Counted from the stretch's first letter, positions 1-64,000 are shown. The stretch: DNA of 64,000 bases from an uncultured Aquiluna sp. (GCA_913775595.1 CAJYLB010000001.1:248001-312000); one strand, 5' to 3'. Made by a program: numbers and translations. The notes: generated by a model not told the origin, from the letters alone.

Positions 1-369
1 GCGGGCATCAAACGTCACGGCATGGGCTTTTTCAAGAATGCCCTGTTCCCATCGGGCGTTCCGGTCTATTTCTACACACTGGTGACACCTATCGAGTTCT
101 TGTCGACCTTCATTCTTCGTCCTGTCACCTTGGCGCTTCGTCTTCTGATGAACATGGTTGCTGGCCACCTGCTTTTGGTGCTGTGTTTCTCGGCGACGCA
201 CTTCTTCTTTTTCCAGGCGGAGGGAATCTTCCAGTTCTTTGGGGCGGGAACCTTGCTATTTGGCTTTGCCTTTACCCTCTTTGAAATTTTGGTGTCTGTC
301 TTGCAGGCATACGTATTCACACTTCTGACCACTGTCTACATCCAGTTGGCATTGGCAGACGAACACTAA
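1..369 (+). CDS. atpB: F0F1 ATP synthase subunit a (5' truncated by window edge)
   Basis: Frame open from base 1; hydrophobic protein with LRPVTLALRLLMNMVAGHLL and VLQAYVFTLL motifs; directly upstream of atpE. Confidence 0.97.
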   Translation, partial: AGIKRHGMGFFKNALFPSGVPVYFYTLVTPIEFLSTFILRPVTLALRLLMNMVAGHLLLVLCFSATHFFFFQAEGIFQFFGAGTLLFGFAFTLFEILVSVLQAYVFTLLTTVYIQLALADEH

Positions 370-621
<252 letters not shown>

Positions 622-623
622 GC

Positions 624-1178
624 ATGATTACCAAGATTCTTGCAGCGACTGCACCCGAGGGTGGTGAACAACCAAATCCGCTGATTCCGGCTGACTACGA
701 CATCATCTGGTCTTCCGTAATCTTCGTGATTCTGCTCACCTTCTTCTGGTTCAAGGTCCTGCCAGGGTTCAAGAACATGCTCGATGAGCGAGCAAAGGCA
801 ATTGAAGGACGCCTAGCTGAGGCTGAGGAGGCCCAAAAGGCCGCCGAGCACCGCACGGCGCTCGTTCTGGCCGAGCAGGAAAAGCTTCGCAGCGAGGCTT
901 CTAGCATCCGCGAGGAGGCTAGGAGCGAAGGTGCGCAGATTCTTGCCGAGCTCAAGGAGCAGGCGGCTCAGGATGTTGAGCGGCTAACTGAGACCACCAA
1001 GAGCTCCCTGCTTGCCGAGCGCGACTCTGCAGCAAGGGCTCTACAGGGTGAAATCGGCGCCTTGGCAATTGAACTTGCGTCTCGAATCGTTGGCGAGAAG
1101 CTCAAGGACGACAAAGTGGCAAACAAGGTCGTCGACGACTTCATCAGCGAACTCGAGGGTAAGAAGGCGAGTAAGTAA
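624..1178 (+). CDS. atpF: F0F1 ATP synthase subunit b
   Basis: NPLIP motif, single N-terminal TM helix, long charged coiled coil; operon position. Confidence 0.95.
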   Translation: MITKILAATAPEGGEQPNPLIPADYDIIWSSVIFVILLTFFWFKVLPGFKNMLDERAKAIEGRLAEAEEAQKAAEHRTALVLAEQEKLRSEASSIREEARSEGAQILAELKEQAAQDVERLTETTKSSLLAERDSAARALQGEIGALAIELASRIVGEKLKDDKVANKVVDDFISELEGKKASK

Positions 1179-1967
1179 ATGGCCTCATCAACCCGGCAAT
1201 CACGTTTAGCGCTCCAGGAGAAACTGGATTCACTAAGCGGCATCGATCTAAAGCTCGCTGGCGAGCTTTTCACCATCTCCAATGCCATTCAGCAGAGCGC
1301 CCAGCTGCGCTCCATGCTTTCGGATCCTTCCGCCGAGGCGGCAAATAAAGAGAAGGTAGTCGATGCAGTTTTTGCCGGGGCGATGGATAAGGCCAAGAGC
1401 CTTGCCAAGGCGGCAGCATCTATGCGCTGGAGTGCCTCGCGCGACATCGCGGCGGCTCTTGAGCAGGCTGGGGTAAGGGCCGTTGCCTCCCAGAGCAAGG
1501 ATCTAGATGGCCTGCAGACCGAGCTCTTTGAGATTGGTCAGCTCAGCTCACATGATCCAGAGTTGGAGCTCGCACTCTCTTCAACCAGAGCGCCACAGGA
1601 TGGCAAAGCTGAATTGGTAGCAAAGCTGCTGGCAAAGAAAGTTTCTGAGGCAGCGCTAGTGCTTGCAAAGCAGGCGGTTTACTCCAGAAGCTACAAGAGG
1701 TTTGCCGAGGTCATTGAGCAGTATGGACTTTGGCTGGCCGAGTTTGCAGGGGAGTCTGTAGCACACGTCACCGTGGCTAAGCAGCTATCGAAGGAGCAGG
1801 TTGACCGCCTAGGCAAGGCCCTGGCGAAGGCCTTTGGCCGAGAGCTGCAGCTCAATGTTGAGGTAAACGAAGAGGTTATTGGTGGCGTTCACGTCACCGT
1901 GAATGGTGAGGTCATTGACGGCACTGTTCTAACAAAGTTGGTAAACGCAAGATTGCAGCTCAGCTGA
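1179..1967 (+). CDS. atpH: F0F1 ATP synthase subunit delta (long actinobacterial form)
   Basis: C-terminal VIGGVHVTVNGEVIDGT OSCP/delta motif; between atpF and atpA. Confidence 0.95.
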   Translation: MASSTRQSRLALQEKLDSLSGIDLKLAGELFTISNAIQQSAQLRSMLSDPSAEAANKEKVVDAVFAGAMDKAKSLAKAAASMRWSASRDIAAALEQAGVRAVASQSKDLDGLQTELFEIGQLSSHDPELELALSSTRAPQDGKAELVAKLLAKKVSEAALVLAKQAVYSRSYKRFAEVIEQYGLWLAEFAGESVAHVTVAKQLSKEQVDRLGKALAKAFGRELQLNVEVNEEVIGGVHVTVNGEVIDGTVLTKLVNARLQLS

Positions 1968-1998
1968 GCTGAAATAAGTAAAGGAATAAGAGGAAGCA

Positions 1999-3639
1999 AT
2001 GTCAGAGCTCAAGATCAGCCCGAATGAGATTCGGGATGCCCTGAAGGACTTCGTTTCGTCCTACGAGCCGGGTAAGTCAGACAAGGCAGAAGTTGGTTAC
2101 GTAACCGACGCAGCCGACGGTATTTGCCACGTCGAGGGACTACCAAGTGCAATGGCCAATGAGCTACTGCGATTTGCAGACGGCACCATCGGCCTCGCCC
2201 TGAACCTGGACGAGCGCGAGATCGGTGTGGTTATCCTCGGCGAGTTCGACAGCATCGAAGAGGGCATGGAGGTCTACCGCACAGGTGAGGTGCTCTCGGT
2301 TCCAGTCGGTGACGGATTCATGGGTCGCGTTGTTGACCCACTGGGTCGTCCAATCGATGGTTTGGGTGACATCAAGGCTGAGGGTTCGCGAATCCTTGAG
2401 CTTCAGGCCCCTGGCGTTATGGACCGTAAGAGCGTTCACGAGCCGCTACAGACCGGAATCAAGGCTATCGACGCCATGATTCCAGTTGGTAGGGGGCAGC
2501 GCCAGCTCATCATCGGTGACCGCCAGACCGGAAAGACTGCAATTGCCGTAGACACCATCATCAATCAGCGTGAAAACTGGAAGAGCGGCGACGTCAACAA
2601 GCAGGTCCGTTGCATCTACGTAGCTATTGGTCAAAAGGGTTCCACTATCGCAGGCGTGAAGGCAGCCCTAGAAGAGGCTGGCGCCATGGAGTACACAACC
2701 ATTGTTGCCTCCCCAGCATCAGACCCAGCTGGCTTCAAGTACCTTGCCCCCTACACCGGTAGCTCAATCGGACAGCACTGGATGTACGGCGGTAAGCACG
2801 TCCTAATTATTTTTGACGACCTTTCGAAGCAGGCTGAGGCTTATCGTGCGGTTTCGCTTCTTCTTCGTCGTCCCCCAGGCCGTGAGGCTTACCCAGGTGA
2901 CGTCTTCTACCTGCACTCGAGGCTCCTAGAGCGTTGTGCAAAGCTTTCGGACGGCCTGGGCGCCGGTTCGATGACTGGCCTACCAATCATCGAGACCAAG
3001 GCAAACGACGTTTCCGCGTTCATTCCCACCAACGTGATTTCGATTACCGACGGCCAGATCTTCTTGCAGTCAGACCTCTTCAACGCGAACCAGCGACCAG
3101 CTATTGACGTTGGTATCTCGGTGTCTCGTGTTGGTGGTGCGGCTCAGGTGAAGGGCATCAAGAAGGTTTCGGGAACCTTGAAGCTTGAGCTTGCCCAGTA
3201 CCGCTCGCTTGAGGCTTTCGCAATGTTTGCCTCTGACCTAGATGCTGCTTCCAGGAAGCAGCTAGAGCGAGGCGCAAGGCTTACCGAGCTCCTAAAGCAG
3301 CCTCAGTACTCGCCCTACCCAGTGGAGGAGCAGACAGTCTCGATCTGGGCGGGAACTACCGGCAAGCTCGATGATGTCCCGGTTGCTGACATTCTGAAGT
3401 TTGAGCGTGAGTTCCTAGACCACCTAGGGCGCAAGTCCAAGGTCCTAAACACCATCCGCGAGACCAACAACCTCGAGGATGACACCGTCAAAGAACTTGA
3501 GAAAGAGATCGAGAAGTTCAAGAAGACCTTCAAGACCTCTTCTGGTGAGGGCCTTCTAAAGCCTGACGAGACCAACGTCGAGGCTCTTGCCGAGGAAGAT
3601 GTCGATCAGCAAAAGATCGTCAAGGCAAAAAAGAAGTAG
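1999..3639 (+). CDS. atpA: F0F1 ATP synthase subunit alpha
   Basis: Walker [46 protein letters not shown]. Confidence 0.99.
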
Positions 3640-3658
3640 AGAAAAGGACTAACAGCAA

Positions 3659-4561
3659 ATGGGTGCGCAACTTCGGGTCTATAGGCAGCGAATTAAGTCT
3701 GCCAAGACGACCAAGAAGATCACTCGCGCTATGGAGCTGATTTCGGCATCCCGAATTCAAAAGGCACAGCAGCGAGTTGCAGCCTCTAACCCATTCGCGC
3801 GCGCTGTAACCAGGGCTGTATCCGCAGTTTCTTCACATGCCGACATAGAGCACCCTCTAACCACCCAGACAGAAAATCCAATTCGTTCTGCCGTGGTGAT
3901 CTTCACCTCGGACCGCGGGTTGGCAGGTGCGTTCTCTTCGAGCGTGCTGAAGGAGTCCGAGCAGCTCACGAAGACTCTGATGGATCAGGGACAAGAGGTT
4001 GTCTACTACCTAGTGGGTCGAAAGGCGGTCGGTTACTTCAAGTTCCGCCAGCGTGAGTTCGTTAGGGAGTGGCAGGGTTCAACCGACCAGCCTCAGTTTG
4101 AAACGGCACGCGAGGTTGCAGCCGCGGTACTTGAGAAGTTCAAGCAGCCAAGCGCTGAGGGTGGTGTCGACGAGATCTATCTGGTCGGAAACAAGTTTGT
4201 CTCCATGATGGTCCAGGAGCCTTACTCCACCAGGCTATTGCCCTTGGAGGTCGTCGAAGCAGAGGATGACGAGAGCAGTGAGGTCTTCCCGCTCTACGAG
4301 TTCGAGCCAGAACCAGAGGCAGTGCTGGACTCTCTGCTTCCTGTTTACATTGAGAACATCGTCTACAACACCATGCTGCAGTCGGCAGCCGCCGAGCACG
4401 CCGCAAGGCAGAAGGCCATGAAGAGCGCCACCGACAACGCAGACAAGTTGATTTTGAACTACACCAGGCTGGCCAACCAGGCCCGTCAGGCAGAAATTAC
4501 CCAGCAGATTTCGGAGATTGTGGGTGGTGCGGACGCACTATCCACGGTATCCGAGGACTAA
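3659..4561 (+). CDS. atpG: F0F1 ATP synthase subunit gamma
   Basis: [16 protein letters not shown] and [16 protein letters not shown] signatures. Confidence 0.99.
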
Positions 4562-6012
<1,451 letters not shown>

Positions 6013-6013
<1 letters not shown>

Positions 6014-6279
6014 TGGGAAACCAAATCACCGTAAACGTCGTCTCGGCCGAGAGGGAAATCTGGTCGGGCAAGGCTGACATGCTCGTCGCCAAGACAGCTG
6101 TCGGGGAGATTGGACTGCTCGCAGGTCACGAGCCAATGCTTGCAGTTTTGGTTGCCGGCGAGATCAGAATCTCCTCCGGTGAGGGCAAGGTTATTGCCAA
6201 GACCGAAGAAGGCGGGTTTCTCTCAATGGAATCTGACGTAGTCACTGTCGTAGTTCGGGACGCTCAACTGGTCAGCTAG
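6013..6279 (+). CDS. atpC: F0F1 ATP synthase subunit epsilon (N-terminal beta-sandwich only)
   Basis: GEIGLLAGHEPM and GGFLS motifs; last gene of atp operon; 88 aa. Confidence 0.95.
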
Positions 6280-6282
6280 TAC

Positions 6283-7020
6283 ATGCTTATTCTGCTTCCG
6301 CCGTCGGAGACCAAGCGTCCCGGCGGCGTCGGCATTTCCATAGACCGTTCAGCAATCATCTGGGCAGCGCTGGATAAGACTCGAGACCACCTAATCCATG
6401 AACTAACTGAGCTCTGCGCAGATAGGGAACGGGCCGCCAAGGCGCTCAAGTTGGGCGCAAGAAATATAGGCGACGTGGATGCCAACCTGGAGCTCTTGAC
6501 TGCCCCAACAATGCCCGCCATCGCCCGCTACACAGGCGTGCTCTATGACGCTTTGGCTTATGACACCATGAGCGAGGGCGCGAAGCTCCGCGCAAAGAAG
6601 CAGGTCTTTATTCAGTCCGCCCTATTTGGGCTACTTCCGGCAACCGAGGGCATTCCCTATTACCGGTTTAGCGCTGACTCAAAGCTTCCTGGCGTGAACC
6701 TCAAGAGCACGTGGACCAAGGCACACGAGGCAGTTTGGCCAAGAATGGTTGGCCCTATTTTGGACATGCGGTCCAAGGCCTACGTTGAGCTAAATCCAGT
6801 CCCAGAGAGTCGTGAATCTTGGTTCGTTGAGGTCTTGGATGATGCCAGCGGCAAGGCCCTGAACCACTTCAACAAAAAGGCCAAGGGCGCCTTTGTCCGG
6901 GCCGCAATGGAAACAGGACTCAGCAACATTGACGAGGTTTCGGCTGTGTCGAAAGCCGCGGGCCTTACATCGCGCGTGTCAGATGGCAAGGTAGAACTTC
7001 TGGTTCCCGCTGGCTTCTAG
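6283..7020 (+). CDS. yaaA: YaaA/DUF328 family peroxide-stress DNA-binding protein
   Basis: MLILLPPSETK N-terminus, PAIARYTGVLYDAL, HFNKKAKG motifs. Confidence 0.85.
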   Translation: MLILLPPSETKRPGGVGISIDRSAIIWAALDKTRDHLIHELTELCADRERAAKALKLGARNIGDVDANLELLTAPTMPAIARYTGVLYDALAYDTMSEGAKLRAKKQVFIQSALFGLLPATEGIPYYRFSADSKLPGVNLKSTWTKAHEAVWPRMVGPILDMRSKAYVELNPVPESRESWFVEVLDDASGKALNHFNKKAKGAFVRAAMETGLSNIDEVSAVSKAAGLTSRVSDGKVELLVPAGF

Positions 7021-8375
7021 TCAGACCCTGGGGCAATCATGTCGACCTCTCCCTCGAGCGGCATGATGTCATAGGGCTCAGGGAGCTGAATCACGCCTTC
7101 TTCGACTGAGATGATTACGTCGAACCACCCCTGATCGTTGTGAAGGATGTATGCGGGCACTAGCCACATGTTTCCGCTTCCGTCATAGGCCGCCGCTAGA
7201 GCAGTCTCTGCGCGATTGACCAGCACATCAATAATCTCGGGTTCGGTTGGCTCGGTGGGCTCCGCGGGTTTCTCAGGCTCGACTGGCATCGGCTCCTCTT
7301 CGGTGAAGTCATCACCGGATGAAGCCATTGATTCATCCCTCGCCAGCGATGAGGTTGCCGACATCTCTGCGTAGTACTGCTCGTAGTAGCTGGAAGCCAC
7401 CGAGCCGTACCAGCGCCAGTCGCTAATCCGCTTGACCGCATCTAGCGCAGAGATGGTGCCAAAGTCTCCTCGCGAAACTATTTCGACGCTGTAGCCCGAG
7501 GCATATGAAATCTGTCCATCTGCGCCCCATCCCAAGTAGCTCTCCAGTGGAATCGGGTCGCCATTGAGAGTCATCGGCATTGAGACCGAGCCACCCCAGT
7601 CGTCACGCCATACCCGAGCAAGGTCTCTATCGAATTCGATACCCAGCGCAGCAAAGGTTGACTCGGCCTGGGAGAGCATCTCCGCCTCAGATGGGATTAG
7701 ACCAGGCTCCGGGAGTATTTCCTCGCAAACGTAGGACTCGTCGACCATGAGCTCTTCATCATCTGAATCCTCTGCCATGGCAGGCTCATCACAGCCTCGG
7801 AAATACTCCTGGTTCCAGCGACTGAAATACCATCCTCCAGGGCCTGACCAGTAAATTGAGAGGTTGAAGTCTTCACCTGAAATTGAATAGCTCGGATACT
7901 CGGCGGTTGACCATTCATCCTCCGCTGGCTGCCCCTCGATGCCAAAAACTGCCGCAACTTTTTGGAGAATTTGCGAGGGGTTGCCAGTCTTTCGGACCTC
8001 AAAGATTTCGCCGGTTCCGCTCTCTTGGCTGAGCCCATCAGCGATGTAGTTGTATTCGAACCATCCTGGCCAGATCATGGCGCTATCTGCTGACACTGCG
8101 GACTCTGCAGTGGTTGATAGGGCGCTGTCCCTTCCGGTAGCTCCAGAGGAGGCGAGTTCAAAAAGCGGTTGGGGCTGCAGAGTGGAGGGGAGTGTTATGC
8201 CAACCACCAGGGCCGCTGCACCTAGTGAACCAACAAGCGTTCTCACGCCTCTGTATCCAAGGGGCGCCTTTCGTCCCTTCATTGCCGCCTTTGCAACGAC
8301 GGTCTGATCGAGTGAGTCAATCTCTGCTTTGGTGTCGGCCTTGCGCAGGAGTTCCCTAAGTTCTTTGTCTTCCAT
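7017..8375 (-). CDS. Membrane-anchored acidic protein, putative anti-sigma/sensor partner of the upstream ECF sigma factor
   Basis: Start reassigned to ATG 8375 (MEDKELRELLRKAD) because the longer ORF overlaps the sigma gene; short charged N-terminus, one TM segment (LVGSLGAAALVVGITL), large D/E-rich C-terminal region. Confidence 0.65.
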   Translation of the reverse strand: MEDKELRELLRKADTKAEIDSLDQTVVAKAAMKGRKAPLGYRGVRTLVGSLGAAALVVGITLPSTLQPQPLFELASSGATGRDSALSTTAESAVSADSAMIWPGWFEYNYIADGLSQESGTGEIFEVRKTGNPSQILQKVAAVFGIEGQPAEDEWSTAEYPSYSISGEDFNLSIYWSGPGGWYFSRWNQEYFRGCDEPAMAEDSDDEELMVDESYVCEEILPEPGLIPSEAEMLSQAESTFAALGIEFDRDLARVWRDDWGGSVSMPMTLNGDPIPLESYLGWGADGQISYASGYSVEIVSRGDFGTISALDAVKRISDWRWYGSVASSYYEQYYAEMSATSSLARDESMASSGDDFTEEEPMPVEPEKPAEPTEPTEPEIIDVLVNRAETALAAAYDGSGNMWLVPAYILHNDQGWFDVIISVEEGVIQLPEPYDIMPLEGEVDMIAPGSD

Positions 8376-8382
8376 ATGTTGG

Positions 8383-8886
8383 TTATGTAGTCGGGGAGCT
8401 GGTTTTTTCAAAGCCTTGAAGCAGATTCTTTTTGGCTCTCGAAAGTCTGATGTTGATGGCATTAGCGCTTTGCCCCAGTGATTTTGCAATTTCGGGAACA
8501 TCAAGCCCCTCAAATGCCCAGAGCGCTAAGACCTCTTGTTCCCTGGGGCTGAGCGCGTTCCATGCTGCCGCCATGGAAATATCAGCAATCGCTACAGCCT
8601 CGGCAGAAGGTGCTGCTACTGGTTCGGCGAGCCGCTCGAGAATCGCAATGCGACCAGACTGCTTTCTGCGATGGTTAGCAATTAGGTAGCGCGCAGTTTT
8701 ATAAAGCCAGGGAAGTTCGCCGCCGGCAGTTATTGAGGTGCGTTTGTTCCATGCGATCTCGAATAGGTCAGCTGCTATGTCTTCGACCGAATCGCTGGGG
8801 AGCCTGCGAGCGAGAAATCGAGTCAGGTCCGCAAGGTGGGCGCGATAAACCCTATTGAACTCTTCAGCTGTCATTTGCTCTCCCAA
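8383..8886 (-). CDS. ECF (sigma-70 group 4) RNA polymerase sigma factor
   Basis: Region 2 (VEDIAADLFEIAW...LPWLYKTARYLIANHRRK) and region 4 (LSPREQEVLAL...EGLDVPEIAKSLG...IRLSRAK); start TTG 8886 or ATG 8874. Confidence 0.93.
   Translation of the reverse strand: MGEQMTAEEFNRVYRAHLADLTRFLARRLPSDSVEDIAADLFEIAWNKRTSITAGGELPWLYKTARYLIANHRRKQSGRIAILERLAEPVAAPSAEAVAIADISMAAAWNALSPREQEVLALWAFEGLDVPEIAKSLGQSANAINIRLSRAKKNLLQGFEKTSSPTT
8385..8410 (-). promoter_or_regulatory. Copy 2 of 26-nt motif TGAAAAA-N12-ACTACAT, candidate ECF promoter for the partner gene
   Basis: Minus strand TGAAAAAACCAGCTCCCCGACTACAT ends 9 nt before ATG 8375; matches copy at 8894-8919. Confidence 0.6.
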
Positions 8887-8893
8887 TAAACCA

Positions 8894-8919
8894 ATGTAGT
8901 GGGAGCTGGATATTTTTCA
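8894..8919 (-). promoter_or_regulatory. Copy 1 of 26-nt motif TGAAAAA-N12-ACTACAT, candidate autoregulatory ECF promoter
   Basis: Minus strand TGAAAAATATCCAGCTCCCACTACAT directly upstream of the sigma gene. Confidence 0.6.
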
Positions 8920-9480
8920 GGCCCTTCTAAAACAGCCCGGCGCATGGTCCTGAACCATACCCGTCGACTGCATCAGTGCATACATAGTGGTTGGGCCGAC
9001 AAAAGAGAAACCGAGGCTTCTTAGCTTCTTACTTAATGCCTCTGATTCCCGGCTAGTGGCCTTCCACTCAAAGCCCTTGGCTAGTGTTTGAGCTTTCTTT
9101 GGAGCAAATGACCACATCAGCTCGACTAGGTCAAGATCCTGATCGATGACCACTTTGGCGTTGTTCACTGCAGAAATCACCTTTGCCCGGTTGCGGATTA
9201 TTCGCTTGTCAAGAAGGAGATTGTTTATTCTTTGCTCTGTGTAGCCCGCGACCTTGGCCGCGTCGAAGTTATCGAATGCGGCCCGGAATCCTTCGCGGCG
9301 CTTCAAAATTGTTATCCAGCTAAGTCCCGCCTGAAAGCCCTCAAGGCAAATTCCTTCGAATAGCGCTCGCTGATCCTTGGTCTCGGTTCCCCACTCTTTG
9401 TCGTGGTAGTCGATGTAAATCTGATCATCGGTAACCCAGCTGCAGCGAGTAATTCCATCCTCATGAACCCGGGTGTTCAC
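8917..9480 (-). CDS. tag: DNA-3-methyladenine glycosylase I
   Basis: RCSW...YHDKEWG, LEGFQAGLSWITIL, FVGPTTMYALMQSTGMVQDHAPGC (Zn ligands). Confidence 0.95.
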   Translation of the reverse strand: MNTRVHEDGITRCSWVTDDQIYIDYHDKEWGTETKDQRALFEGICLEGFQAGLSWITILKRREGFRAAFDNFDAAKVAGYTEQRINNLLLDKRIIRNRAKVISAVNNAKVVIDQDLDLVELMWSFAPKKAQTLAKGFEWKATSRESEALSKKLRSLGFSFVGPTTMYALMQSTGMVQDHAPGCFRRA

Positions 9481-9968
9481 TTGTATTCGATTCCCTCAAG
9501 TTCAAGGAGCTTCACCTTGGTGGGAATGCCGTGACCTCCTGAGTAGCCGGTGAGTTTGCCAGTAGAGCCAAGGATTCTGTGGCAGCCAATGATGATTCCA
9601 ATTGGGTTAGCTCCCACAGCACCGCCAACCGCTCTTGCCGCCTTTGGCTTGCCGGCTCTGATAGCTAGGTCTTTGTAGGTGGCGGTTTGGCCAAATGGAA
9701 CCTTTTCGATCTCGCTCCAGATTGACTCCTGAAACCTTGTTCCCCTGGCTACAAGGGGTAGGTCAAACACCTGTCTTTTGCCAGCGAAGTACTCTCTGAG
9801 CTGGCTGCTTGCCGATAGAGCGATATCTTTATCGGCGTCACTCTCCGAAAAGTCTGGCAGGGGAGTGGAGGTGGGGAAACCAACCTCCACGACCTTTCCC
9901 TCAGCAACACAAATCGTGAGCGGACCGAGGGGAGTGCCGAGAGTTACTCGGGCTGTGATTTCGCTCAT
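9477..9968 (-). CDS. ogt: Methylated-DNA--protein-cysteine methyltransferase
   Basis: GTRFQ, VPFGQTATY, AARAVGGAVGANP, xCHR active site, LTGYSGG. Confidence 0.93.
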   Translation of the reverse strand: MSEITARVTLGTPLGPLTICVAEGKVVEVGFPTSTPLPDFSESDADKDIALSASSQLREYFAGKRQVFDLPLVARGTRFQESIWSEIEKVPFGQTATYKDLAIRAGKPKAARAVGGAVGANPIGIIIGCHRILGSTGKLTGYSGGHGIPTKVKLLELEGIEYK

Positions 9969-10020
9969 ACGTGCACACTACACACCTTGTTGCGATCGCG
10001 TTTCAGAGCTGTGGAGAACC

Positions 10021-11511
10021 CTAGGATTTGAGACGCTTCCAGGCTTCGGTTAGGACCTTTCTCAAGATTTGCTCGATTTCGTCGAACTCCTTGGGACCGA
10101 TCGTCAGCGGGGGTGCAAGCTGAATCACAGGATCTCCCCGGTCGTCAGCGCGGCAGTAGAGCCCGGCTTCATAGAGAGCGGTGTTTAGGAAGCCCCTTAG
10201 AAGTTTCTCGGCCTCGGGGCCGGTGAGAGTTTCCTTAGTCTCCTTGTTCTTCACCATCTCGACCGCGAAGAAGTAACCGTCTCCGCGGACGTTGCCAACG
10301 ATGGGTAGGTCGTAAAGCTTCTCAAGGGTCTTGCGGAAGACAGGGGAGTTCTTTCGAACGTTATCCACCAACTTCTCCCTGTCGTAGATGTCGAGGTTGG
10401 CTAGTGCCACTGCACAGGCCACCGGGTGGCCTCCGAAGGTGTAGCCATGGGCGAGCGTGTTGGTGCCGTCATCAAAAGGCGTGAAAAACTTCTCTTTCAA
10501 GAACAGCGCACCTAGCGGCTGGGCTCCAGAGGTTATTGCTTTCGCGGTCACCATCATGTCTGGCTGAATGTCGTAGCGCTGGGATCCAAACATCTCTCCA
10601 GTTCGGCCGTAACCGGTGATGGTCTCGTCGGCCACGAGGATCACGTCGTACTTCGTGCAGATTTCGCGAACGCGCTTGAAGTAGGCCTTCGGTGCGGTGA
10701 AGCAACCACCAGCATTCTGGATGGGCTCAACGAAGAAAGCCGCTACGGTGTCAGGCCCCTCAAAAAGAATTGCCTCCTCTAGGCGATTAGCCGCCCAGAT
10801 ACCGAATTCGTCCTCGTTCTTGAACTCATGCGGAGCCCGGTAGTAATTGGTGTTGGGAACCCTGAAGGCAGAAGGCACCAGCGGCTCGAACATCTGCTTG
10901 AACGCGGGGATGCCGGTAATGGATAGGGCTCCATGGCTAGTGCCGTGGTATGCGGTCATGCGGGAGATAACCTTGTGCTTCTGTGGCTTGCCAGTCATCC
11001 GGAAGTATTGTTTGGCAATCTTCCAAGCAGACTCGACACCCTCGGTGCCGCCGGTTGTGAAGAAGATTCTGGTCATGCCCTCTGGTGCGTAGGAGAGCAG
11101 TCTCTCAGAGAGTTCGATCGCTCTCGGGTGGTGGTAGGACCAAAGCGGCATGAAGTCAAGTTCCATCATCTGCTTTTGCGCGGCTTCGGCGAGCTCCGGC
11201 CTGCCGTGGCCTGCGTTGCAGGTAAAGAGCCCCGAAAGCCCATCAATTACCTTTCGACCCTTGGAGTCGATTAGGTAGTGACCCTCACCGCGTTCGATGA
11301 TCGTCATGTCAATCTTCTGGTAGGGGCTGTGACGGGTGAAGTGCAGCCAAGTGTGCTTCTTTGCAGCCTCTTGCCACATCTTGTCACCGACCGCTTTGCC
11401 GGCCTGCATGGCCTCAAACACCTTGAGCTCGGCACTTGTCTTTGCCGTGGGCTTTACCCGACTGATCAGTCCCTTGAGCGGGTTAGTTTTTCTGCTCTCT
11501 GAAATCGCCAT
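10021..11511 (-). CDS. Class III PLP aminotransferase (putative diamine/polyamine or omega-amino acid transaminase)
   Basis: DGLSGLF, AYHGTS, EPIQNAGG, ADETITGYGRTG, PLP Lys in TAKAITSG; in polyamine cluster. Confidence 0.88.
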   Translation of the reverse strand: MAISESRKTNPLKGLISRVKPTAKTSAELKVFEAMQAGKAVGDKMWQEAAKKHTWLHFTRHSPYQKIDMTIIERGEGHYLIDSKGRKVIDGLSGLFTCNAGHGRPELAEAAQKQMMELDFMPLWSYHHPRAIELSERLLSYAPEGMTRIFFTTGGTEGVESAWKIAKQYFRMTGKPQKHKVISRMTAYHGTSHGALSITGIPAFKQMFEPLVPSAFRVPNTNYYRAPHEFKNEDEFGIWAANRLEEAILFEGPDTVAAFFVEPIQNAGGCFTAPKAYFKRVREICTKYDVILVADETITGYGRTGEMFGSQRYDIQPDMMVTAKAITSGAQPLGALFLKEKFFTPFDDGTNTLAHGYTFGGHPVACAVALANLDIYDREKLVDNVRKNSPVFRKTLEKLYDLPIVGNVRGDGYFFAVEMVKNKETKETLTGPEAEKLLRGFLNTALYEAGLYCRADDRGDPVIQLAPPLTIGPKEFDEIEQILRKVLTEAWKRLKS

Positions 11512-11536
11512 CGATTATCAATACCTTTTCGGGGAC

Positions 11537-12010
11537 CTATCTGGTTCCCCAGTTATAAAACTGCTTGTGCAGCTTTAGATAAACAAACGTTTCTGCCGAG
11601 GTTACCTGAGGAAGGGTGCGAATCCTTTGGTTCAGAAGAGCAATCAGGTGATCATCATCCTCACAAACCACCTCCACCATCAGGTCGAAACTCCCAGCGG
11701 TGAGGACAACGTAGTCAACCGCGGGGAGCGTGGACAGAGCCTCAGCAACCTCGGTGACATCGCCGACGCACTTGATGCCAATCATTGCCTGACGCGAAAA
11801 GCCCAGCCTGAGTGGGTCGGTCACGGCAACAATCTGCATTACTCCGGATTCTGTGAGCTTCTGCACGCGCTGCCGAACCGCTGCCTCAGACAGTCCCACC
11901 ACCTTGCCTATTTCGGCGTAGGACTTTCGTCCATCGTGCTGGAGCTGCTCAATGATCTGTTTCGAGATCTCATCGAGTTGCGATTGTCTGGTTCTTGTTG
12001 TCCTCGACAT
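11537..12010 (-). CDS. Lrp/AsnC family transcriptional regulator
   Basis: LQHDGRKSYAEIGKVVGLSEAAVRQRVQKL HTH and C-terminal RAM domain (TAGSFDL). Confidence 0.95.
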   Translation of the reverse strand: MSRTTRTRQSQLDEISKQIIEQLQHDGRKSYAEIGKVVGLSEAAVRQRVQKLTESGVMQIVAVTDPLRLGFSRQAMIGIKCVGDVTEVAEALSTLPAVDYVVLTAGSFDLMVEVVCEDDDHLIALLNQRIRTLPQVTSAETFVYLKLHKQFYNWGTR

Positions 12011-12166
12011 GTCTCGAGTATCACAGCAAGTCGATTCCGAAAATAGGTATTCCGCAGTTTTTTTACAAATAAGTTACGAAATCGGCACTCTTTTTCATTT
12101 TTAATGTCGGGTAGGCCACTGCGGGTCTAGCATCAAGGTATTGATCTCAACGAGGAGTGAATTCAG

Positions 12167-13603
12167 TTGGCAGTTAGAAAGCTTCAGAACTTTGTTGGCG
12201 GCAAGTATGTAACACCTGCTGCGAGTGCGGTGAGTGATGTTATCAACCCATCCACCGAGGAGGTCTACGCCCACGCGCCCGTCTCTGGTGCCGAGGATGT
12301 TAATAACGCTTTTGAGGCCGCTCATGCCGCTTTCAAAGAGTGGTCGCAAGTAACACCTGCCGAGCGGCAGTTGGCTCTTTTCAGAATCGCTGACGAGCTA
12401 GAGCAGCATGCTGAGAAGGCGGCCGATCTCGAGAGCGAGAACACCGGTAAGCCGAGAGCGACCCTCGTTGACTACGAGATGGTTCCGTCCGTGGACCAGA
12501 TTCGCTTCTTCGCAGGAGCCGCCCGCAACCTGGAGGGCAGGGCGACTGCCGAGTACACGGCAGACCATACCTCCTCAATCAGGCGTGAGCCAATTGGCGT
12601 GATTGGACAGGTCACCCCATGGAACTATCCGCTGAACATGGCGGTTTGGAAGTTCGCCCCTGCGATTGCCGCGGGAAACACAATTGTCCTGAAGCCATCT
12701 GACACAACACCTTCATCGACACTTTTCTTGGCCGAGATAGCAAACAAGCACTTGCCCCCCGGAGTATTCAATGTCATCACAGGTGACCGCGATACCGGTC
12801 GCATGATGATTGAGCACCCCACCCCGCAGATGGTCTCAATCACAGGCTCGGTTCGCGCGGGTATGGAGGTTGCAAAGTCCGCTGCGGCAGATTTGAAGCG
12901 CGTGCACCTTGAGCTTGGCGGCAAGGCTCCAGTAATTGTCTTTGACGATGCAGATATGCAAAAAGCTGCCGAGGGCATCGTTGCTGCTGGCTTCTTCAAC
13001 GCTGGTCAGGATTGCACCGCTGCCACAAGGCTGCTGGTTCACGAAAAGGCCTACGACTCATTCATGGCAGCGCTACTTGCAGAGGTAAAGGCAAGCGCAA
13101 AGGTTGGAATGCCTACAGACCCAGATGTTCTGTTTGGACCTGTCAACAACTCATCCCAGCTCGAGCGGGTGCAGGGTTTCATTGACAGGGTCCCCTCACA
13201 TGCCAAGGTCGAGGTTGGAGGAAACAGGCTCTCTGGCAAGGGTTACTTCTTAGAACCAACAGTCCTCTCAGGTTTCAAGCAGGATGACGAGCACATTCAA
13301 AATGAGATCTTTGGACCAGTTCTAACCGTCCAGAAGTTCAAGGATGACGAGCAGGCCCTGACCTGGGCCAATGATGTGAAGTATGGCCTTGCATCTTCGG
13401 TCTGGACCACAAACCACACCAGGGCAATGCGCTTTTCGAAGCACCTTGACTTCGGTGCAGTGTGGATTAATTGCCACATCCCGCTGGCGGCCGAGATGCC
13501 TCACGGTGGCTTCAAGCACTCGGGGTACGGCAAGGATCTTTCAGCATACGGTTTCGAGGATTACACCCGAATCAAGCACGTGATGCACTACATCGGAGAC
13601 TGA
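12167..13603 (+). CDS. patD: Gamma-aminobutyraldehyde dehydrogenase
   Basis: ALDH motifs TPWNYP, LELGGKAP, catalytic Cys in NAGQDCTA, EIFGPV, HSGYGKDLS; SD GAGGAG before TTG; polyamine context. Confidence 0.85.
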   Translation: MAVRKLQNFVGGKYVTPAASAVSDVINPSTEEVYAHAPVSGAEDVNNAFEAAHAAFKEWSQVTPAERQLALFRIADELEQHAEKAADLESENTGKPRATLVDYEMVPSVDQIRFFAGAARNLEGRATAEYTADHTSSIRREPIGVIGQVTPWNYPLNMAVWKFAPAIAAGNTIVLKPSDTTPSSTLFLAEIANKHLPPGVFNVITGDRDTGRMMIEHPTPQMVSITGSVRAGMEVAKSAAADLKRVHLELGGKAPVIVFDDADMQKAAEGIVAAGFFNAGQDCTAATRLLVHEKAYDSFMAALLAEVKASAKVGMPTDPDVLFGPVNNSSQLERVQGFIDRVPSHAKVEVGGNRLSGKGYFLEPTVLSGFKQDDEHIQNEIFGPVLTVQKFKDDEQALTWANDVKYGLASSVWTTNHTRAMRFSKHLDFGAVWINCHIPLAAEMPHGGFKHSGYGKDLSAYGFEDYTRIKHVMHYIGD

Positions 13604-13727
13604 AAGTAAAAATTAGATTTCATTGACGGCCCCGGGAGGAATTTGTGCCAAACTTTGAGCAATTCGGAATCACCGAAGCGCCTGAGAATGAATACAAGCC
13701 GCTACAAGCGGATTTAGGAGAAAAGCA

Positions 13728-14972
13728 ATGAAGCGAGAGCTACCGCAAGACCCAATGCTGCGGGACTTAGTTCAGATGGCTAGAAATCATCAGATTTCCA
13801 GGCGCGCGGCATTGGCCGGAGTTGGTGGAACAGCAGCTGCACTTACCCTTGCATCCTGCGCACCGGCTGACGAAGGTCAGGTTGCCGCAACTGACGTTTC
13901 CGACTCTGAGAAGGTGCTGGTTTGGCACAACTGGCCTGCCTACATGGACGAGGACGACGACGGCAACTACCCAACCCTCGAGCGTTTCCAGTCAGAGAGC
14001 GGTATCAGCGTTGATTACCGCATCGAGATTGACGACAACGACACTTGGTATGCAAAGGTTAAAGACCAGCTAGAGCTTGGCGCTGACATCGGTGCTGACG
14101 TAGCGTGCCCGACCGGCTGGATGGCATCTAGGCTCCAGAACCTCGGCTACCTGCAAACCTACGACAACGCAAACATGCCAAACAAGGTTGCAAACATTGC
14201 GCCTAGCTATCTAGGTTCTGCCGAGGATCCAGACCGCATCTACTCCGTGCCTTGGCAGGCAGGTTTCGCTGGTATTGGCTACAACAAGCAGGCCTACCGC
14301 GATGCCACCGGCAAGGACGCTCCAGGCTCAATCGCTGACCTCTGGGCAGCCGAACTGAAGGGACGTGTCGGCTTGCTTTCGGAGATGCGCGACACCGTCG
14401 GCCTAGTGCTCATGAGCCAGGGCATCGACATTGCATCTAGCTCAAGCCTCACCGAGGACGCTTTCATGGCAGCGCTTGACGCAATCAAGGAGCAGATCGA
14501 CGCTGGACAGATCTACAACGTTCGCGGAAACAGCTACCTTGATGACCTTGCCACTGGCAACATCATCGCCTCCACCGCCTGGTCAGGTGACATCACAGTC
14601 ATCAACTACGAGGCTGGAACGGACGACGACCCAGAGCCATTCGGATTCATCTTCCCTGAGTCAGGGGCGACCCTGTGGGCAGACGTGTTCATTACTCCTA
14701 ACGGTGCGACCCACAAGCGCAACGTTGAGGAGCTAATCAACTTCTACTACGACCCAGCAAATGCCGCAGAGCTAGCGCTCTGGGTGAACTACATCACCCC
14801 AGTCGTTGGAGCTCAGGATGTTGCAGCCGAGGAGGACCCAGAGCTAGCCGAAAACCAGCTCATCTTCCCTAACGCTGACACCCTGGCGAAGTCCGCGGCC
14901 TTCCGTTCCCTTACAGGACAGGAAGAGCAGCGTTTTGCTTCGGCTTGGCAGAACCTTCTGCTAGGGGCTTAG
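13728..14972 (+). CDS. potD: Polyamine ABC transporter substrate-binding lipoprotein (Tat signal)
   Basis: SRRAAL twin-arginine motif, LASC lipobox, NWPAYMD, AWSGD, PESGATLWAD motifs of the PotD/PotF family. Confidence 0.88.
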   Translation: MKRELPQDPMLRDLVQMARNHQISRRAALAGVGGTAAALTLASCAPADEGQVAATDVSDSEKVLVWHNWPAYMDEDDDGNYPTLERFQSESGISVDYRIEIDDNDTWYAKVKDQLELGADIGADVACPTGWMASRLQNLGYLQTYDNANMPNKVANIAPSYLGSAEDPDRIYSVPWQAGFAGIGYNKQAYRDATGKDAPGSIADLWAAELKGRVGLLSEMRDTVGLVLMSQGIDIASSSSLTEDAFMAALDAIKEQIDAGQIYNVRGNSYLDDLATGNIIASTAWSGDITVINYEAGTDDDPEPFGFIFPESGATLWADVFITPNGATHKRNVEELINFYYDPANAAELALWVNYITPVVGAQDVAAEEDPELAENQLIFPNADTLAKSAAFRSLTGQEEQRFASAWQNLLLGA

Positions 14973-16102
14973 TGGCAACAGACTTCGTTGCCCGAGGTCA
15001 AGACCTCGAGCTTGAGAGTATTCGCAAGGAGTTCCCCGGTTTTGTTGCGGTCGAAGACCTCGACCTCAAGATTCCCGCCGGGGAATTCTTTGCGCTGCTC
15101 GGCCCATCGGGTTGTGGCAAGACCACGACCCTGAGGATGATTGCCGGCTTGGAGACTCCAAGCGCAGGGCGCATCCTTATTGGGGGCAACGACGTCACCG
15201 ACCAGAAGCCTCACCAGCGACCTGTCAATACTGTCTTTCAAAACTACGCACTCTTTCCTCACATGAGTGTCGAGGAAAACGTAGCGTTTGGTCTCAAGCA
15301 GCGAAAAATTGACAACCCGCTAGAAAAGGCAAAGGCCGCGCTGGAGATGGTTGAGCTGCAACACCTTGCCTCGCGAAGGCCTCAGCAGCTCTCCGGTGGT
15401 CAGCAGCAGCGCGTCGCACTCGCCAGAGCTTTGGTGAATAGGCCAGCTCTGCTGCTTCTTGATGAGCCGCTGGGTGCACTGGATCTAAAGCTGCGAAGAC
15501 AAATGCAAATTGAGCTCAAGGCTATCCAGATGGAGGTCGGCCTCACCTTCCTGCATGTGACACATGACCAAGAGGAGGCCATGGACATGGCCGACACCGT
15601 TGCGGTTATGAACCACGGTCACATTGAGCAGATGGGTGCACCGGAAGCTCTTTACGACCGGCCTAAGACCGCCTTCGTGGCAAAGTTCCTCGGGCAGTCA
15701 AACCTGTTTGTTGGAGAAGTTTCCGAGTCGGACGACTCCAAGCTTTCCATCAACTTCAAGGGAAACCTCCTTACCGCACCTGCGAACCGGGTCGAGAAAA
15801 CCAAAGGCAAGGTTGCAATTGGAGTGCGCCCGGAGAAAACCTATTTCCATCCTGAGAAACCGGCAGCTGATTCAGGCATCAATACTCTTGGGCCCGGCAC
15901 CATCACCGACATCAGGTTCACGGGTGTCTCGAATCAGTACCAGATAGAAATTCCAGAAATCGGCGAGGTCACGGTCTTCGCTCAGAACGTTGGCAAGTCT
16001 CCCGTTGTCGAACTGGGTGCAGAGGTTTGGGTCAGTTGGAAGGTCGAGCACAGCTTCGGGCTTGCGGATCTACCGACTGGCGAAGAAGAAGTCGCAGAGT
16101 AG
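14972..16102 (+). CDS. potA: Polyamine ABC transporter ATP-binding protein
   Basis: GPSGCGKTT, LSGGQQQRVALARAL, LLLDEPLGALD, C-terminal TOBE-like region; start GTG overlapping potD TAG. Confidence 0.92.
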   Translation: MATDFVARGQDLELESIRKEFPGFVAVEDLDLKIPAGEFFALLGPSGCGKTTTLRMIAGLETPSAGRILIGGNDVTDQKPHQRPVNTVFQNYALFPHMSVEENVAFGLKQRKIDNPLEKAKAALEMVELQHLASRRPQQLSGGQQQRVALARALVNRPALLLLDEPLGALDLKLRRQMQIELKAIQMEVGLTFLHVTHDQEEAMDMADTVAVMNHGHIEQMGAPEALYDRPKTAFVAKFLGQSNLFVGEVSESDDSKLSINFKGNLLTAPANRVEKTKGKVAIGVRPEKTYFHPEKPAADSGINTLGPGTITDIRFTGVSNQYQIEIPEIGEVTVFAQNVGKSPVVELGAEVWVSWKVEHSFGLADLPTGEEEVAE

Positions 16103-16111
16103 GGCAGCGCG

Positions 16112-17026
16112 GTGGCATTCGTAGCTTTAGGGCCGCAGGCACCTGTTGCAAACCAGAAGCCAACTAAGACGGGCCGAGTCGCACTCTATCTATTGCTCCC
16201 CGGGCTTTTTTACCTTGGGCTGTTCTTCCTGACTCCACTTTTCTCGCTAATTCTGACCTCACTCAAAGCACCTAGCGCAACAGGAGTCATAGGACGCTAC
16301 GACGTTGCCGTTGAGGTTGGCAATTATGCATATGCAGTTGGGCAGTACGCACCGCAGATATTCAGATCCTTCAGTTTTGCGTTGATTGCCACAGTGATTG
16401 CGCTTGCGGTTAGCTACCCCATTGCATACTTCATCGGAGTGACTGCGAGAAATCGTCCTCTGCTTAAAGGCATGCTGCTCACTCTTGTTATTGCTCCGTT
16501 CTTTATTTCGATGCTGCTGAGAACGTTTGCTTGGAAGCAAATATTTTCGAACGATTCATGGCTTGTTAATACGCTGAAGGACCTAGGTCTGATGGGCCTA
16601 GACAGCTACATCATTGGAACTGATTTTGCGGTTGTGTTTGGACTTGTCTACAACTTCATTCCGTTCATGACGCTACCCATTTATGCATCTTTGGACCGTC
16701 TCGATCTAAGGCTGGTTGAAGCTGGTCAGGATCTCTACGCAAACTCGGTCACCACCTTTCGCAAGATAACTTTCCCGCTGTCTTTGCCGGGAGTTATCTC
16801 GGGGACTCTGCTCACCTTCATTCCCATCAGCGGTGACTATGTGGTTGCAAGCCGCGATTTTCTTGGAAGCACCGACACCGCGATGATTGGAAATGTGGTT
16901 GAGGCTAACTTCCTGAGAATCCAGGACTACCCGACCGCTTCGGCTCTTTCGGTTCTGCTGATGGCAGCCATTGTGATTCTGGTTTCCGCCTACGTTCGCA
17001 GGAGTGGAACGGAGGACCTGCTTTGA
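16112..17026 (+). CDS. potB: Polyamine ABC transporter permease
   Basis: Multiple TM segments, LLRTFAW, PFMTLPIYASL, EAA loop LVEAGQDLYA. Confidence 0.9.
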   Translation: MAFVALGPQAPVANQKPTKTGRVALYLLLPGLFYLGLFFLTPLFSLILTSLKAPSATGVIGRYDVAVEVGNYAYAVGQYAPQIFRSFSFALIATVIALAVSYPIAYFIGVTARNRPLLKGMLLTLVIAPFFISMLLRTFAWKQIFSNDSWLVNTLKDLGLMGLDSYIIGTDFAVVFGLVYNFIPFMTLPIYASLDRLDLRLVEAGQDLYANSVTTFRKITFPLSLPGVISGTLLTFIPISGDYVVASRDFLGSTDTAMIGNVVEANFLRIQDYPTASALSVLLMAAIVILVSAYVRRSGTEDLL

Positions 17027-17820
17027 AGCTCTCGCTTGGCAAGTATCTGCTTCCAACCTATGTGGCACTCACGTTTGCCTTTTTGGCAATACCGATTATC
17101 TACACCTTCGTCTTTTCCTTTAATAACTCAATCAAGTCAAACATCATTTGGCGCGGCTTCACATTGGATAACTGGCTGGATGTTTGCAATCAGCAAGAAG
17201 TTTGTGATGCCTTTGGAAACTCGGTTGTTGTTGCGGTAAGTGCAACGGTGGTGGCTACTGTCTTGGGCACGATGATCGCAATTGCCTTGGTGAGGTATCG
17301 CTTCCGTTTTCGCAGCGCGACAAACCTCCTGCTCTTTCTTCCCCTGGCAACCCCTGAGGTTGTAATGGGTGCTGGTCTTGCCGCACAGTTTTTAGACTTC
17401 GGATGGCAGAAGGGACTGCCAACGGTGATCATCGCCCACACCATGTTCACCCTCAGCTTCGTTGTTGTGACGGTAAAGGCGAGGGTCGCAACTTTGGACC
17501 CAGCTTTGGAAGAGGCGGGTCGCGATCTCTATGCAAATGCTGCTCAGGTGTTTTGGAGGATTACGTTCCCGCTTTTACTACCCGGAATCCTGGCCGCGGC
17601 GATGTTGGCCTTCGCGTTGAGTTTTGACGACTTCATCATCACGCAGTTCAATTCGGGTGCGGTGGACACCTTCCCCAAGTTTGTCTACACCGCAGCGGCG
17701 AGGGGAATACCCGCAGAGGCGAATGTCATCGGCTCTTTCGTCTTCCTAGTCGCGATCGCGATTGTGCTGGTGGTTCAGATCCGCTCCTCTAGAAAACAGA
17801 AGAAGCTAATCAGCAAATAG
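17023..17820 (+). CDS. potC: Polyamine ABC transporter permease
   Basis: FSFN...GFTLDNW, LEEAGRDLYA EAA loop, FALSFDDF. Confidence 0.9.
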   Translation: MKLSLGKYLLPTYVALTFAFLAIPIIYTFVFSFNNSIKSNIIWRGFTLDNWLDVCNQQEVCDAFGNSVVVAVSATVVATVLGTMIAIALVRYRFRFRSATNLLLFLPLATPEVVMGAGLAAQFLDFGWQKGLPTVIIAHTMFTLSFVVVTVKARVATLDPALEEAGRDLYANAAQVFWRITFPLLLPGILAAAMLAFALSFDDFIITQFNSGAVDTFPKFVYTAAARGIPAEANVIGSFVFLVAIAIVLVVQIRSSRKQKKLISK

Positions 17821-19164
17821 GGCCATTACCGCTTCTCGGAAGTGGGCAAGGTGGCGCTCAACATCCGCTTGGGTTGTTTTAGGGCTCATCAGCGTCATGT
17901 TGTGAAATGGCGTCATGAGGATGCCTCGGTTGAGTGCATGCAGCTGAAGGTACTGCTGCAACTCAAAGTCCTCAGCGGCCGCTGCCTCTGCCCCAGTCGA
18001 TGGTGCGGAGGATCGGAAACTGTATTCGCCACGGCAACCGACTCTTGATACTTGCCAAGGAAGCCCGAACTCGCTGATTATTTCCTGAATACCCTGCTGC
18101 CATCTAATTGCAAGCATCTCCATGTGTTCAAAAGCGCTCTCGGTAAGTACCTCTGTGAGGGTGGCTCTTACCGCCGCCATGGACAGGGCGTTGCCGGCGA
18201 GTGTTCCCCCGACACCTCCAACATCAATGCTTTCAAGCTCCATTGAGCTCGAGATTCTCTCGGCCAGCTCAGCTGTGACTCCATAGGCCCCGACCGCAAT
18301 ACCTCCACCAATTGTCTTGCCTAGGACCACGGCATCCGGCTTCAAGCTATTTTTCGCCGTTAGTCCGCCTGTTCCGGCTGAGAGGGTGTGAGTTTCGTCA
18401 AGGATCCAAAGGACTTCATATTTTTGGCAAAGCTCCTGCATGCCCTCCAGGTATCCCTCATCGGGAAGAACGATGCCGATGTTCGTGAGCGCCGGTTCCA
18501 TTAGCATTGCCGCTATTTCGCCTGTCGCAAATGCCTGTTCGGCGGCATCAAGGTCGTTGAACGGGACCGACACCGTAGTCTCCGTTAGCTCCACTGGGGC
18601 GCCGATGTTGTTTTTGCGAGAGATAGTGCTGCCGTCGCCCGCTAGGTTTGCAAAGGTTTCATCGACGGTTCCGTGATAGCAGTAGTCATGAACCGCAATC
18701 TTTTTTCTCCCGCTCACGTGCCGTGCAAAGCGAATTAGGTGCCTATTTGCATCGGTCGCGCTCAAGGTGAACTGCCATTTAGGCAGGCCGAACCGACGTT
18801 CGAGCTCCTTTGCGTTCTCAGCGGCATCTCGGGTGGGAAGCATGAGGGTGATTCCCTCCTTTGCCTGGCGGGCAATGGAGTTGACCGTCGGCTCGGGGGA
18901 GTGGCCAGACATGGATCCAGTGTCACCGAGGCAGAAGTCTGTGTAGTCGTTGCCGTCAAGATCTGTGAAGTGCGATCCGGAGGCACTTTTCACATAAACG
19001 GGGAAGCCTCCCGGCCACTTGGCCATCCAAATCATTGGCACGCCCGCCAACATGTTGTCTCGGCCTACTAGGTGGGCCTGCTCGCTCTTGGGGTGTGTGG
19101 CTCTGAATAGCTCAGTTTCCTCGGCAAACAGCGCTGCCAACTTCGCGCGATGCGGATAACTCAT
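17806..19164 (-). CDS. Class III PLP transaminase (glutamate-1-semialdehyde aminomutase-like fold, substrate unknown)
   Basis: GVPMIWM, DFCLGDTG, CYHG, ILDETHT, PLP Lys in VLGKTIGGG. Confidence 0.85.
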   Translation of the reverse strand: MSYPHRAKLAALFAEETELFRATHPKSEQAHLVGRDNMLAGVPMIWMAKWPGGFPVYVKSASGSHFTDLDGNDYTDFCLGDTGSMSGHSPEPTVNSIARQAKEGITLMLPTRDAAENAKELERRFGLPKWQFTLSATDANRHLIRFARHVSGRKKIAVHDYCYHGTVDETFANLAGDGSTISRKNNIGAPVELTETTVSVPFNDLDAAEQAFATGEIAAMLMEPALTNIGIVLPDEGYLEGMQELCQKYEVLWILDETHTLSAGTGGLTAKNSLKPDAVVLGKTIGGGIAVGAYGVTAELAERISSSMELESIDVGGVGGTLAGNALSMAAVRATLTEVLTESAFEHMEMLAIRWQQGIQEIISEFGLPWQVSRVGCRGEYSFRSSAPSTGAEAAAAEDFELQQYLQLHALNRGILMTPFHNMTLMSPKTTQADVERHLAHFREAVMALFAD

Positions 19165-19204
19165 GAATCACCTTTGATTCTTCTTCGGGTTTCCCCGCTT
19201 TTAC

Positions 19205-20530
19205 TTAGAGCTTTGCCAGTCCAGCCGCGAGTACATCCAGCGCGTCATGCAGGAGCTCGTCGCTGATTGCGAGTGGTGGCAAGAATCTAAGTACGTTGTT
19301 GTAGGTTCCGGCATTGAGAACCATCACGCCATTTTGATGACAGTGCTTCATCACTGCGTCAGTAGCCTCTGGGTTTGGATCCATAGTTCCTGGCTTCACA
19401 AGCTCAATTGCCTGCATGGCTCCGCGTCCTCTGACGTTACCGATTACCGGGTAATTGTTTTGCATGGCAGTTAGGCGCCCGGAGAGAATCTCGCCCACCT
19501 GCTCGGCTCTTTCGAACCAACCGCCTTCCTCGAACTGTTCCATTACTGCCACTGCAGCTGCAACGGCCGTTGGAGAGCCACCGAAAGTTCCACCAAGTCC
19601 TCCGGCGTGAGCGGCGTCCATGATTTCTGCTCTTCCGACCACACCTGATAGGGGCATGCCTCCGGCGATTCCCTTGGCGACGGTGATCAGGTCAGGCTCG
19701 AAGCCTTCCTCCCACTCGCTGGCAAACCACTTCCCGGTTCTTGCCATGCCGCTTTGGACCTCGTCGGCTACCAAAACGATGCCGTTTGCCCTGGTCCACT
19801 CCTGAAGGGTTAGAAGGAATCCGGGTGCCGGGACAATGAAGCCACCCTCACCCTGAATGGGTTCAATGAACAGAGCTGCCAGTTGCGATGCACCCACCCT
19901 TTTTTCGAGGTAGGTAATTGCACGCGTCGCAGCCTCGGGGCCCGTCATGCCCTCAGGGTCGCGGAACGGATAGCTCATAGGAGCGTGGTGGACACTCCCG
20001 GCCAGCGGGCCAAACCCAGTGCCGTAGGGGTGCATCTTGAAGTTCATGGCCATGGTGAGGTTGGTTCGGCCGTGATAGGAGTGATCGAAGGCTGCAATCT
20101 CCGTCCTACCGGTTGCCCTTCTCGCAATCTTGACAGCATTCTCTACCGCCTCAGCGCCCGAGTTGAAGAACGCGGCCTTCTTCTTCTTTCCGCAGGGAGC
20201 GTGGCTGGTTAGTAGCTCCGCAGCCCGCACGTATGGCTCGTAGGGAGCTACCGTGAAGAGGGTGTGGGTGAGCTTTGAAACCTGTTCCTGAACTGCCGCT
20301 ACGAGCTTTTCGTTGGTGTGGCCAATGGTGACAACACCAATGCCAGAGCCCATATCAATCAGCTGATTGCCGTCGACATCTTTCAAGATTGCGCCGTGGG
20401 CCTCATCTATAAAGACCGGGAGCATCGTGCCAACCCCAGCTGAGACCACCTCAGTGCGGCGCTTCTGAAGCGCCACCGAATTGGGGCCCGGTATGGCAGT
20501 TACAACGTGGCGCTTTTGTTCTAGGGTCAT
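19205..20530 (-). CDS. gabT: 4-aminobutyrate--2-oxoglutarate transaminase
   Basis: NSGAEAVENAVKIAR, SYHGRT, EPIQGEGGF, ADEVQSGMARTG, VAKGIAGGMPL. Confidence 0.92.
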   Translation of the reverse strand: MTLEQKRHVVTAIPGPNSVALQKRRTEVVSAGVGTMLPVFIDEAHGAILKDVDGNQLIDMGSGIGVVTIGHTNEKLVAAVQEQVSKLTHTLFTVAPYEPYVRAAELLTSHAPCGKKKKAAFFNSGAEAVENAVKIARRATGRTEIAAFDHSYHGRTNLTMAMNFKMHPYGTGFGPLAGSVHHAPMSYPFRDPEGMTGPEAATRAITYLEKRVGASQLAALFIEPIQGEGGFIVPAPGFLLTLQEWTRANGIVLVADEVQSGMARTGKWFASEWEEGFEPDLITVAKGIAGGMPLSGVVGRAEIMDAAHAGGLGGTFGGSPTAVAAAVAVMEQFEEGGWFERAEQVGEILSGRLTAMQNNYPVIGNVRGRGAMQAIELVKPGTMDPNPEATDAVMKHCHQNGVMVLNAGTYNNVLRFLPPLAISDELLHDALDVLAAGLAKL

Positions 20531-20605
20531 GCCAAGATTCTAGATTCTCCCGCGGCTTTTCTGGCTCAGCTGCCAGAAGTTCCATGCGGGTTCTAAGCTT
20601 TGGTT

Positions 20606-21700
20606 ATGCGCTCGGTAATTGTCCTCGGTTCAACCGGCTCGGTTGGAACCCAGGCACTTGAGGTGATTCGCAAGCTCCCTGAGAGCTTCCAGGTTGTAGG
20701 GCTTACGGCCAATTCCGCTGCTGACCTGCTGGAATCGCAGCGGATCGCATTCGGGCTCACGAAAGATCAGGTTGCCTTGGGTGCTAAGCAGGCGGCAGCT
20801 CTGGCCAGGGATACCGATGCGGATGTTGTCGTTCATGGCATCAGCGGTTCTGCGGGACTGGCAGCTACTTTGGCGGCCCTAGAGACTGGAAAAACGCTGG
20901 CGCTTGCGAATAAGGAGTCACTTATTGTCGGTGGCGAGCTAGTCACAAAGCTTGCAAAACCCGGTCAAATTGTCCCCGTTGACTCGGAGCACTCGGCGCT
21001 CGCACAATGCCTACGCTCTGGTGAAGACGCCGAGATTGCGAAGTTGATACTGACAGCTAGCGGCGGACCCTTCCGCGGCTACAGTCTTGAGCAACTGCAA
21101 TCGGTCACCGTTGAGCAGGCACTGAAGCATCCAACTTGGTCGATGGGTAGAATCATCACTATCAACTCAGCCTCGATGGTCAACAAAGGACTAGAGATGA
21201 TCGAGGCTCAGCTGCTGTTTGGCGTCCCGATCGAGAGGATTTCGATCACTGTTCACCCGCAATCCGCGGTTCATTCAATGGTCGAATACACCGACGGCTC
21301 GGTTATTGCGCAGTGTTCCATAACCGACATGAAGTTGCCTATCGCTCTCGCGCTGGATTGGCCAAAGCGTCAACCTGGTGCAGTAATGCCAATTGACTGG
21401 TCTCAGAGCCACACTTGGGAGTTTGAGCCAATTGATGAACAGGTTTTCAAGGCGATTCCGCTAGCGCGTGAGGTTGCGCTCAGGGGGCTCACTTATCCAG
21501 CCGTCTATAACGCGGCTAATGAGCAGGCCGTTGAGGCTTTTCTCGCAGGGCAGATCAGCTTCGTTGACATTGTCAGCATCATCGATCAGGTCATTGAACA
21601 GCACAATCCGCCGGCGACTTTGACCCTAGAGGGAGTCTTGGAGTCAGAGTCTTGGGCTCGCCTCACAGCGGACTCGCTGATTGCTCAACGCATCAGCTAG
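20606..21700 (+). CDS. dxr: 1-deoxy-D-xylulose-5-phosphate reductoisomerase
   Basis: LGSTGSVGTQ, LANKESL, PVDSEHSA, HPTWSMG, NKGLE. Confidence 0.98.
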   Translation: MRSVIVLGSTGSVGTQALEVIRKLPESFQVVGLTANSAADLLESQRIAFGLTKDQVALGAKQAAALARDTDADVVVHGISGSAGLAATLAALETGKTLALANKESLIVGGELVTKLAKPGQIVPVDSEHSALAQCLRSGEDAEIAKLILTASGGPFRGYSLEQLQSVTVEQALKHPTWSMGRIITINSASMVNKGLEMIEAQLLFGVPIERISITVHPQSAVHSMVEYTDGSVIAQCSITDMKLPIALALDWPKRQPGAVMPIDWSQSHTWEFEPIDEQVFKAIPLAREVALRGLTYPAVYNAANEQAVEAFLAGQISFVDIVSIIDQVIEQHNPPATLTLEGVLESESWARLTADSLIAQRIS

Positions 21701-21712
21701 TAACCTTGGGGT

Positions 21713-23014
21713 GTGCTCGACATAGCCCTCTACGCAATTGGCATTCTGGTCGTAATCCTCGGAATTGCCCTCTCAATTGGGCTTCACGAGCTTGGGCATT
21801 TTGCTCCCGCCAGGGCCTTTGGGGTTCGGGTGAAGCAGTTCATGATTGGGTTTGGCCCCACCTTTTTCTCGCGCCAGCGTGGCGAGACGGAATTTGGCTT
21901 CAAGGCATTTCCTTTGGGTGGTTACATTCTCATGGCTGGAATGTATCCGCCAGAAAAGAAGCCCTACAACGGACCATTTGCGAGCTGGATTAAGGAGGCG
22001 CGCAAGGAGATTGCCGCACAGGAGGAGCCCGGAGACGAGGGCCGACAGTTTTACCAGTTGAGCACCTGGAAAAAGGTAGTCATCATGCTCGGTGGTCCAA
22101 TGATGAATTTCTTCCTTGGGTTGCTGCTAATTGCCATTGCACTGACAGGTATTGGGCCGCTTCAGAACTCGTTGACCGTTGCAAAGGTCTACCAGTGCAT
22201 CGAGGCATCTAGTGATGGCAGTTGCCCTGCTGGCGCACCAGTTTCACCTGCCGCTCTTGCGGGTATGCAGGACGGCGACCGGGTCGTTGCTGTCAACGGA
22301 ACCAATGTTCAAAGCTGGGCTGAGGTCACCGCGATAATGACGGAGAGAGGCCAGGGTGCTTCTACAGTCGAAGTAGACAGGAATGGGCGGCTTGAGACTC
22401 TCAGCGTCACACCGAGCTATTTTGAGCGAGCTGTTTATGACTCAAATGGGGCACTGAGTCTTGACAGCGAGGGCAATCCTGTCACGCGGCTAACGCCAAT
22501 CATTGGAGTCAGCCTTGAACCCACGAGTGAGCCGATGCCGCTTGCTGACTCGATTGGTTATGGCCTTGAAGCCACCGGCGCCATGTTCGTATTTATCTTG
22601 GAGCTGCCGCAGCAGGTTTATCAGGTTTTTCTCTCAACCTTTGGCCTTGGTGAGCGCGATCCCTACGGCGCCGTTTCAATAGTTGGCGTTGGCCAGTTAG
22701 CGGGGGAGCTCACCGCCGCTGAAATTCCAAATTCGGCGAAGCTCTCATCTCTGCTCTTGCTGCTCGGCTCACTCAACATCGCACTGTTTGCATTCAACCT
22801 CATTCCGCTATTGCCGCTTGATGGGGGTCACGTTGCCGGAGCACTTTATGAGGGGACAAAGCGCAAGGTATCAACCGTTTTCAGGAGAAAAGATCCTGGT
22901 CCGGTTGACACCGCAAAGGCACTTCCCGTCGCCTACGGCATGTGGGTTGTTCTGATCTTCACGGGTGTCGTCTTGATAGTTGCGGACCTCATAAACCCCA
23001 TCACCTTTGGCTAG
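21713..23014 (+). CDS. rseP: M50 intramembrane zinc metalloprotease with PDZ domain (RseP/Rip1)
   Basis: HELGH, NLIPLLPLDGGH, PDZ-like segment; conserved dxr-rseP-ispG order. Confidence 0.93.
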   Translation: MLDIALYAIGILVVILGIALSIGLHELGHFAPARAFGVRVKQFMIGFGPTFFSRQRGETEFGFKAFPLGGYILMAGMYPPEKKPYNGPFASWIKEARKEIAAQEEPGDEGRQFYQLSTWKKVVIMLGGPMMNFFLGLLLIAIALTGIGPLQNSLTVAKVYQCIEASSDGSCPAGAPVSPAALAGMQDGDRVVAVNGTNVQSWAEVTAIMTERGQGASTVEVDRNGRLETLSVTPSYFERAVYDSNGALSLDSEGNPVTRLTPIIGVSLEPTSEPMPLADSIGYGLEATGAMFVFILELPQQVYQVFLSTFGLGERDPYGAVSIVGVGQLAGELTAAEIPNSAKLSSLLLLLGSLNIALFAFNLIPLLPLDGGHVAGALYEGTKRKVSTVFRRKDPGPVDTAKALPVAYGMWVVLIFTGVVLIVADLINPITFG

Positions 23015-23071
23015 GAAGCTAAATTAGCTCTTGGCTGTTGTATTGCTTGAGAAAAAAGTAAAGGGGCATAA

Positions 23072-24226
23072 GTGCCGGCAGTAAATCTCGGACTACCCAA
23101 GTCACCACCTCCAACACTGGCTCCAAGGCGAAAGACCCGCCAGATCATGGTGGGGAAGGTGCCGGTTGGAGGCGATGCTCCAATCTCGGTCCAGTCCATG
23201 ACCACGACCCCAACCACCGACATCAATGCCACCCTCCAGCAGATCGCGGAGCTCACGGCTTCGGGCTGCGACATTGTCCGCGTTGCGGTGCCGTCTCAGG
23301 ATGATGCGGATGTCCTTCGCATCATCGCAAAGCGAAGCCAAATCCCGGTAATCGCAGACATTCACTTTCAGCCGCGCTATGTCTTCCAGGCAATTGAGGC
23401 GGGGTGTGGAGCTGTGAGGGTGAACCCGGGCAACATTAGGAAGTTTGATGACCAGGTGGGGGAGATTGCAAAGGCCGCAAAGGACGCCGGGGTATCGATT
23501 CGTATTGGCGTGAATGCTGGATCTCTAGATCCGAGACTTCTTGAGAAGTACGGAAAGCCAACAGCCGAGGCGCTTGTCGAATCTGCGGTTTGGGAAGCTT
23601 CGCTTTTTGAAGAGCACGACTTCCACGATTTCAAGATTTCCGTGAAGCACAATGACCCGGTCGTTATGGTCAGCGCCTACCAGCAGCTAGCAGAACGTGG
23701 AGATTGGCCGCTTCACCTCGGTGTTACCGAAGCCGGCCCAGCTTTCCAGGGAACCATCAAGTCCTCTGTTGCCTTTGGAGCTCTGCTGAGTCAGGGTATT
23801 GGCGACACTATTCGAGTTTCACTTTCCGCTCCTCCCGTTGAGGAGATCAAGGTCGGCTCCCAGATTTTGGAGAGCCTGAATCTGCGCCCGAGAAAGCTCG
23901 AGATAGTTTCCTGCCCAAGCTGCGGTAGGGCTCAGGTTGACGTCTACACCCTCGCCGACAATGTAACCGAGGGCCTCAAGCACCTGACTGTTCCGATCCG
24001 AGTCGCCGTTATGGGCTGCGTTGTGAACGGTCCAGGAGAGGCTAGAGAAGCGGACCTGGGTGTCGCATCGGGCAATGGCAAGGGCCAGATATTTGTCAAG
24101 GGAGAGGTAATAAAGACCGTTCCTGAAAGCGAGATTGTTCAGACCCTGATTGAGGAAGCTAATCGAATTGCTGCCGAAATGGACCCAAGTGAGCTTGGAA
24201 CCGCACAGGTAACCGTCGGCGAGTAG
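23072..24226 (+). CDS. ispG: (E)-4-hydroxy-3-methylbut-2-enyl-diphosphate synthase
   Basis: SVQSMT, ADIHF, RVNPGNI, CPSCGR and [11 protein letters not shown]e-S motifs. Confidence 0.98.
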
Positions 24227-24240
24227 CTAACATTGTGCGC

Positions 24241-26010
24241 ATGCCTTATCGCCTGAGCACACTCTTTCTTAGGACCCTCCGCGAGGACCCGGCCGATGCC
24301 GAGGTCGATAGCCACAAACTGCTGGTTCGTGCCGGCTACATTCGCAGGGCAGGCCCTGGCATCTGGTCATGGTTGCCGCTTGGGCTCATGGTCAAGAACA
24401 AGATCGAGAAAATCGTTCGCGAGGAGATGGCTGCAGCAGGCAGCCAAGAGGTTCACTTCCCCGGGCTGCTTCCAAAAGAGCCTTACGAGGCAACCGGTCG
24501 CTGGGAGGAGTATGGGGACAACATCTTCAGGCTCAAGGACAGAAAAGATGCTGACTACCTTCTAGCACCAACCCACGAGGAAGTCTTCACTCTCTTGGTG
24601 AAAGACCTATACACCTCTTACAAAGACCTGCCCTTGAGCATTTATCAAATTCAGCTGAAGTATCGCGATGAGGCAAGGCCAAGGGCTGGACTCCTCAGGG
24701 GACGCGAGTTCATAATGAAGGACGCCTACAGCTTCGATGTCTCCGACGAGGGTCTCGATGTCAGCTATCAGGCACAGCGCGATGCCTACGAGCGCATCTT
24801 CAAGCGTCTCGGTCTGGAATACGTCATCGTGAAGGCCGATGCCGGAGCAATGGGAGGCTCGAAGTCTGAGGAGTTTTTGTGCCCAGCGCCAATTGGCGAG
24901 GACACATTCGTCCGCTCCTCGGGAGGCTTCGCTGCGAATGTGGAGGCCGTGAGATTTGAACCGGCAGCCGACATCGATTTTTCGAGGACTCCAGCTGCAG
25001 AGGTTCACGATTCTCCAAAGACTCCGACCATTGCCACTCTGGTTGATTTTTCGAATCAACATCACGCAAAGGCGGATGGCGAGTGGAGTGCGAGCGACAC
25101 TCTAAAGAACGTCGTGCTGGCCCTGGTTTCTCCAGAGGGCAAACGCTCGCTCGTAATTGTTGGGGTTCCTGGAGACCGCGAGGTTGACCAAAAGCGAGCT
25201 GAGGCATGGTTCTCGCCAAACGATGTTGAGCAGGCCACGGAGGAGGACTTTGCCAAGCATCCTGAGCTCGTGAAGGGCTACATAGGACCTACAAAATCAG
25301 GCGCGCAGTTCCTGGGCGAGAAGGCAAAGGCAAAGATTCCCTATTTCTTGGACCCTAGAGTCGCAAAGGGCTCCAGCTGGATAACCGGTGCCAACGAGGA
25401 TGAGAAGCACGTTTGGCATCTGACCTATGGCAGAGACTTCGAAGCCGACGGTATTGCAGACATCGCTGAGGTTGTCGCTGGCGATCCTGCACCCGATGGC
25501 TCGGGTCCGCTTGAGCTCGCAAGGGGAATTGAGATTGGCCACGTCTTCCAGCTCGGGCGCAAGTATGCAGAGGCATTGGACCTAAAGGTCCTAGATGAGA
25601 ACGGCAAGCTTGTCACAGTCACCATGGGCAGCTACGGCATCGGTGTTACGAGACTGGTTGCGGTTATTGCCGAGACGTCTCACGACGAAAAGGGCTTATG
25701 TTGGCCTGAGGCGGTCGCTCCTGCCCAAATCCACATCATCGCGGCGGGTAAGGATGACAGTGTTTTTGAGGCAGCCGAGGCGCTTGCCAGCGAAGCCGAA
25801 GAGATGGGCTTCGATGTCATGCTCGATGATCGTAAGACTTCTCCCGGTGTCAAGTTTGCCGACGCTGAGCTACTGGGGATGCCATGGGTCATCGTTTGCG
25901 GTCGCGGTCTGGAGACTGGCGAGGTGGAACTTTGGGACAGGGCGTCGGGCGAGCGCTTGACGGTGAAGCTAGAATCTGCATTAGCGGAGATAACCTCGCG
26001 CAGGAAATAG
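24241..26010 (+). CDS. proS: Proline--tRNA ligase
   Basis: [53 protein letters not shown]; start ATG 24241 (or GTG 24235). Confidence 0.98.
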
Positions 26011-26026
26011 AACAGGTGCAGGCATT

Positions 26027-27007
26027 ATGGATATCGATCTCAGTGTCCTCCGCCTGCTGGAGCGCGAAAAAGAAATCCCCTTTGACGAACTAGTCACCAT
26101 CATCGAGGCAGCGATTCTTGCTGCCTACTTCAAGCACATCGGAGAGCACCCGAAGGGTTGCCGCGCTCACCTGGATAGAAAGACCGGTCACGTCTCAGTT
26201 TTTGCCGCGGTGCTGGACGAGGATGGCGAGCCAACCGAGACCGAGAACGAGGTAACTCCGGAGGGCTTTGGTCGAGTTGCGGCCTACGCTGCAAAGCAAG
26301 TGATCGCTCAGCGTATGCGTGAGATTGCGGATGAGGGTCTGCTTGGTGAATTCAAAGGCAAAGAGGGTGACATAGTCGCAGGTCAGATTCAGCAGGGCTC
26401 CAGGCCTTACATGGTCTATGTGAACCTAGGTTCTGTGGAGGCAATAATGCCGCCGGAGGAGCAGGTACCGGGTGAGGACTACTCCCACGGCAGGCGAATC
26501 CGGGTCTACGTGACAAGTGTCCAAAAGGGTCTTCGCGGACCGATGATTACCGTCTCCCGCACCCACCCGAACCTTGTTCGCAAACTATTTGCGCTTGAGG
26601 TTCCCGAGGTTGCTTCGGGTCAGGTGGAGATCACCTCGGTTGCCCGCGAGGCTGGCCACCGAACCAAAATCTCAGTGCGTTCAAATGAGCCAGGCATAAA
26701 TGCCAAGGGTGCATGCATCGGTGAACTGGGTCAGCGAGTCAGGGCCGTGAGCAGTGAGCTCAACGAGGAAAAGATCGATGTTGTTGATCACTCGGAGAAT
26801 TTGGCTGAGTTTGTCGCTCACGCGCTTTCTCCAGCCAAGGTCTCTTCGAGCTTTGTGATTGATGCGGGGCTCAAGGCAGTGAGGGTTTTGGTTCCGGACT
26901 TCCAGCTCTCGCTTGCGATAGGCAAGGAGGGACAAAATGCCCGCCTGGCCGCAAAGCTTACGGGTGCAAAGATTGATATCCAACCCGATAGCACGATGGA
27001 TGAATAG
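26027..27007 (+). CDS. nusA: Transcription termination/antitermination factor NusA
   Basis: S1 and KH domains: FGRVAA, AREAGHRTKI, GACIG, SLAIGKEGQNARLAAKLTG. Confidence 0.98.
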   Translation: MDIDLSVLRLLEREKEIPFDELVTIIEAAILAAYFKHIGEHPKGCRAHLDRKTGHVSVFAAVLDEDGEPTETENEVTPEGFGRVAAYAAKQVIAQRMREIADEGLLGEFKGKEGDIVAGQIQQGSRPYMVYVNLGSVEAIMPPEEQVPGEDYSHGRRIRVYVTSVQKGLRGPMITVSRTHPNLVRKLFALEVPEVASGQVEITSVAREAGHRTKISVRSNEPGINAKGACIGELGQRVRAVSSELNEEKIDVVDHSENLAEFVAHALSPAKVSSSFVIDAGLKAVRVLVPDFQLSLAIGKEGQNARLAAKLTGAKIDIQPDSTMDE

Positions 27008-27027
27008 CCAGTAGGCACAATTCCCAA

Positions 27028-27190
27028 TAGAATGGGCGCAGTCCAAAGCTCTGCAGCCATGCTGCGGAGACTTTCTAAGAACTTAGAAGCAGGCAGAAGA
27101 TGTGTGAAACCAAATGAGCATTCAGAAATGAGACCCGCTCAGCTATAAGGCCTGCCCTGTTTGGGGTTGGCCCCAGACAGGAGAAATTCA
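27028..27190 (+). promoter_or_regulatory. infB leader: -10 box TAGAAT, 5' hairpin, palindrome, three chained micro-ORFs and an SD-sequestering hairpin
   Basis: TAGAAT 27028-27033; stem 27049-27069; TTCTAAG-AA-CTTAGAA 27073-27088; uORFs 27100-27117, 27114-27131, 27128-27148; stem 27156-27181 overlapping AGGAG 27179-27183. Confidence 0.7.
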
Positions 27191-29752
27191 GTGGCGCTTC
27201 CACGCGTATACGACTTAGCAAAAGAACTTGGTATTGATACCAAGGTCGCTCTCGCAAAGCTTGAAGAGCTTGGCGAGTATGTAAAGGGTGGTTCCTCAAC
27301 CATCGCCCCACCGGTTGCCGCCAAGCTTCGCGCAGCTTTTCCAAAGAAGGAAAAGCCAGCCGAGAAGCCAAAGGCAGAGAAACCAAAGGCGGAGGCGAAG
27401 CCAGCAGCCGAGGTAAAGCAAGCAGAGGCAGAAAAGCCTGCTGAAAAGCCAGCGGAGAAGCCAGCGGAGAAGCCAACTCCGCTGCAGGGTATTCCGCGTC
27501 CAGGTAATAACCCCTTCTCATCGAACCAGGGCATGGGCATCCCAAGGCCAATGGCGAGACCGGGTAATAACCCCTTCTCCTCGAACCAGGGTATGGGGAG
27601 GCCGAGGCCACAAGGTGCTCCGGGACAGGGACAACGGCCAGGAGGCCCAAGACCGCAACAAGGCGGCGCTCCGCGTCCAGCCGGCGGTGGCAGGCCCGGT
27701 GGCGGCGGTAGACCAGGTGGCTTTGGCGGACCGGGGGGAGGCCCTGGAGGTCCTGGTGGCAGGCCAGGAGCATTCCCGGGTAGGCCAGGCCCAGGCGGCC
27801 GTGGCGGCCGTGGCGCAGGCACGGCAGGAGCTTTTGGTAAGGGCGGCTCAAAGAGCAAGTCGAGAAAGTCAAAGCGGACAAAGCGCGAGGAGTTTGAGCA
27901 GAGAGAGGCTCCGAGCCTAGGCGGCGCAATGGTGCCACGCGGCGACGGTACGACCGTTGTACGCATTCGTAGGGGAGCATCGATTCAGGACTTTGCAGAC
28001 AAGATTGGCGCCAACTCCGGCCAGCTAATTACCGTCCTGTTCCACCTTGGACAGATGGCGACCGCAACTGCTTCATTGGACGAAGACACCTTCCAGATCC
28101 TTGGTGAGGAGCTTGGTTATAAGGTCGAGCTGGTCTCGCCAGAGGATGAGGAGCGAGAGCTCTACGAAGGCTTCGGGTTGAGCATTTCAACCGACATCGA
28201 GGAAGAGGACTCGGAGAATCTGAGCCCAAGGCCACCGGTGGTCACCGTGATGGGTCACGTCGACCACGGTAAGACGAGAGTCCTGGATGCTATCCGTAAC
28301 TCAAACGTCGTCGAGGGCGAGGCTGGCGGCATTACCCAGCACATTGGTGCCTACCAGGTGCACGCAATGCACGAGGGTGTTGACCGCGCGATTACCTTTA
28401 TCGATACCCCTGGTCACGAAGCCTTCACCGCAATGCGTGCCCGCGGTACGCAGGTGACCGATATTGCGATTCTCGTGGTTGCAGCCGATGACGGTGTTAT
28501 GCCTCAGACCATCGAGGCGCTAAACCACGCCCAGGCTGCTCAGGTCCCCATCGTGGTTGCCATCAACAAAATTGACAAGGAAGGTGCAAACCCGAACAAG
28601 GTGCGCCAGCAGCTAACTGAGTTTGGGCTCGTTGCCGAGGAGTTTGGTGGCGATGTGATGTTCGTCGAGGTCTCTGCTTTGAAGAACATGGGTATGGACA
28701 AGCTGCTCGATGCGGTGCTTCTGACTGCAGATGCAGCCCTCGACCTTCGCGCGAACCCTGATCGCTCTGCAAGGGGAGTGGCTATTGAAGCCAACCTGGA
28801 CAAGGGAAGAGGTTCGGTTGCAACCGTGCTCATTCAGTCCGGAACCTTGGCAGTCGGAGATGCAATTGTTGCCGGAAGTGCTCACGGACGAGTGCGTGCG
28901 ATGTTTGACGAGAACGGAAAGCCCGTGGAGGCGGCAGAGCCATCCAGACCGGTTCAGGTTTTGGGTTTGCAATCTGTGCCAAGAGCCGGTGACACCTTTG
29001 TGGTGGCCGATGACGAGCGTCAGGCCAGACAAATTGCTGAAAAGCGCGAGGCTGCTGACCGTAATGCACTGCTTGCCAGGACCCGCAAGAAGCTCTCGCT
29101 CGAGGACTTCACAAAGGCTCTCGAGGATGGCAAGGTCGAGTCCCTCAACCTCATCATCAAGGGTGATGTCTCCGGTGCTGTTGAAGCGCTTGAGGACAGC
29201 CTGCTGAAGATTGAGGTAGATGACTCTGTCCAGCTGCGCATCATCCACCGAGGCGTTGGTGCCATTACCGAGTCCGATGTCAACTTGGCTACGGTCGACT
29301 CCGCGGTCATCATTGGGTTCAATGTTCGCCCGGATAACAAGGCCAAGGAGCGTGCGGATCGCGAGGGTGTCGATGTTCGTCACTACACCGTCATCTACAA
29401 CGCTCTCGAGGACATCGAGAACTCCCTCAAGGGCATGCTCAAGCCTGAGTACGAAGAGAAGCAGATGGGTACGGCAGAGGTCCGCGAGATCTTCAAGTCC
29501 TCCAAGTTCGGCACCATTGCAGGTTCCTACGTCCGCTCGGGCCTTATCAAGCGAAATGCGCTTGCCAGGGTGCTTCGCGATGGCGAGATGATCGAGGAAG
29601 GCCTGAAGGTCGAGTCCCTGAAGCGGTTCAAAGATGACGTCACCGAGGTGAAGAGCGATTATGAGTGTGGTATCGGTCTAGGCGAGTTCAAAGACATCCA
29701 GGTTGACGACGTCATCGAGACCTACGAGATGGTTGAGAAGCCGAGGGTCTAG
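27191..29752 (+). CDS. infB: Translation initiation factor IF-2
   Basis: [11 protein letters not shown]-terminus at GTG 27191 after [25 protein letters not shown]-domain motifs; ECGIG C-terminus. Confidence 0.99.
27500..27598 (+). repeat. Two 60-bp-period copies encoding [13 protein letters not shown] in the IF2 low-complexity linker
   Basis: ccaggtaataaccccttctcatcgaaccagggcatgggc (27500) versus ccgggtaataaccccttctcctcgaaccagggtatgggg (27560); preceded by EKPA repeats. Confidence 0.9.
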
Positions 29753-30177
29753 TGGCAGATGCAGCAAGAGCTAGGAGGCTCGGCGAGCGCATAAAGGTGC
29801 TCGCCGCGCAAGCCCTTGCCAAAGTTGTCAAAGACCCCGACCTGGGATTTGTAACCTTCACTGATTGCAGGGTGACACCAGATTTGGCTCATGCCAAGCT
29901 CTTCTACACCGTCTATGGCTCTCCCGAGGAGGTGGAGCGCAGTGCGGAAATCCTGGAGGAGAATCGCGGCAGGCTTCGAGGGGAGATTGGTCACCAGCTA
30001 GGTATTCGGGTGACACCGACCCTAGAGCTTGAGAAGGACGAGATTCCTGAGAACGCTGGTCAACTTGCCGAGCTACTCGCAGAGGCAAAGCGCCGTGACG
30101 AGGAGCTCGAGAGGCTCGCCAGCAAGGCTAAGCCGGCGGGAGACGCAGACCCCTACCGCAAGCCCCAGGAGGACTAG
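29752..30177 (+). CDS. rbfA: Ribosome-binding factor A
   Basis: VKDPDLGFVTFTDCRVTPDLAHAKLFY, IRVTPTL; follows infB. Confidence 0.95.
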   Translation: MADAARARRLGERIKVLAAQALAKVVKDPDLGFVTFTDCRVTPDLAHAKLFYTVYGSPEEVERSAEILEENRGRLRGEIGHQLGIRVTPTLELEKDEIPENAGQLAELLAEAKRRDEELERLASKAKPAGDADPYRKPQED

Positions 30178-31037
30178 TGGTTTCGGGTATTGCCCTGATT
30201 GACAAGCAGCAGGGTTTCACCTCTCATGATGCGGTAGCGAAACTTAGAAAGCAGCTTGGTACCCGCAAGATAGGCCATGCAGGGACCCTGGACCCTATGG
30301 CCACCGGACTTTTGGTCATGGGGATAAATTCAGGGACCAAGCTGATGCAGTTCCTGTCTGGGCTCGATAAGACCTACACCGCGACCATTCGGCTTGGAGC
30401 CGCAACCTCAACAGACGATGCCGAGGGTGAGCTGGGCGAGGTAGTCAACGCAAGCTCTATTTCTGCCGCTGACATTGAGGCGGAGCTGTCCAAGCTACGT
30501 GGCGAGATCGAGCAGGTGCCGTCAACGGTTAGCGCGATCAAGGTAGATGGGAAGCGCGCCTACGACCTCGCCAGAGCCGGGGAGGATGTGGTCCTCAAAT
30601 CTAGAGCGGTGACGGTCTCGAAGTTTGAACTGGTTGCATCCCCTCGAGTAGAGGGCAGCTTTCTGGACCTAGACGTAGTGGTGGATTGCTCCTCTGGCAC
30701 ATACATCAGAGCCTTGGCTAGGGACCTGGGTAGTGCGCTTGGGGTGGGAGGGCATCTCACAGCCCTTCGCAGAACCCGCATCGGACCTTTCAGCACTGAA
30801 AGCGCTAGCCCTGTTGACCAAGCTAAAGCGCTTATTTCAAACCTAGAGGTGCTGCGGCTACTCATGCCAGAGATTGAGATCACTGCTGAGCAGGAGCGGG
30901 ACCTACGGCACGGCAAAAGGCTTGATATTGCAATCGAAAAGACAAGCTGCGCCGTGTGCTTTGGGAGGCTGGTGGCGGTGATCGAGCCATTTGGCTCACA
31001 GGCAAAGAGCTCCATTGTCTTCCCAGAGGAGGCTTAG
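30177..31037 (+). CDS. truB: tRNA pseudouridine(55) synthase
   Basis: DKQQGFTSHDAV, GHAGTLDPMATG, SAIKVDGKRAY, CSSGTYIRALARDLG. Confidence 0.97.
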   Translation: MVSGIALIDKQQGFTSHDAVAKLRKQLGTRKIGHAGTLDPMATGLLVMGINSGTKLMQFLSGLDKTYTATIRLGAATSTDDAEGELGEVVNASSISAADIEAELSKLRGEIEQVPSTVSAIKVDGKRAYDLARAGEDVVLKSRAVTVSKFELVASPRVEGSFLDLDVVVDCSSGTYIRALARDLGSALGVGGHLTALRRTRIGPFSTESASPVDQAKALISNLEVLRLLMPEIEITAEQERDLRHGKRLDIAIEKTSCAVCFGRLVAVIEPFGSQAKSSIVFPEEA

Positions 31038-31412
31038 ATGCTGGAGCCGCTTTACTACATTTTGCTTTTACTCAGCCTCTTGGTGGGTGGAATCCAGCTA
31101 CTGCTCGGCTTTTTTGGGAGGAAACCCGGGCAGCCGGAGATCATGATGTCGCTTGCGGTATTTGCTGGGCTGTCGGTGCAGCTCTTGGTCTCCACGATCA
31201 TCGTTATTGCCGGTGAACGAGCTGCAATCTCCACACTTGAGTTCTTTGGGTATCTCCTGGTCGCGATGATCCTTATGTTTGCAGCGGGCTTTTGGGCACT
31301 GGCAGAAAAAACCAAGTGGTCAACCGTTGTGCTTGGTGCTGCATCGCTAACTGTGGCGGTGATGCTGGTGCGTATGCTCCAGATTTGGACGGGCGTGAGC
31401 CCTACCCTTTAG
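31038..31412 (+). CDS. Small integral membrane protein, function unknown
   Basis: 124 aa, about four hydrophobic segments; abuts the truB stop. Confidence 0.7.
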   Translation: MLEPLYYILLLLSLLVGGIQLLLGFFGRKPGQPEIMMSLAVFAGLSVQLLVSTIIVIAGERAAISTLEFFGYLLVAMILMFAAGFWALAEKTKWSTVVLGAASLTVAVMLVRMLQIWTGVSPTL

Positions 31413-31417
31413 GGCTC
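31397..31417 (+). terminator. 8-bp hairpin without U tract at gene end (possible terminator or processing stem)
   Basis: GAGCCCTA-CCCTT-TAGGGCTC spanning the stop codon at 31410-31412. Confidence 0.3.
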
Positions 31418-31434
31418 GAGAATAGAGTTATCGC

Positions 31435-31818
31435 GTGAATCGTTCACTTGGAGTCGGCAGGCTGCTAATTGCCGTCTATGGCATTTTTGCTCTTTCCGCA
31501 TCGGCCAGAGCACTGTTTCAAATTGCAACCAAGTTTGAAGAGGCCCCAGTTGCCTACTCACTTTCGGCTCTGAGCGCACTGGTCTACGTCTTTGCCACTT
31601 TTGCTCTAGCAAAGCCTGGACCCGTTTGGCACAATCGGGCAACATTCGCCGTTTGGTTTGAGCTAGTTGGGGTTTTGAGTGTTGGAGGGTTATCGCTGGT
31701 GCTACCAGATCTTTTTGACCACCCCTCTGTTTGGTCGGGGTTTGGTGCAGGTTATGGGTTCATTCCGCTGGTGCTGCCGGTATTGGGCCTAATCTGGCTT
31801 CGGAGGCAAAGTGCTTGA
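31435..31818 (+). CDS. Small integral membrane protein, function unknown
   Basis: 127 aa, hydrophobic; ELVGVLSVG and VWSGFGAGYGFIPLVLP motifs; TAGAGT-N6-GTG start. Confidence 0.75.
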   Translation: MNRSLGVGRLLIAVYGIFALSASARALFQIATKFEEAPVAYSLSALSALVYVFATFALAKPGPVWHNRATFAVWFELVGVLSVGGLSLVLPDLFDHPSVWSGFGAGYGFIPLVLPVLGLIWLRRQSA

Positions 31819-32728
31819 GATAACTGAGTTACCAGATGGCTTTGCCGACACCGCTCTAGCGATTGGCAAGTTTGACGGTGTTCACCTTGGTCACCAGCAA
31901 CTAATTCATGAGCTGGTATCGCACGCCGAGGAGCACGCCCTCGCTCCGGTAGTGGTGACATTCGATCGGCACCCGAACCATGTGCTGAGTCCCGAGAATG
32001 TGCCGCTGCCAATTATTGGACCCACTCAAAAAGCCAAATTAATTGCAGAGTTAGGGGTCGAGGCTATGCGCACGCTTGAATTTGACGAGGAGCTCGCCCA
32101 CCTCACACCCGAGGAGTTCGTGGTCAGGCATATCGTTCCACTGCGAGCCAAGCTGGTGCTGGTTGGAGAGGGCTTCCGCTTTGGCCACAAGGGCTCTGGT
32201 TCGGTTGAGACCTTGAGTGAGCTCGGGGGCAGGTATGGCTTCCGTGCCCAGCAAGTCAGCCACGTCATGCTCGAGGGTCAAAAGATCTCATCCACTGCGA
32301 CCAGAAAGCTGATTTCTGAGGGCAATGTTCTAGCTGCCAGCATTTTGCTTGGTAGAAACCACCAGACCGAGGGTGTCGTGGAGCACGGCCGCAAGCTCGG
32401 TCGCAAGCTTGGCTACCCAACCGCTAACCTCTCGCGAGACAGCGAGGGGCTCCTGCCCGCTGACGGGGTTTATGCCGGCTACCTTTACGCTGATGGAGTG
32501 CGCTACGAGGCGGCCCACTCGGTTGGAACCAATGATTCGATTGAGGCTGTACCCAGGCTCCTCGAGTCCCATGTAATTGGCCGAGATGACCTTGACCTAT
32601 ACGGCAAGACCGTGATCTGCGAATACTTAGATCAGGTCCGACCCTGGGCTAAGTTTGACTCGGTCGATGAGCTGACTGAGCAGATATCAAGGGATGTTGC
32701 TGGAGCAAAGAATATTCTTGCGGGTTAG
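31811..32728 (+). CDS. ribF: Bifunctional riboflavin kinase/FAD synthetase
   Basis: IGKFDGVHLGHQ, TFDRHP, ISST, GRKLGYPTAN, PADGVYAG. Confidence 0.96.
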   Translation: MLEITELPDGFADTALAIGKFDGVHLGHQQLIHELVSHAEEHALAPVVVTFDRHPNHVLSPENVPLPIIGPTQKAKLIAELGVEAMRTLEFDEELAHLTPEEFVVRHIVPLRAKLVLVGEGFRFGHKGSGSVETLSELGGRYGFRAQQVSHVMLEGQKISSTATRKLISEGNVLAASILLGRNHQTEGVVEHGRKLGRKLGYPTANLSRDSEGLLPADGVYAGYLYADGVRYEAAHSVGTNDSIEAVPRLLESHVIGRDDLDLYGKTVICEYLDQVRPWAKFDSVDELTEQISRDVAGAKNILAG

Positions 32729-32737
32729 GCTCGAGGC

Positions 32738-33307
32738 ATGAGTTTTGTTGGCGCCATCCAGAGTGGATTTAAGAACTACTTCAATTTTAAAGGCAAGGCA
32801 TCTAGACGAGAGTTTTGGTTCTGGATTCTCTTTACCGTGCTTCTTGGCCTTGTTGTGGGAACCATCGAGTCCATGATCTGGCCAGCCCCAGAGCAGACCG
32901 CTGACTGGATGCAGGAGATACAAAACGTTGCTGCTCAGCCAACTCCGCTAAGTAATTTCCTGTCGTTTGCACTTTTGATTCCGAACCTCTCGATACTGGC
33001 TCGCAGGCTGCACGATGCAGGATTTTCAGCGAAGTGGATATTTCTGCAGGCAGTACCAATTGGCTATGGCATCTTCGCCGGCATCGGCGCAGTTGCTGTT
33101 TTGAGCGAGGTTCCCGTGGGAGCAATGCTCAGCTCGGAGCAGCTGATGTCACTAATTTTCTTGGTGCTGCCGATATTCGCTCTTTTCTTGGCGGTGATGG
33201 TGGTTTTCATAATCATGACTCTTAGGCCGTCTAAGAGCTTCTACGACGGCAACAAATATGTGGAGCCTGAGCCACTCGACTCCTCTAGCGAGGGCACTAC
33301 CGCCTAG
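32738..33307 (+). CDS. DUF805 family membrane protein
   Basis: NYFNFKGKASRREFWFW and RRLHDAGFS motifs. Confidence 0.88.
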   Translation: MSFVGAIQSGFKNYFNFKGKASRREFWFWILFTVLLGLVVGTIESMIWPAPEQTADWMQEIQNVAAQPTPLSNFLSFALLIPNLSILARRLHDAGFSAKWIFLQAVPIGYGIFAGIGAVAVLSEVPVGAMLSSEQLMSLIFLVLPIFALFLAVMVVFIIMTLRPSKSFYDGNKYVEPEPLDSSSEGTTA

Positions 33308-33339
33308 CTTTTTCCGGGCTTTATCTCTAAGCTTTAGCT

Positions 33340-33423
33340 TCTGCCGTATATCGGCCGCGGATAAAGAGAGCTTCATTCAAAAGGTTTGAGGCGCCGCGCT
33401 GCGGAAAGAGAGAGGACCCAAAA
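33340..33423 (+). promoter_or_regulatory. Structured rpsO leader (candidate S15 autoregulatory RNA)
   Basis: TAAGCT -10 at 33328-33333; complementary segments CCGTA..CGCGG / CCGCG..TGCGG flank an inner stem, directly before SD GAGGA. Confidence 0.55.
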
Positions 33424-33693
33424 GTGGCTCTAGACCCACAGGTAAAGAAACAAATCATTGACGAGTATGCAACCGGCCCCGGAGACACCGGAAGCCCAGA
33501 GGTACAGATTGCGGTCCTTTCGCGCCGCATCTCAGATCTCACCGAGCACCTAAAGGAGCACCACCACGACCACCACTCACGTCGTGGACTACTGCTATTG
33601 GTAGGTCAGCGCAGGCGTCTGCTTGACTACCTAAAGAAGGTCGACATCGCTCGCTACAGAACGTTGATCGAGCGCATCGGACTTCGTCGCTGA
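33424..33693 (+). CDS. rpsO: 30S ribosomal protein S15
   Basis: [33 protein letters not shown]. Confidence 0.99.
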
Positions 33694-33707
33694 TTTGACT
33701 TCCAATT

Positions 33708-33734
33708 ACCCCCGGCAAACCGCCGGGGGTTTTT
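33708..33734 (+). terminator. Intrinsic terminator after rpsO
   Basis: ACCCCCGGC-AAACC-GCCGGGGGT followed by TTTT. Confidence 0.85.
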
Positions 33735-33790
33735 GCTTCTAGGCATTTCCGCGCCAACTTGTTACGCTTGAGGCACGGAGGAAACCGGAG

Positions 33791-33849
33791 GCGGGTCCTC
33801 GGTGGAAGATTTTGGGTCACGGCCCCAGGGTTTTTTACTGACGACCAGC
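33791..33849 (+). ncRNA. Actino-pnp-like cis-regulatory RNA in the pnp 5' leader
   Basis: GGTCCTCGGT...ACTGACGACC long imperfect stem upstream of pnp, resembling the Actino-pnp motif as I recall it; not scored against a covariance model. Confidence 0.7.
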
Positions 33850-33930
33850 ACTTCCTCCTCCTAGCACGCATGCTTGAAGCCGAATTGGCTTCTTGCTTGA
33901 TTTGCGTGCGCGTAAGGATAAGGAGGGGCC

Positions 33931-36156
33931 ATGGAAGGCCCAGAGATTAAATTCGCAGAAGCCGTGATTGATAACGGCAAATTCGGAAAGCGCACAATTC
34001 GCTTTGAGGCTGGGCGCCTAGCCCAGCAGGCAGCTGGAAGTGCTGCCGTCTATATCGACGAGGAGACCATGCTCTTCTCGGCAACCACTGCCTCGAAGCA
34101 GCCAAAAGACCAGTTCGACTTCTTCCCTCTGACAATCGATGTCGAAGAGCGCATGTATGCAGCTGGAAAGATCCCTGGAAGCTTTTTCCGAAGGGAGGGA
34201 CGTCCATCTACCGAGGCCATCCTGGCCGCTAGGTTGATTGACCGCCCGCTACGCCCATCCTTTGTTGATGGTCTTCGTAATGAGATTCAGGTAGTCGTCA
34301 CGGTTATGTCGATTGCTCCAGATGAGCTATACGACGTCGTGGCAATCAACGCAGCTTCGATGTCGACCCAGCTTGCAGGACTGCCATTCTCTGGTCCGGT
34401 TGCAGGTGTACGAGTTGCACTGATCGATGGTCAGTGGGTTGCATTCCCCAAGCACTCTGAGCTTGAGAATGCAGTGTTTGACATGGTGGTCGCTGGAAGG
34501 GTTATCAGCGAGGGCGGCAAGGAAGACGTCGCGATCATGATGGTTGAGGCAGAGGCCACCGACAACAGCTGGGACCTAATCGGTGCTGGCGCTGTTTCTC
34601 CAACAGAGGAGGTCGTCGCCGAGGGTCTTGAGGCCGCAAAGCCATTCATCAAGGCACTGGTCGAGGCACAAAACAAGCTAGCTTCCCAGGCCGCAAAGGA
34701 AACCGCTGAGTACCCAGTCTTCCTGCCTTACTCAGACGAGGTCTATGAGGCAGTTGCCGCTGAATGTGGCGAGGAGTTGGCAAAGGTTTACCAGATTGCC
34801 GACAAGCAGGAGCGCCAGGTTGCTGACGATGAGCTAAAGGCAAAGGTTCGTGAGAGCCTCGAGGCGAAGCTCTCAGAGGAGCACATGGCCCAGTTCTCGG
34901 CTGCTTACAAGGCAGTCTCAAAGAAGGTAATGCGCACGAGAGTGCTCAAGGAAGGTATCCGCATTGACGGCCGCGGTCTAAGCGACATCCGCGTAATCGA
35001 TGCTGAGGTTGCTGTAATTCCTCGCACCCACGGCTCTGCAATTTTCCAGCGTGGAGAGACCCAGATTCTTGGTGTCACCACCTTGAACATGCTCAAGATG
35101 GAGCAGCAGATTGATGCGCTCACTCCCGAGACGTCAAAGCGCTACATGCACCACTACAACTTCCCTCCCTACTCAACCGGAGAGACTGGTCGGGTCGGTT
35201 CGCCAAAGCGTCGTGAGATTGGTCACGGAGCCCTTGCTGAGCGAGCCCTGGTTCCAGTCCTGCCCTCGCGCGACGAGTTCCCATATGCGATCCGCCAGGT
35301 CTCAGAGGCACTGGGTTCAAACGGCTCAACTTCGATGGGTAGTGTGTGTGCCTCAACGCTGAGCCTCCTAAACGCGGGAGTGCCTTTGCGTGCTCCGGTT
35401 GCGGGTATTGCCATGGGTCTAATCTCTGACACCGTTGACGGTAAGACTCAGTATGCGGCTCTTACCGACATTCTTGGAGCCGAGGACGCACTTGGTGACA
35501 TGGACTTCAAGGTCGCAGGAACCAGAAACTTCGTGACCGCAATCCAGCTGGACACCAAGCTTGACGGTATCCCATCTGCAGAGCTTGCTAAGGCCCTAAC
35601 TCAGGCCAAGGAGGCAAGACTCTTCATTCTTGATGTGATGAACGAGGCAATCGACGAGCCAGACGAGATGTCTGTCTACGCACCTAGGGTTATCGCGGTG
35701 AAGATTCCAGTTGACAAGATCGGTGAGGTTATCGGTCCAAAGGGCAAGATGATCAATCAGATTCAGGAAGACACAGGAGCCGACATCTCAATTGAAGACG
35801 ACGGCACTGTCTACATCGGTGCAACTGACGGCACAAGCGCCGACGCTGCAAAGGCTGCTATCAATGCAATCGCCAACCCTCACGTCCCTGAGGTAGGGGA
35901 GCGGTTCCTTGGAACGGTTGTCAAGTTGGCAACCTTCGGAGCCTTCGTATCGCTCTTGCCTGGCAAGGACGGCCTGCTTCACGTTTCCGAGCTCAAGAAG
36001 CTATCGGGCGGCAAGCGAGTTGAGAACGTCGAGGATGTCTTGGAGGTTGGCCAGAAGATTCTGGTTGAGCTGACCAAGGTTGATGACCGCGGCAAGCTCT
36101 CGCTCTCGCCTGTAATTGAGGGCGAGGACGGAGCCTCCGAGGAAGATTCCGAGTAG
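33931..36156 (+). CDS. pnp: Polyribonucleotide nucleotidyltransferase (PNPase)
   Basis: [40 protein letters not shown] and S1 domains. Confidence 0.99.
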
Positions 36157-36159
36157 TTA

Positions 36160-37470
36160 TTGGAACTAAAGCTAGATAGCTCAGTCGAATTCACCGCTGA
36201 GGCATCAAGGATCTCTAGAACCTTGCTGCCCAGCGGTGTTCGCATTCTTAGCGAGGAGGTGCCCTCGGCACCTTCGGTTGCGATTGCGGCCTCGCTAGGG
36301 GTCGGCTCGCGCGATGAGACGGATGATCACCTCGGCTCCACCCATTTCTTAGAGCACCTGTTGTTCAAGGGAACTGCAAGGCGTAGCGCGCGAGAAATTT
36401 CGGTTGCCTTTGACTCGGTGGGAGGCTCATCAAACGCAGCCACAGCAAAGGAGTACACCAGCTACTACGCGAGAGTCCAAAGCGCGGCGATGCCGCTTGC
36501 CATGGATGTCATTCTGGACATGTTCACCGCGGCAAAGTTAGACAGCAAAGATTTCGAAACCGAGCGCACGGTGATCCTCGAAGAGCTCGCAATGAATGAG
36601 GACGACCCCGAGGATGTCGCACACGAAGCCTTTGCCGATGCACTCATGCCGAACACGGCGCTTGGAAGACCAATCGGCGGCAGTCCAGAGAGCATCAAGG
36701 CGGTGACTCGCGATCGCGTCTTTGAGCACTATCTCGAAAACTACACTCCAGGGGCTCTGATTATCACGGCTGCAGGGGGCGTGAATCATGAAGAGCTAGT
36801 TGAGCTAGTGACTAAGCAGCTTGATTCTGTGGGGTGGTCAACGCCGGGAGCACCACTGGCCAGAAGACAGCAAGAGCCTGCGCAACTACCAGACCCAGAG
36901 CCCCTCAGGCTCATTACTAAGGACGTGCAGCAGGCAAACGTGCTCTTGGGTCACCAGAGCCTCCATGCTCTCGACGACAGGCGCTACGCGCTTGGAATCA
37001 TGAACACTATTTTGGGTGGTGGGATGTCTTCCCGGCTCTACCAGGAGATTCGTGAGGACAGGGGGCTGGCCTACTCGACCTACTCCTATCAACATGGCTA
37101 CTCAGACGCAGGCTTCTTTGGGATGTATGCGGGGTGTAGTCCCGAGAATGCTTCGGCGGTGGTCGACCTGATGCGTCAGGGACTTGACGGTATTGCTCAA
37201 TCTGGTGTTACTGACCATGAATTTGAGTTGGCGCTCGGAAACATCACCGGAGGCCTCGCGCTGCGATTCGAGGGAACCATTTCTCGCATGAACCGCCTAA
37301 TGGGTGCGGAGCTTGGAAGTGGCGAGTGGCTGAGCGTTGGTGAAGTGCTGGAGCGCTTCCGCGCTGTCACCAAGGAAGAGGTTCAAGAGGTTGCGCAACT
37401 GATCAGCTCAAAACCCTCAACACTGGTAGCCGTGGGAAGTTCCCTTGGGCAGCTCGAGAAGAGAGCTTGA
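36160..37470 (+). CDS. M16 (pitrilysin) family zinc peptidase
   Basis: Inverted zinc motif HFLEHLLFKGT, GGGMSSRLYQEIRE; usual pnp neighbour. Confidence 0.93.
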   Translation: MELKLDSSVEFTAEASRISRTLLPSGVRILSEEVPSAPSVAIAASLGVGSRDETDDHLGSTHFLEHLLFKGTARRSAREISVAFDSVGGSSNAATAKEYTSYYARVQSAAMPLAMDVILDMFTAAKLDSKDFETERTVILEELAMNEDDPEDVAHEAFADALMPNTALGRPIGGSPESIKAVTRDRVFEHYLENYTPGALIITAAGGVNHEELVELVTKQLDSVGWSTPGAPLARRQQEPAQLPDPEPLRLITKDVQQANVLLGHQSLHALDDRRYALGIMNTILGGGMSSRLYQEIREDRGLAYSTYSYQHGYSDAGFFGMYAGCSPENASAVVDLMRQGLDGIAQSGVTDHEFELALGNITGGLALRFEGTISRMNRLMGAELGSGEWLSVGEVLERFRAVTKEEVQEVAQLISSKPSTLVAVGSSLGQLEKRA

Positions 37471-37483
37471 TAGGTTTAGCACC

Positions 37484-38200
37484 ATGATTTCAGTGGCAAT
37501 CCTTGGAGCATCAGGCCGCATGGGCCGGCTTACCAAAGAGCTGGTTGACTCAGACGCCAACCTAAAGCTGCACGTTGCCATGGACTCCTCCTCTGCGCAC
37601 CAGGAGATGTTGGGTGCGGATGTTGTTATTGATTTCACCAATCTCGAAGCCTCAGAGGAGCTAGTCAGGTTTGCCGTGCAGTCAGGAATGAAGGTCGTAG
37701 TTGGCACCTCCGGCTGGTCCGAAAACAAGCTGGCTGGCCTCGATAAGTTGCTCGGAGAGAATCCTTCGGCGGCAGTGGTTGTGGTGCCGAACTTCTCCAT
37801 TGGTTCGATGCTGCTGCAGCGCTTTGCAGCCGAGGCAGCCGCGCACTTCCAATCCATTGAGATCATCGAGGCTCACCACGCTGGCAAGCTCGATTCCCCC
37901 TCTGGCACCGCAATCAGAACGGCTGAGCAGATTTCCAAAAATCGACGGTCCCAACCCCTGATTCCTGGTGTGGACCAGGATGCCAGGGGACAGGTAGTCG
38001 CGGGGGTTCCAATCCACTCGCTCAGGATGGACGGCGTCAGCGCTAAGCAAGACGTGGTTTTCGGGGCCGACAGCGAGCAGTTGGTGCTTAGCCACGACGT
38101 CACCTCGCACCGCGCCTATGCCGCTGGAATTCTGAAGTCCATCGAGTTTGCAGCAGGCGCTAAGGGTCTGACTATCGGTCTGGAGAATGTTCTTGGCTAA
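37484..38200 (+). CDS. dapB: 4-hydroxy-tetrahydrodipicolinate reductase
   Basis: GASGRMG, VVGTSG, PNFSIG, EAHHAGKLDSPSGTA; start ATG 37484. Confidence 0.96.
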   Translation: MISVAILGASGRMGRLTKELVDSDANLKLHVAMDSSSAHQEMLGADVVIDFTNLEASEELVRFAVQSGMKVVVGTSGWSENKLAGLDKLLGENPSAAVVVVPNFSIGSMLLQRFAAEAAAHFQSIEIIEAHHAGKLDSPSGTAIRTAEQISKNRRSQPLIPGVDQDARGQVVAGVPIHSLRMDGVSAKQDVVFGADSEQLVLSHDVTSHRAYAAGILKSIEFAAGAKGLTIGLENVLG

Positions 38201-38645
38201 ACCCGCTACTCTCGCGTGGCTTGCCGTAATTGTTTTTCTAACTCTGCTTTATGCCTTTCAGTTATTTGAAAGGGCAGTCGTGCTTTTGCAGGATGGCTCT
38301 GCTGTCGCTATTGCAATGGGCCTTGCGATCCTTGTATTGCCGCCATTTGCACTCGCCTTTGTGATTATCGAGCTGCAGTTTGGCCTAAGGGCCGCAAAGC
38401 TCCAGCGCCTATCGGACGAGGCTGGACTTGGGTTCGACTACGAAGTTCGTCCCAGCGGCAGGGCGAAGCGCGAGAGCGCGGCGGTCGGCTTCGACCACTT
38501 TAAAACTTTGGTTGAACAAGATGAGGGTAATTACCTTTACTGGTTCCTACTCGCCGATGCCTACGACAAGATGGGTGACCGAGCTAGAGCTCGAAAGACG
38601 GCGAGAAAGTCTTTTCTACTTGCCAAGCAGGCCGGCGCGCTTTAG
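38187..38645 (+). CDS. Membrane protein with C-terminal TPR-like helix pair
   Basis: Two N-terminal TM segments, RPSGR motif, YWFLLADAYDKMGDRARAR; typical dapB neighbour. Confidence 0.75.
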   Translation: MFLAKPATLAWLAVIVFLTLLYAFQLFERAVVLLQDGSAVAIAMGLAILVLPPFALAFVIIELQFGLRAAKLQRLSDEAGLGFDYEVRPSGRAKRESAAVGFDHFKTLVEQDEGNYLYWFLLADAYDKMGDRARARKTARKSFLLAKQAGAL

Positions 38646-39065
38646 CAGCAGATACATCTGGCAGCCCAGGCAGAAGGCAAAGAATGCATTCAGAAAAGCC
38701 GCCACAAAAATAAAGGCAGCCGCAATCGCCACAACGAGCTCGCTGCCAAGCACGATGCCCAGACCACCGATAATCGCAAAGCTGAGTCCAACTTTCTGGG
38801 CAAACTGCGGAGGCCTAGGGTCTTCAAGTTCCGAAGGCTCTTTGAGCCGGGGTTTGATAAGCCTGCTGAAAAGAAGTTGGTAGGGGTGGGTCTTTGGAGC
38901 CAAAACGCTCCATAGAAAGAGCACCAGAAGTAATCCTGCAAGTGCATAAGCCGTGGAGGGATTACCCAATGCTCCGATAGCAGCTGCAAATGCAAATAGC
39001 GAAATCACGCTGGTGATACCAGCTCCAAATCGAGGACCCCTGGGGTCGATAAACTGCACGCTCAT
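38616..39065 (-). CDS. DUF4395 family membrane protein
   Basis: IDPRGPRFGA, EDPRPPQFAQKVG, LNAFFAFCLGCQMY motifs. Confidence 0.85.
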   Translation of the reverse strand: MSVQFIDPRGPRFGAGITSVISLFAFAAAIGALGNPSTAYALAGLLLVLFLWSVLAPKTHPYQLLFSRLIKPRLKEPSELEDPRPPQFAQKVGLSFAIIGGLGIVLGSELVVAIAAAFIFVAAFLNAFFAFCLGCQMYLLLKRAGLLGK

Positions 39066-39499
39066 TTCACTCCTAGCTTCTCCAGTTCCTGTACAAGTAG
39101 CGGCAGCTTTGGCACGCCGCCGACGCGGTAGACAATCTCACCTCTTGGATTCAGCACAAAAACGGTGGGGGTCTGGCTGATCCCAAAGTGGGCGGCAATC
39201 TCGATTCGATCCGTGATATCTACCTCTAGGTGGCTGAGGCCACCCATGCGATATTCCAGCTGGGCCAGCTGCCTTCTCACCCCTGGGCACTGCCCGCAGT
39301 ACTCGGTTGAGAATTGCAGCAGGGTTGCCTTCTTGCCTAGATCGCTGGTTGGAACCCCGTTTTTGGTTGCCTTCAGCCGGGCTAGATCGACCCGCTCCTT
39401 GCCCGCGACCTTGTGGCCGCGACCCTGGAGAAATCGGTAGCCGAAACCCAAGGCCAAGGCTCCTCCAATAAGTAGGCCGACGAGACTTAGGGAATCCAC
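39062..39499 (-). CDS. Membrane-anchored thioredoxin-family protein
   Basis: N-terminal TM helix, ATLLQFSTEYCGQC (CxxC), cis-Pro motif QTPTV. Confidence 0.85.
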   Translation of the reverse strand: MDSLSLVGLLIGGALALGFGYRFLQGRGHKVAGKERVDLARLKATKNGVPTSDLGKKATLLQFSTEYCGQCPGVRRQLAQLEYRMGGLSHLEVDITDRIEIAAHFGISQTPTVFVLNPRGEIVYRVGGVPKLPLLVQELEKLGVK

Positions 39500-39579
39500 C
39501 GTGCAAGGTTAAGCGAAAAGGCGAGCTCTAGGCGGAGTGTTGCGCTTTTTTACTTATGCCTAGCTTTAGGCTTGCTCCG

Positions 39580-40308
39580 ATGAGTGAGATTGAATTTAGA
39601 TCCGACGTGACTGTTGAGCTGGTTCGCTCCAGCGCGCAAGACGCTGACGTGCTTTTTGCGGCAAGGGTTTCTACTCAGGGTGAGCAGACTCTTGAGAGTG
39701 CCAAGGTTGCCGATGCCGAGATTGAGAAGCGTGACAAGGGACTTATCAACTACCTGATGCGCGATCGCCACGGCTCACCTTTTGAGCACAACTCGATGAC
39801 TTTTTACGTGCAGGCACCAATCTTTGTCTTCCGCGAGTTCATGCGCCACCGCATTGCAAGCTACAACGAGGAGTCTGGTCGCTACCGCGAGCTCAGGCCG
39901 GTCTTTTATGTCCCCGGCCCTGAACGAAAGCTGATTCAGGTTGGCAAGCCTGGCGCGTACGAATTTGAGGACGGTACGGCGGAGCAGACAGCCTTGGTTG
40001 AGCAGGAGACAATGGCCGTGACCAGAGCCGCATACGAGTCTTATCAACGCATGCTCGAGGCTGGTGTTGCCAGGGAGGTTGCACGAATCGTGCTGCCGCT
40101 GAATATCTACTCTTCGATGTATGTCACCATGAACGCCAGGTCGCTCATGAACTTCCTGTCGCTTCGTACCAAGCGCGAGGGAACTCACTTCCCCTCATTC
40201 CCGCAACGCGAGATCGAGATGGTGGCGGAGAAGATGGAAGAGGAGTGGGCCAAGCTCATGCCTCTGAGCTACGAGACCTTCAACGAGAACGGTCGGGTCG
40301 CTCCATAG
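39580..40308 (+). CDS. thyX: FAD-dependent thymidylate synthase
   Basis: HGSPFEH, RHRIASYNEESGRY signature, AREVARIVLP; start ATG 39580. Confidence 0.97.
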   Translation: MSEIEFRSDVTVELVRSSAQDADVLFAARVSTQGEQTLESAKVADAEIEKRDKGLINYLMRDRHGSPFEHNSMTFYVQAPIFVFREFMRHRIASYNEESGRYRELRPVFYVPGPERKLIQVGKPGAYEFEDGTAEQTALVEQETMAVTRAAYESYQRMLEAGVAREVARIVLPLNIYSSMYVTMNARSLMNFLSLRTKREGTHFPSFPQREIEMVAEKMEEEWAKLMPLSYETFNENGRVAP

Positions 40309-40341
40309 TCTTTCTCTCGCCTGTTTCGCTAGGCTAGCCGG

Positions 40342-41322
40342 ATGGTTACTCAAGAGCCCGATGTTTTTGGCCAGGTGCTTGTTGCGCTGGTGACGCCTAT
40401 GAATCACGAGGGCGAAGTCGACTGGGATGCCACCGAGAGGCACATCGACTACGTGATTTCTGCTGGCGCTGATGGCGTTGTCGTCACTGGCACCACAGGT
40501 GAAACCTCAACGCTCACAGATGCTGAGAAGATCAAGCTGGTTGAAGTTGGCAAGTCGGTGTCTTCCGGCAGGGCCAAGATCATTACTGGTGGAGGTTCGA
40601 ACGAGACCGCACACGCAATCCAGCTCTACAAGGCAAGTGAGAAGGCTGGTGCGGATGGAGTCATGGTTGTGACCCCTTACTACAACAAGCCAACTCAGGC
40701 CGGCATTCTGACTCACTTCAGGTTGATTGCAGATGCCACCGATCTTCCGGTAATTCTCTACGACATTCCTGGTAGGACTGGCGTGCCAATTTCATACGAC
40801 ACCTTCCACAGAGCGGCAAAGCACCCGAACATTGTCGCTATCAAGGACGCGAAGGGCGATCTGGCTCAGACCTCGAGACTGCTTCTGGAGACTGGGCTGA
40901 TGTATTTCTCGGGAGACGACTCAAACGTGCTGCCACACCTTTCACTCGGTGCTACGGGTCTAATTGGCGTGACCGCAAACATTGCCCCCCATGCCTACAG
41001 AGCAATGGTTGATGCCACGAATGCCAATGATTTCCATTCGGCGCTCGCGGTTCATAACGCTCTTGAGCCACTGCAGAGAGCTGTTATGACACACGTTCCC
41101 GGGACGGTTGCAGCAAAGTATGTTCTGCACGGCCTTGGAAAGATCTCATCGCCTCGCGTGAGGCTTCCATTGGTTGGTCCAGAGGACCATGAGGCTGCAC
41201 TCATCGAGGGCGGCATCGACCAGGTCAAGGAGGTGCCGGGAATCAGCTTCGACAACTTCCGGCCTGATCGCAACGCGGCCGCTGGCGGAGCATTGCCAAA
41301 GGTCGCCGGAACCACTCGCTAG
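40342..41322 (+). CDS. dapA: 4-hydroxy-tetrahydrodipicolinate synthase
   Basis: ALVTPM, GTTGE, TPYYNKP, LYDIPGRT, IKDA Schiff-base Lys. Confidence 0.97.
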   Translation: MVTQEPDVFGQVLVALVTPMNHEGEVDWDATERHIDYVISAGADGVVVTGTTGETSTLTDAEKIKLVEVGKSVSSGRAKIITGGGSNETAHAIQLYKASEKAGADGVMVVTPYYNKPTQAGILTHFRLIADATDLPVILYDIPGRTGVPISYDTFHRAAKHPNIVAIKDAKGDLAQTSRLLLETGLMYFSGDDSNVLPHLSLGATGLIGVTANIAPHAYRAMVDATNANDFHSALAVHNALEPLQRAVMTHVPGTVAAKYVLHGLGKISSPRVRLPLVGPEDHEAALIEGGIDQVKEVPGISFDNFRPDRNAAAGGALPKVAGTTR

Positions 41323-43004
41323 TGCAGATCAGCCCGCCTCCCGCACTCCAACCAGGAGTCCTCCGGATAGTTCCCCTAGGGGGACTCGGAGAGATTGGGC
41401 GGAATATGACCGTCTTCGAACTTGACGAGAAGATTCTGATTGTTGATTGCGGTGTTCTCTTCCCGGAAGAAACTCAGCCAGGGGTGGATGTAATCCTCCC
41501 CGATCTTGGCTATTTAGAAGACAAGCTGGATCGCGTCATCGGTCTGGTTCTCACGCATGGCCACGAAGACCACATAGGTGGTGTGCCCTACCTGCTGCGC
41601 ATGCGTCCAGACATTCCAATAATGGGCTCGCAGCTAACTCTGGCTTTAGTTGAGGGGAAGCTGAAGGAGCACCGAATCAACCCCTTCACTCACACGGTGA
41701 AGGAAGGCATGCGGGAACAAGTTGGCCCGTTCAATCTTGAGTTTTTAGCGGTAAATCACTCAATCCCAGATTCGCTGGCCATAGTGATTCGAAGCGCTGC
41801 TGGAAGCGTATTGGCAACCGGTGATTTCAAGATGGACCAGCTGCCCCTCGATGGAAGGATTACAGATCTCAGGGGATTTGCGAGAGTCGGCGAGGAGGGC
41901 CTCGACCTGTTTATGGTCGATAGCACCAATGCCGATGTGCCTGGGTTTACTCCACTGGAGCGCGAAATTGGGCCAGTGATTGAGTCGGTGATAGCAAAGA
42001 CCCCGGGCAAGGTTGTGGTGGCATCTTTCGCCTCCCACGTCCACAGAGTCCAGCAGGTCATAGATGCTGCGGTTGCTAATGGCCGAAAGGTCGTTTTCGT
42101 CGGTCGCAGCATGGTCAAAAACATGGGCATTGCCGCTGACCTTGGCTACTTGAGGGTTCCCGAGAATTCTGTCGTGGACCTCAACGACAGCGATCGAATT
42201 CCTGACAATCAGTTGGTATTCATGTCCACAGGCTCGCAGGGTGAGCCAATGGCTGTGCTGTCGAGAATCTCAAATAGCGACCACCGCATATCCATTGGTG
42301 AGTCAGACACAGTTCTGCTTGCGAGCTCACTGATTCCAGGTAACGAGAATGCTGTTTATCGAGTCATAGACGGACTAACCAAGCTTGGAGCAAACGTTGT
42401 TCATAAAGGCAACGCCAAGGTTCATGTTTCTGGACACAGCGCAGCCGGCGAGCTTTTGTACTGCTACAACATCCTCAAGCCACGGAACGTGCTTCCTATA
42501 CACGGGGAATACCGCCATCTGACTGCAAATGCGAAACTGGCAATCCAAACCGGTGTCAATCCTGAGCAGGTTCTAATCGCTGAAGACGGGGCAGTGATTG
42601 ACCTTCGAGATTCGGTTGCCAGCATCGTCGGGCGAGTGCCCTGCGACATGCTCTACGTCGACGGCAAGACCGTTGGCAAGATAACTGAGGAAGATCTTCG
42701 CGACCGCATGATTCTGGCTGCTGAGGGCTTTATCTCAATTTTTGCCGTTGTAGACCGCGAGACCGGAAGAGTGGTTGAGGGACCTGAGATCAGGGCCCGC
42801 GCCTATGCCGAGGAGGACCACGTCTTTGACGATATCCTCCCCACGATCGAAAAGGCTCTTGCGGATGCTGCCAACGACGGTGTGCGAGACAGCTATCAAC
42901 TGCAGCAGGTTATCCGCCGGACGGTCGGATCCTGGGTGGCGAAAGCCCATAGGCGCAAGCCAATGATCATTCCAATCGTTGTCTACTCCTCCCGCCCTGC
43001 CTAA
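41322..43004 (+). CDS. rnj: Ribonuclease J
   Basis: [36 protein letters not shown]. Confidence 0.97.
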
Positions 43005-43039
43005 CGTGTAAAAGGCCGGGTGCTTGCTACCTTTTTTCC

Positions 43040-45547
43040 ATGGCTGCAAAGACCCCTCCACCAAGACGGCCGGGTGGAAAGAAACCATCGCGCCCGGCTT
43101 CGTCAAAGTCTGTGCAGCCCAAAGACAAGAAATCTTCCAAGACCGAGCTCTGGCCTATGTTTACCAAAGGCTACATGGCACTAGCTCACGGTCTTGGTGG
43201 GGTAGTAAGAGCCTTTAGCACCGAGCGGTTAGCTGAGAACGATCGTCGAGATGGAGCACCTTTCTTCCTGTTTTTGCTGAGCATCCTGGGGGCAGCATTC
43301 GCTTGGTTTTTGATAGGCGAGACCTGGGCGACTCTGATTCACCAGTACACCTTCGGAATGCTTTTTGGGCTGGTGAGTTTTTCGCTCCCGGTTATCTTCT
43401 TTGGCTACTCACTGTTTCTTTTCAGGCACCCGGCCTCAATTCGAGATGGTTCCCGATTTGCGCTTGGCTTCTGGCTCTTCCTGTCAGTTATTTCTGGCTT
43501 TTTTCACGTCTTCCTTGGGAGCCCGTCACCGCAGGATGGGGTGCCGCTCCTCGCAGAGGCGGGTGGGCTATTCGGCTGGCTAGTTGGCGGACCACTGCTC
43601 ACCTTGCTGAGCATCTGGGGTGCCGTGCCGGCGCTAGTGGTTTTGGCTGCGTCCTCTGTTTTGATAATGACCGGCACTCCTCCGAACCGGATCAAAGAGC
43701 GCCTCGGGGAGCTTTACCGGTTCTTGTTCAATGCCTCAGCTCCAGAGGTATCAAGCGATGCTTTTGATGGCAAAAAGTCAAAGTGGTGGCAGTCTTCCAA
43801 AGAGCAAGAAGAGGCGTTTGAGACTCCGGTCGTAGACATTCCAGAGTTTGTAGAGAGCGACCTTGAATCCGTTGAAGAGCTACCCGATGCAGAGATTGCT
43901 CCTGAGCCGGAGGTAGACCTGGAGTTCCTCAATGGTGAGGAGGGTCTCACCGAGCCGATCGACATACCTCCTCCGAAGTCGAAAAAGCCTTACGTATTGC
44001 CTGCAATCTCGGTTCTAGCAGCTGGCACTCCAGCCAAGGCCAAGAGTGAGGTCAACAGTCAGGTCGCTGCGGCGATTGACGCAGTCTTCAAGGAGTTTGA
44101 TGTTCAGGCAAAGGTTTCGGGCTTCCAACGCGGACCAACTGTTACTAGGTATGAGGTAGAGCTCGCACCTGGCGTGAAGGTCGAAGCGGTAACTCGCCTG
44201 ACAAACAACATCTCCTATGCCGTTGCTTCGAATGAGGTGCGAATCCTGGCTCCGATCCCTGGAAAAAGCGCCATCGGCATTGAGATACCCAACTCCGATC
44301 GTGAAACTGTTTCACTGGGCGATGTTCTGAGAAGCAAAAACGCCAATTCCAGTACCCATCCGCTCACCATTGGGGTAGGTAAGGACGTTGAGGGCGGCTA
44401 CCTGGTTGCAAACCTTGCCAAGATGCCTCACCTTCTGGTTGCCGGTGCAACTGGCGCTGGTAAGTCAAGCTTTGTGAATTCGATGATCACATCGATTTTG
44501 ATGCGAGCTACCCCGGCCGAGGTCCGCATGGTGCTTGTGGATCCAAAGCGAGTGGAGCTAAGTGCCTATCAGGGAGTTCCACACCTCGTCACGCCGATTA
44601 TCACCAACCCCAAGAAAGCTGCCGAGGCTCTGCAGTGGGTAGTCAAAGAGATGGACTCTCGCTATGACGACCTCGCATCATTTGGCTTCAAGCACATTGA
44701 TGACTTCAACCGTGCTGTAGTCGCTGGGGAGATATCGGTACCTGAGAACTCGCAGCGCGAGTTGCAGCCGTACCCCTACCTGCTGGTGGTCGTAGACGAG
44801 CTTGCGGATTTGATGATTGTTGCCCCACGCGATGTCGAGGATGCGATCGTGAGGATCACCCAGCTGGCAAGGGCAAGCGGTATCCACCTGGTGCTTGCTA
44901 CACAGCGCCCATCAGTTGATGTTGTCACCGGACTAATCAAGGCAAACGTCCCCTCAAGATTGGCCTTCAGCGTCTCGTCCGTCACTGACTCACGCGTGAT
45001 ACTCGACCAGCCGGGAGCCGAGAAGCTCGTCGGTCAGGGCGATGCGCTCTTTGCGCCCATGGGTTCAAACAAGCCAATTCGCGTGCAGGGAGCATGGGTT
45101 TCAGAGGCGGAGATGTCGAAGGTCGTCTCTCATGTCAAGCAGCAGATGGACCCGGAGTATCGCTCAGATGTGACTGCCACCGCTCAGGCCAGGATCATCG
45201 ACAGCGATATCGGGGATGACCTTGAGCTGCTGCTTGCCGCTTGCGATCTGGTTGTTAATTCGCAGTTTGGCTCCACCTCGATGCTCCAGCGCAAGCTCAG
45301 GGTCGGCTTTGCCAAGGCTGGACGCCTTATGGACCTTCTCGAGTCAAGGGCTGTAGTGGGCCCCTCAGAAGGATCCAAGGCTAGAGAGGTGCTCGTGAAG
45401 CCCGAAGACCTCGCTGCCACTCTTGCTCGAATCTCGGGTCAAACCACGGCAAGCGTGGAAGGTGATGTTGCGCCGACCAACTCAACAGGGGAGGATAGCG
45501 ACGATGAAGATGCGTGGCAGCTCACCGGCAGAAGAGATGACTTCTAA
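43040..45547 (+). CDS. ftsK: DNA translocase FtsK
   Basis: N-terminal TM domain, Walker [26 protein letters not shown], gamma domain [21 protein letters not shown]. Confidence 0.98.
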
Positions 45548-46085
45548 GGGCTTTTTCTACCGCCAGACTCCAAACCTGATCACCGGTGGCCGCATTGCGC
45601 TTGTTCCCGTTGTGCTTTGGATGCTGATTGAGTTCTGGGACAACCCTTGGGGCAGGTTCTTTGCCATGCTCCTGCTGATTGCCGCCGCCTCTACGGACGG
45701 CCTGGATGGGTCAATCGCGCGGAAGCGAAACCTAGTTACCAACCTTGGCAAGATTCTCGATCCGATCGCGGACAAGGCTCTACTCTCGGGATCGCTACTG
45801 GTCCTCTCGTTCCTAGGCGCTGTTCCTTGGGCAGCAACTCTGATCATTCTCGGCCGCGAGCTTGGGATAACGCTTTATCGACTTGTCGTGATTCGAAAGC
45901 ATGTCATTGGAGCCTCCGGCTGGGGCAAGTTCAAGACAGTCATGCAGATAGTTGCTATTTGTATGGTGATTGCCCCATTTGGGTTCTTGGGCCCTTGGTT
46001 TGATTGGCTGACTCAGATCGTTTTGTGGTTCACGGTGGCGCTCACTGTTTACACGGGCGTCCAATACCTGGTCCCGAAGAAATGA
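45537..46085 (+). CDS. pgsA: CDP-diacylglycerol--glycerol-3-phosphate 3-phosphatidyltransferase
   Basis: [33 protein letters not shown] signature; start ATG 45537. Confidence 0.92.
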
Positions 46086-46561
46086 TTATTGCCTCGGCAT
46101 TGGCCAAAGATCTCCACATCGCAACGGCTGAATCCCTGACGGGCGGTGGAGTAAGCGCAAAGCTTGCCCAGACCCCAGGGGCATCAAAGGTTCTGCTGGG
46201 AGGGATAACTGCATACCAGGATGAGATTAAGTCGCAAGTAGTGGGCGCGTCCGCGCAGCTAATCGCTCAACAGAGCGCTGTGGATGCGGAGGTCTGCGCT
46301 CAGCTCGCCGGAGGCGTCCGCTCCAAGTTTGCAGTCGCCATGGGGTTGGATGAATCTCGCGTGATAGGCATCGCGACAACCGGTGTTGCCGGCCCTGAGG
46401 CAGTTCAAGGAAAGCGAGTTGGCGAGGTATTCATCGGGATTGCCTCAAGTTCGGGCGTAAAGGTTTTTGGGGAGAACTTTGAAGGAGATCGGTTGGCAAT
46501 AATCGAAGCGACGATTGCTCGCTGCGAAGAGGTCCTGATGGAAGAAATTGAGCTTCTTTGA
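46082..46561 (+). CDS. cinA: CinA/PncC family nicotinamide-nucleotide amidohydrolase
   Basis: ATAESLTGG, PGAS, TTGVAGP; ATGA overlap with pgsA. Confidence 0.9.
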   Translation: MIIASALAKDLHIATAESLTGGGVSAKLAQTPGASKVLLGGITAYQDEIKSQVVGASAQLIAQQSAVDAEVCAQLAGGVRSKFAVAMGLDESRVIGIATTGVAGPEAVQGKRVGEVFIGIASSSGVKVFGENFEGDRLAIIEATIARCEEVLMEEIELL

Positions 46562-46642
46562 GGTTTAGCCTCAGGAAATACTCAGTAACCGGAATTACTC
46601 TTTGTCACATCCAGAGGGTAAGTTAGAGGGCCAGGAGGAAAC

Positions 46643-46957
46643 TTGGTACTACTAAGGCAAGAAATCGGTGACGTGCTTCGCACTCACCGTCAAGAGCGCG
46701 GTCAGACTCTGAGGCAGGTTGCATCAAAGGCCTCGGTGGCCTTGGGCTACCTATCCGAGGTTGAGCGTGGTCAAAAGGAGGTCTCCTCCGAAATCCTTGC
46801 ATCGGTTGCCGAGGCCCTTGAGGTTCCGCTGTCGGTTGTCATGCGCGACGTTTCTGAGCGCCTAGCTGCGGTCGAAGGCATCTACTTTGATGACACCTTC
46901 ATCCCAGACACCGTGCCAGACGACTTCGTCACCGAGGCTGAGCTCTACTCTCACTAG
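46643..46957 (+). CDS. clgR: ClgR-like XRE HTH transcriptional regulator
   Basis: LLRQEIGDVLR, TLRQVASKASVALGYLSEVERGQKEVSSEILA; position after cinA. Confidence 0.85.
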   Translation: MVLLRQEIGDVLRTHRQERGQTLRQVASKASVALGYLSEVERGQKEVSSEILASVAEALEVPLSVVMRDVSERLAAVEGIYFDDTFIPDTVPDDFVTEAELYSH

Positions 46958-47184
46958 TGACTCTAAGTCGCTTTCACGAATTACTCCTCGAAGAGTTTGG
47001 CGAGCAGTTTTCTCAGGTCATCTTTAGAGACACAAGATTGCTCAAATTTGAGGATAAGACTCCAGCCGAGCTCTTAGCCGCAGGGCTTTCTCCGAAAGAA
47101 ATCTGGTTTGCAATCTGCGATCAGCTAGCCGTTCCCAGTGAGCGCTGGCATGGCAAAACTAAGACAATCAGACACGCCGAATAA
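46957..47184 (+). CDS. DUF3046 family protein
   Basis: LSRFHELLLEEFG, TPAELLAAG, W...C...VP; usual position before recA. Confidence 0.85.
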   Translation: MTLSRFHELLLEEFGEQFSQVIFRDTRLLKFEDKTPAELLAAGLSPKEIWFAICDQLAVPSERWHGKTKTIRHAE

Positions 47185-47190
47185 AGTTAT

Positions 47191-47206
47191 TCGAAATTTT
47201 GTTCGA
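47191..47206. promoter_or_regulatory. LexA (SOS) box upstream of recA
   Basis: TCGAAATTTTGTTCGA, one mismatch to actinobacterial TCGAAC-N4-GTTCGA. Confidence 0.8.
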
Positions 47207-47242
47207 ACGCTTAGAGTTTCATCATCTCAACTAAATAGCTAG

Positions 47243-47251
47243 TTATCCACA
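47243..47251 (+). promoter_or_regulatory. Consensus DnaA box upstream of recA
   Basis: TTATCCACA exact match in the intergenic region. Confidence 0.55.
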
Positions 47252-47273
47252 GCGTGTCGGATGACAGCAAAGA

Positions 47274-47295
47274 TGTCTGAGTCAGGGTCTAGCTT
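47274..47295 (+). promoter_or_regulatory. RecA-NDp/PafBC-type promoter of recA
   Basis: TGTCTG-N10-TAGCTT, matching the TGTCGG-N10-TAnnnT layout with one mismatch. Confidence 0.6.
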
Positions 47296-47329
47296 TCACT
47301 TAGCTAACCCAGAGAGAGAAGAGGATCGC

Positions 47330-48418
47330 ATGCCATCAGCAGCAGACCGCGAAAAGGCACTTGAGACGGCGCTTGCACAAATTGACCGTCAGTTCGGAAA
47401 AGGTTCGGTCATGCGACTGGGCTCAGAGGAGCGTGCTCCCGTCGAGTCAATCCCAACTGGAGCCATCGCACTGGATGTGGCTCTTGGCATTGGTGGCATG
47501 CCGCGTGGCAGGATCGTTGAGGTCTATGGTCCAGAGTCCTCCGGTAAGACGACCATCGCGCTACACGCAATTGCGAGCGCGCAGGCGAGGGGAGGCGTCG
47601 CTGCGTTCGTGGACGCTGAGCATGCGCTTGACCCCGAGTACGCAAAGAAGCTCGGAGTCAACATAGACGAGCTGCTGGTGAGCCAGCCAGACACCGGAGA
47701 GCAGGCGCTAGAGATTGCGGACATGCTGATTCGTTCCGGTTCAGTAGATGTGATTGTCATCGACTCAGTTGCTGCGCTGGTGCCGCGTGCTGAGATCGAG
47801 GGCGAGATGGGTGACACCCACGTAGGCCTTCAGGCAAGACTCATGTCACAGGCCCTGAGGAAGCTCACTGGTGCACTGAGCAACACCGGAACCACAGCAA
47901 TTTTCATCAACCAGCTTCGTGAGAAGGTCGGTGTCTTCTTTGGCTCTCCTGAAACCACTTCCGGTGGTAAGGCACTCAAGTTCTATGCATCGGTTCGTTT
48001 GGACATTCGCAGGATTGAGACGTTGAAAGACGGCCAGGATTCAGTTGGAAACCGAGTTCGCGTCAAGGTCGTGAAGAACAAGCTGGCAGCTCCGTTTAGG
48101 CAGGCAGAGTTCGACATTCTCTTTGGCGAGGGCATCTCGAGAGAGGGCGGTCTAATCGACTTTGGAGTCGAGCAGGACATCGTCAAGAAGTCAGGTGCCT
48201 GGTACACCTACGAGGGTGAGCAGCTTGGTCAGGGTAAGGAGAACTCCAGGCGCTACCTCAAAGAGAACCCAGAGCTTGCCAATGAGATTGAGCAGAAAAT
48301 CAAGGCCAAGCTCGGTATTGGGGTTCCAAGAGCAGTTGCGGATCTCCCGGCCGAGGATGCATCAATGGAGAAGACCGAGGAAGCTGAGGCGGTCGCCAAG
48401 GCCGCCAATGACTCTTGA
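47330..48418 (+). CDS. recA: Recombinase RecA
   Basis: [38 protein letters not shown]; start ATG 47330 after SD GAGGA; no intein. Confidence 0.99.
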
Positions 48419-48896
48419 GCAAAGGGAACTAGACAAGCTCGACAAAAGAGCTCGGAATGTCCTGCTATATCAACTGGGTAGGTCGATGAAGACTCGGTAT
48501 CAACTTGAGCAGATAATGCACAAGCGAGAGATACCACAGGAAGTCTTCGAACCAATTCTTGATCGGTTCACCGAGGCGCAGCTAATCGATGATGCTGCCT
48601 ACGCACAGGCCTATGTGGCGAGCAGGTTCCACCAGCGTGGGAAGTCGATTGCTGCAATTCGCCGAGAGCTCAGGCAAAAAGGTGTTGCGGACGAGCACAT
48701 CGAGGTCGCAACCGCCGACATCGACCTAGAGCAGGAGCTGGAGGTTGCAATCCAGCTTGCAATCTCTAGATCTCGACGGCTTGCCGGCCTGGATGACCAG
48801 ACCAGGCAACGGAGGCTGTCGGGTTACCTTCAAAGACGGGGTTTCTCAGGGCCGGTTCTTACTCGAGCCCTGCGCGAGGCGGAGGCCCAAGGGTAA
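48408..48896 (+). CDS. recX: Regulatory protein RecX
   Basis: [30 protein letters not shown]; overlaps recA 3' end; start ATG 48408. Confidence 0.92.
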
Positions 48897-48908
48897 TATC
48901 CCTAAGCG

Positions 48909-50378
48909 ATGCCGCTTTCTTATGAAGTCCGCACCTACGGGTGCCAGATGAACGTTCACGATTCCGAACGTATCTCTGGGCTGCTCGAATCCGCAGGCTA
49001 CTCCAAAGCGAATGGCGCAGAGGCCGACCTTGTGGTTTTCAACACCTGCGCTGTAAGGGAGAACGCAGACAACAAGCTCTACGGCAACTTGGGGATGATG
49101 CTCTCTCGCAAGGAGAAAGACCCCAACTTCCAGATTGCAGTCGGTGGCTGTCTGGCACAAAAAGACCAAAACACCATTCTGGAGAAGGCTCCATGGGTCG
49201 ACGTGGTCTTCGGAACGCACAATATGGGTTCTCTGCCTACTCTGCTCGAGCGTGCACGACACAACAACGAGGCTCAGATAGAGATTCTTGAGTCACTTGA
49301 GGTTTTCCCTTCCACCCTCCCCTCAAAGCGCGAGAGCGCTTATGCGGGCTGGGTGTCTATCTCCGTGGGCTGCAACAACACCTGCACCTTCTGCATTGTG
49401 CCGTCCCTGCGTGGTAAAGAGAAAGACCGCAGGCCCGGTGAGATCCTCGCTGAGATTCAGGCCTTGGTCGATGATGGCGCGGTTGAGGTCACGCTGCTTG
49501 GTCAAAACGTCAATACGTATGGAGTTGAATTCGGCGACAGAGGTGCTTTTGCGAAGCTCCTGAGGGCTTGTGGGGACATCGAGGGCTTGGAGAGGGTTAG
49601 ATTCACCTCACCACACCCAGCTGCCTTCACTGAGGACGTAATTGAGGCCATGGCAGAAACTCCTAACGTTATGCCTCAACTCCACATGCCCCTGCAGTCC
49701 GGCTCTGATGCCATCCTCAAGGCGATGCGCAGAAGCTACCGGGCTGAAAAGTACCTAGGCATCCTCGACAGGGTTCGACAGCTGATTCCAGAGGCTGCTA
49801 TCACCACAGACATCATTGTCGGCTTTCCTGGTGAAACTGAAGAAGACTTCCAAGGCACGATGGATGTGGTGAGGAAATCTAGGTTCTCATCCGCCTTTAC
49901 TTTCCAGTACTCCAAGCGCCCGGGAACTCCGGCTGCCGAGATGGCTGGGCAGGTGCCACAGGATGTTGTCCAAGAGCGCTATGAGCGACTCTTGGAGTTA
50001 GTTAACTCCATTGCTTGGGAGGAAAACCAAAAACTCACCGGCAGCGATGTTGAGGTCTTGGTCGCAACGGGAGAGGGCAAGAAAGATGCCCAAACAAACC
50101 GCATGACGGGCCGGGCGAGAGACAACAGGCTCGTTCACTTTGAGATCCCTGAGGGGGCTGAGACGCCGAGGCCTGGAGACGTCGTGACGGTCACCATAAG
50201 CAGAGCGGCGCCCTACTTCTTGGTAGCAGACGCGGTTGCCGGATCGAAATATGAGCTGAGAAGGACTGCTGGTGGCGATGCATGGGATCGCTCCCAGCTT
50301 GAGAGCTGTGCGGCGCCGGTCCCCGGAGACGGCAAGGTGACCTTGGGGCTTCCAATTCGGTCAAAGCGTGAACTCTAA
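48909..50378 (+). CDS. miaB: tRNA-2-methylthio-N6-dimethylallyladenosine synthase
   Basis: TYGCQMN, NTCAVRE, radical [25 protein letters not shown] region. Confidence 0.97.
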
Positions 50379-51270
50379 TCTGATCGCGGTCATAGGGCCG
50401 ACTGCCTCAGGTAAGTCCGATCTGGCTATCCAGATTGCACAGGAGATTGGAAACTCCGAAATCGTAAGCGCCGATGCGATGCAGCTCTATCGCGGCATGG
50501 ACATAGGAACCGCAAAACTCCTACCCCCAGAGCAACAGGGAATCAAACACCACCTACTTGATGTGGTGGAGCCAACAGAAGACGTAAGCGCGGTGCAGTA
50601 TCGCGAGCTTTTTGATAGCGCAGTTAGTGAAATTAGGAATGAGGGTGGGCAGCCAATTGTCGCTGGCGGCAGCACACTCTACTTAGCGGCCGCACTGGAT
50701 GAGATGCACTTCGCGCCTACAGATCCGGAAGTCCGCCAGAAGCTTGAAATGCAGGCGGAAGAACTGGGAAACCTGGGCATGCACACTCTGCTGAAAGGTA
50801 AGGACCCGGCTGCCGCAGCCAAGATTTCCGCAAGTAATCTCCGGAGGGTCATCAGGGCCCTAGAGGTAGTTGAAATTAGCGGCAAGTCATTTGCCGCCTC
50901 ACTCCCCGAACCCACCTACCGGCAACCCACAAAGCAGATTGGTATTCATGTCGAACGAGATTTGCTCAGGGAGCGCATTGAGCTAAGGGTTCGTCGAATG
51001 TGGGAGTCAGGTTTGGTTGCTGAGGTGGAGAGCTTGCTCAGTCGCCACCCACAACTGTCGAAGACTGCAAGAGTGGCCATTGGCTACCAACAGGCCGCGG
51101 CCCAGCTGGCTGGAGAACTATCCGAGGACCAGGCAATCGCGGAGACAATCCAACTAACCCAGCGCTACGCAAAAAAGCAAATGACATGGTTCAGGAGAGA
51201 TAAGCGAATTCATTGGGTGGAATCTTCCAAGGACCCACTGGCTGCAACCCTCGATGTAATTAGGCTGTAG
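50368..51270 (+). CDS. miaA: tRNA dimethylallyltransferase
   Basis: [43 protein letters not shown]. Confidence 0.97.
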
Positions 51271-51272
51271 TG

Positions 51273-52142
51273 ATGTCAATCAACTTCACTAAAGGCCACG
51301 GTACCGGCAACGACTTTGTGCTTGTGCTTGACGAGGTTGGACAGCTTGATTTTTCCGAGCTCGAGATTCAAAAGCTCTGCGATCGAAACTTTGGGGTCGG
51401 TGCGGACGGGCTAATCGTCATTCGTCCCACCAAAGGCAGTGAGGTCGATAACCTGCTGGCCGAGGAAAGCGCGGCGACCTGGTTTATGGATTACCGAAAT
51501 CGTGATGGCTCTAAAGCTGAGATGTGCGGCAATGGCATACGAGTCATGGCACGTTATTTAGTTGACCACGAACTTGTCCGCATTGAGCCGGGAAGCACGT
51601 TGCCCATCGCAACTAGAGCCGGAATCAAGGACCTGACTTCGACAGCCACCGGCTTTGCTGTTGACCTTGGCAGCTTCTCAGTCGACGAAACTGAAGTCCT
51701 TGTCAAGGCTGCTGGCCTCAGGGTTCCAAGGCCAGGACTGAGAGTTGATCTAGGCAACCCTCACGTCGTTGTTGCTCTGGCAGATCTTGAAGAGCTTGAT
51801 CAGTTAGACCTACACAAGATTCCGATTCTGGAACCTGAGCCCTCGCAAGGGGCAAACGTGGAGTTTGTTGTAGTCGATGAGCCTCTAATTGTCGAGGGAG
51901 TGGCTGGGGTCAGCATGCGAGTTTTTGAGCGCGGGGTTGGCGAGACTCTGAGCTGCGGCACGGGTGTCGCTGCCTCAGCCGTAGCGGTGCGCCACTGGGC
52001 TGGGGGAGAGCAGAACCACTGGAAAGTGAGTGTTCCCGGCGGAGATTTAGGAGTGAGGGTGTTCCCGACTGAGGATGGAGAGCACGTTTCCATCTCGGGA
52101 CCGGCCGAGTTAACCTTTACAGGCTCTTGGAAGGGGCTGTAG
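51273..52142 (+). CDS. dapF: Diaminopimelate epimerase
   Basis: KGHGTGNDF, EMCGNG, GNPH, ERGVGETLSCGTG; start ATG 51273 (or GTG 51270). Confidence 0.97.
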   Translation: MSINFTKGHGTGNDFVLVLDEVGQLDFSELEIQKLCDRNFGVGADGLIVIRPTKGSEVDNLLAEESAATWFMDYRNRDGSKAEMCGNGIRVMARYLVDHELVRIEPGSTLPIATRAGIKDLTSTATGFAVDLGSFSVDETEVLVKAAGLRVPRPGLRVDLGNPHVVVALADLEELDQLDLHKIPILEPEPSQGANVEFVVVDEPLIVEGVAGVSMRVFERGVGETLSCGTGVAASAVAVRHWAGGEQNHWKVSVPGGDLGVRVFPTEDGEHVSISGPAELTFTGSWKGL

Positions 52143-52731
52143 CGCGAATTACTCGGTAGCCCTTGCTGTTGGCAACCTTCGAGACATCAAAGCCCTGAAA
52201 CTCTGTAGACAACCACTTCTGGAAGCTCTCGGCACCGAGCTGTTTTTGAACCACGAGGTATGCGCTGCCACCGGCTTTCATCCTGGGAAGGTAATCGCGC
52301 ATCAAAGCATGAAGAGCCTCTTTGCCAATCCGGATGGGCGGGTTTGACCAAATCGCATCGAACTCTAGGTTCTTGTCTAGCTGCTCGGGGAGATAGGCAA
52401 AAACGTTAGTCAGGCCAAGCCTGGATGCACTTTCCTTCGTCTGGCTGATCGCCCTTTCGTTCACATCCACGCCATAGACCTTTGTTTTTGGGCAGAGAGA
52501 GGCTATCGAGAGAGTAATTGGACCCCAGCCACAACCAATGTCCAGCACTTCGCCGGACTTAGGAAAGTGTTCATGGAGCGCCAGCAAAACCTTGGTTCCC
52601 TTATCCAAACCCGCTGTGCTGAACGTTCCACTTACACTCTTTGCCGAAATGACTTTGCCTCCGACCTCAAAGACAACTTCCCGCTCGCGCCTTTCGACTC
52701 CTGGATCTTCGCTGAAGTAGTGCTGGGCCAT
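52117..52731 (-). CDS. Class I SAM-dependent methyltransferase (RsmC/MTS small-domain family)
   Basis: HYFS, FSTAGLDKGT, LDIGCGWG, WSNPPIRIGK. Confidence 0.9.
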   Translation of the reverse strand: MAQHYFSEDPGVERREREVVFEVGGKVISAKSVSGTFSTAGLDKGTKVLLALHEHFPKSGEVLDIGCGWGPITLSIASLCPKTKVYGVDVNERAISQTKESASRLGLTNVFAYLPEQLDKNLEFDAIWSNPPIRIGKEALHALMRDYLPRMKAGGSAYLVVQKQLGAESFQKWLSTEFQGFDVSKVANSKGYRVIRATAPSKSL

Positions 52732-52764
52732 TTCACCAACCTATTACAGGCCTAGTGTTAAGCC

Positions 52765-54198
52765 GTGGAATCCGAGAGCGCACTTGATCGAATATTGCGA
52801 CGCGGTGCGGCGGCACCAGCAGCGGAATACGACGGTGACCAGCTAGACCTCGAGGAGCGAGACTCTCTCAGGAGGGTGGTCGGTCTTTCGACCGAGCTCG
52901 AGGATATCTCGGATGTCGAATACCGACAGCTGAGAATCGAAAAGGTCATTCTCATTGGCGTGTGGTCACAGGGCACACTAACCACCGCAGAAAACTCCCT
53001 CAGGGAGCTCTCTGCCTTGGCTGAGACGGCGGGGGCAATGGTGCTCGATGGCCTCTTACAGCGCAGAAACATGCCAGACCCGACCAGCTATTTAGGTAAA
53101 GGCAAAGCGGGGGAGCTCAGAGACCTGGCCCGCTCGCTTGGTGCGGACACAGTGATCGCAAATACCGAGCTCTCACCCTCACAGCGTCGTGCCCTGGAGG
53201 ACATCGTCAAGATAAAGGTCATTGATCGGACCGCAATCATCCTTGACATCTTTGCTCAGCATGCCAAGAGCAAGGAGGGTAAGGCTCAGGTGGAGCTGGC
53301 TCAGCTCGAATATTTACTTCCGAGACTGAGGGGTTGGGGAGACTCAATGTCCCGACAGGCCGGTGGTCAGGCCGCTGGCGGTGTTGGCATCGGTTCAAGG
53401 GGTCCAGGTGAGACAAAGATTGAGCTTGATCGGCGTCGCATCAATACCCGCATGGCAAAGCTAAGGCGAGAGATCAAAGGCATGAAGCTTGCCCGGGACA
53501 CTAAGAGGCAGTCCCGGCAGAAGTCCAGAGTTCCCCAGGTCGCCATTTCCGGCTACACAAATGCAGGCAAGTCCTCACTCCTAAACCGGATGACTAGAGC
53601 GGGGGTTCTGGTGGAAAACGCCTTATTCGCAACTCTTGACCCGACGGTTCGCAAACACGCGACCCCGGACGGACGTGAGTACACCATATCTGACACCGTC
53701 GGATTCGTCAGAGACCTCCCTCACCAGCTGGTAGAGGCTTTTCGGTCCACTTTGGAGGAGATAGCTGGTGCCGACCTAATCGTTCACGTGGTGGACGCCA
53801 CTGATCCTGATCCTCTGGGTCAGATCTCAACGGTCAGATCGGTAGTCGCAGACTTTGATTCAAGTCGAATCCCTGAACTAGTAGTTTTCAACAAGGCCGA
53901 TCTGGTCCCAGACGAGGTTCAGGTTCGACTTAGGGGCATGGTGCAAGGTGCGCTTCTGGTCTCTGCGAGAACTGGACAGGGGATTGACGCTCTCCAGGAA
54001 GCCATTGGGTCAATGCTTCCGAAGCCCGATGTTGAGTTTGTGGGCGTGATTCCCTACTCCAGGGGCGACCTCGTTTCGCGCATTCACCTCGCAGGTAAGG
54101 TCTTGGAAACCGAATATGTCGAAGAAGGCACTTCACTGAAGGCCCTGGTTAGAGAGGACCTTGCCTTCGAACTACGAGAATTTGCTAAACGGTCCTGA
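52765..54198 (+). CDS. hflX: GTPase HflX
   Basis: [38 protein letters not shown]. Confidence 0.97.
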
Positions 54199-54805
54199 GG
54201 ACAGCCACGACCTTGCCAAGAATCACTGCGTGATCTCCAAGGATCGGCTCAAAGGCGGAGTTGCGAGGCAATAGCCAGGTGTGGCCGTCTCGCTGCTTAA
54301 AGGTCTTCACGGTCGCCTCCTCTTCGATGAGAGCCGCGACAATGTCACCGTTTTCGGCGGTTTGCTGCTGCCTGACAACCACCCAGTCGCCGTCGCAGAT
54401 GGCCGCGTCGATCATTGATTCGCCAACGACCTTGAGTAGAAATAGCTCACCTTGCCCAACGATTTGTCTAGGCAAGGTGAATACGTCTTCAACATTTTGA
54501 TCTGCGGTGATTGGAATACCTGCGGCAATCCGGCCAACGAGCGGAACCATTGCAGAGTCCGGTCTGATGATCTCACCGGCTGGATCATCACCAAGAAGGT
54601 CAATGGTTCGCGGGCGTCTTGGGTCACGAGAAATGAAACCCAAGAGTTCGAGCTTGTTGAGCTGATGCGACACGCTGGCGGTCGATGACAGGCCAACAGC
54701 CTCGCCGATCTCTCTCATTGAGGGGGCATAGTTTCGCGATTGCATTGATTCGCGTATGACGTCCAGAATTCGCTGCTGAACCGCTGTTAGTTCGCTCTGA
54801 TCCAT
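54185..54805 (-). CDS. lexA: SOS repressor LexA
   Basis: PSMREIG HTH, Ala-Gly cleavage site GRIAAG, catalytic GESM and ATVK; start ATG 54805 with SD GGAGGA. Confidence 0.98.
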
Positions 54806-54878
54806 GACTCCTCCAAAAATGTCGGTGGCCAGTGTTTTGCTTTCTCTATCGAAACTGTATTCGGAATTGGACAGGATT

Positions 54879-54894
54879 CCAAACACATTTTCGA
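54879..54894. promoter_or_regulatory. LexA box upstream of lexA
   Basis: CCAAACACATTTTCGA (minus strand TCGAAAATGTGTTTGG), upstream of the minus-strand -10 TACAGT at 54854-54859. Confidence 0.6.
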
Positions 54895-54922
54895 AAAAAC
54901 TAAAAAATCAAGTAGAAAATGC

Positions 54923-54966
54923 TTGCAATTTTGGAGCGTATTTCTATACTTAGAACAAATGTTCGA
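54923..54966 (+). promoter_or_regulatory. SigA-type promoter of the LysM gene with adjacent LexA box
   Basis: TTGCAA-N16-TATACT (54923-54950) immediately followed by TAGAACAAATGTTCGA (54951-54966). Confidence 0.75.
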
Positions 54967-54996
54967 AAAAGAAGTTCGAACAAGGAGGTAAGAGAA

Positions 54997-55290
54997 ATGC
55001 AGATGTTGCGTTCGTACCAGCTGACTAACCCAGCTCGCCTTGTGCGTGCGCTCATGATTGTGGCTCTCGCAGCCACTCTGAGCCTTGTCGGTATCTCAGG
55101 CTCTGTAGCCACGGACTCTGACCCAGTTGAACTTACCTACATCACGGTCTCTCAAGGAGACTCCCTTTGGTCACTCGCAGAGGTTCACGCAGGCGATGCC
55201 GACCCTCGAGACTGGATTGCAGAAGTAGTAATCGCAAACGCTTTGGAGAGCTCAGACCTCACACCGGGTCAACAAATCGCACTTCCTTAG
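54997..55290 (+). CDS. LysM-domain membrane protein (ChiZ/YneA-like SOS cell-division inhibitor)
   Basis: TM helix followed by ITVSQGDSLWSLA...LTPGQQIALP LysM; divergent from lexA; SD AAGGAGG before ATG 54997. Confidence 0.88.
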   Translation: MQMLRSYQLTNPARLVRALMIVALAATLSLVGISGSVATDSDPVELTYITVSQGDSLWSLAEVHAGDADPRDWIAEVVIANALESSDLTPGQQIALP

Positions 55291-55311
55291 CCTGATGGCT
55301 AGCATTTACGG

Positions 55312-56382
55312 GTGAGCAGTCTTGAAGATCTTCCGATTCGCGGTGACCTGAGGGGTCAGAAGCCTTATGGTGCGCCTCAGCTCGACGTTCCTGTTTCACT
55401 CAATGTAAACGAGAACACCTTTGGTATCCCTGAGGAAGTTGCCCTCACAATCGTAGAAAAGCTCGCTGCGGCAGTAGTTGGCCTAAATCGCTATCCCGAC
55501 CGGGAGTTCCTGGAGCTCCGTGCCTCACTTGCTCAATACTTGGGTCACGACCTGAATGCATCGCAGATTTGGGCGGCCAATGGTTCCAATGAGGTGCTAC
55601 AGCAGTTTTTCACTGCTTTTGGGGGACCGGGTCGAAAGGCGCTTTCCTTTGGCCCTACCTATTCGATGTATCCAAACATCGCTCGCATTACTCTCACCGA
55701 TTACGTTGAGGCACAACGACCTGAAGGCTATGAGCTAACTCCTGAATATGTCTCTCAGGAAATTGGAAAGCACAAGCCGGACATCGTTTTGATTTGCGCT
55801 CCTAACAACCCAACTGGGACCTCAGTAGGCCTCGACACAGTGCGCACTGCCTACGAGAGCTTTGATGGGATGCTGCTGGTCGATGAGGCTTACGCTGAGT
55901 TCTCAGAGTCTTCTAGTTCTCTAAGTCTCTTACCCTCAATGGATCGCCTGGTCGTTTCGAGGACCATGAGCAAGGCTTTTGCTTTTGCGGGGGCAAGGGT
56001 TGGTTACATGGCTGCAGCTGATGCGGTAGTTGATGCCATGCGCATTGTCAGGCTCCCATACCACCTTTCGGCACTCACACAAGCAGCGGCTCTCGCAGCC
56101 TTAGAACACAGCGCGCTGATGCTTGCGAATGTAGAAAAAATCAAGCTCCAGCGCGACAGGATTGCGCAAGCCTGTGCCGATTGGGGGCTACAGCCCTATC
56201 CATCGGATGCAAACTTTGTTTTGGTGTCGGGGTTTGATGATCCAGAAGCTACTTTTGAGTCTCTACTGGCAAAAGGTGTGCTTGTGCGCAACGTTGGGAT
56301 ACCTGGGACCCTTCGCATCACGGCCGGGACCGAGGCCGAAACCACCAAACTTCTAGCTGAGATTGCTCTGCTGCTTGACTAG
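55312..56382 (+). CDS. hisC: Histidinol-phosphate transaminase
   Basis: [46 protein letters not shown]. Confidence 0.96.
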
Positions 56383-56417
56383 ACTTGGGGCTCAATCCCA
56401 ATTCGAAGGTGCAAAAG

Positions 56418-57017
56418 ATGACTCGCATTGCCAAAGTGAGCCGCAAGACCTCAGAGTCTTCGGTGGAGCTTGAGCTGAATCTAGATGGTTCTGGCGTTTC
56501 CGACATCGAGACGACGGTCCCCTTTTTCAACCACCTTCTAACTGCATTCTCAAAGCACTCCCTGATCGACCTAAAGGTCAAGGCAAGTGGTGACACTGAC
56601 ATCGATGTGCACCACACTGTCGAGGACGTCGCAATTGTCTTGGGACAGGCCCTCAAGGAGGCCCTGGGGGACAAAGCTGGTATTTCTCGCTACGGGGATT
56701 CTCTAGTTCCATTGGACGAGGCCCTGGCACGTGCCGTCGTGGACATCTCGGGTAGGCCCTATCTAGTTCACGATGGAGAGCCTGCGGGTTTTGAGTATCA
56801 CCTGATCGGCGGCCACTTCACAGGCTCTATGGTTCGTCACGCATTCGAGGCAATAGCCCACAATGCCGGCATTACCTTGCATGTTTCCTTGCTTGGTGGG
56901 CGCGATGCCCACCACATCGCTGAGGCTCAGTTCAAGGCTTTTGCCAGGGCATTACGCGCTGCAGTGGAGCTCGACCCGAGGGTTCAAGGCATTCCCTCAA
57001 CCAAGGGAAGCCTGTGA
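56418..57017 (+). CDS. hisB: Imidazoleglycerol-phosphate dehydratase
   Basis: DVHHTVED and [12 protein letters not shown] metal motifs, PSTKG end; start ATG 56418. Confidence 0.97.
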
Positions 57018-57643
57018 CCAAAAAGGTCACGGTCTTAGATTACGGTTCAGGCAACATCCACTCTGCCGTTCGCGCACTTGCAGAAACCGGGGCTGAAGTC
57101 TCGCTAACGGCCGATAAGTCCGAGCTAATCGAGTCTGATGGCATGGTGATTCCCGGTGTGGGCGCCTACGCAGCGGTGATGAGAAAACTGAGCCTGGTTG
57201 GTGCTGCAGAGATTGTTGACAAGCGTCTCACCGCATCCAGGCCAGTGCTCGGGATATGCGTCGGAATGCAGGTAATGTTTGCCTCCGGACGCGAGCACGG
57301 CGAGCAGACTGACGGCCTTGGCCAGTGGCCAGGTGAGGTTACCAAGCTCGAGGCTGAAACCCTTCCCCACATCGGCTGGACAAAGGTAGAGCCAGAAGAC
57401 GGATCGTCTCTGTTTGACGGCGTCGAAGAGGAGCGGTTCTACTTCGTGCATTCCTATGCGGCGAAGAACTGGGAGCTCGACGTTAGGCCACCCTTTGTTT
57501 CCCCAAAGCTGACTTGGGCAGAACACGGGGAGAGGTTTATCGCTGCCGTGGAGAACGGACCGCTAAGTGCTACGCAGTTTCATCCAGAGAAATCGGGCCG
57601 GGCCGGACTGCAGCTGTTGAAAAACTGGACTAAGACGCTCTAG
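57014..57643 (+). CDS. hisH: Imidazole glycerol phosphate synthase glutaminase subunit
   Basis: DYGSGN, PGVG, GICVGMQ, YFVHSY, QFHPEKS. Confidence 0.97.
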
Positions 57644-57652
57644 GAGACTGAA

Positions 57653-58381
57653 ATGCATCTAGAACTACTGCCTGCTGTTGATGTTGCTTCTGGAAAGGCC
57701 GTTCGCCTTACCCAGGGAGAGGCGGGCAGCGAGGAAGATTTCGGGCACCCTCTCGGCGCGGCAAAGGATTGGATCGCAGCTGGCGCTGAGTGGATTCACC
57801 TCGTTGACCTCGATGCTGCCTTTGGTCGCGGAAGCAACAGAGAGGTAATCGCGGAGGTTGTGGCAAATGCCGGTTCGACAAAGATCGAGCTATCGGGCGG
57901 CATCAGGGACTCTTCATCTTTAGAGGCTGCCCTCAAGTTAGGAGCAACCAGAGTTAATCTCGGCACCGCAGCGCTAGAGGATCCAGATTGGACGGCAGGT
58001 GCCATCGAGGAGTTTGGCGACAAGATTGCGGTTGGTCTAGACGTCAGAGGCACCACGCTCGCGGCTAGGGGCTGGACTAAGGAAGGCGGCGACCTTTTTG
58101 AGGTGCTAGATCGGTTGGAGCAAGCTGGCTGTGCTCGCTACGTGGTGACAGATGTCACCAAGGATGGCACCTTGCGTGGGCCAAACCTAGAACTCCTGCG
58201 ATCGGTCATGGAGCGCACCGAGAAGCCGGTTGTCGCATCAGGCGGTATTTCATCTTTGGAGGACATCGCCAATCTCGCAGCTTTGGTGCCGATGGGCCTT
58301 GAAGGAGCGATTCTCGGCAAGTCCCTTTACGCGGGCCGCTTCACTCTGGAGGAAGCACTTGAGGTTGCGAGTCAGGTTTGA
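57653..58381 (+). CDS. priA: Phosphoribosyl isomerase A (HisA/TrpF-type, actinobacterial PriA)
   Basis: [45 protein letters not shown]. Confidence 0.92.
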
Positions 58382-59121
58382 CAGATAGGTTTAGCGATTC
58401 CGCAGGCGTGCCCTGGGAGGGCAGGTCATTCGAGGAGAACGCATTCGCGGATGATGATGGTTCGACTCCCGAAGCCCTAGCGGCGGCGCTCGCTTTAGAC
58501 CCAATCGATAAACCGGGTCTCGTTCGGGCACTGTCAGCGTCGAGGCTTCTTATTCCCCTGATTGCGACGCTTGGTGAGTCCGGAGAGGGTGCCCACGGTC
58601 AGCAGGTCGACAAGAGTGCTGACTTGGCCATCGTTGCAGTTGCAACTCCTGATAAGCAGACTGCGATTCCCGTTTTTTCCTCTGTGGATGACATGGCCAG
58701 GTGGAAGCCAGAGGCTCGTCCGGTACCAGCTTCCGCCCAGCGGGTTGCAATAGCTGCCGCAAGCGAGGGTCATTCACGCGTGATTCTCAACCCCGCTTCG
58801 GCCGCCTTGGCCCTTCGGACTCCTGCCCTTGAGGCAATTGCGAAGGGCGTCGATTGGGTCCCTCCGCACAAAGACCCATGGGTCAGGAAATGGTCTGAAG
58901 AGGTTGCGATGGCTCACCCACTAATTTCAACCATTGATCTATTTGACGGGGACCCAAAGCTTGACCTTTCTCACGCCGAGCTGTTGATTCAATTGGGAAT
59001 GCGTCCAAACGTTAGCCCGGAGAAGCTCAAGGAGCTTCTCACGTCCTTTACAGATTCACTGCGGAGTGAAGAGTTCAACCTTCGGGTTGACTCAATTGGT
59101 TATCGACTCGTAGTCGCCTAG
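58378..59121 (+). CDS. SseB family protein
   Basis: [25 protein letters not shown]...WKPEARPVP; usual priA neighbour. Confidence 0.8.
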
Positions 59122-59438
59122 CTGACGGGCCCGGTGTATTTTTCACCAGGGCCTTTGCCGGGCTCATCGGGCATAGATGAGGCCTCTCGGAAGGCAAGCT
59201 GCAAAGATCGCAGCCCGTCTCTTAGTGGACGAGCGTGGTGGTCACCGATTTCAGGGGCGGCCGCGGTAACCAGGCCGGCTAAAGCCGTGATTAGCTTTCT
59301 GGCCTCATCCAAATCAGCAGGTGCATCCTCTGCAAGTCCAGTCTGAACAGCAGCCGCACTCATAAGGTGAACTGCTGCGGTGTTGATGATCTCGACGGCT
59401 GGAACCTCTGCGATATCTCTTGCTGCACCCTCGTCCAA
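59118..59438 (-). CDS. DUF1844 family protein
   Basis: RDIAEVPAVE, DLDEARKLITALAG, LQLAFREAS, PGKGPGEKYTG; divergent from infC. Confidence 0.85.
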   Translation of the reverse strand: MDEGAARDIAEVPAVEIINTAAVHLMSAAAVQTGLAEDAPADLDEARKLITALAGLVTAAAPEIGDHHARPLRDGLRSLQLAFREASSMPDEPGKGPGEKYTGPVS

Positions 59439-59499
59439 TTTGCCTCTTCTCTGTTTGCTTCTACTCTGCTAGAGTATTGCAGGCTCTGGGCTAAGGCTC

Positions 59500-59575
59500 A
59501 GTGGAGAAGTGGATAGCAATCCCACCTGCCAACCGCATGACATAGGTTGTTTGGGTTCGAGAGTGATTTATTTCT
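59500..59575 (+). promoter_or_regulatory. Structured leader of infC-rpmI-rplT (candidate L20-responsive RNA)
   Basis: Nested complementarity ACCTG/TGGGT and CAACC/GGTTG after AAGTGGA..TCCCAC; upstream of the operon encoding L20. Confidence 0.4.
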
Positions 59576-59620
59576 GCATGCCGCTTGGCGAGCTAAAAAC
59601 AATGGCAACGAGGAGCAGTT

Positions 59621-60199
<579 letters not shown>

Positions 60200-60210
60200 G
60201 AGGAGAGATT

Positions 60211-60405
60211 ATGCCGAAGATGAAGACCCACTCGGGTGCCAAGAAGCGCTTCCGCTTCACCGGTAGCGGCAAGCTCATGAAGCAGCAGATCAACATGCGT
60301 CACAACCTGGAGCACAAGAGCTCCCGCAGGACGCGTCGTCTGAACCAGGACCAGGTGGTATCGCCTGCAGATTTCAAGAAGCTCAAGAAGCAACTAGGCC
60401 GCTAG
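60211..60405 (+). CDS. rpmI: 50S ribosomal protein L35
   Basis: [21 protein letters not shown]. Confidence 0.98.
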
Positions 60406-60424
60406 GCGGAGGAGACTAAGAAAA

Positions 60425-60808
60425 ATGGCAAGAGTAAAAAACGCAGTCAACTCACACAAGAAGCGTCGAGTTGCTCTCGAGAGGGCACACGGTTACCGTG
60501 GCCAGCGCTCAAGGCTCTACCGCATGGCAAAGCAGCAGCTTCTGCACTCGTTTGTCTATGCATACAACGACCGTCGCAAGCGCAAGGGTGACTTCCGCAG
60601 GCTGTGGATCAGCAGGATTAACGCTGCTGCTCGCCTGAACGGCATGACCTACAACCGCCTCATCCAGGGTTTGAACCTGGCAGGTGTCGAGGTTGACCGT
60701 CGCATCCTGGCGGACATGGCAGTAAACGACCCGGGCGCATTCGCAACGCTGGTTGCAACCGCGAAGGCTGCACTGCCAAAGGACGTAAACGCGCCAAAGG
60801 CTAGCTAG
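60425..60808 (+). CDS. rplT: 50S ribosomal protein L20
   Basis: [32 protein letters not shown]. Confidence 0.99.
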
Positions 60809-61608
60809 TGGCTCTTGACCCAGGTTCCGCCCGGGTCAAGGAGATTGCGCGACTTTCCCAAAAAGATGCCCGGTATGAAACCGGGCTCTTTTTGCTTGAG
60901 GGGCCTCAGGGCCTCAAAGAGTTAGCGCATTATCCGGAGATCGCCCAGGAGATTCTTGTCACCGAGGAAGCTCTAAATCGCTACTCGGTCCAGATTGCCG
61001 CGCTTGAAAAGGCGGGCGTTGCAATTGAGCAAGTCTCATCAAGGGTGATGGAGAAAATTTCTGACACTAAGACTCCACAGGGAGTGGTGAGCGTCGTTCA
61101 CCACCTCGACCTAGAGCTTGATGAAGTCATCGAGTCGGAACCGAAACTTCTAGTTTTGCTGGATCGAATCCAAGATCCAGGCAATGCAGGAACGATCATC
61201 AGAGCGGCCGATGCCGCGGGGGCTGATGCAGTTTTGTTCTCTGAGGGTTCTGTGGACCCTTACAACCCAAAGGTTGTCAGATCAACTGCGGGCAGTCTGC
61301 TGAATGTTCCGATCTCCATAGGTGTGGACATGGAGAGAGCAATCAGTGGCATCAAGCAAAAGGGAGTTCGGGTTTTTTCCACCAGCGCCCGCGGCGATGC
61401 GTTACCAGAGATTGCGGCCGAGATTTTGGCAGGACCTTCAGCTTGGGTCTTCGGAAATGAGGCTGGAGGCGTTTCTGCTGAAATAGCGAAACTGGCCGAC
61501 CAAACTGTCTCGATTCCGATTTATGGTTCAGCGGAGTCACTGAATTTGGCAACCGCTGCTTCTGTCTGCCTGTATTTCACTGCCTTTGCCCAACGGGCCA
61601 ATCACTAA
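60808..61608 (+). CDS. TrmH/SpoU family RNA methyltransferase
   Basis: IQDPGNAGTIIRAADAAG, VFGNEAGG, AESLNLATAA SPOUT motifs. Confidence 0.93.
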   Translation: MALDPGSARVKEIARLSQKDARYETGLFLLEGPQGLKELAHYPEIAQEILVTEEALNRYSVQIAALEKAGVAIEQVSSRVMEKISDTKTPQGVVSVVHHLDLELDEVIESEPKLLVLLDRIQDPGNAGTIIRAADAAGADAVLFSEGSVDPYNPKVVRSTAGSLLNVPISIGVDMERAISGIKQKGVRVFSTSARGDALPEIAAEILAGPSAWVFGNEAGGVSAEIAKLADQTVSIPIYGSAESLNLATAASVCLYFTAFAQRANH

Positions 61609-61618
61609 ACTTGTGCAA

Positions 61619-62650
61619 GTGTCCGAGCTAAGTCAATCTGAGGTAACCAAGGCGCTCCAAAGCTCCTTGGACTCACTTGCTGCCATTCAAACGGCAGAGG
61701 AGCTGAAGCAGGCAAAAGGACAGCTGGTGGGTGATGCCGCACCGCTGACAAAGTTGAATTCTCTAATCAAGTCACTTCCGAATGAGAAGAAGGCTGAGGC
61801 CGGGAAAATGATGGGTCTGGCAAAAGCTGAGCTCATGCAGGCATTTGAGGCGAAAGAAGCCCAGCTAGAGAGACAAGCACGGGCAGAGCGTCTTCAGGCA
61901 GAGAAGGTGGATATCACAGCTGCCGCGAACTATCTCCAAAAGGGAGCCAGGCACCCCCTGTCGCTTCTCATGGACCAAATCAGCGATGTCTTTGTTGGAA
62001 TGGGCTGGGAGATAGCCGATGGTCCTGAGCTTGAAAATGAGTGGTTCAACTTTGATGCTCTGAACTTTCACCCTGACCACCCCGCCAGGGCTATGCAGGA
62101 CACCTTTTTTGTAGCTCCTGTTGAAAACCATCTGCTGCTGAGAACCCACACCTCGCCAGTTCAGGTCAGGTCGCTACTCGAGCGCGACTTGCCGGTTTAT
62201 GTTCTCTGTCCAGGTCGAGTATTTAGGACGGATGAGCTGGATGCGACACATACGCCTGTCTTCCACCAGGTTGAGGGGCTGGCGGTTGACAAGGATCTGA
62301 CAATGGCAGATCTGAGGGGAACCCTCGAGCACTTTGCTCGGGTCATGTTTGGTCCCGAGGCAAAGATCAGACTTCGACCCAGCTACTTCCCATTCACCGA
62401 GCCGAGCGCTGAGCTTGATGTCTGGCACCCAGGCGCGAAAGGCGGCGCTAGGTGGGTCGAGTGGGGAGGCTGCGGCATGGTGAACCCAAACGTTCTGCTG
62501 GCTGCCGGCATCGACCCTGAGGTTTACTCAGGCTTTGCCTTTGGTATGGGTATTGAGCGAACCCTGATGTTTAGAAATGGCGTTCTCGACATGCACGACA
62601 TGGTGGAGGCGGATGTTCGCTTCTCCAGGCAGTTTGGGCAGGTGATCTAG
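61619..62650 (+). CDS. pheS: Phenylalanine--tRNA ligase alpha subunit
   Basis: HPARAMQDTF, LRTHTSPVQ, FHQVEG, YFPFTEPS, GFAFGMGIER; start GTG 61619 (or 61613). Confidence 0.98.
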   Translation: MSELSQSEVTKALQSSLDSLAAIQTAEELKQAKGQLVGDAAPLTKLNSLIKSLPNEKKAEAGKMMGLAKAELMQAFEAKEAQLERQARAERLQAEKVDITAAANYLQKGARHPLSLLMDQISDVFVGMGWEIADGPELENEWFNFDALNFHPDHPARAMQDTFFVAPVENHLLLRTHTSPVQVRSLLERDLPVYVLCPGRVFRTDELDATHTPVFHQVEGLAVDKDLTMADLRGTLEHFARVMFGPEAKIRLRPSYFPFTEPSAELDVWHPGAKGGARWVEWGGCGMVNPNVLLAAGIDPEVYSGFAFGMGIERTLMFRNGVLDMHDMVEADVRFSRQFGQVI

Positions 62651-64000
62651 TGAAGGTCCCACTCAGTTGGCTTGGTGAGTTCGTAGAGCTACCAAAGGAC
62701 GCAACGCCTCACGCGGTAATGGAAGATCTTGTGCGAGTTGGACTCGAGGAAGAGTCCTCAATCGGCGGCGAAATCACCGGACCTGTCGTGGTTGGCAAGG
62801 TCTTGGACTTTGTTGAGGAGCCGCAGTCCAATGGCAAGACCATCCGGTGGTGCCAAGTTCAGGTTGGCCCAGACGCAGGAGACGTTCGAGGCATAGTTTG
62901 TGGCGCGAGAAACTTTGAAGTTGGCGACAAGGTTGTAGTCACCCTGCCAGGTGCAGTTCTGCCGGGCGGTTTTGAAATTGCTGCTCGAAAGACCTATGGC
63001 CACATCTCCGATGGAATGATTGCCTCTGCCAAGGAGCTCAGCCTCAGCGATGATCACGAGGGCATTCTGCGTCTTGTGACTCTGGGGCTAGATCCTGAGC
63101 TCGGCACCGATGCACTTGAGCTTCTAGGTTTGAGCGAGTCTGCGGCGGAGGTCAATGTCACCCCCGACAGGGGCTACTGCTTTTCCATCAGGGGGATTGC
63201 GAGGGAGTACTCACATGCGACCTCTCGAAAATTCACGGATCCTGCATCGCTGGTAAGTCCTGCGCAGGTCTCAGGCTTTGCTTTGAAAGTGGGGGATTCG
63301 GCTCCCATTCACGGAACAGCAGGATGCTCTAACTTTTTGCTAGTTGGCGTAGAGAACATAGATGCGACCTCTCCCACGCCGAGCTGGATGGCCACCAGGC
63401 TCAAGCTAGCCGGCATGAGGTCTATTTCAATTGCCGTGGACATCACCAACTACGTCATGCTGGAGCTTGGTCAGCCTCTTCACGCCTACGATCTGGACAA
63501 GCTCACCGGAGGCATTGAAGTAAGGCGAGCAAAAAAGGGCGAGAAGATAACCACCCTTGATGACAAAGAGCGTGAACTTCATGAGGAAGATCTTCTGATT
63601 ACGGACGAGAGCGGTCCGATTGGCATCGCTGGCGTGATGGGTGGAGCGAGCACCGAGGTTTCAGACAGCACCACTCGGATACTGCTAGAGGCCGCAATTT
63701 TTGATCCGATTTCCATTGCTCGCTCGGCTCGCCGGCACAAGCTGCCGTCCGAGGCCTCCCGGCGCTTTGAGCGCGGGGTCGACCACAAGGTTTCTGCTTA
63801 TGCCGCCGCCAGGGCAGCCCAGCTACTTATCGAGCATGCTGGAGGAAAGCTGTCGGGGCTCGGTGCCGAGTTCAAAACCGACATTTCCCCCGCGGTAATT
63901 TCAATGCTGGCTGGCTTCCCATCCGAGCTTGTCGGCTATAAATACTCGGAAAAAGAAGTTGTTGCTGCCCTTGAGATGATCGGCTGCAAAGTATCGTCAA
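62650..64000 (+). CDS. pheT: Phenylalanine--tRNA ligase beta subunit (3' truncated by window edge)
   Basis: GTG overlapping pheS TAG gives MKVPLSWLGEFV...IVCGARNF...SDGMIAS...VTPDRGYCFSIRGIARE...VDITNYVMLELGQPLHAYD...SRRFERGVD; absent from the ORF track because no stop is reached. Confidence 0.97.
   Translation, partial: MKVPLSWLGEFVELPKDATPHAVMEDLVRVGLEEESSIGGEITGPVVVGKVLDFVEEPQSNGKTIRWCQVQVGPDAGDVRGIVCGARNFEVGDKVVVTLPGAVLPGGFEIAARKTYGHISDGMIASAKELSLSDDHEGILRLVTLGLDPELGTDALELLGLSESAAEVNVTPDRGYCFSIRGIAREYSHATSRKFTDPASLVSPAQVSGFALKVGDSAPIHGTAGCSNFLLVGVENIDATSPTPSWMATRLKLAGMRSISIAVDITNYVMLELGQPLHAYDLDKLTGGIEVRRAKKGEKITTLDDKERELHEEDLLITDESGPIGIAGVMGGASTEVSDSTTRILLEAAIFDPISIARSARRHKLPSEASRRFERGVDHKVSAYAAARAAQLLIEHAGGKLSGLGAEFKTDISPAVISMLAGFPSELVGYKYSEKEVVAALEMIGCKVSS

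Follow-up and report, generated by a model that had tools for sequence, protein, structure and literature searches.

What is the role of three chained micro-ORFs and a hairpin lying immediately upstream of infB, the gene for initiation factor IF2, in an uncultured Aquiluna sp.? The question is raised by a stretch of 64,000 nucleotides (GCA_913775595.1 CAJYLB010000001.1:248001-312000), referred to here as the window, in which each of the small frames overlaps the next through its stop codon. The chain and the hairpin look like a so far undescribed means of controlling IF2 synthesis. More specifically, we give about an even chance to the proposal that this leader is the Aquiluna version of a cis-acting infB leader kept across the class Actinomycetes, in which a relay of terminating ribosomes would set infB initiation.

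The features of the locus are collected in Table 1. A preliminary description of the same DNA had given the coordinates and codons of the three micro-ORFs exactly to the base. It was equally right about the 14-nt distance between successive starts, the AAATGAG sequence at both junctions, the position of uORF3 in the frame of infB (27191-27128 = 63), the 11-bp stem located 7 nt past the TAA with AGG of the infB Shine-Dalgarno (SD) sequence in its 3' arm, and the weak SD-like motif upstream of uORF1. The duplex energy of this motif with the anti-SD is -5.3 kcal/mol, compared with -7.4 for the infB SD.

Table 1. Features of the nusA-infB region in the window (positions counted from its first letter).
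Feature	Position	Strand	Basis or remark
nusA	26027..27007	+	Pfam KH_5 and NusA_N; ORF table
infB leader, conserved element	27082..27190	+	genus alignment and covariance model R1
weak SD-like AGCAGG 5' of uORF1	27088..27093	+	sequence
uORF1, ATG TGT GAA ACC AAA TGA (MCETK, stop TGA)	27100..27117	+	sequence
uORF2, ATG AGC ATT CAG AAA TGA (MSIQK, stop TGA)	27114..27131	+	ATGA overlap with uORF1 stop; no SD
uORF3, ATG AGA CCC GCT CAG CTA TAA (MRPAQL, stop TAA)	27128..27148	+	ATGA overlap with uORF2 stop; no SD
spacer GGCCTGC	27149..27155	+	site of helix A 5' strand in relatives (read from alignments)
hairpin B, CCTGTTTGGGG-TTGG-CCCCAGACAGG	27156..27181	+	11 bp (one G-U), loop TTGG
infB Shine-Dalgarno AGGAG	27179..27183	+	sequence
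infB (IF2, 853 aa, GTG start 27191)	27191..29752	+	Pfam IF2_N, GTP_EFTU, IF-2

Downstream of infB lie rbfA and then truB (Pfam RBFA, TruB_N), and the infB/rbfA junction is a TAGTG overlap (29750-29754). Neither RimP_N (PF02576) nor YlxR (PF04296) was found anywhere in the single-contig Aquiluna genome of 1.245 Mb. Thus, the usual rimP-nusA-ylxR-infB operon has shrunk to nusA-infB in this genome, and the leader stands directly 3' of nusA because ylxR is missing. The nusA-infB spacer folds more stably than its shuffles (z = -2.32), with 2 of 200 shuffled sequences being as stable. Some minor features of the region were also recorded. The upstream half of the spacer (27008-27088), alignable in the closest relatives only (loci L001-L003), carries two more hairpins (around 27049-27069 and 27075-27088), and a promoter-like TAGCCA-17-TAGAAT (9/12 matches) is located at 27005-27033. 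A prolyl-tRNA-synthetase-like gene occupies 24235-26010, with the nusA start 17 nt past its stop. The genes downstream of infB are likewise joined by one-base stop/start overlaps, base 30177 being common to the rbfA stop and the truB start according to the ORF coordinates.

One window alone cannot settle whether such a chain is a product of chance; conservation does. A strict parser (ATG starts, up to 8 codons, junctions NTGA or TRATG) returned three chains of at least three micro-ORFs from the two strands of the 1,245,344-base genome, the infB leader among them; of the other two, one is embedded in long open frames. The last one, a 25-nt oddity with the sequence ATGTGATGTTCCACCCATGAGCTAA (G000:C1:321919-321943, minus strand, outside the window), links three micro-ORFs of 1, 4, and 2 codons and is the only other three-membered chain of the genome that is not surrounded by a long open frame. 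A lenient parser was defined by ATG, GTG, or TTG starts, up to 12 codons, strictly overlapping junctions, and a distance of up to 230 nt from infB. Its background amounted to 253 chains in 2.49 Mb of the Aquiluna genome (0.021 per 210 nt) and to 4 chains in 163,362 nt of family loci (0.005 per 210 nt).

Regions upstream of infB were sampled blind to the motif, with the N-terminal 54 residues of IF2 serving as anchor. The nearest relatives are Aquiluna sp., and the family is Microbacteriaceae, including Rhodoluna, Agromyces, Microbacterium, and Leifsonia. Anchor matches were obtained in 150 of 151 genomes of the family, 120 of 121 of the order, 109 of 111 of the class (107 of 109 when the unpublished genomes G320 and G329 are excluded), and 42 of 71 of the phylum; no locus was sampled from unpublished genomes. 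A chain of at least three micro-ORFs was detected by the lenient parser in 124 of the 137 anchor-sampled infB loci, 36-50 nt upstream of the gene: 26/30 in the genus, 25/27 in the family, 35/40 in other families of the order, and 38/40 in other orders of the class. Of the remaining loci, ten show two linked frames and three a single frame. The 137 loci include near-identical leaders, and 115 non-redundant chains were retained. No chain of at least three was found in the 20 control loci, which represent 14 families from other classes of the phylum. Within the genus, the leader region was matched in 51 of 61 relatives by DNA search, and positions 27082-27260 align at 79-100% identity in all 30 loci.

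A covariance model (R1) built from 83 leaders has a match in 119 of the 121 genomes of the class (117 of 119 if G320 and G329 are excluded), about 40 of the genomes searched having contributed to the model. Each genome contains one strong match, with a weak second match in five only (E 1e-4 to 8e-3), and in 24 rows compared by eye the match adjoins the IF2 N-terminus. In the Aquiluna genome (G000) it spans 275082-275196, which corresponds to 27082-27196 of the window. The micro-ORF chain is conserved and specific to infB across the class Actinomycetes, and it is not a product of chance. Similar start/stop junctions upstream of infB in other Actinobacteria, which the preliminary description had mentioned, do exist, and chain and downstream hairpin are kept across the class while the peptide sequences vary.

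The pattern of conservation was analyzed codon by codon. In an alignment of 83 sequences from the class, the invariant columns comprise TGA and an A at the junctions, a single G within the SD, and TG of the infB start codon, and the rest of ATGAG and ATG3 are nearly invariant. Among the 115 non-redundant chains, ATG is the start of uORF1, uORF2, and uORF3 in 107, 109, and 113, respectively, the others being GTG and, once, TTG; at the uORF1 site, an ATG or GTG is kept in all 115. The first frame typically has 3-5 sense codons across the class, uORF2 has five in 102/115 chains, and uORF3 has six in 77/115 and five in 30/115. Its stop is TAA in 70 chains, TAG in 25, and TGA in 20. The first junction is ATGA (90), TAATG (11), TGATG (8), GTGA (5), or TTGA (1), and the second is ATGA (112), GTGA (2), or TAATG (1). 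From ATG3, an in-frame stop occurs within 8 codons in 114/115 chains, a count that is partly circular because the parser demands a stop, versus 3/115 and 6/115 in the other two frames. These are signs that start and stop function is kept while the sequence drifts, as expected if the codons themselves were under selection.

The distribution of SD motifs (GGAG, GAGG, or AGGA, 4-17 nt upstream of a start) is strongly asymmetric: 15 of the 115 chains have one upstream of uORF1, two upstream of uORF2, one upstream of uORF3, and all 115 upstream of infB. Since uORF2 and uORF3 lack an SD, they would be readable only by re-initiation, which supports the earlier proposal that a ribosome has to re-initiate to arrive at uORF3.

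Conservation extends to letters flanking the start and stop codons (CGAUGAGC; AAAUGAG here) beyond what a relay alone would require, and this leads to a different explanation, in which the (C/A)(G/A)AUGAG repeats would be binding or cleavage sites for a protein or an RNase and the start/stop pattern a mere by-product. The presence of CGATGAGC in most of the class and of AAATGAG twice in the window fits this idea, as does the retention of uORF1 even where it lies out of frame inside ylxR. We nevertheless consider it improbable: the last stop drifts among TAA, TAG, and TGA yet stays a stop, the starts drift to GTG or TTG only, and junction types are swapped while the overlap is kept. Moreover, no helix within the chain is supported. 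A candidate helix P1 enclosing the chain (CAGGC 27090-27094 with GCCTG 27151-27155), seen in the minimum-energy fold of the window and accompanied by one compensatory change (locus L021), was rejected, its complementarity across 114 leaders being shuffle-like (z = -0.09) and equal to that of an upstream control. Rfam gave no match in the window leader at E up to 10 and none in 20 related loci at E up to 1, and YlxR cannot be a required ligand here because it is absent from the genome.

The relationship between the chain and ylxR is variable. Among same-genus loci, 20 of 30 have spacers of 350-357 nt with an ORF of 81-95 residues, one of which matches Pfam YlxR, and the other 10, including the window, have spacers of 153-183 nt without such an ORF; the chain is kept in these 10 loci. 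Over the wider set, the ylxR stop was placed through the frame of the RxCxxCR motif, which was possible in 95 of 122 loci and not in 27; placement by the longest open frame was dropped as unreliable in high-GC DNA. The ylxR stop overlaps ATG1 in 20 of the 95 loci, is the uORF1 stop in 18 and the uORF2 stop in 15, falls elsewhere within the chain in 5, and lies upstream of ATG1 by up to 12 nt in 6 and by more than 12 nt in 31. Hence, ylxR has uORF1 or uORF2 as its in-frame tail in 33/95 loci, and in the 15 loci where ylxR ends at the uORF2 stop, ATG1 is located out of frame inside ylxR. The chain usually continues ylxR, in no fixed register, and survives the loss of this gene. Its initial description as a leader holds for the window, where it is free of ylxR; in most relatives, it is the continuation of ylxR.

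These data bear on an alternative, a plain ylxR-to-infB coupling over some 90 nt kept non-coding for RNA structure, which would fix a protein ratio and sense nothing. The stop positions that overlap ATG1 (20/95) or coincide with the uORF1 or uORF2 stop (33/95) are in line with it, and infB and rbfA overlap here too (TAGTG). In addition, the accessible part of a preprint by D'Halluin et al. describes overlapping stop/start junctions (NUGA, URRUG) as common in actinobacterial operons, M. tuberculosis included, and reads them as termination-reinitiation. However, the chain is kept without ylxR and also where ylxR ends more than 12 nt upstream (31/95), infB has its own strong SD in 115/115 chains, three steps are kept where one would suffice, and the two covarying, mutually exclusive helices beside the last stop described below point to a switch. 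Coupling of this kind thus seems unlikely to be the whole function of the leader.

Published data on M. tuberculosis concern the region where the chain begins. There, ATGAGCACACCGTGA (MSTP, 3147962-3147948) is listed as a putative leaderless ORF, that is, with a mapped transcript start on its ATG; a ylxR isoform ends in ...ACATGA across this same ATG, and ylxR itself (start 3148318) is also a putative leaderless ORF (Smith et al. 2022, PMC9094748). That both ylxR and the first micro-ORF are listed in this way implies two transcript starts feeding the infB leader of this species. The same 15 letters of ATGAGCACACCGTGA head the chain in loci L110 and L137, and on these grounds their family (f53) was taken as probably mycobacterial. 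The Ribo-RET table of the same study (Smith et al. 2022, PMC9094748) contains no initiation peak for M. tuberculosis coordinates 3147900-3147999, a stretch 5' of the annotated infB start that includes the uORF1 row; as the start of infB itself is likewise missed in this table, its sensitivity there is low.

Between the chain and infB, a hairpin more stable than shuffled sequences was found in every group (mean z -2.0 to -3.9). In the window this is hairpin B, with an energy of -19.1 kcal/mol when folded alone and A27179-G27181 of the SD in its 3' arm. In the alignment of genus and family, 91.2% of the cells of helix B are paired and 35 cells show double changes, compared with 17.2 in shuffles; its score was reached by 0/500 shuffles, and slid controls gave at most 59%. 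The SD is paired with a mean probability of 0.69 for the genus (n=18), 0.61 for the family (n=22), 0.35 for the order (n=35), and 0.07 for the remainder of the class (n=38). Thus, of the SD-sequestering hairpin proposed from the window, the helix finds support from covariation in genus and family, and the sequestration of the SD turns out to be a speciality of the family, with a value of 0.07 in other orders.

Outside the family, a different structure is conserved. Helix A (GGTCCG...CGGACC) is paired in 95.0% of cells, with 22 double-change cells against 7.2 expected from shuffles, and its covariation was reached by 0/500 shuffles. For genus and family, including the window, helix A is not claimed (72.7% of cells paired, matched by 42/500 shuffles); in the window, pairing is possible only for GGCC 27149-27152 with GGCC 27169-27172. 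Complementarity also exists between the 3' strand of helix A and positions +9 to +16 of infB (AAGGTCCGGG, codons 3-6), giving a putative helix C. Mean duplex energies in the class were -12.1 for codons 3-6, -6.9 for the next 25 nt, and -7.4 for a shuffled strand, codons 3-6 being better in 30/37 loci; the corresponding values in the order were -9.9, -5.4, and -6.5 (29/35 loci). Duplex energies gave no signal of this complementarity in family or genus. Helix C is paired in 85.9% of cells, its covariation score was reached by 0/500 shuffles, and the third base of an Arg codon is compensated in the leader (CG 29, GC 10). As helices A and C use one common strand (a'), they are mutually exclusive. 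Alternative helices of the attenuator type, both covarying, are therefore present as A and C in class and order, and for the window good support is limited to helix B, the occluding one. Judged from sequence covariation, the class-wide structure is probably a switch between helix A and helix C, which a lineage-specific SD hairpin appears to replace in Aquiluna.

As an observation on the same part of infB, the stretch that begins with TG of the start codon and ends with codon 5 (TGGCGCTTCCACGC, window 27191-27211) is identical in 28/28 same-genus sequences, synonymous sites included, in a context of coding DNA that is about 73-83% identical. This identity suggests a nucleotide-level constraint in the genus Aquiluna too.

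The position of helix A relative to the chain is well defined. The uORF3 stop lies 4 nt (35/65) or 1 nt (19/65) 5' of it, a spacing that would put its 5' strand inside the leading edge of a ribosome with the stop codon in the A site. Being GC-rich and beginning 1-4 nt past the last stop, helix A could also be viewed as a pause or terminator hairpin that micro-ORF translation prevents from acting, following the model of pyrBI-type attenuation, or translation of the micro-ORFs could bar Rho, an option favored by the C-rich chains of many high-GC members. The accessible part of the preprint by D'Halluin et al. ties translated uORFs to conditional termination in M. tuberculosis. Such control at the level of transcription appears very improbable here. 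The window hairpin is followed by no T-run, a promoter/terminator scan found no terminator-like site on the plus strand, the Aquiluna chain is A-rich rather than C-rich, and the covariation involving infB codons 3-6 makes the ribosome-binding site (RBS), not RNA polymerase, the likelier target. A metatranscriptome contig, which does not prove a single transcript, spans 26600-27546, from nusA into infB. This contig comes from a set of 21 listed runs, 19 of them recorded as RNA; four were examined, all stored as contigs. The contigs of the four runs break at differing points within the leader, and two runs from a single study show increased depth on a short contig covering 27136-27214, possibly a stretch common to several strains.

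The effect of a ribosome on the structured infB RBS was modeled by keeping nucleotides from -12 to +15 relative to the P site single-stranded and computing the cost of opening the RBS (-13 to +16); these energies describe equilibrium folding with a fixed footprint, not kinetics. With the ribosome at the uORF3 stop, the mean change was +3.9 kcal/mol in the class (above +0.5 in 30/38 loci), +4.9 kcal/mol in the order (32/35), and +2.8 kcal/mol in the family (22/25). In the genus it was -2.1 kcal/mol, with 3/24 loci above +0.5 and 21/24 below -0.5. A ribosome placed at the uORF1 stop, the uORF2 stop, or ATG3 changed the modeled cost by only -1.1 to +0.7 kcal/mol. The predicted sign of the effect thus differs, being repression in most of the class and slight opening in Aquiluna.

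For the window, the modeled opening cost drops from 16.2 to 13.1 kcal/mol with the ribosome at the uORF3 stop. The unpaired probabilities of A27179, G27180, and G27181 are 0, 0, and 0.01 in the free RNA; a ribosome whose edge is at +15 increases them to 0.14, 0.36, and 0.25, and one with its edge at +13 produces no change. A terminating ribosome would free at most two base pairs, the rest of hairpin B still amounting to -13.2 kcal/mol. The idea that a ribosome on uORF3 touches the hairpin was correct insofar as the footprint at the uORF3 stop reaches its foot.

Taken together, the observations are compatible with the following course of events for the proposed terminating relay. Ribosomes would enter the chain from ylxR or, where this gene is missing as in the window, from the weak start of uORF1. 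The SD-less uORF2 and uORF3 would then be read by the ribosome that has just terminated on the preceding frame, and the last stop would park it at a fixed distance from the structured infB RBS. In most of the class, its leading edge would cover the 5' strand of helix A, and the 3' strand so freed could pair with infB codons 3-6 and close the RBS, resulting in repression. In Aquiluna, helix A would be vestigial, the 11-bp hairpin would hold AGG of the SD, and the ribosome would reach its two basal pairs, resulting in slight opening. In both cases, ribosome flux along the chain would set the frequency of infB initiation. We infer that the micro-ORFs are translated and that their translation affects IF2 synthesis.

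Among known systems, the closest relatives of the chain are the termination-reinitiation overlaps of operons (NUGA, URRUG), with which the leader shares the junction types and the SD-less downstream frame. It differs from them in chaining three steps through frames of 3-6 codons, hardly able to encode functional proteins, and in ending about 40 nt before infB rather than overlapping it. In erm and cat attenuators, a ribosome selects between two helices by its position within a short leader ORF, and one of these helices occludes the downstream RBS. The infB leader resembles these attenuators in its two alternative helices, one predicted to occlude the RBS. However, no sign of a stalling peptide or inducer and no known stall motif were seen in the leader, in which the ribosome would be a terminating one, the chained frames have no SD, and one strand of the switch lies inside the infB coding sequence.

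Another analogy is found in eukaryotic-type control by GCN4/ATF4 leaders, where ribosomes re-initiate on a series of very short uORFs and the availability of the factor delivering initiator tRNA determines the outcome. The infB leader may be likened to them in having several very short uORFs before the gene, and differs in using bacterial ribosomes, in overlapping rather than spaced uORFs, and in an RNA-structure read-out. Some translation factor genes are self-regulated, such as infC, with an AUU start read by IF3, and prfB, with a frameshift at UGA read by RF2; by analogy, the infB leader would be a cis feature whose decoding could depend on the encoded factor. We know of no feedback loop for IF2 synthesis, unlike the cases of IF3 and RF2.

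It is plausible that the relay serves as a read-out of initiation efficiency, that is, as IF2 feedback. Such an IF2-reporting relay is attractive because SD-less re-initiation needs IF2 and fMet-tRNA, and because IF1 and IF2 are said, following work by Karimi et al. in 1998, to clear short peptidyl-tRNAs from the P site. A further reason is the enhancement of leaderless translation by IF1 and IF2, as stated in the accessible part of a review. In its most ambitious form, the leader would be a bacterial counterpart of GCN4-type control and the missing IF2 feedback loop, operating through the A/C switch and rewired around the SD hairpin in Aquiluna, a possibility that we put forward tentatively and regard as rather doubtful. 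IF2 and fMet-tRNA would re-arm the ribosome three times, making flux a steep function of initiation capacity, and a ribosome at the uORF3 stop would flip the A/C switch and close the infB RBS. If this were true, high IF2 activity would lower IF2 synthesis and low activity would raise it.

No description of the micro-ORF chain or of the A/C switch was found in the literature searched, subscription journals and bioRxiv supplements lying outside the search. The accessible part of one report describes a rimP-leader attenuator in the same operon (rimP-nusA-infB), a terminator with a U stretch located 5' of rimP (Naville and Gautheret 2010, PMC2965389). As far as that part of the report goes, both leaders have a conserved GC-rich hairpin, and the infB leader differs in its position directly 5' of infB, the absence of a U stretch, and the presence of micro-ORFs.

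IF2 is essential, and a single-copy element is kept before its gene through the whole class, which includes genomes that are presumably Streptomyces-like and Mycobacterium-like. By coupling a fixed re-initiation geometry to a covarying, putative RNA switch that reaches into the infB coding sequence, the leader turns the control of IF2 levels in actinobacteria into simple mutational tests and would offer a natural model for repeated termination-reinitiation. For annotation, the element explains the conserved ylxR-infB spacer, and the covariance model marks the true infB start.

Several lineages depart from the common arrangement. Family f6 (L065, L084, and L085) has one or two linked frames only, and in f9 (L067, L068, and L089) the chain is found about 116 nt upstream and is followed by an insertion. 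For L119 (f27), the model is matched by the hairpin and SD part only, and L123 (f32) is another lineage-specific departure, listed alongside f6, f9, and f27.
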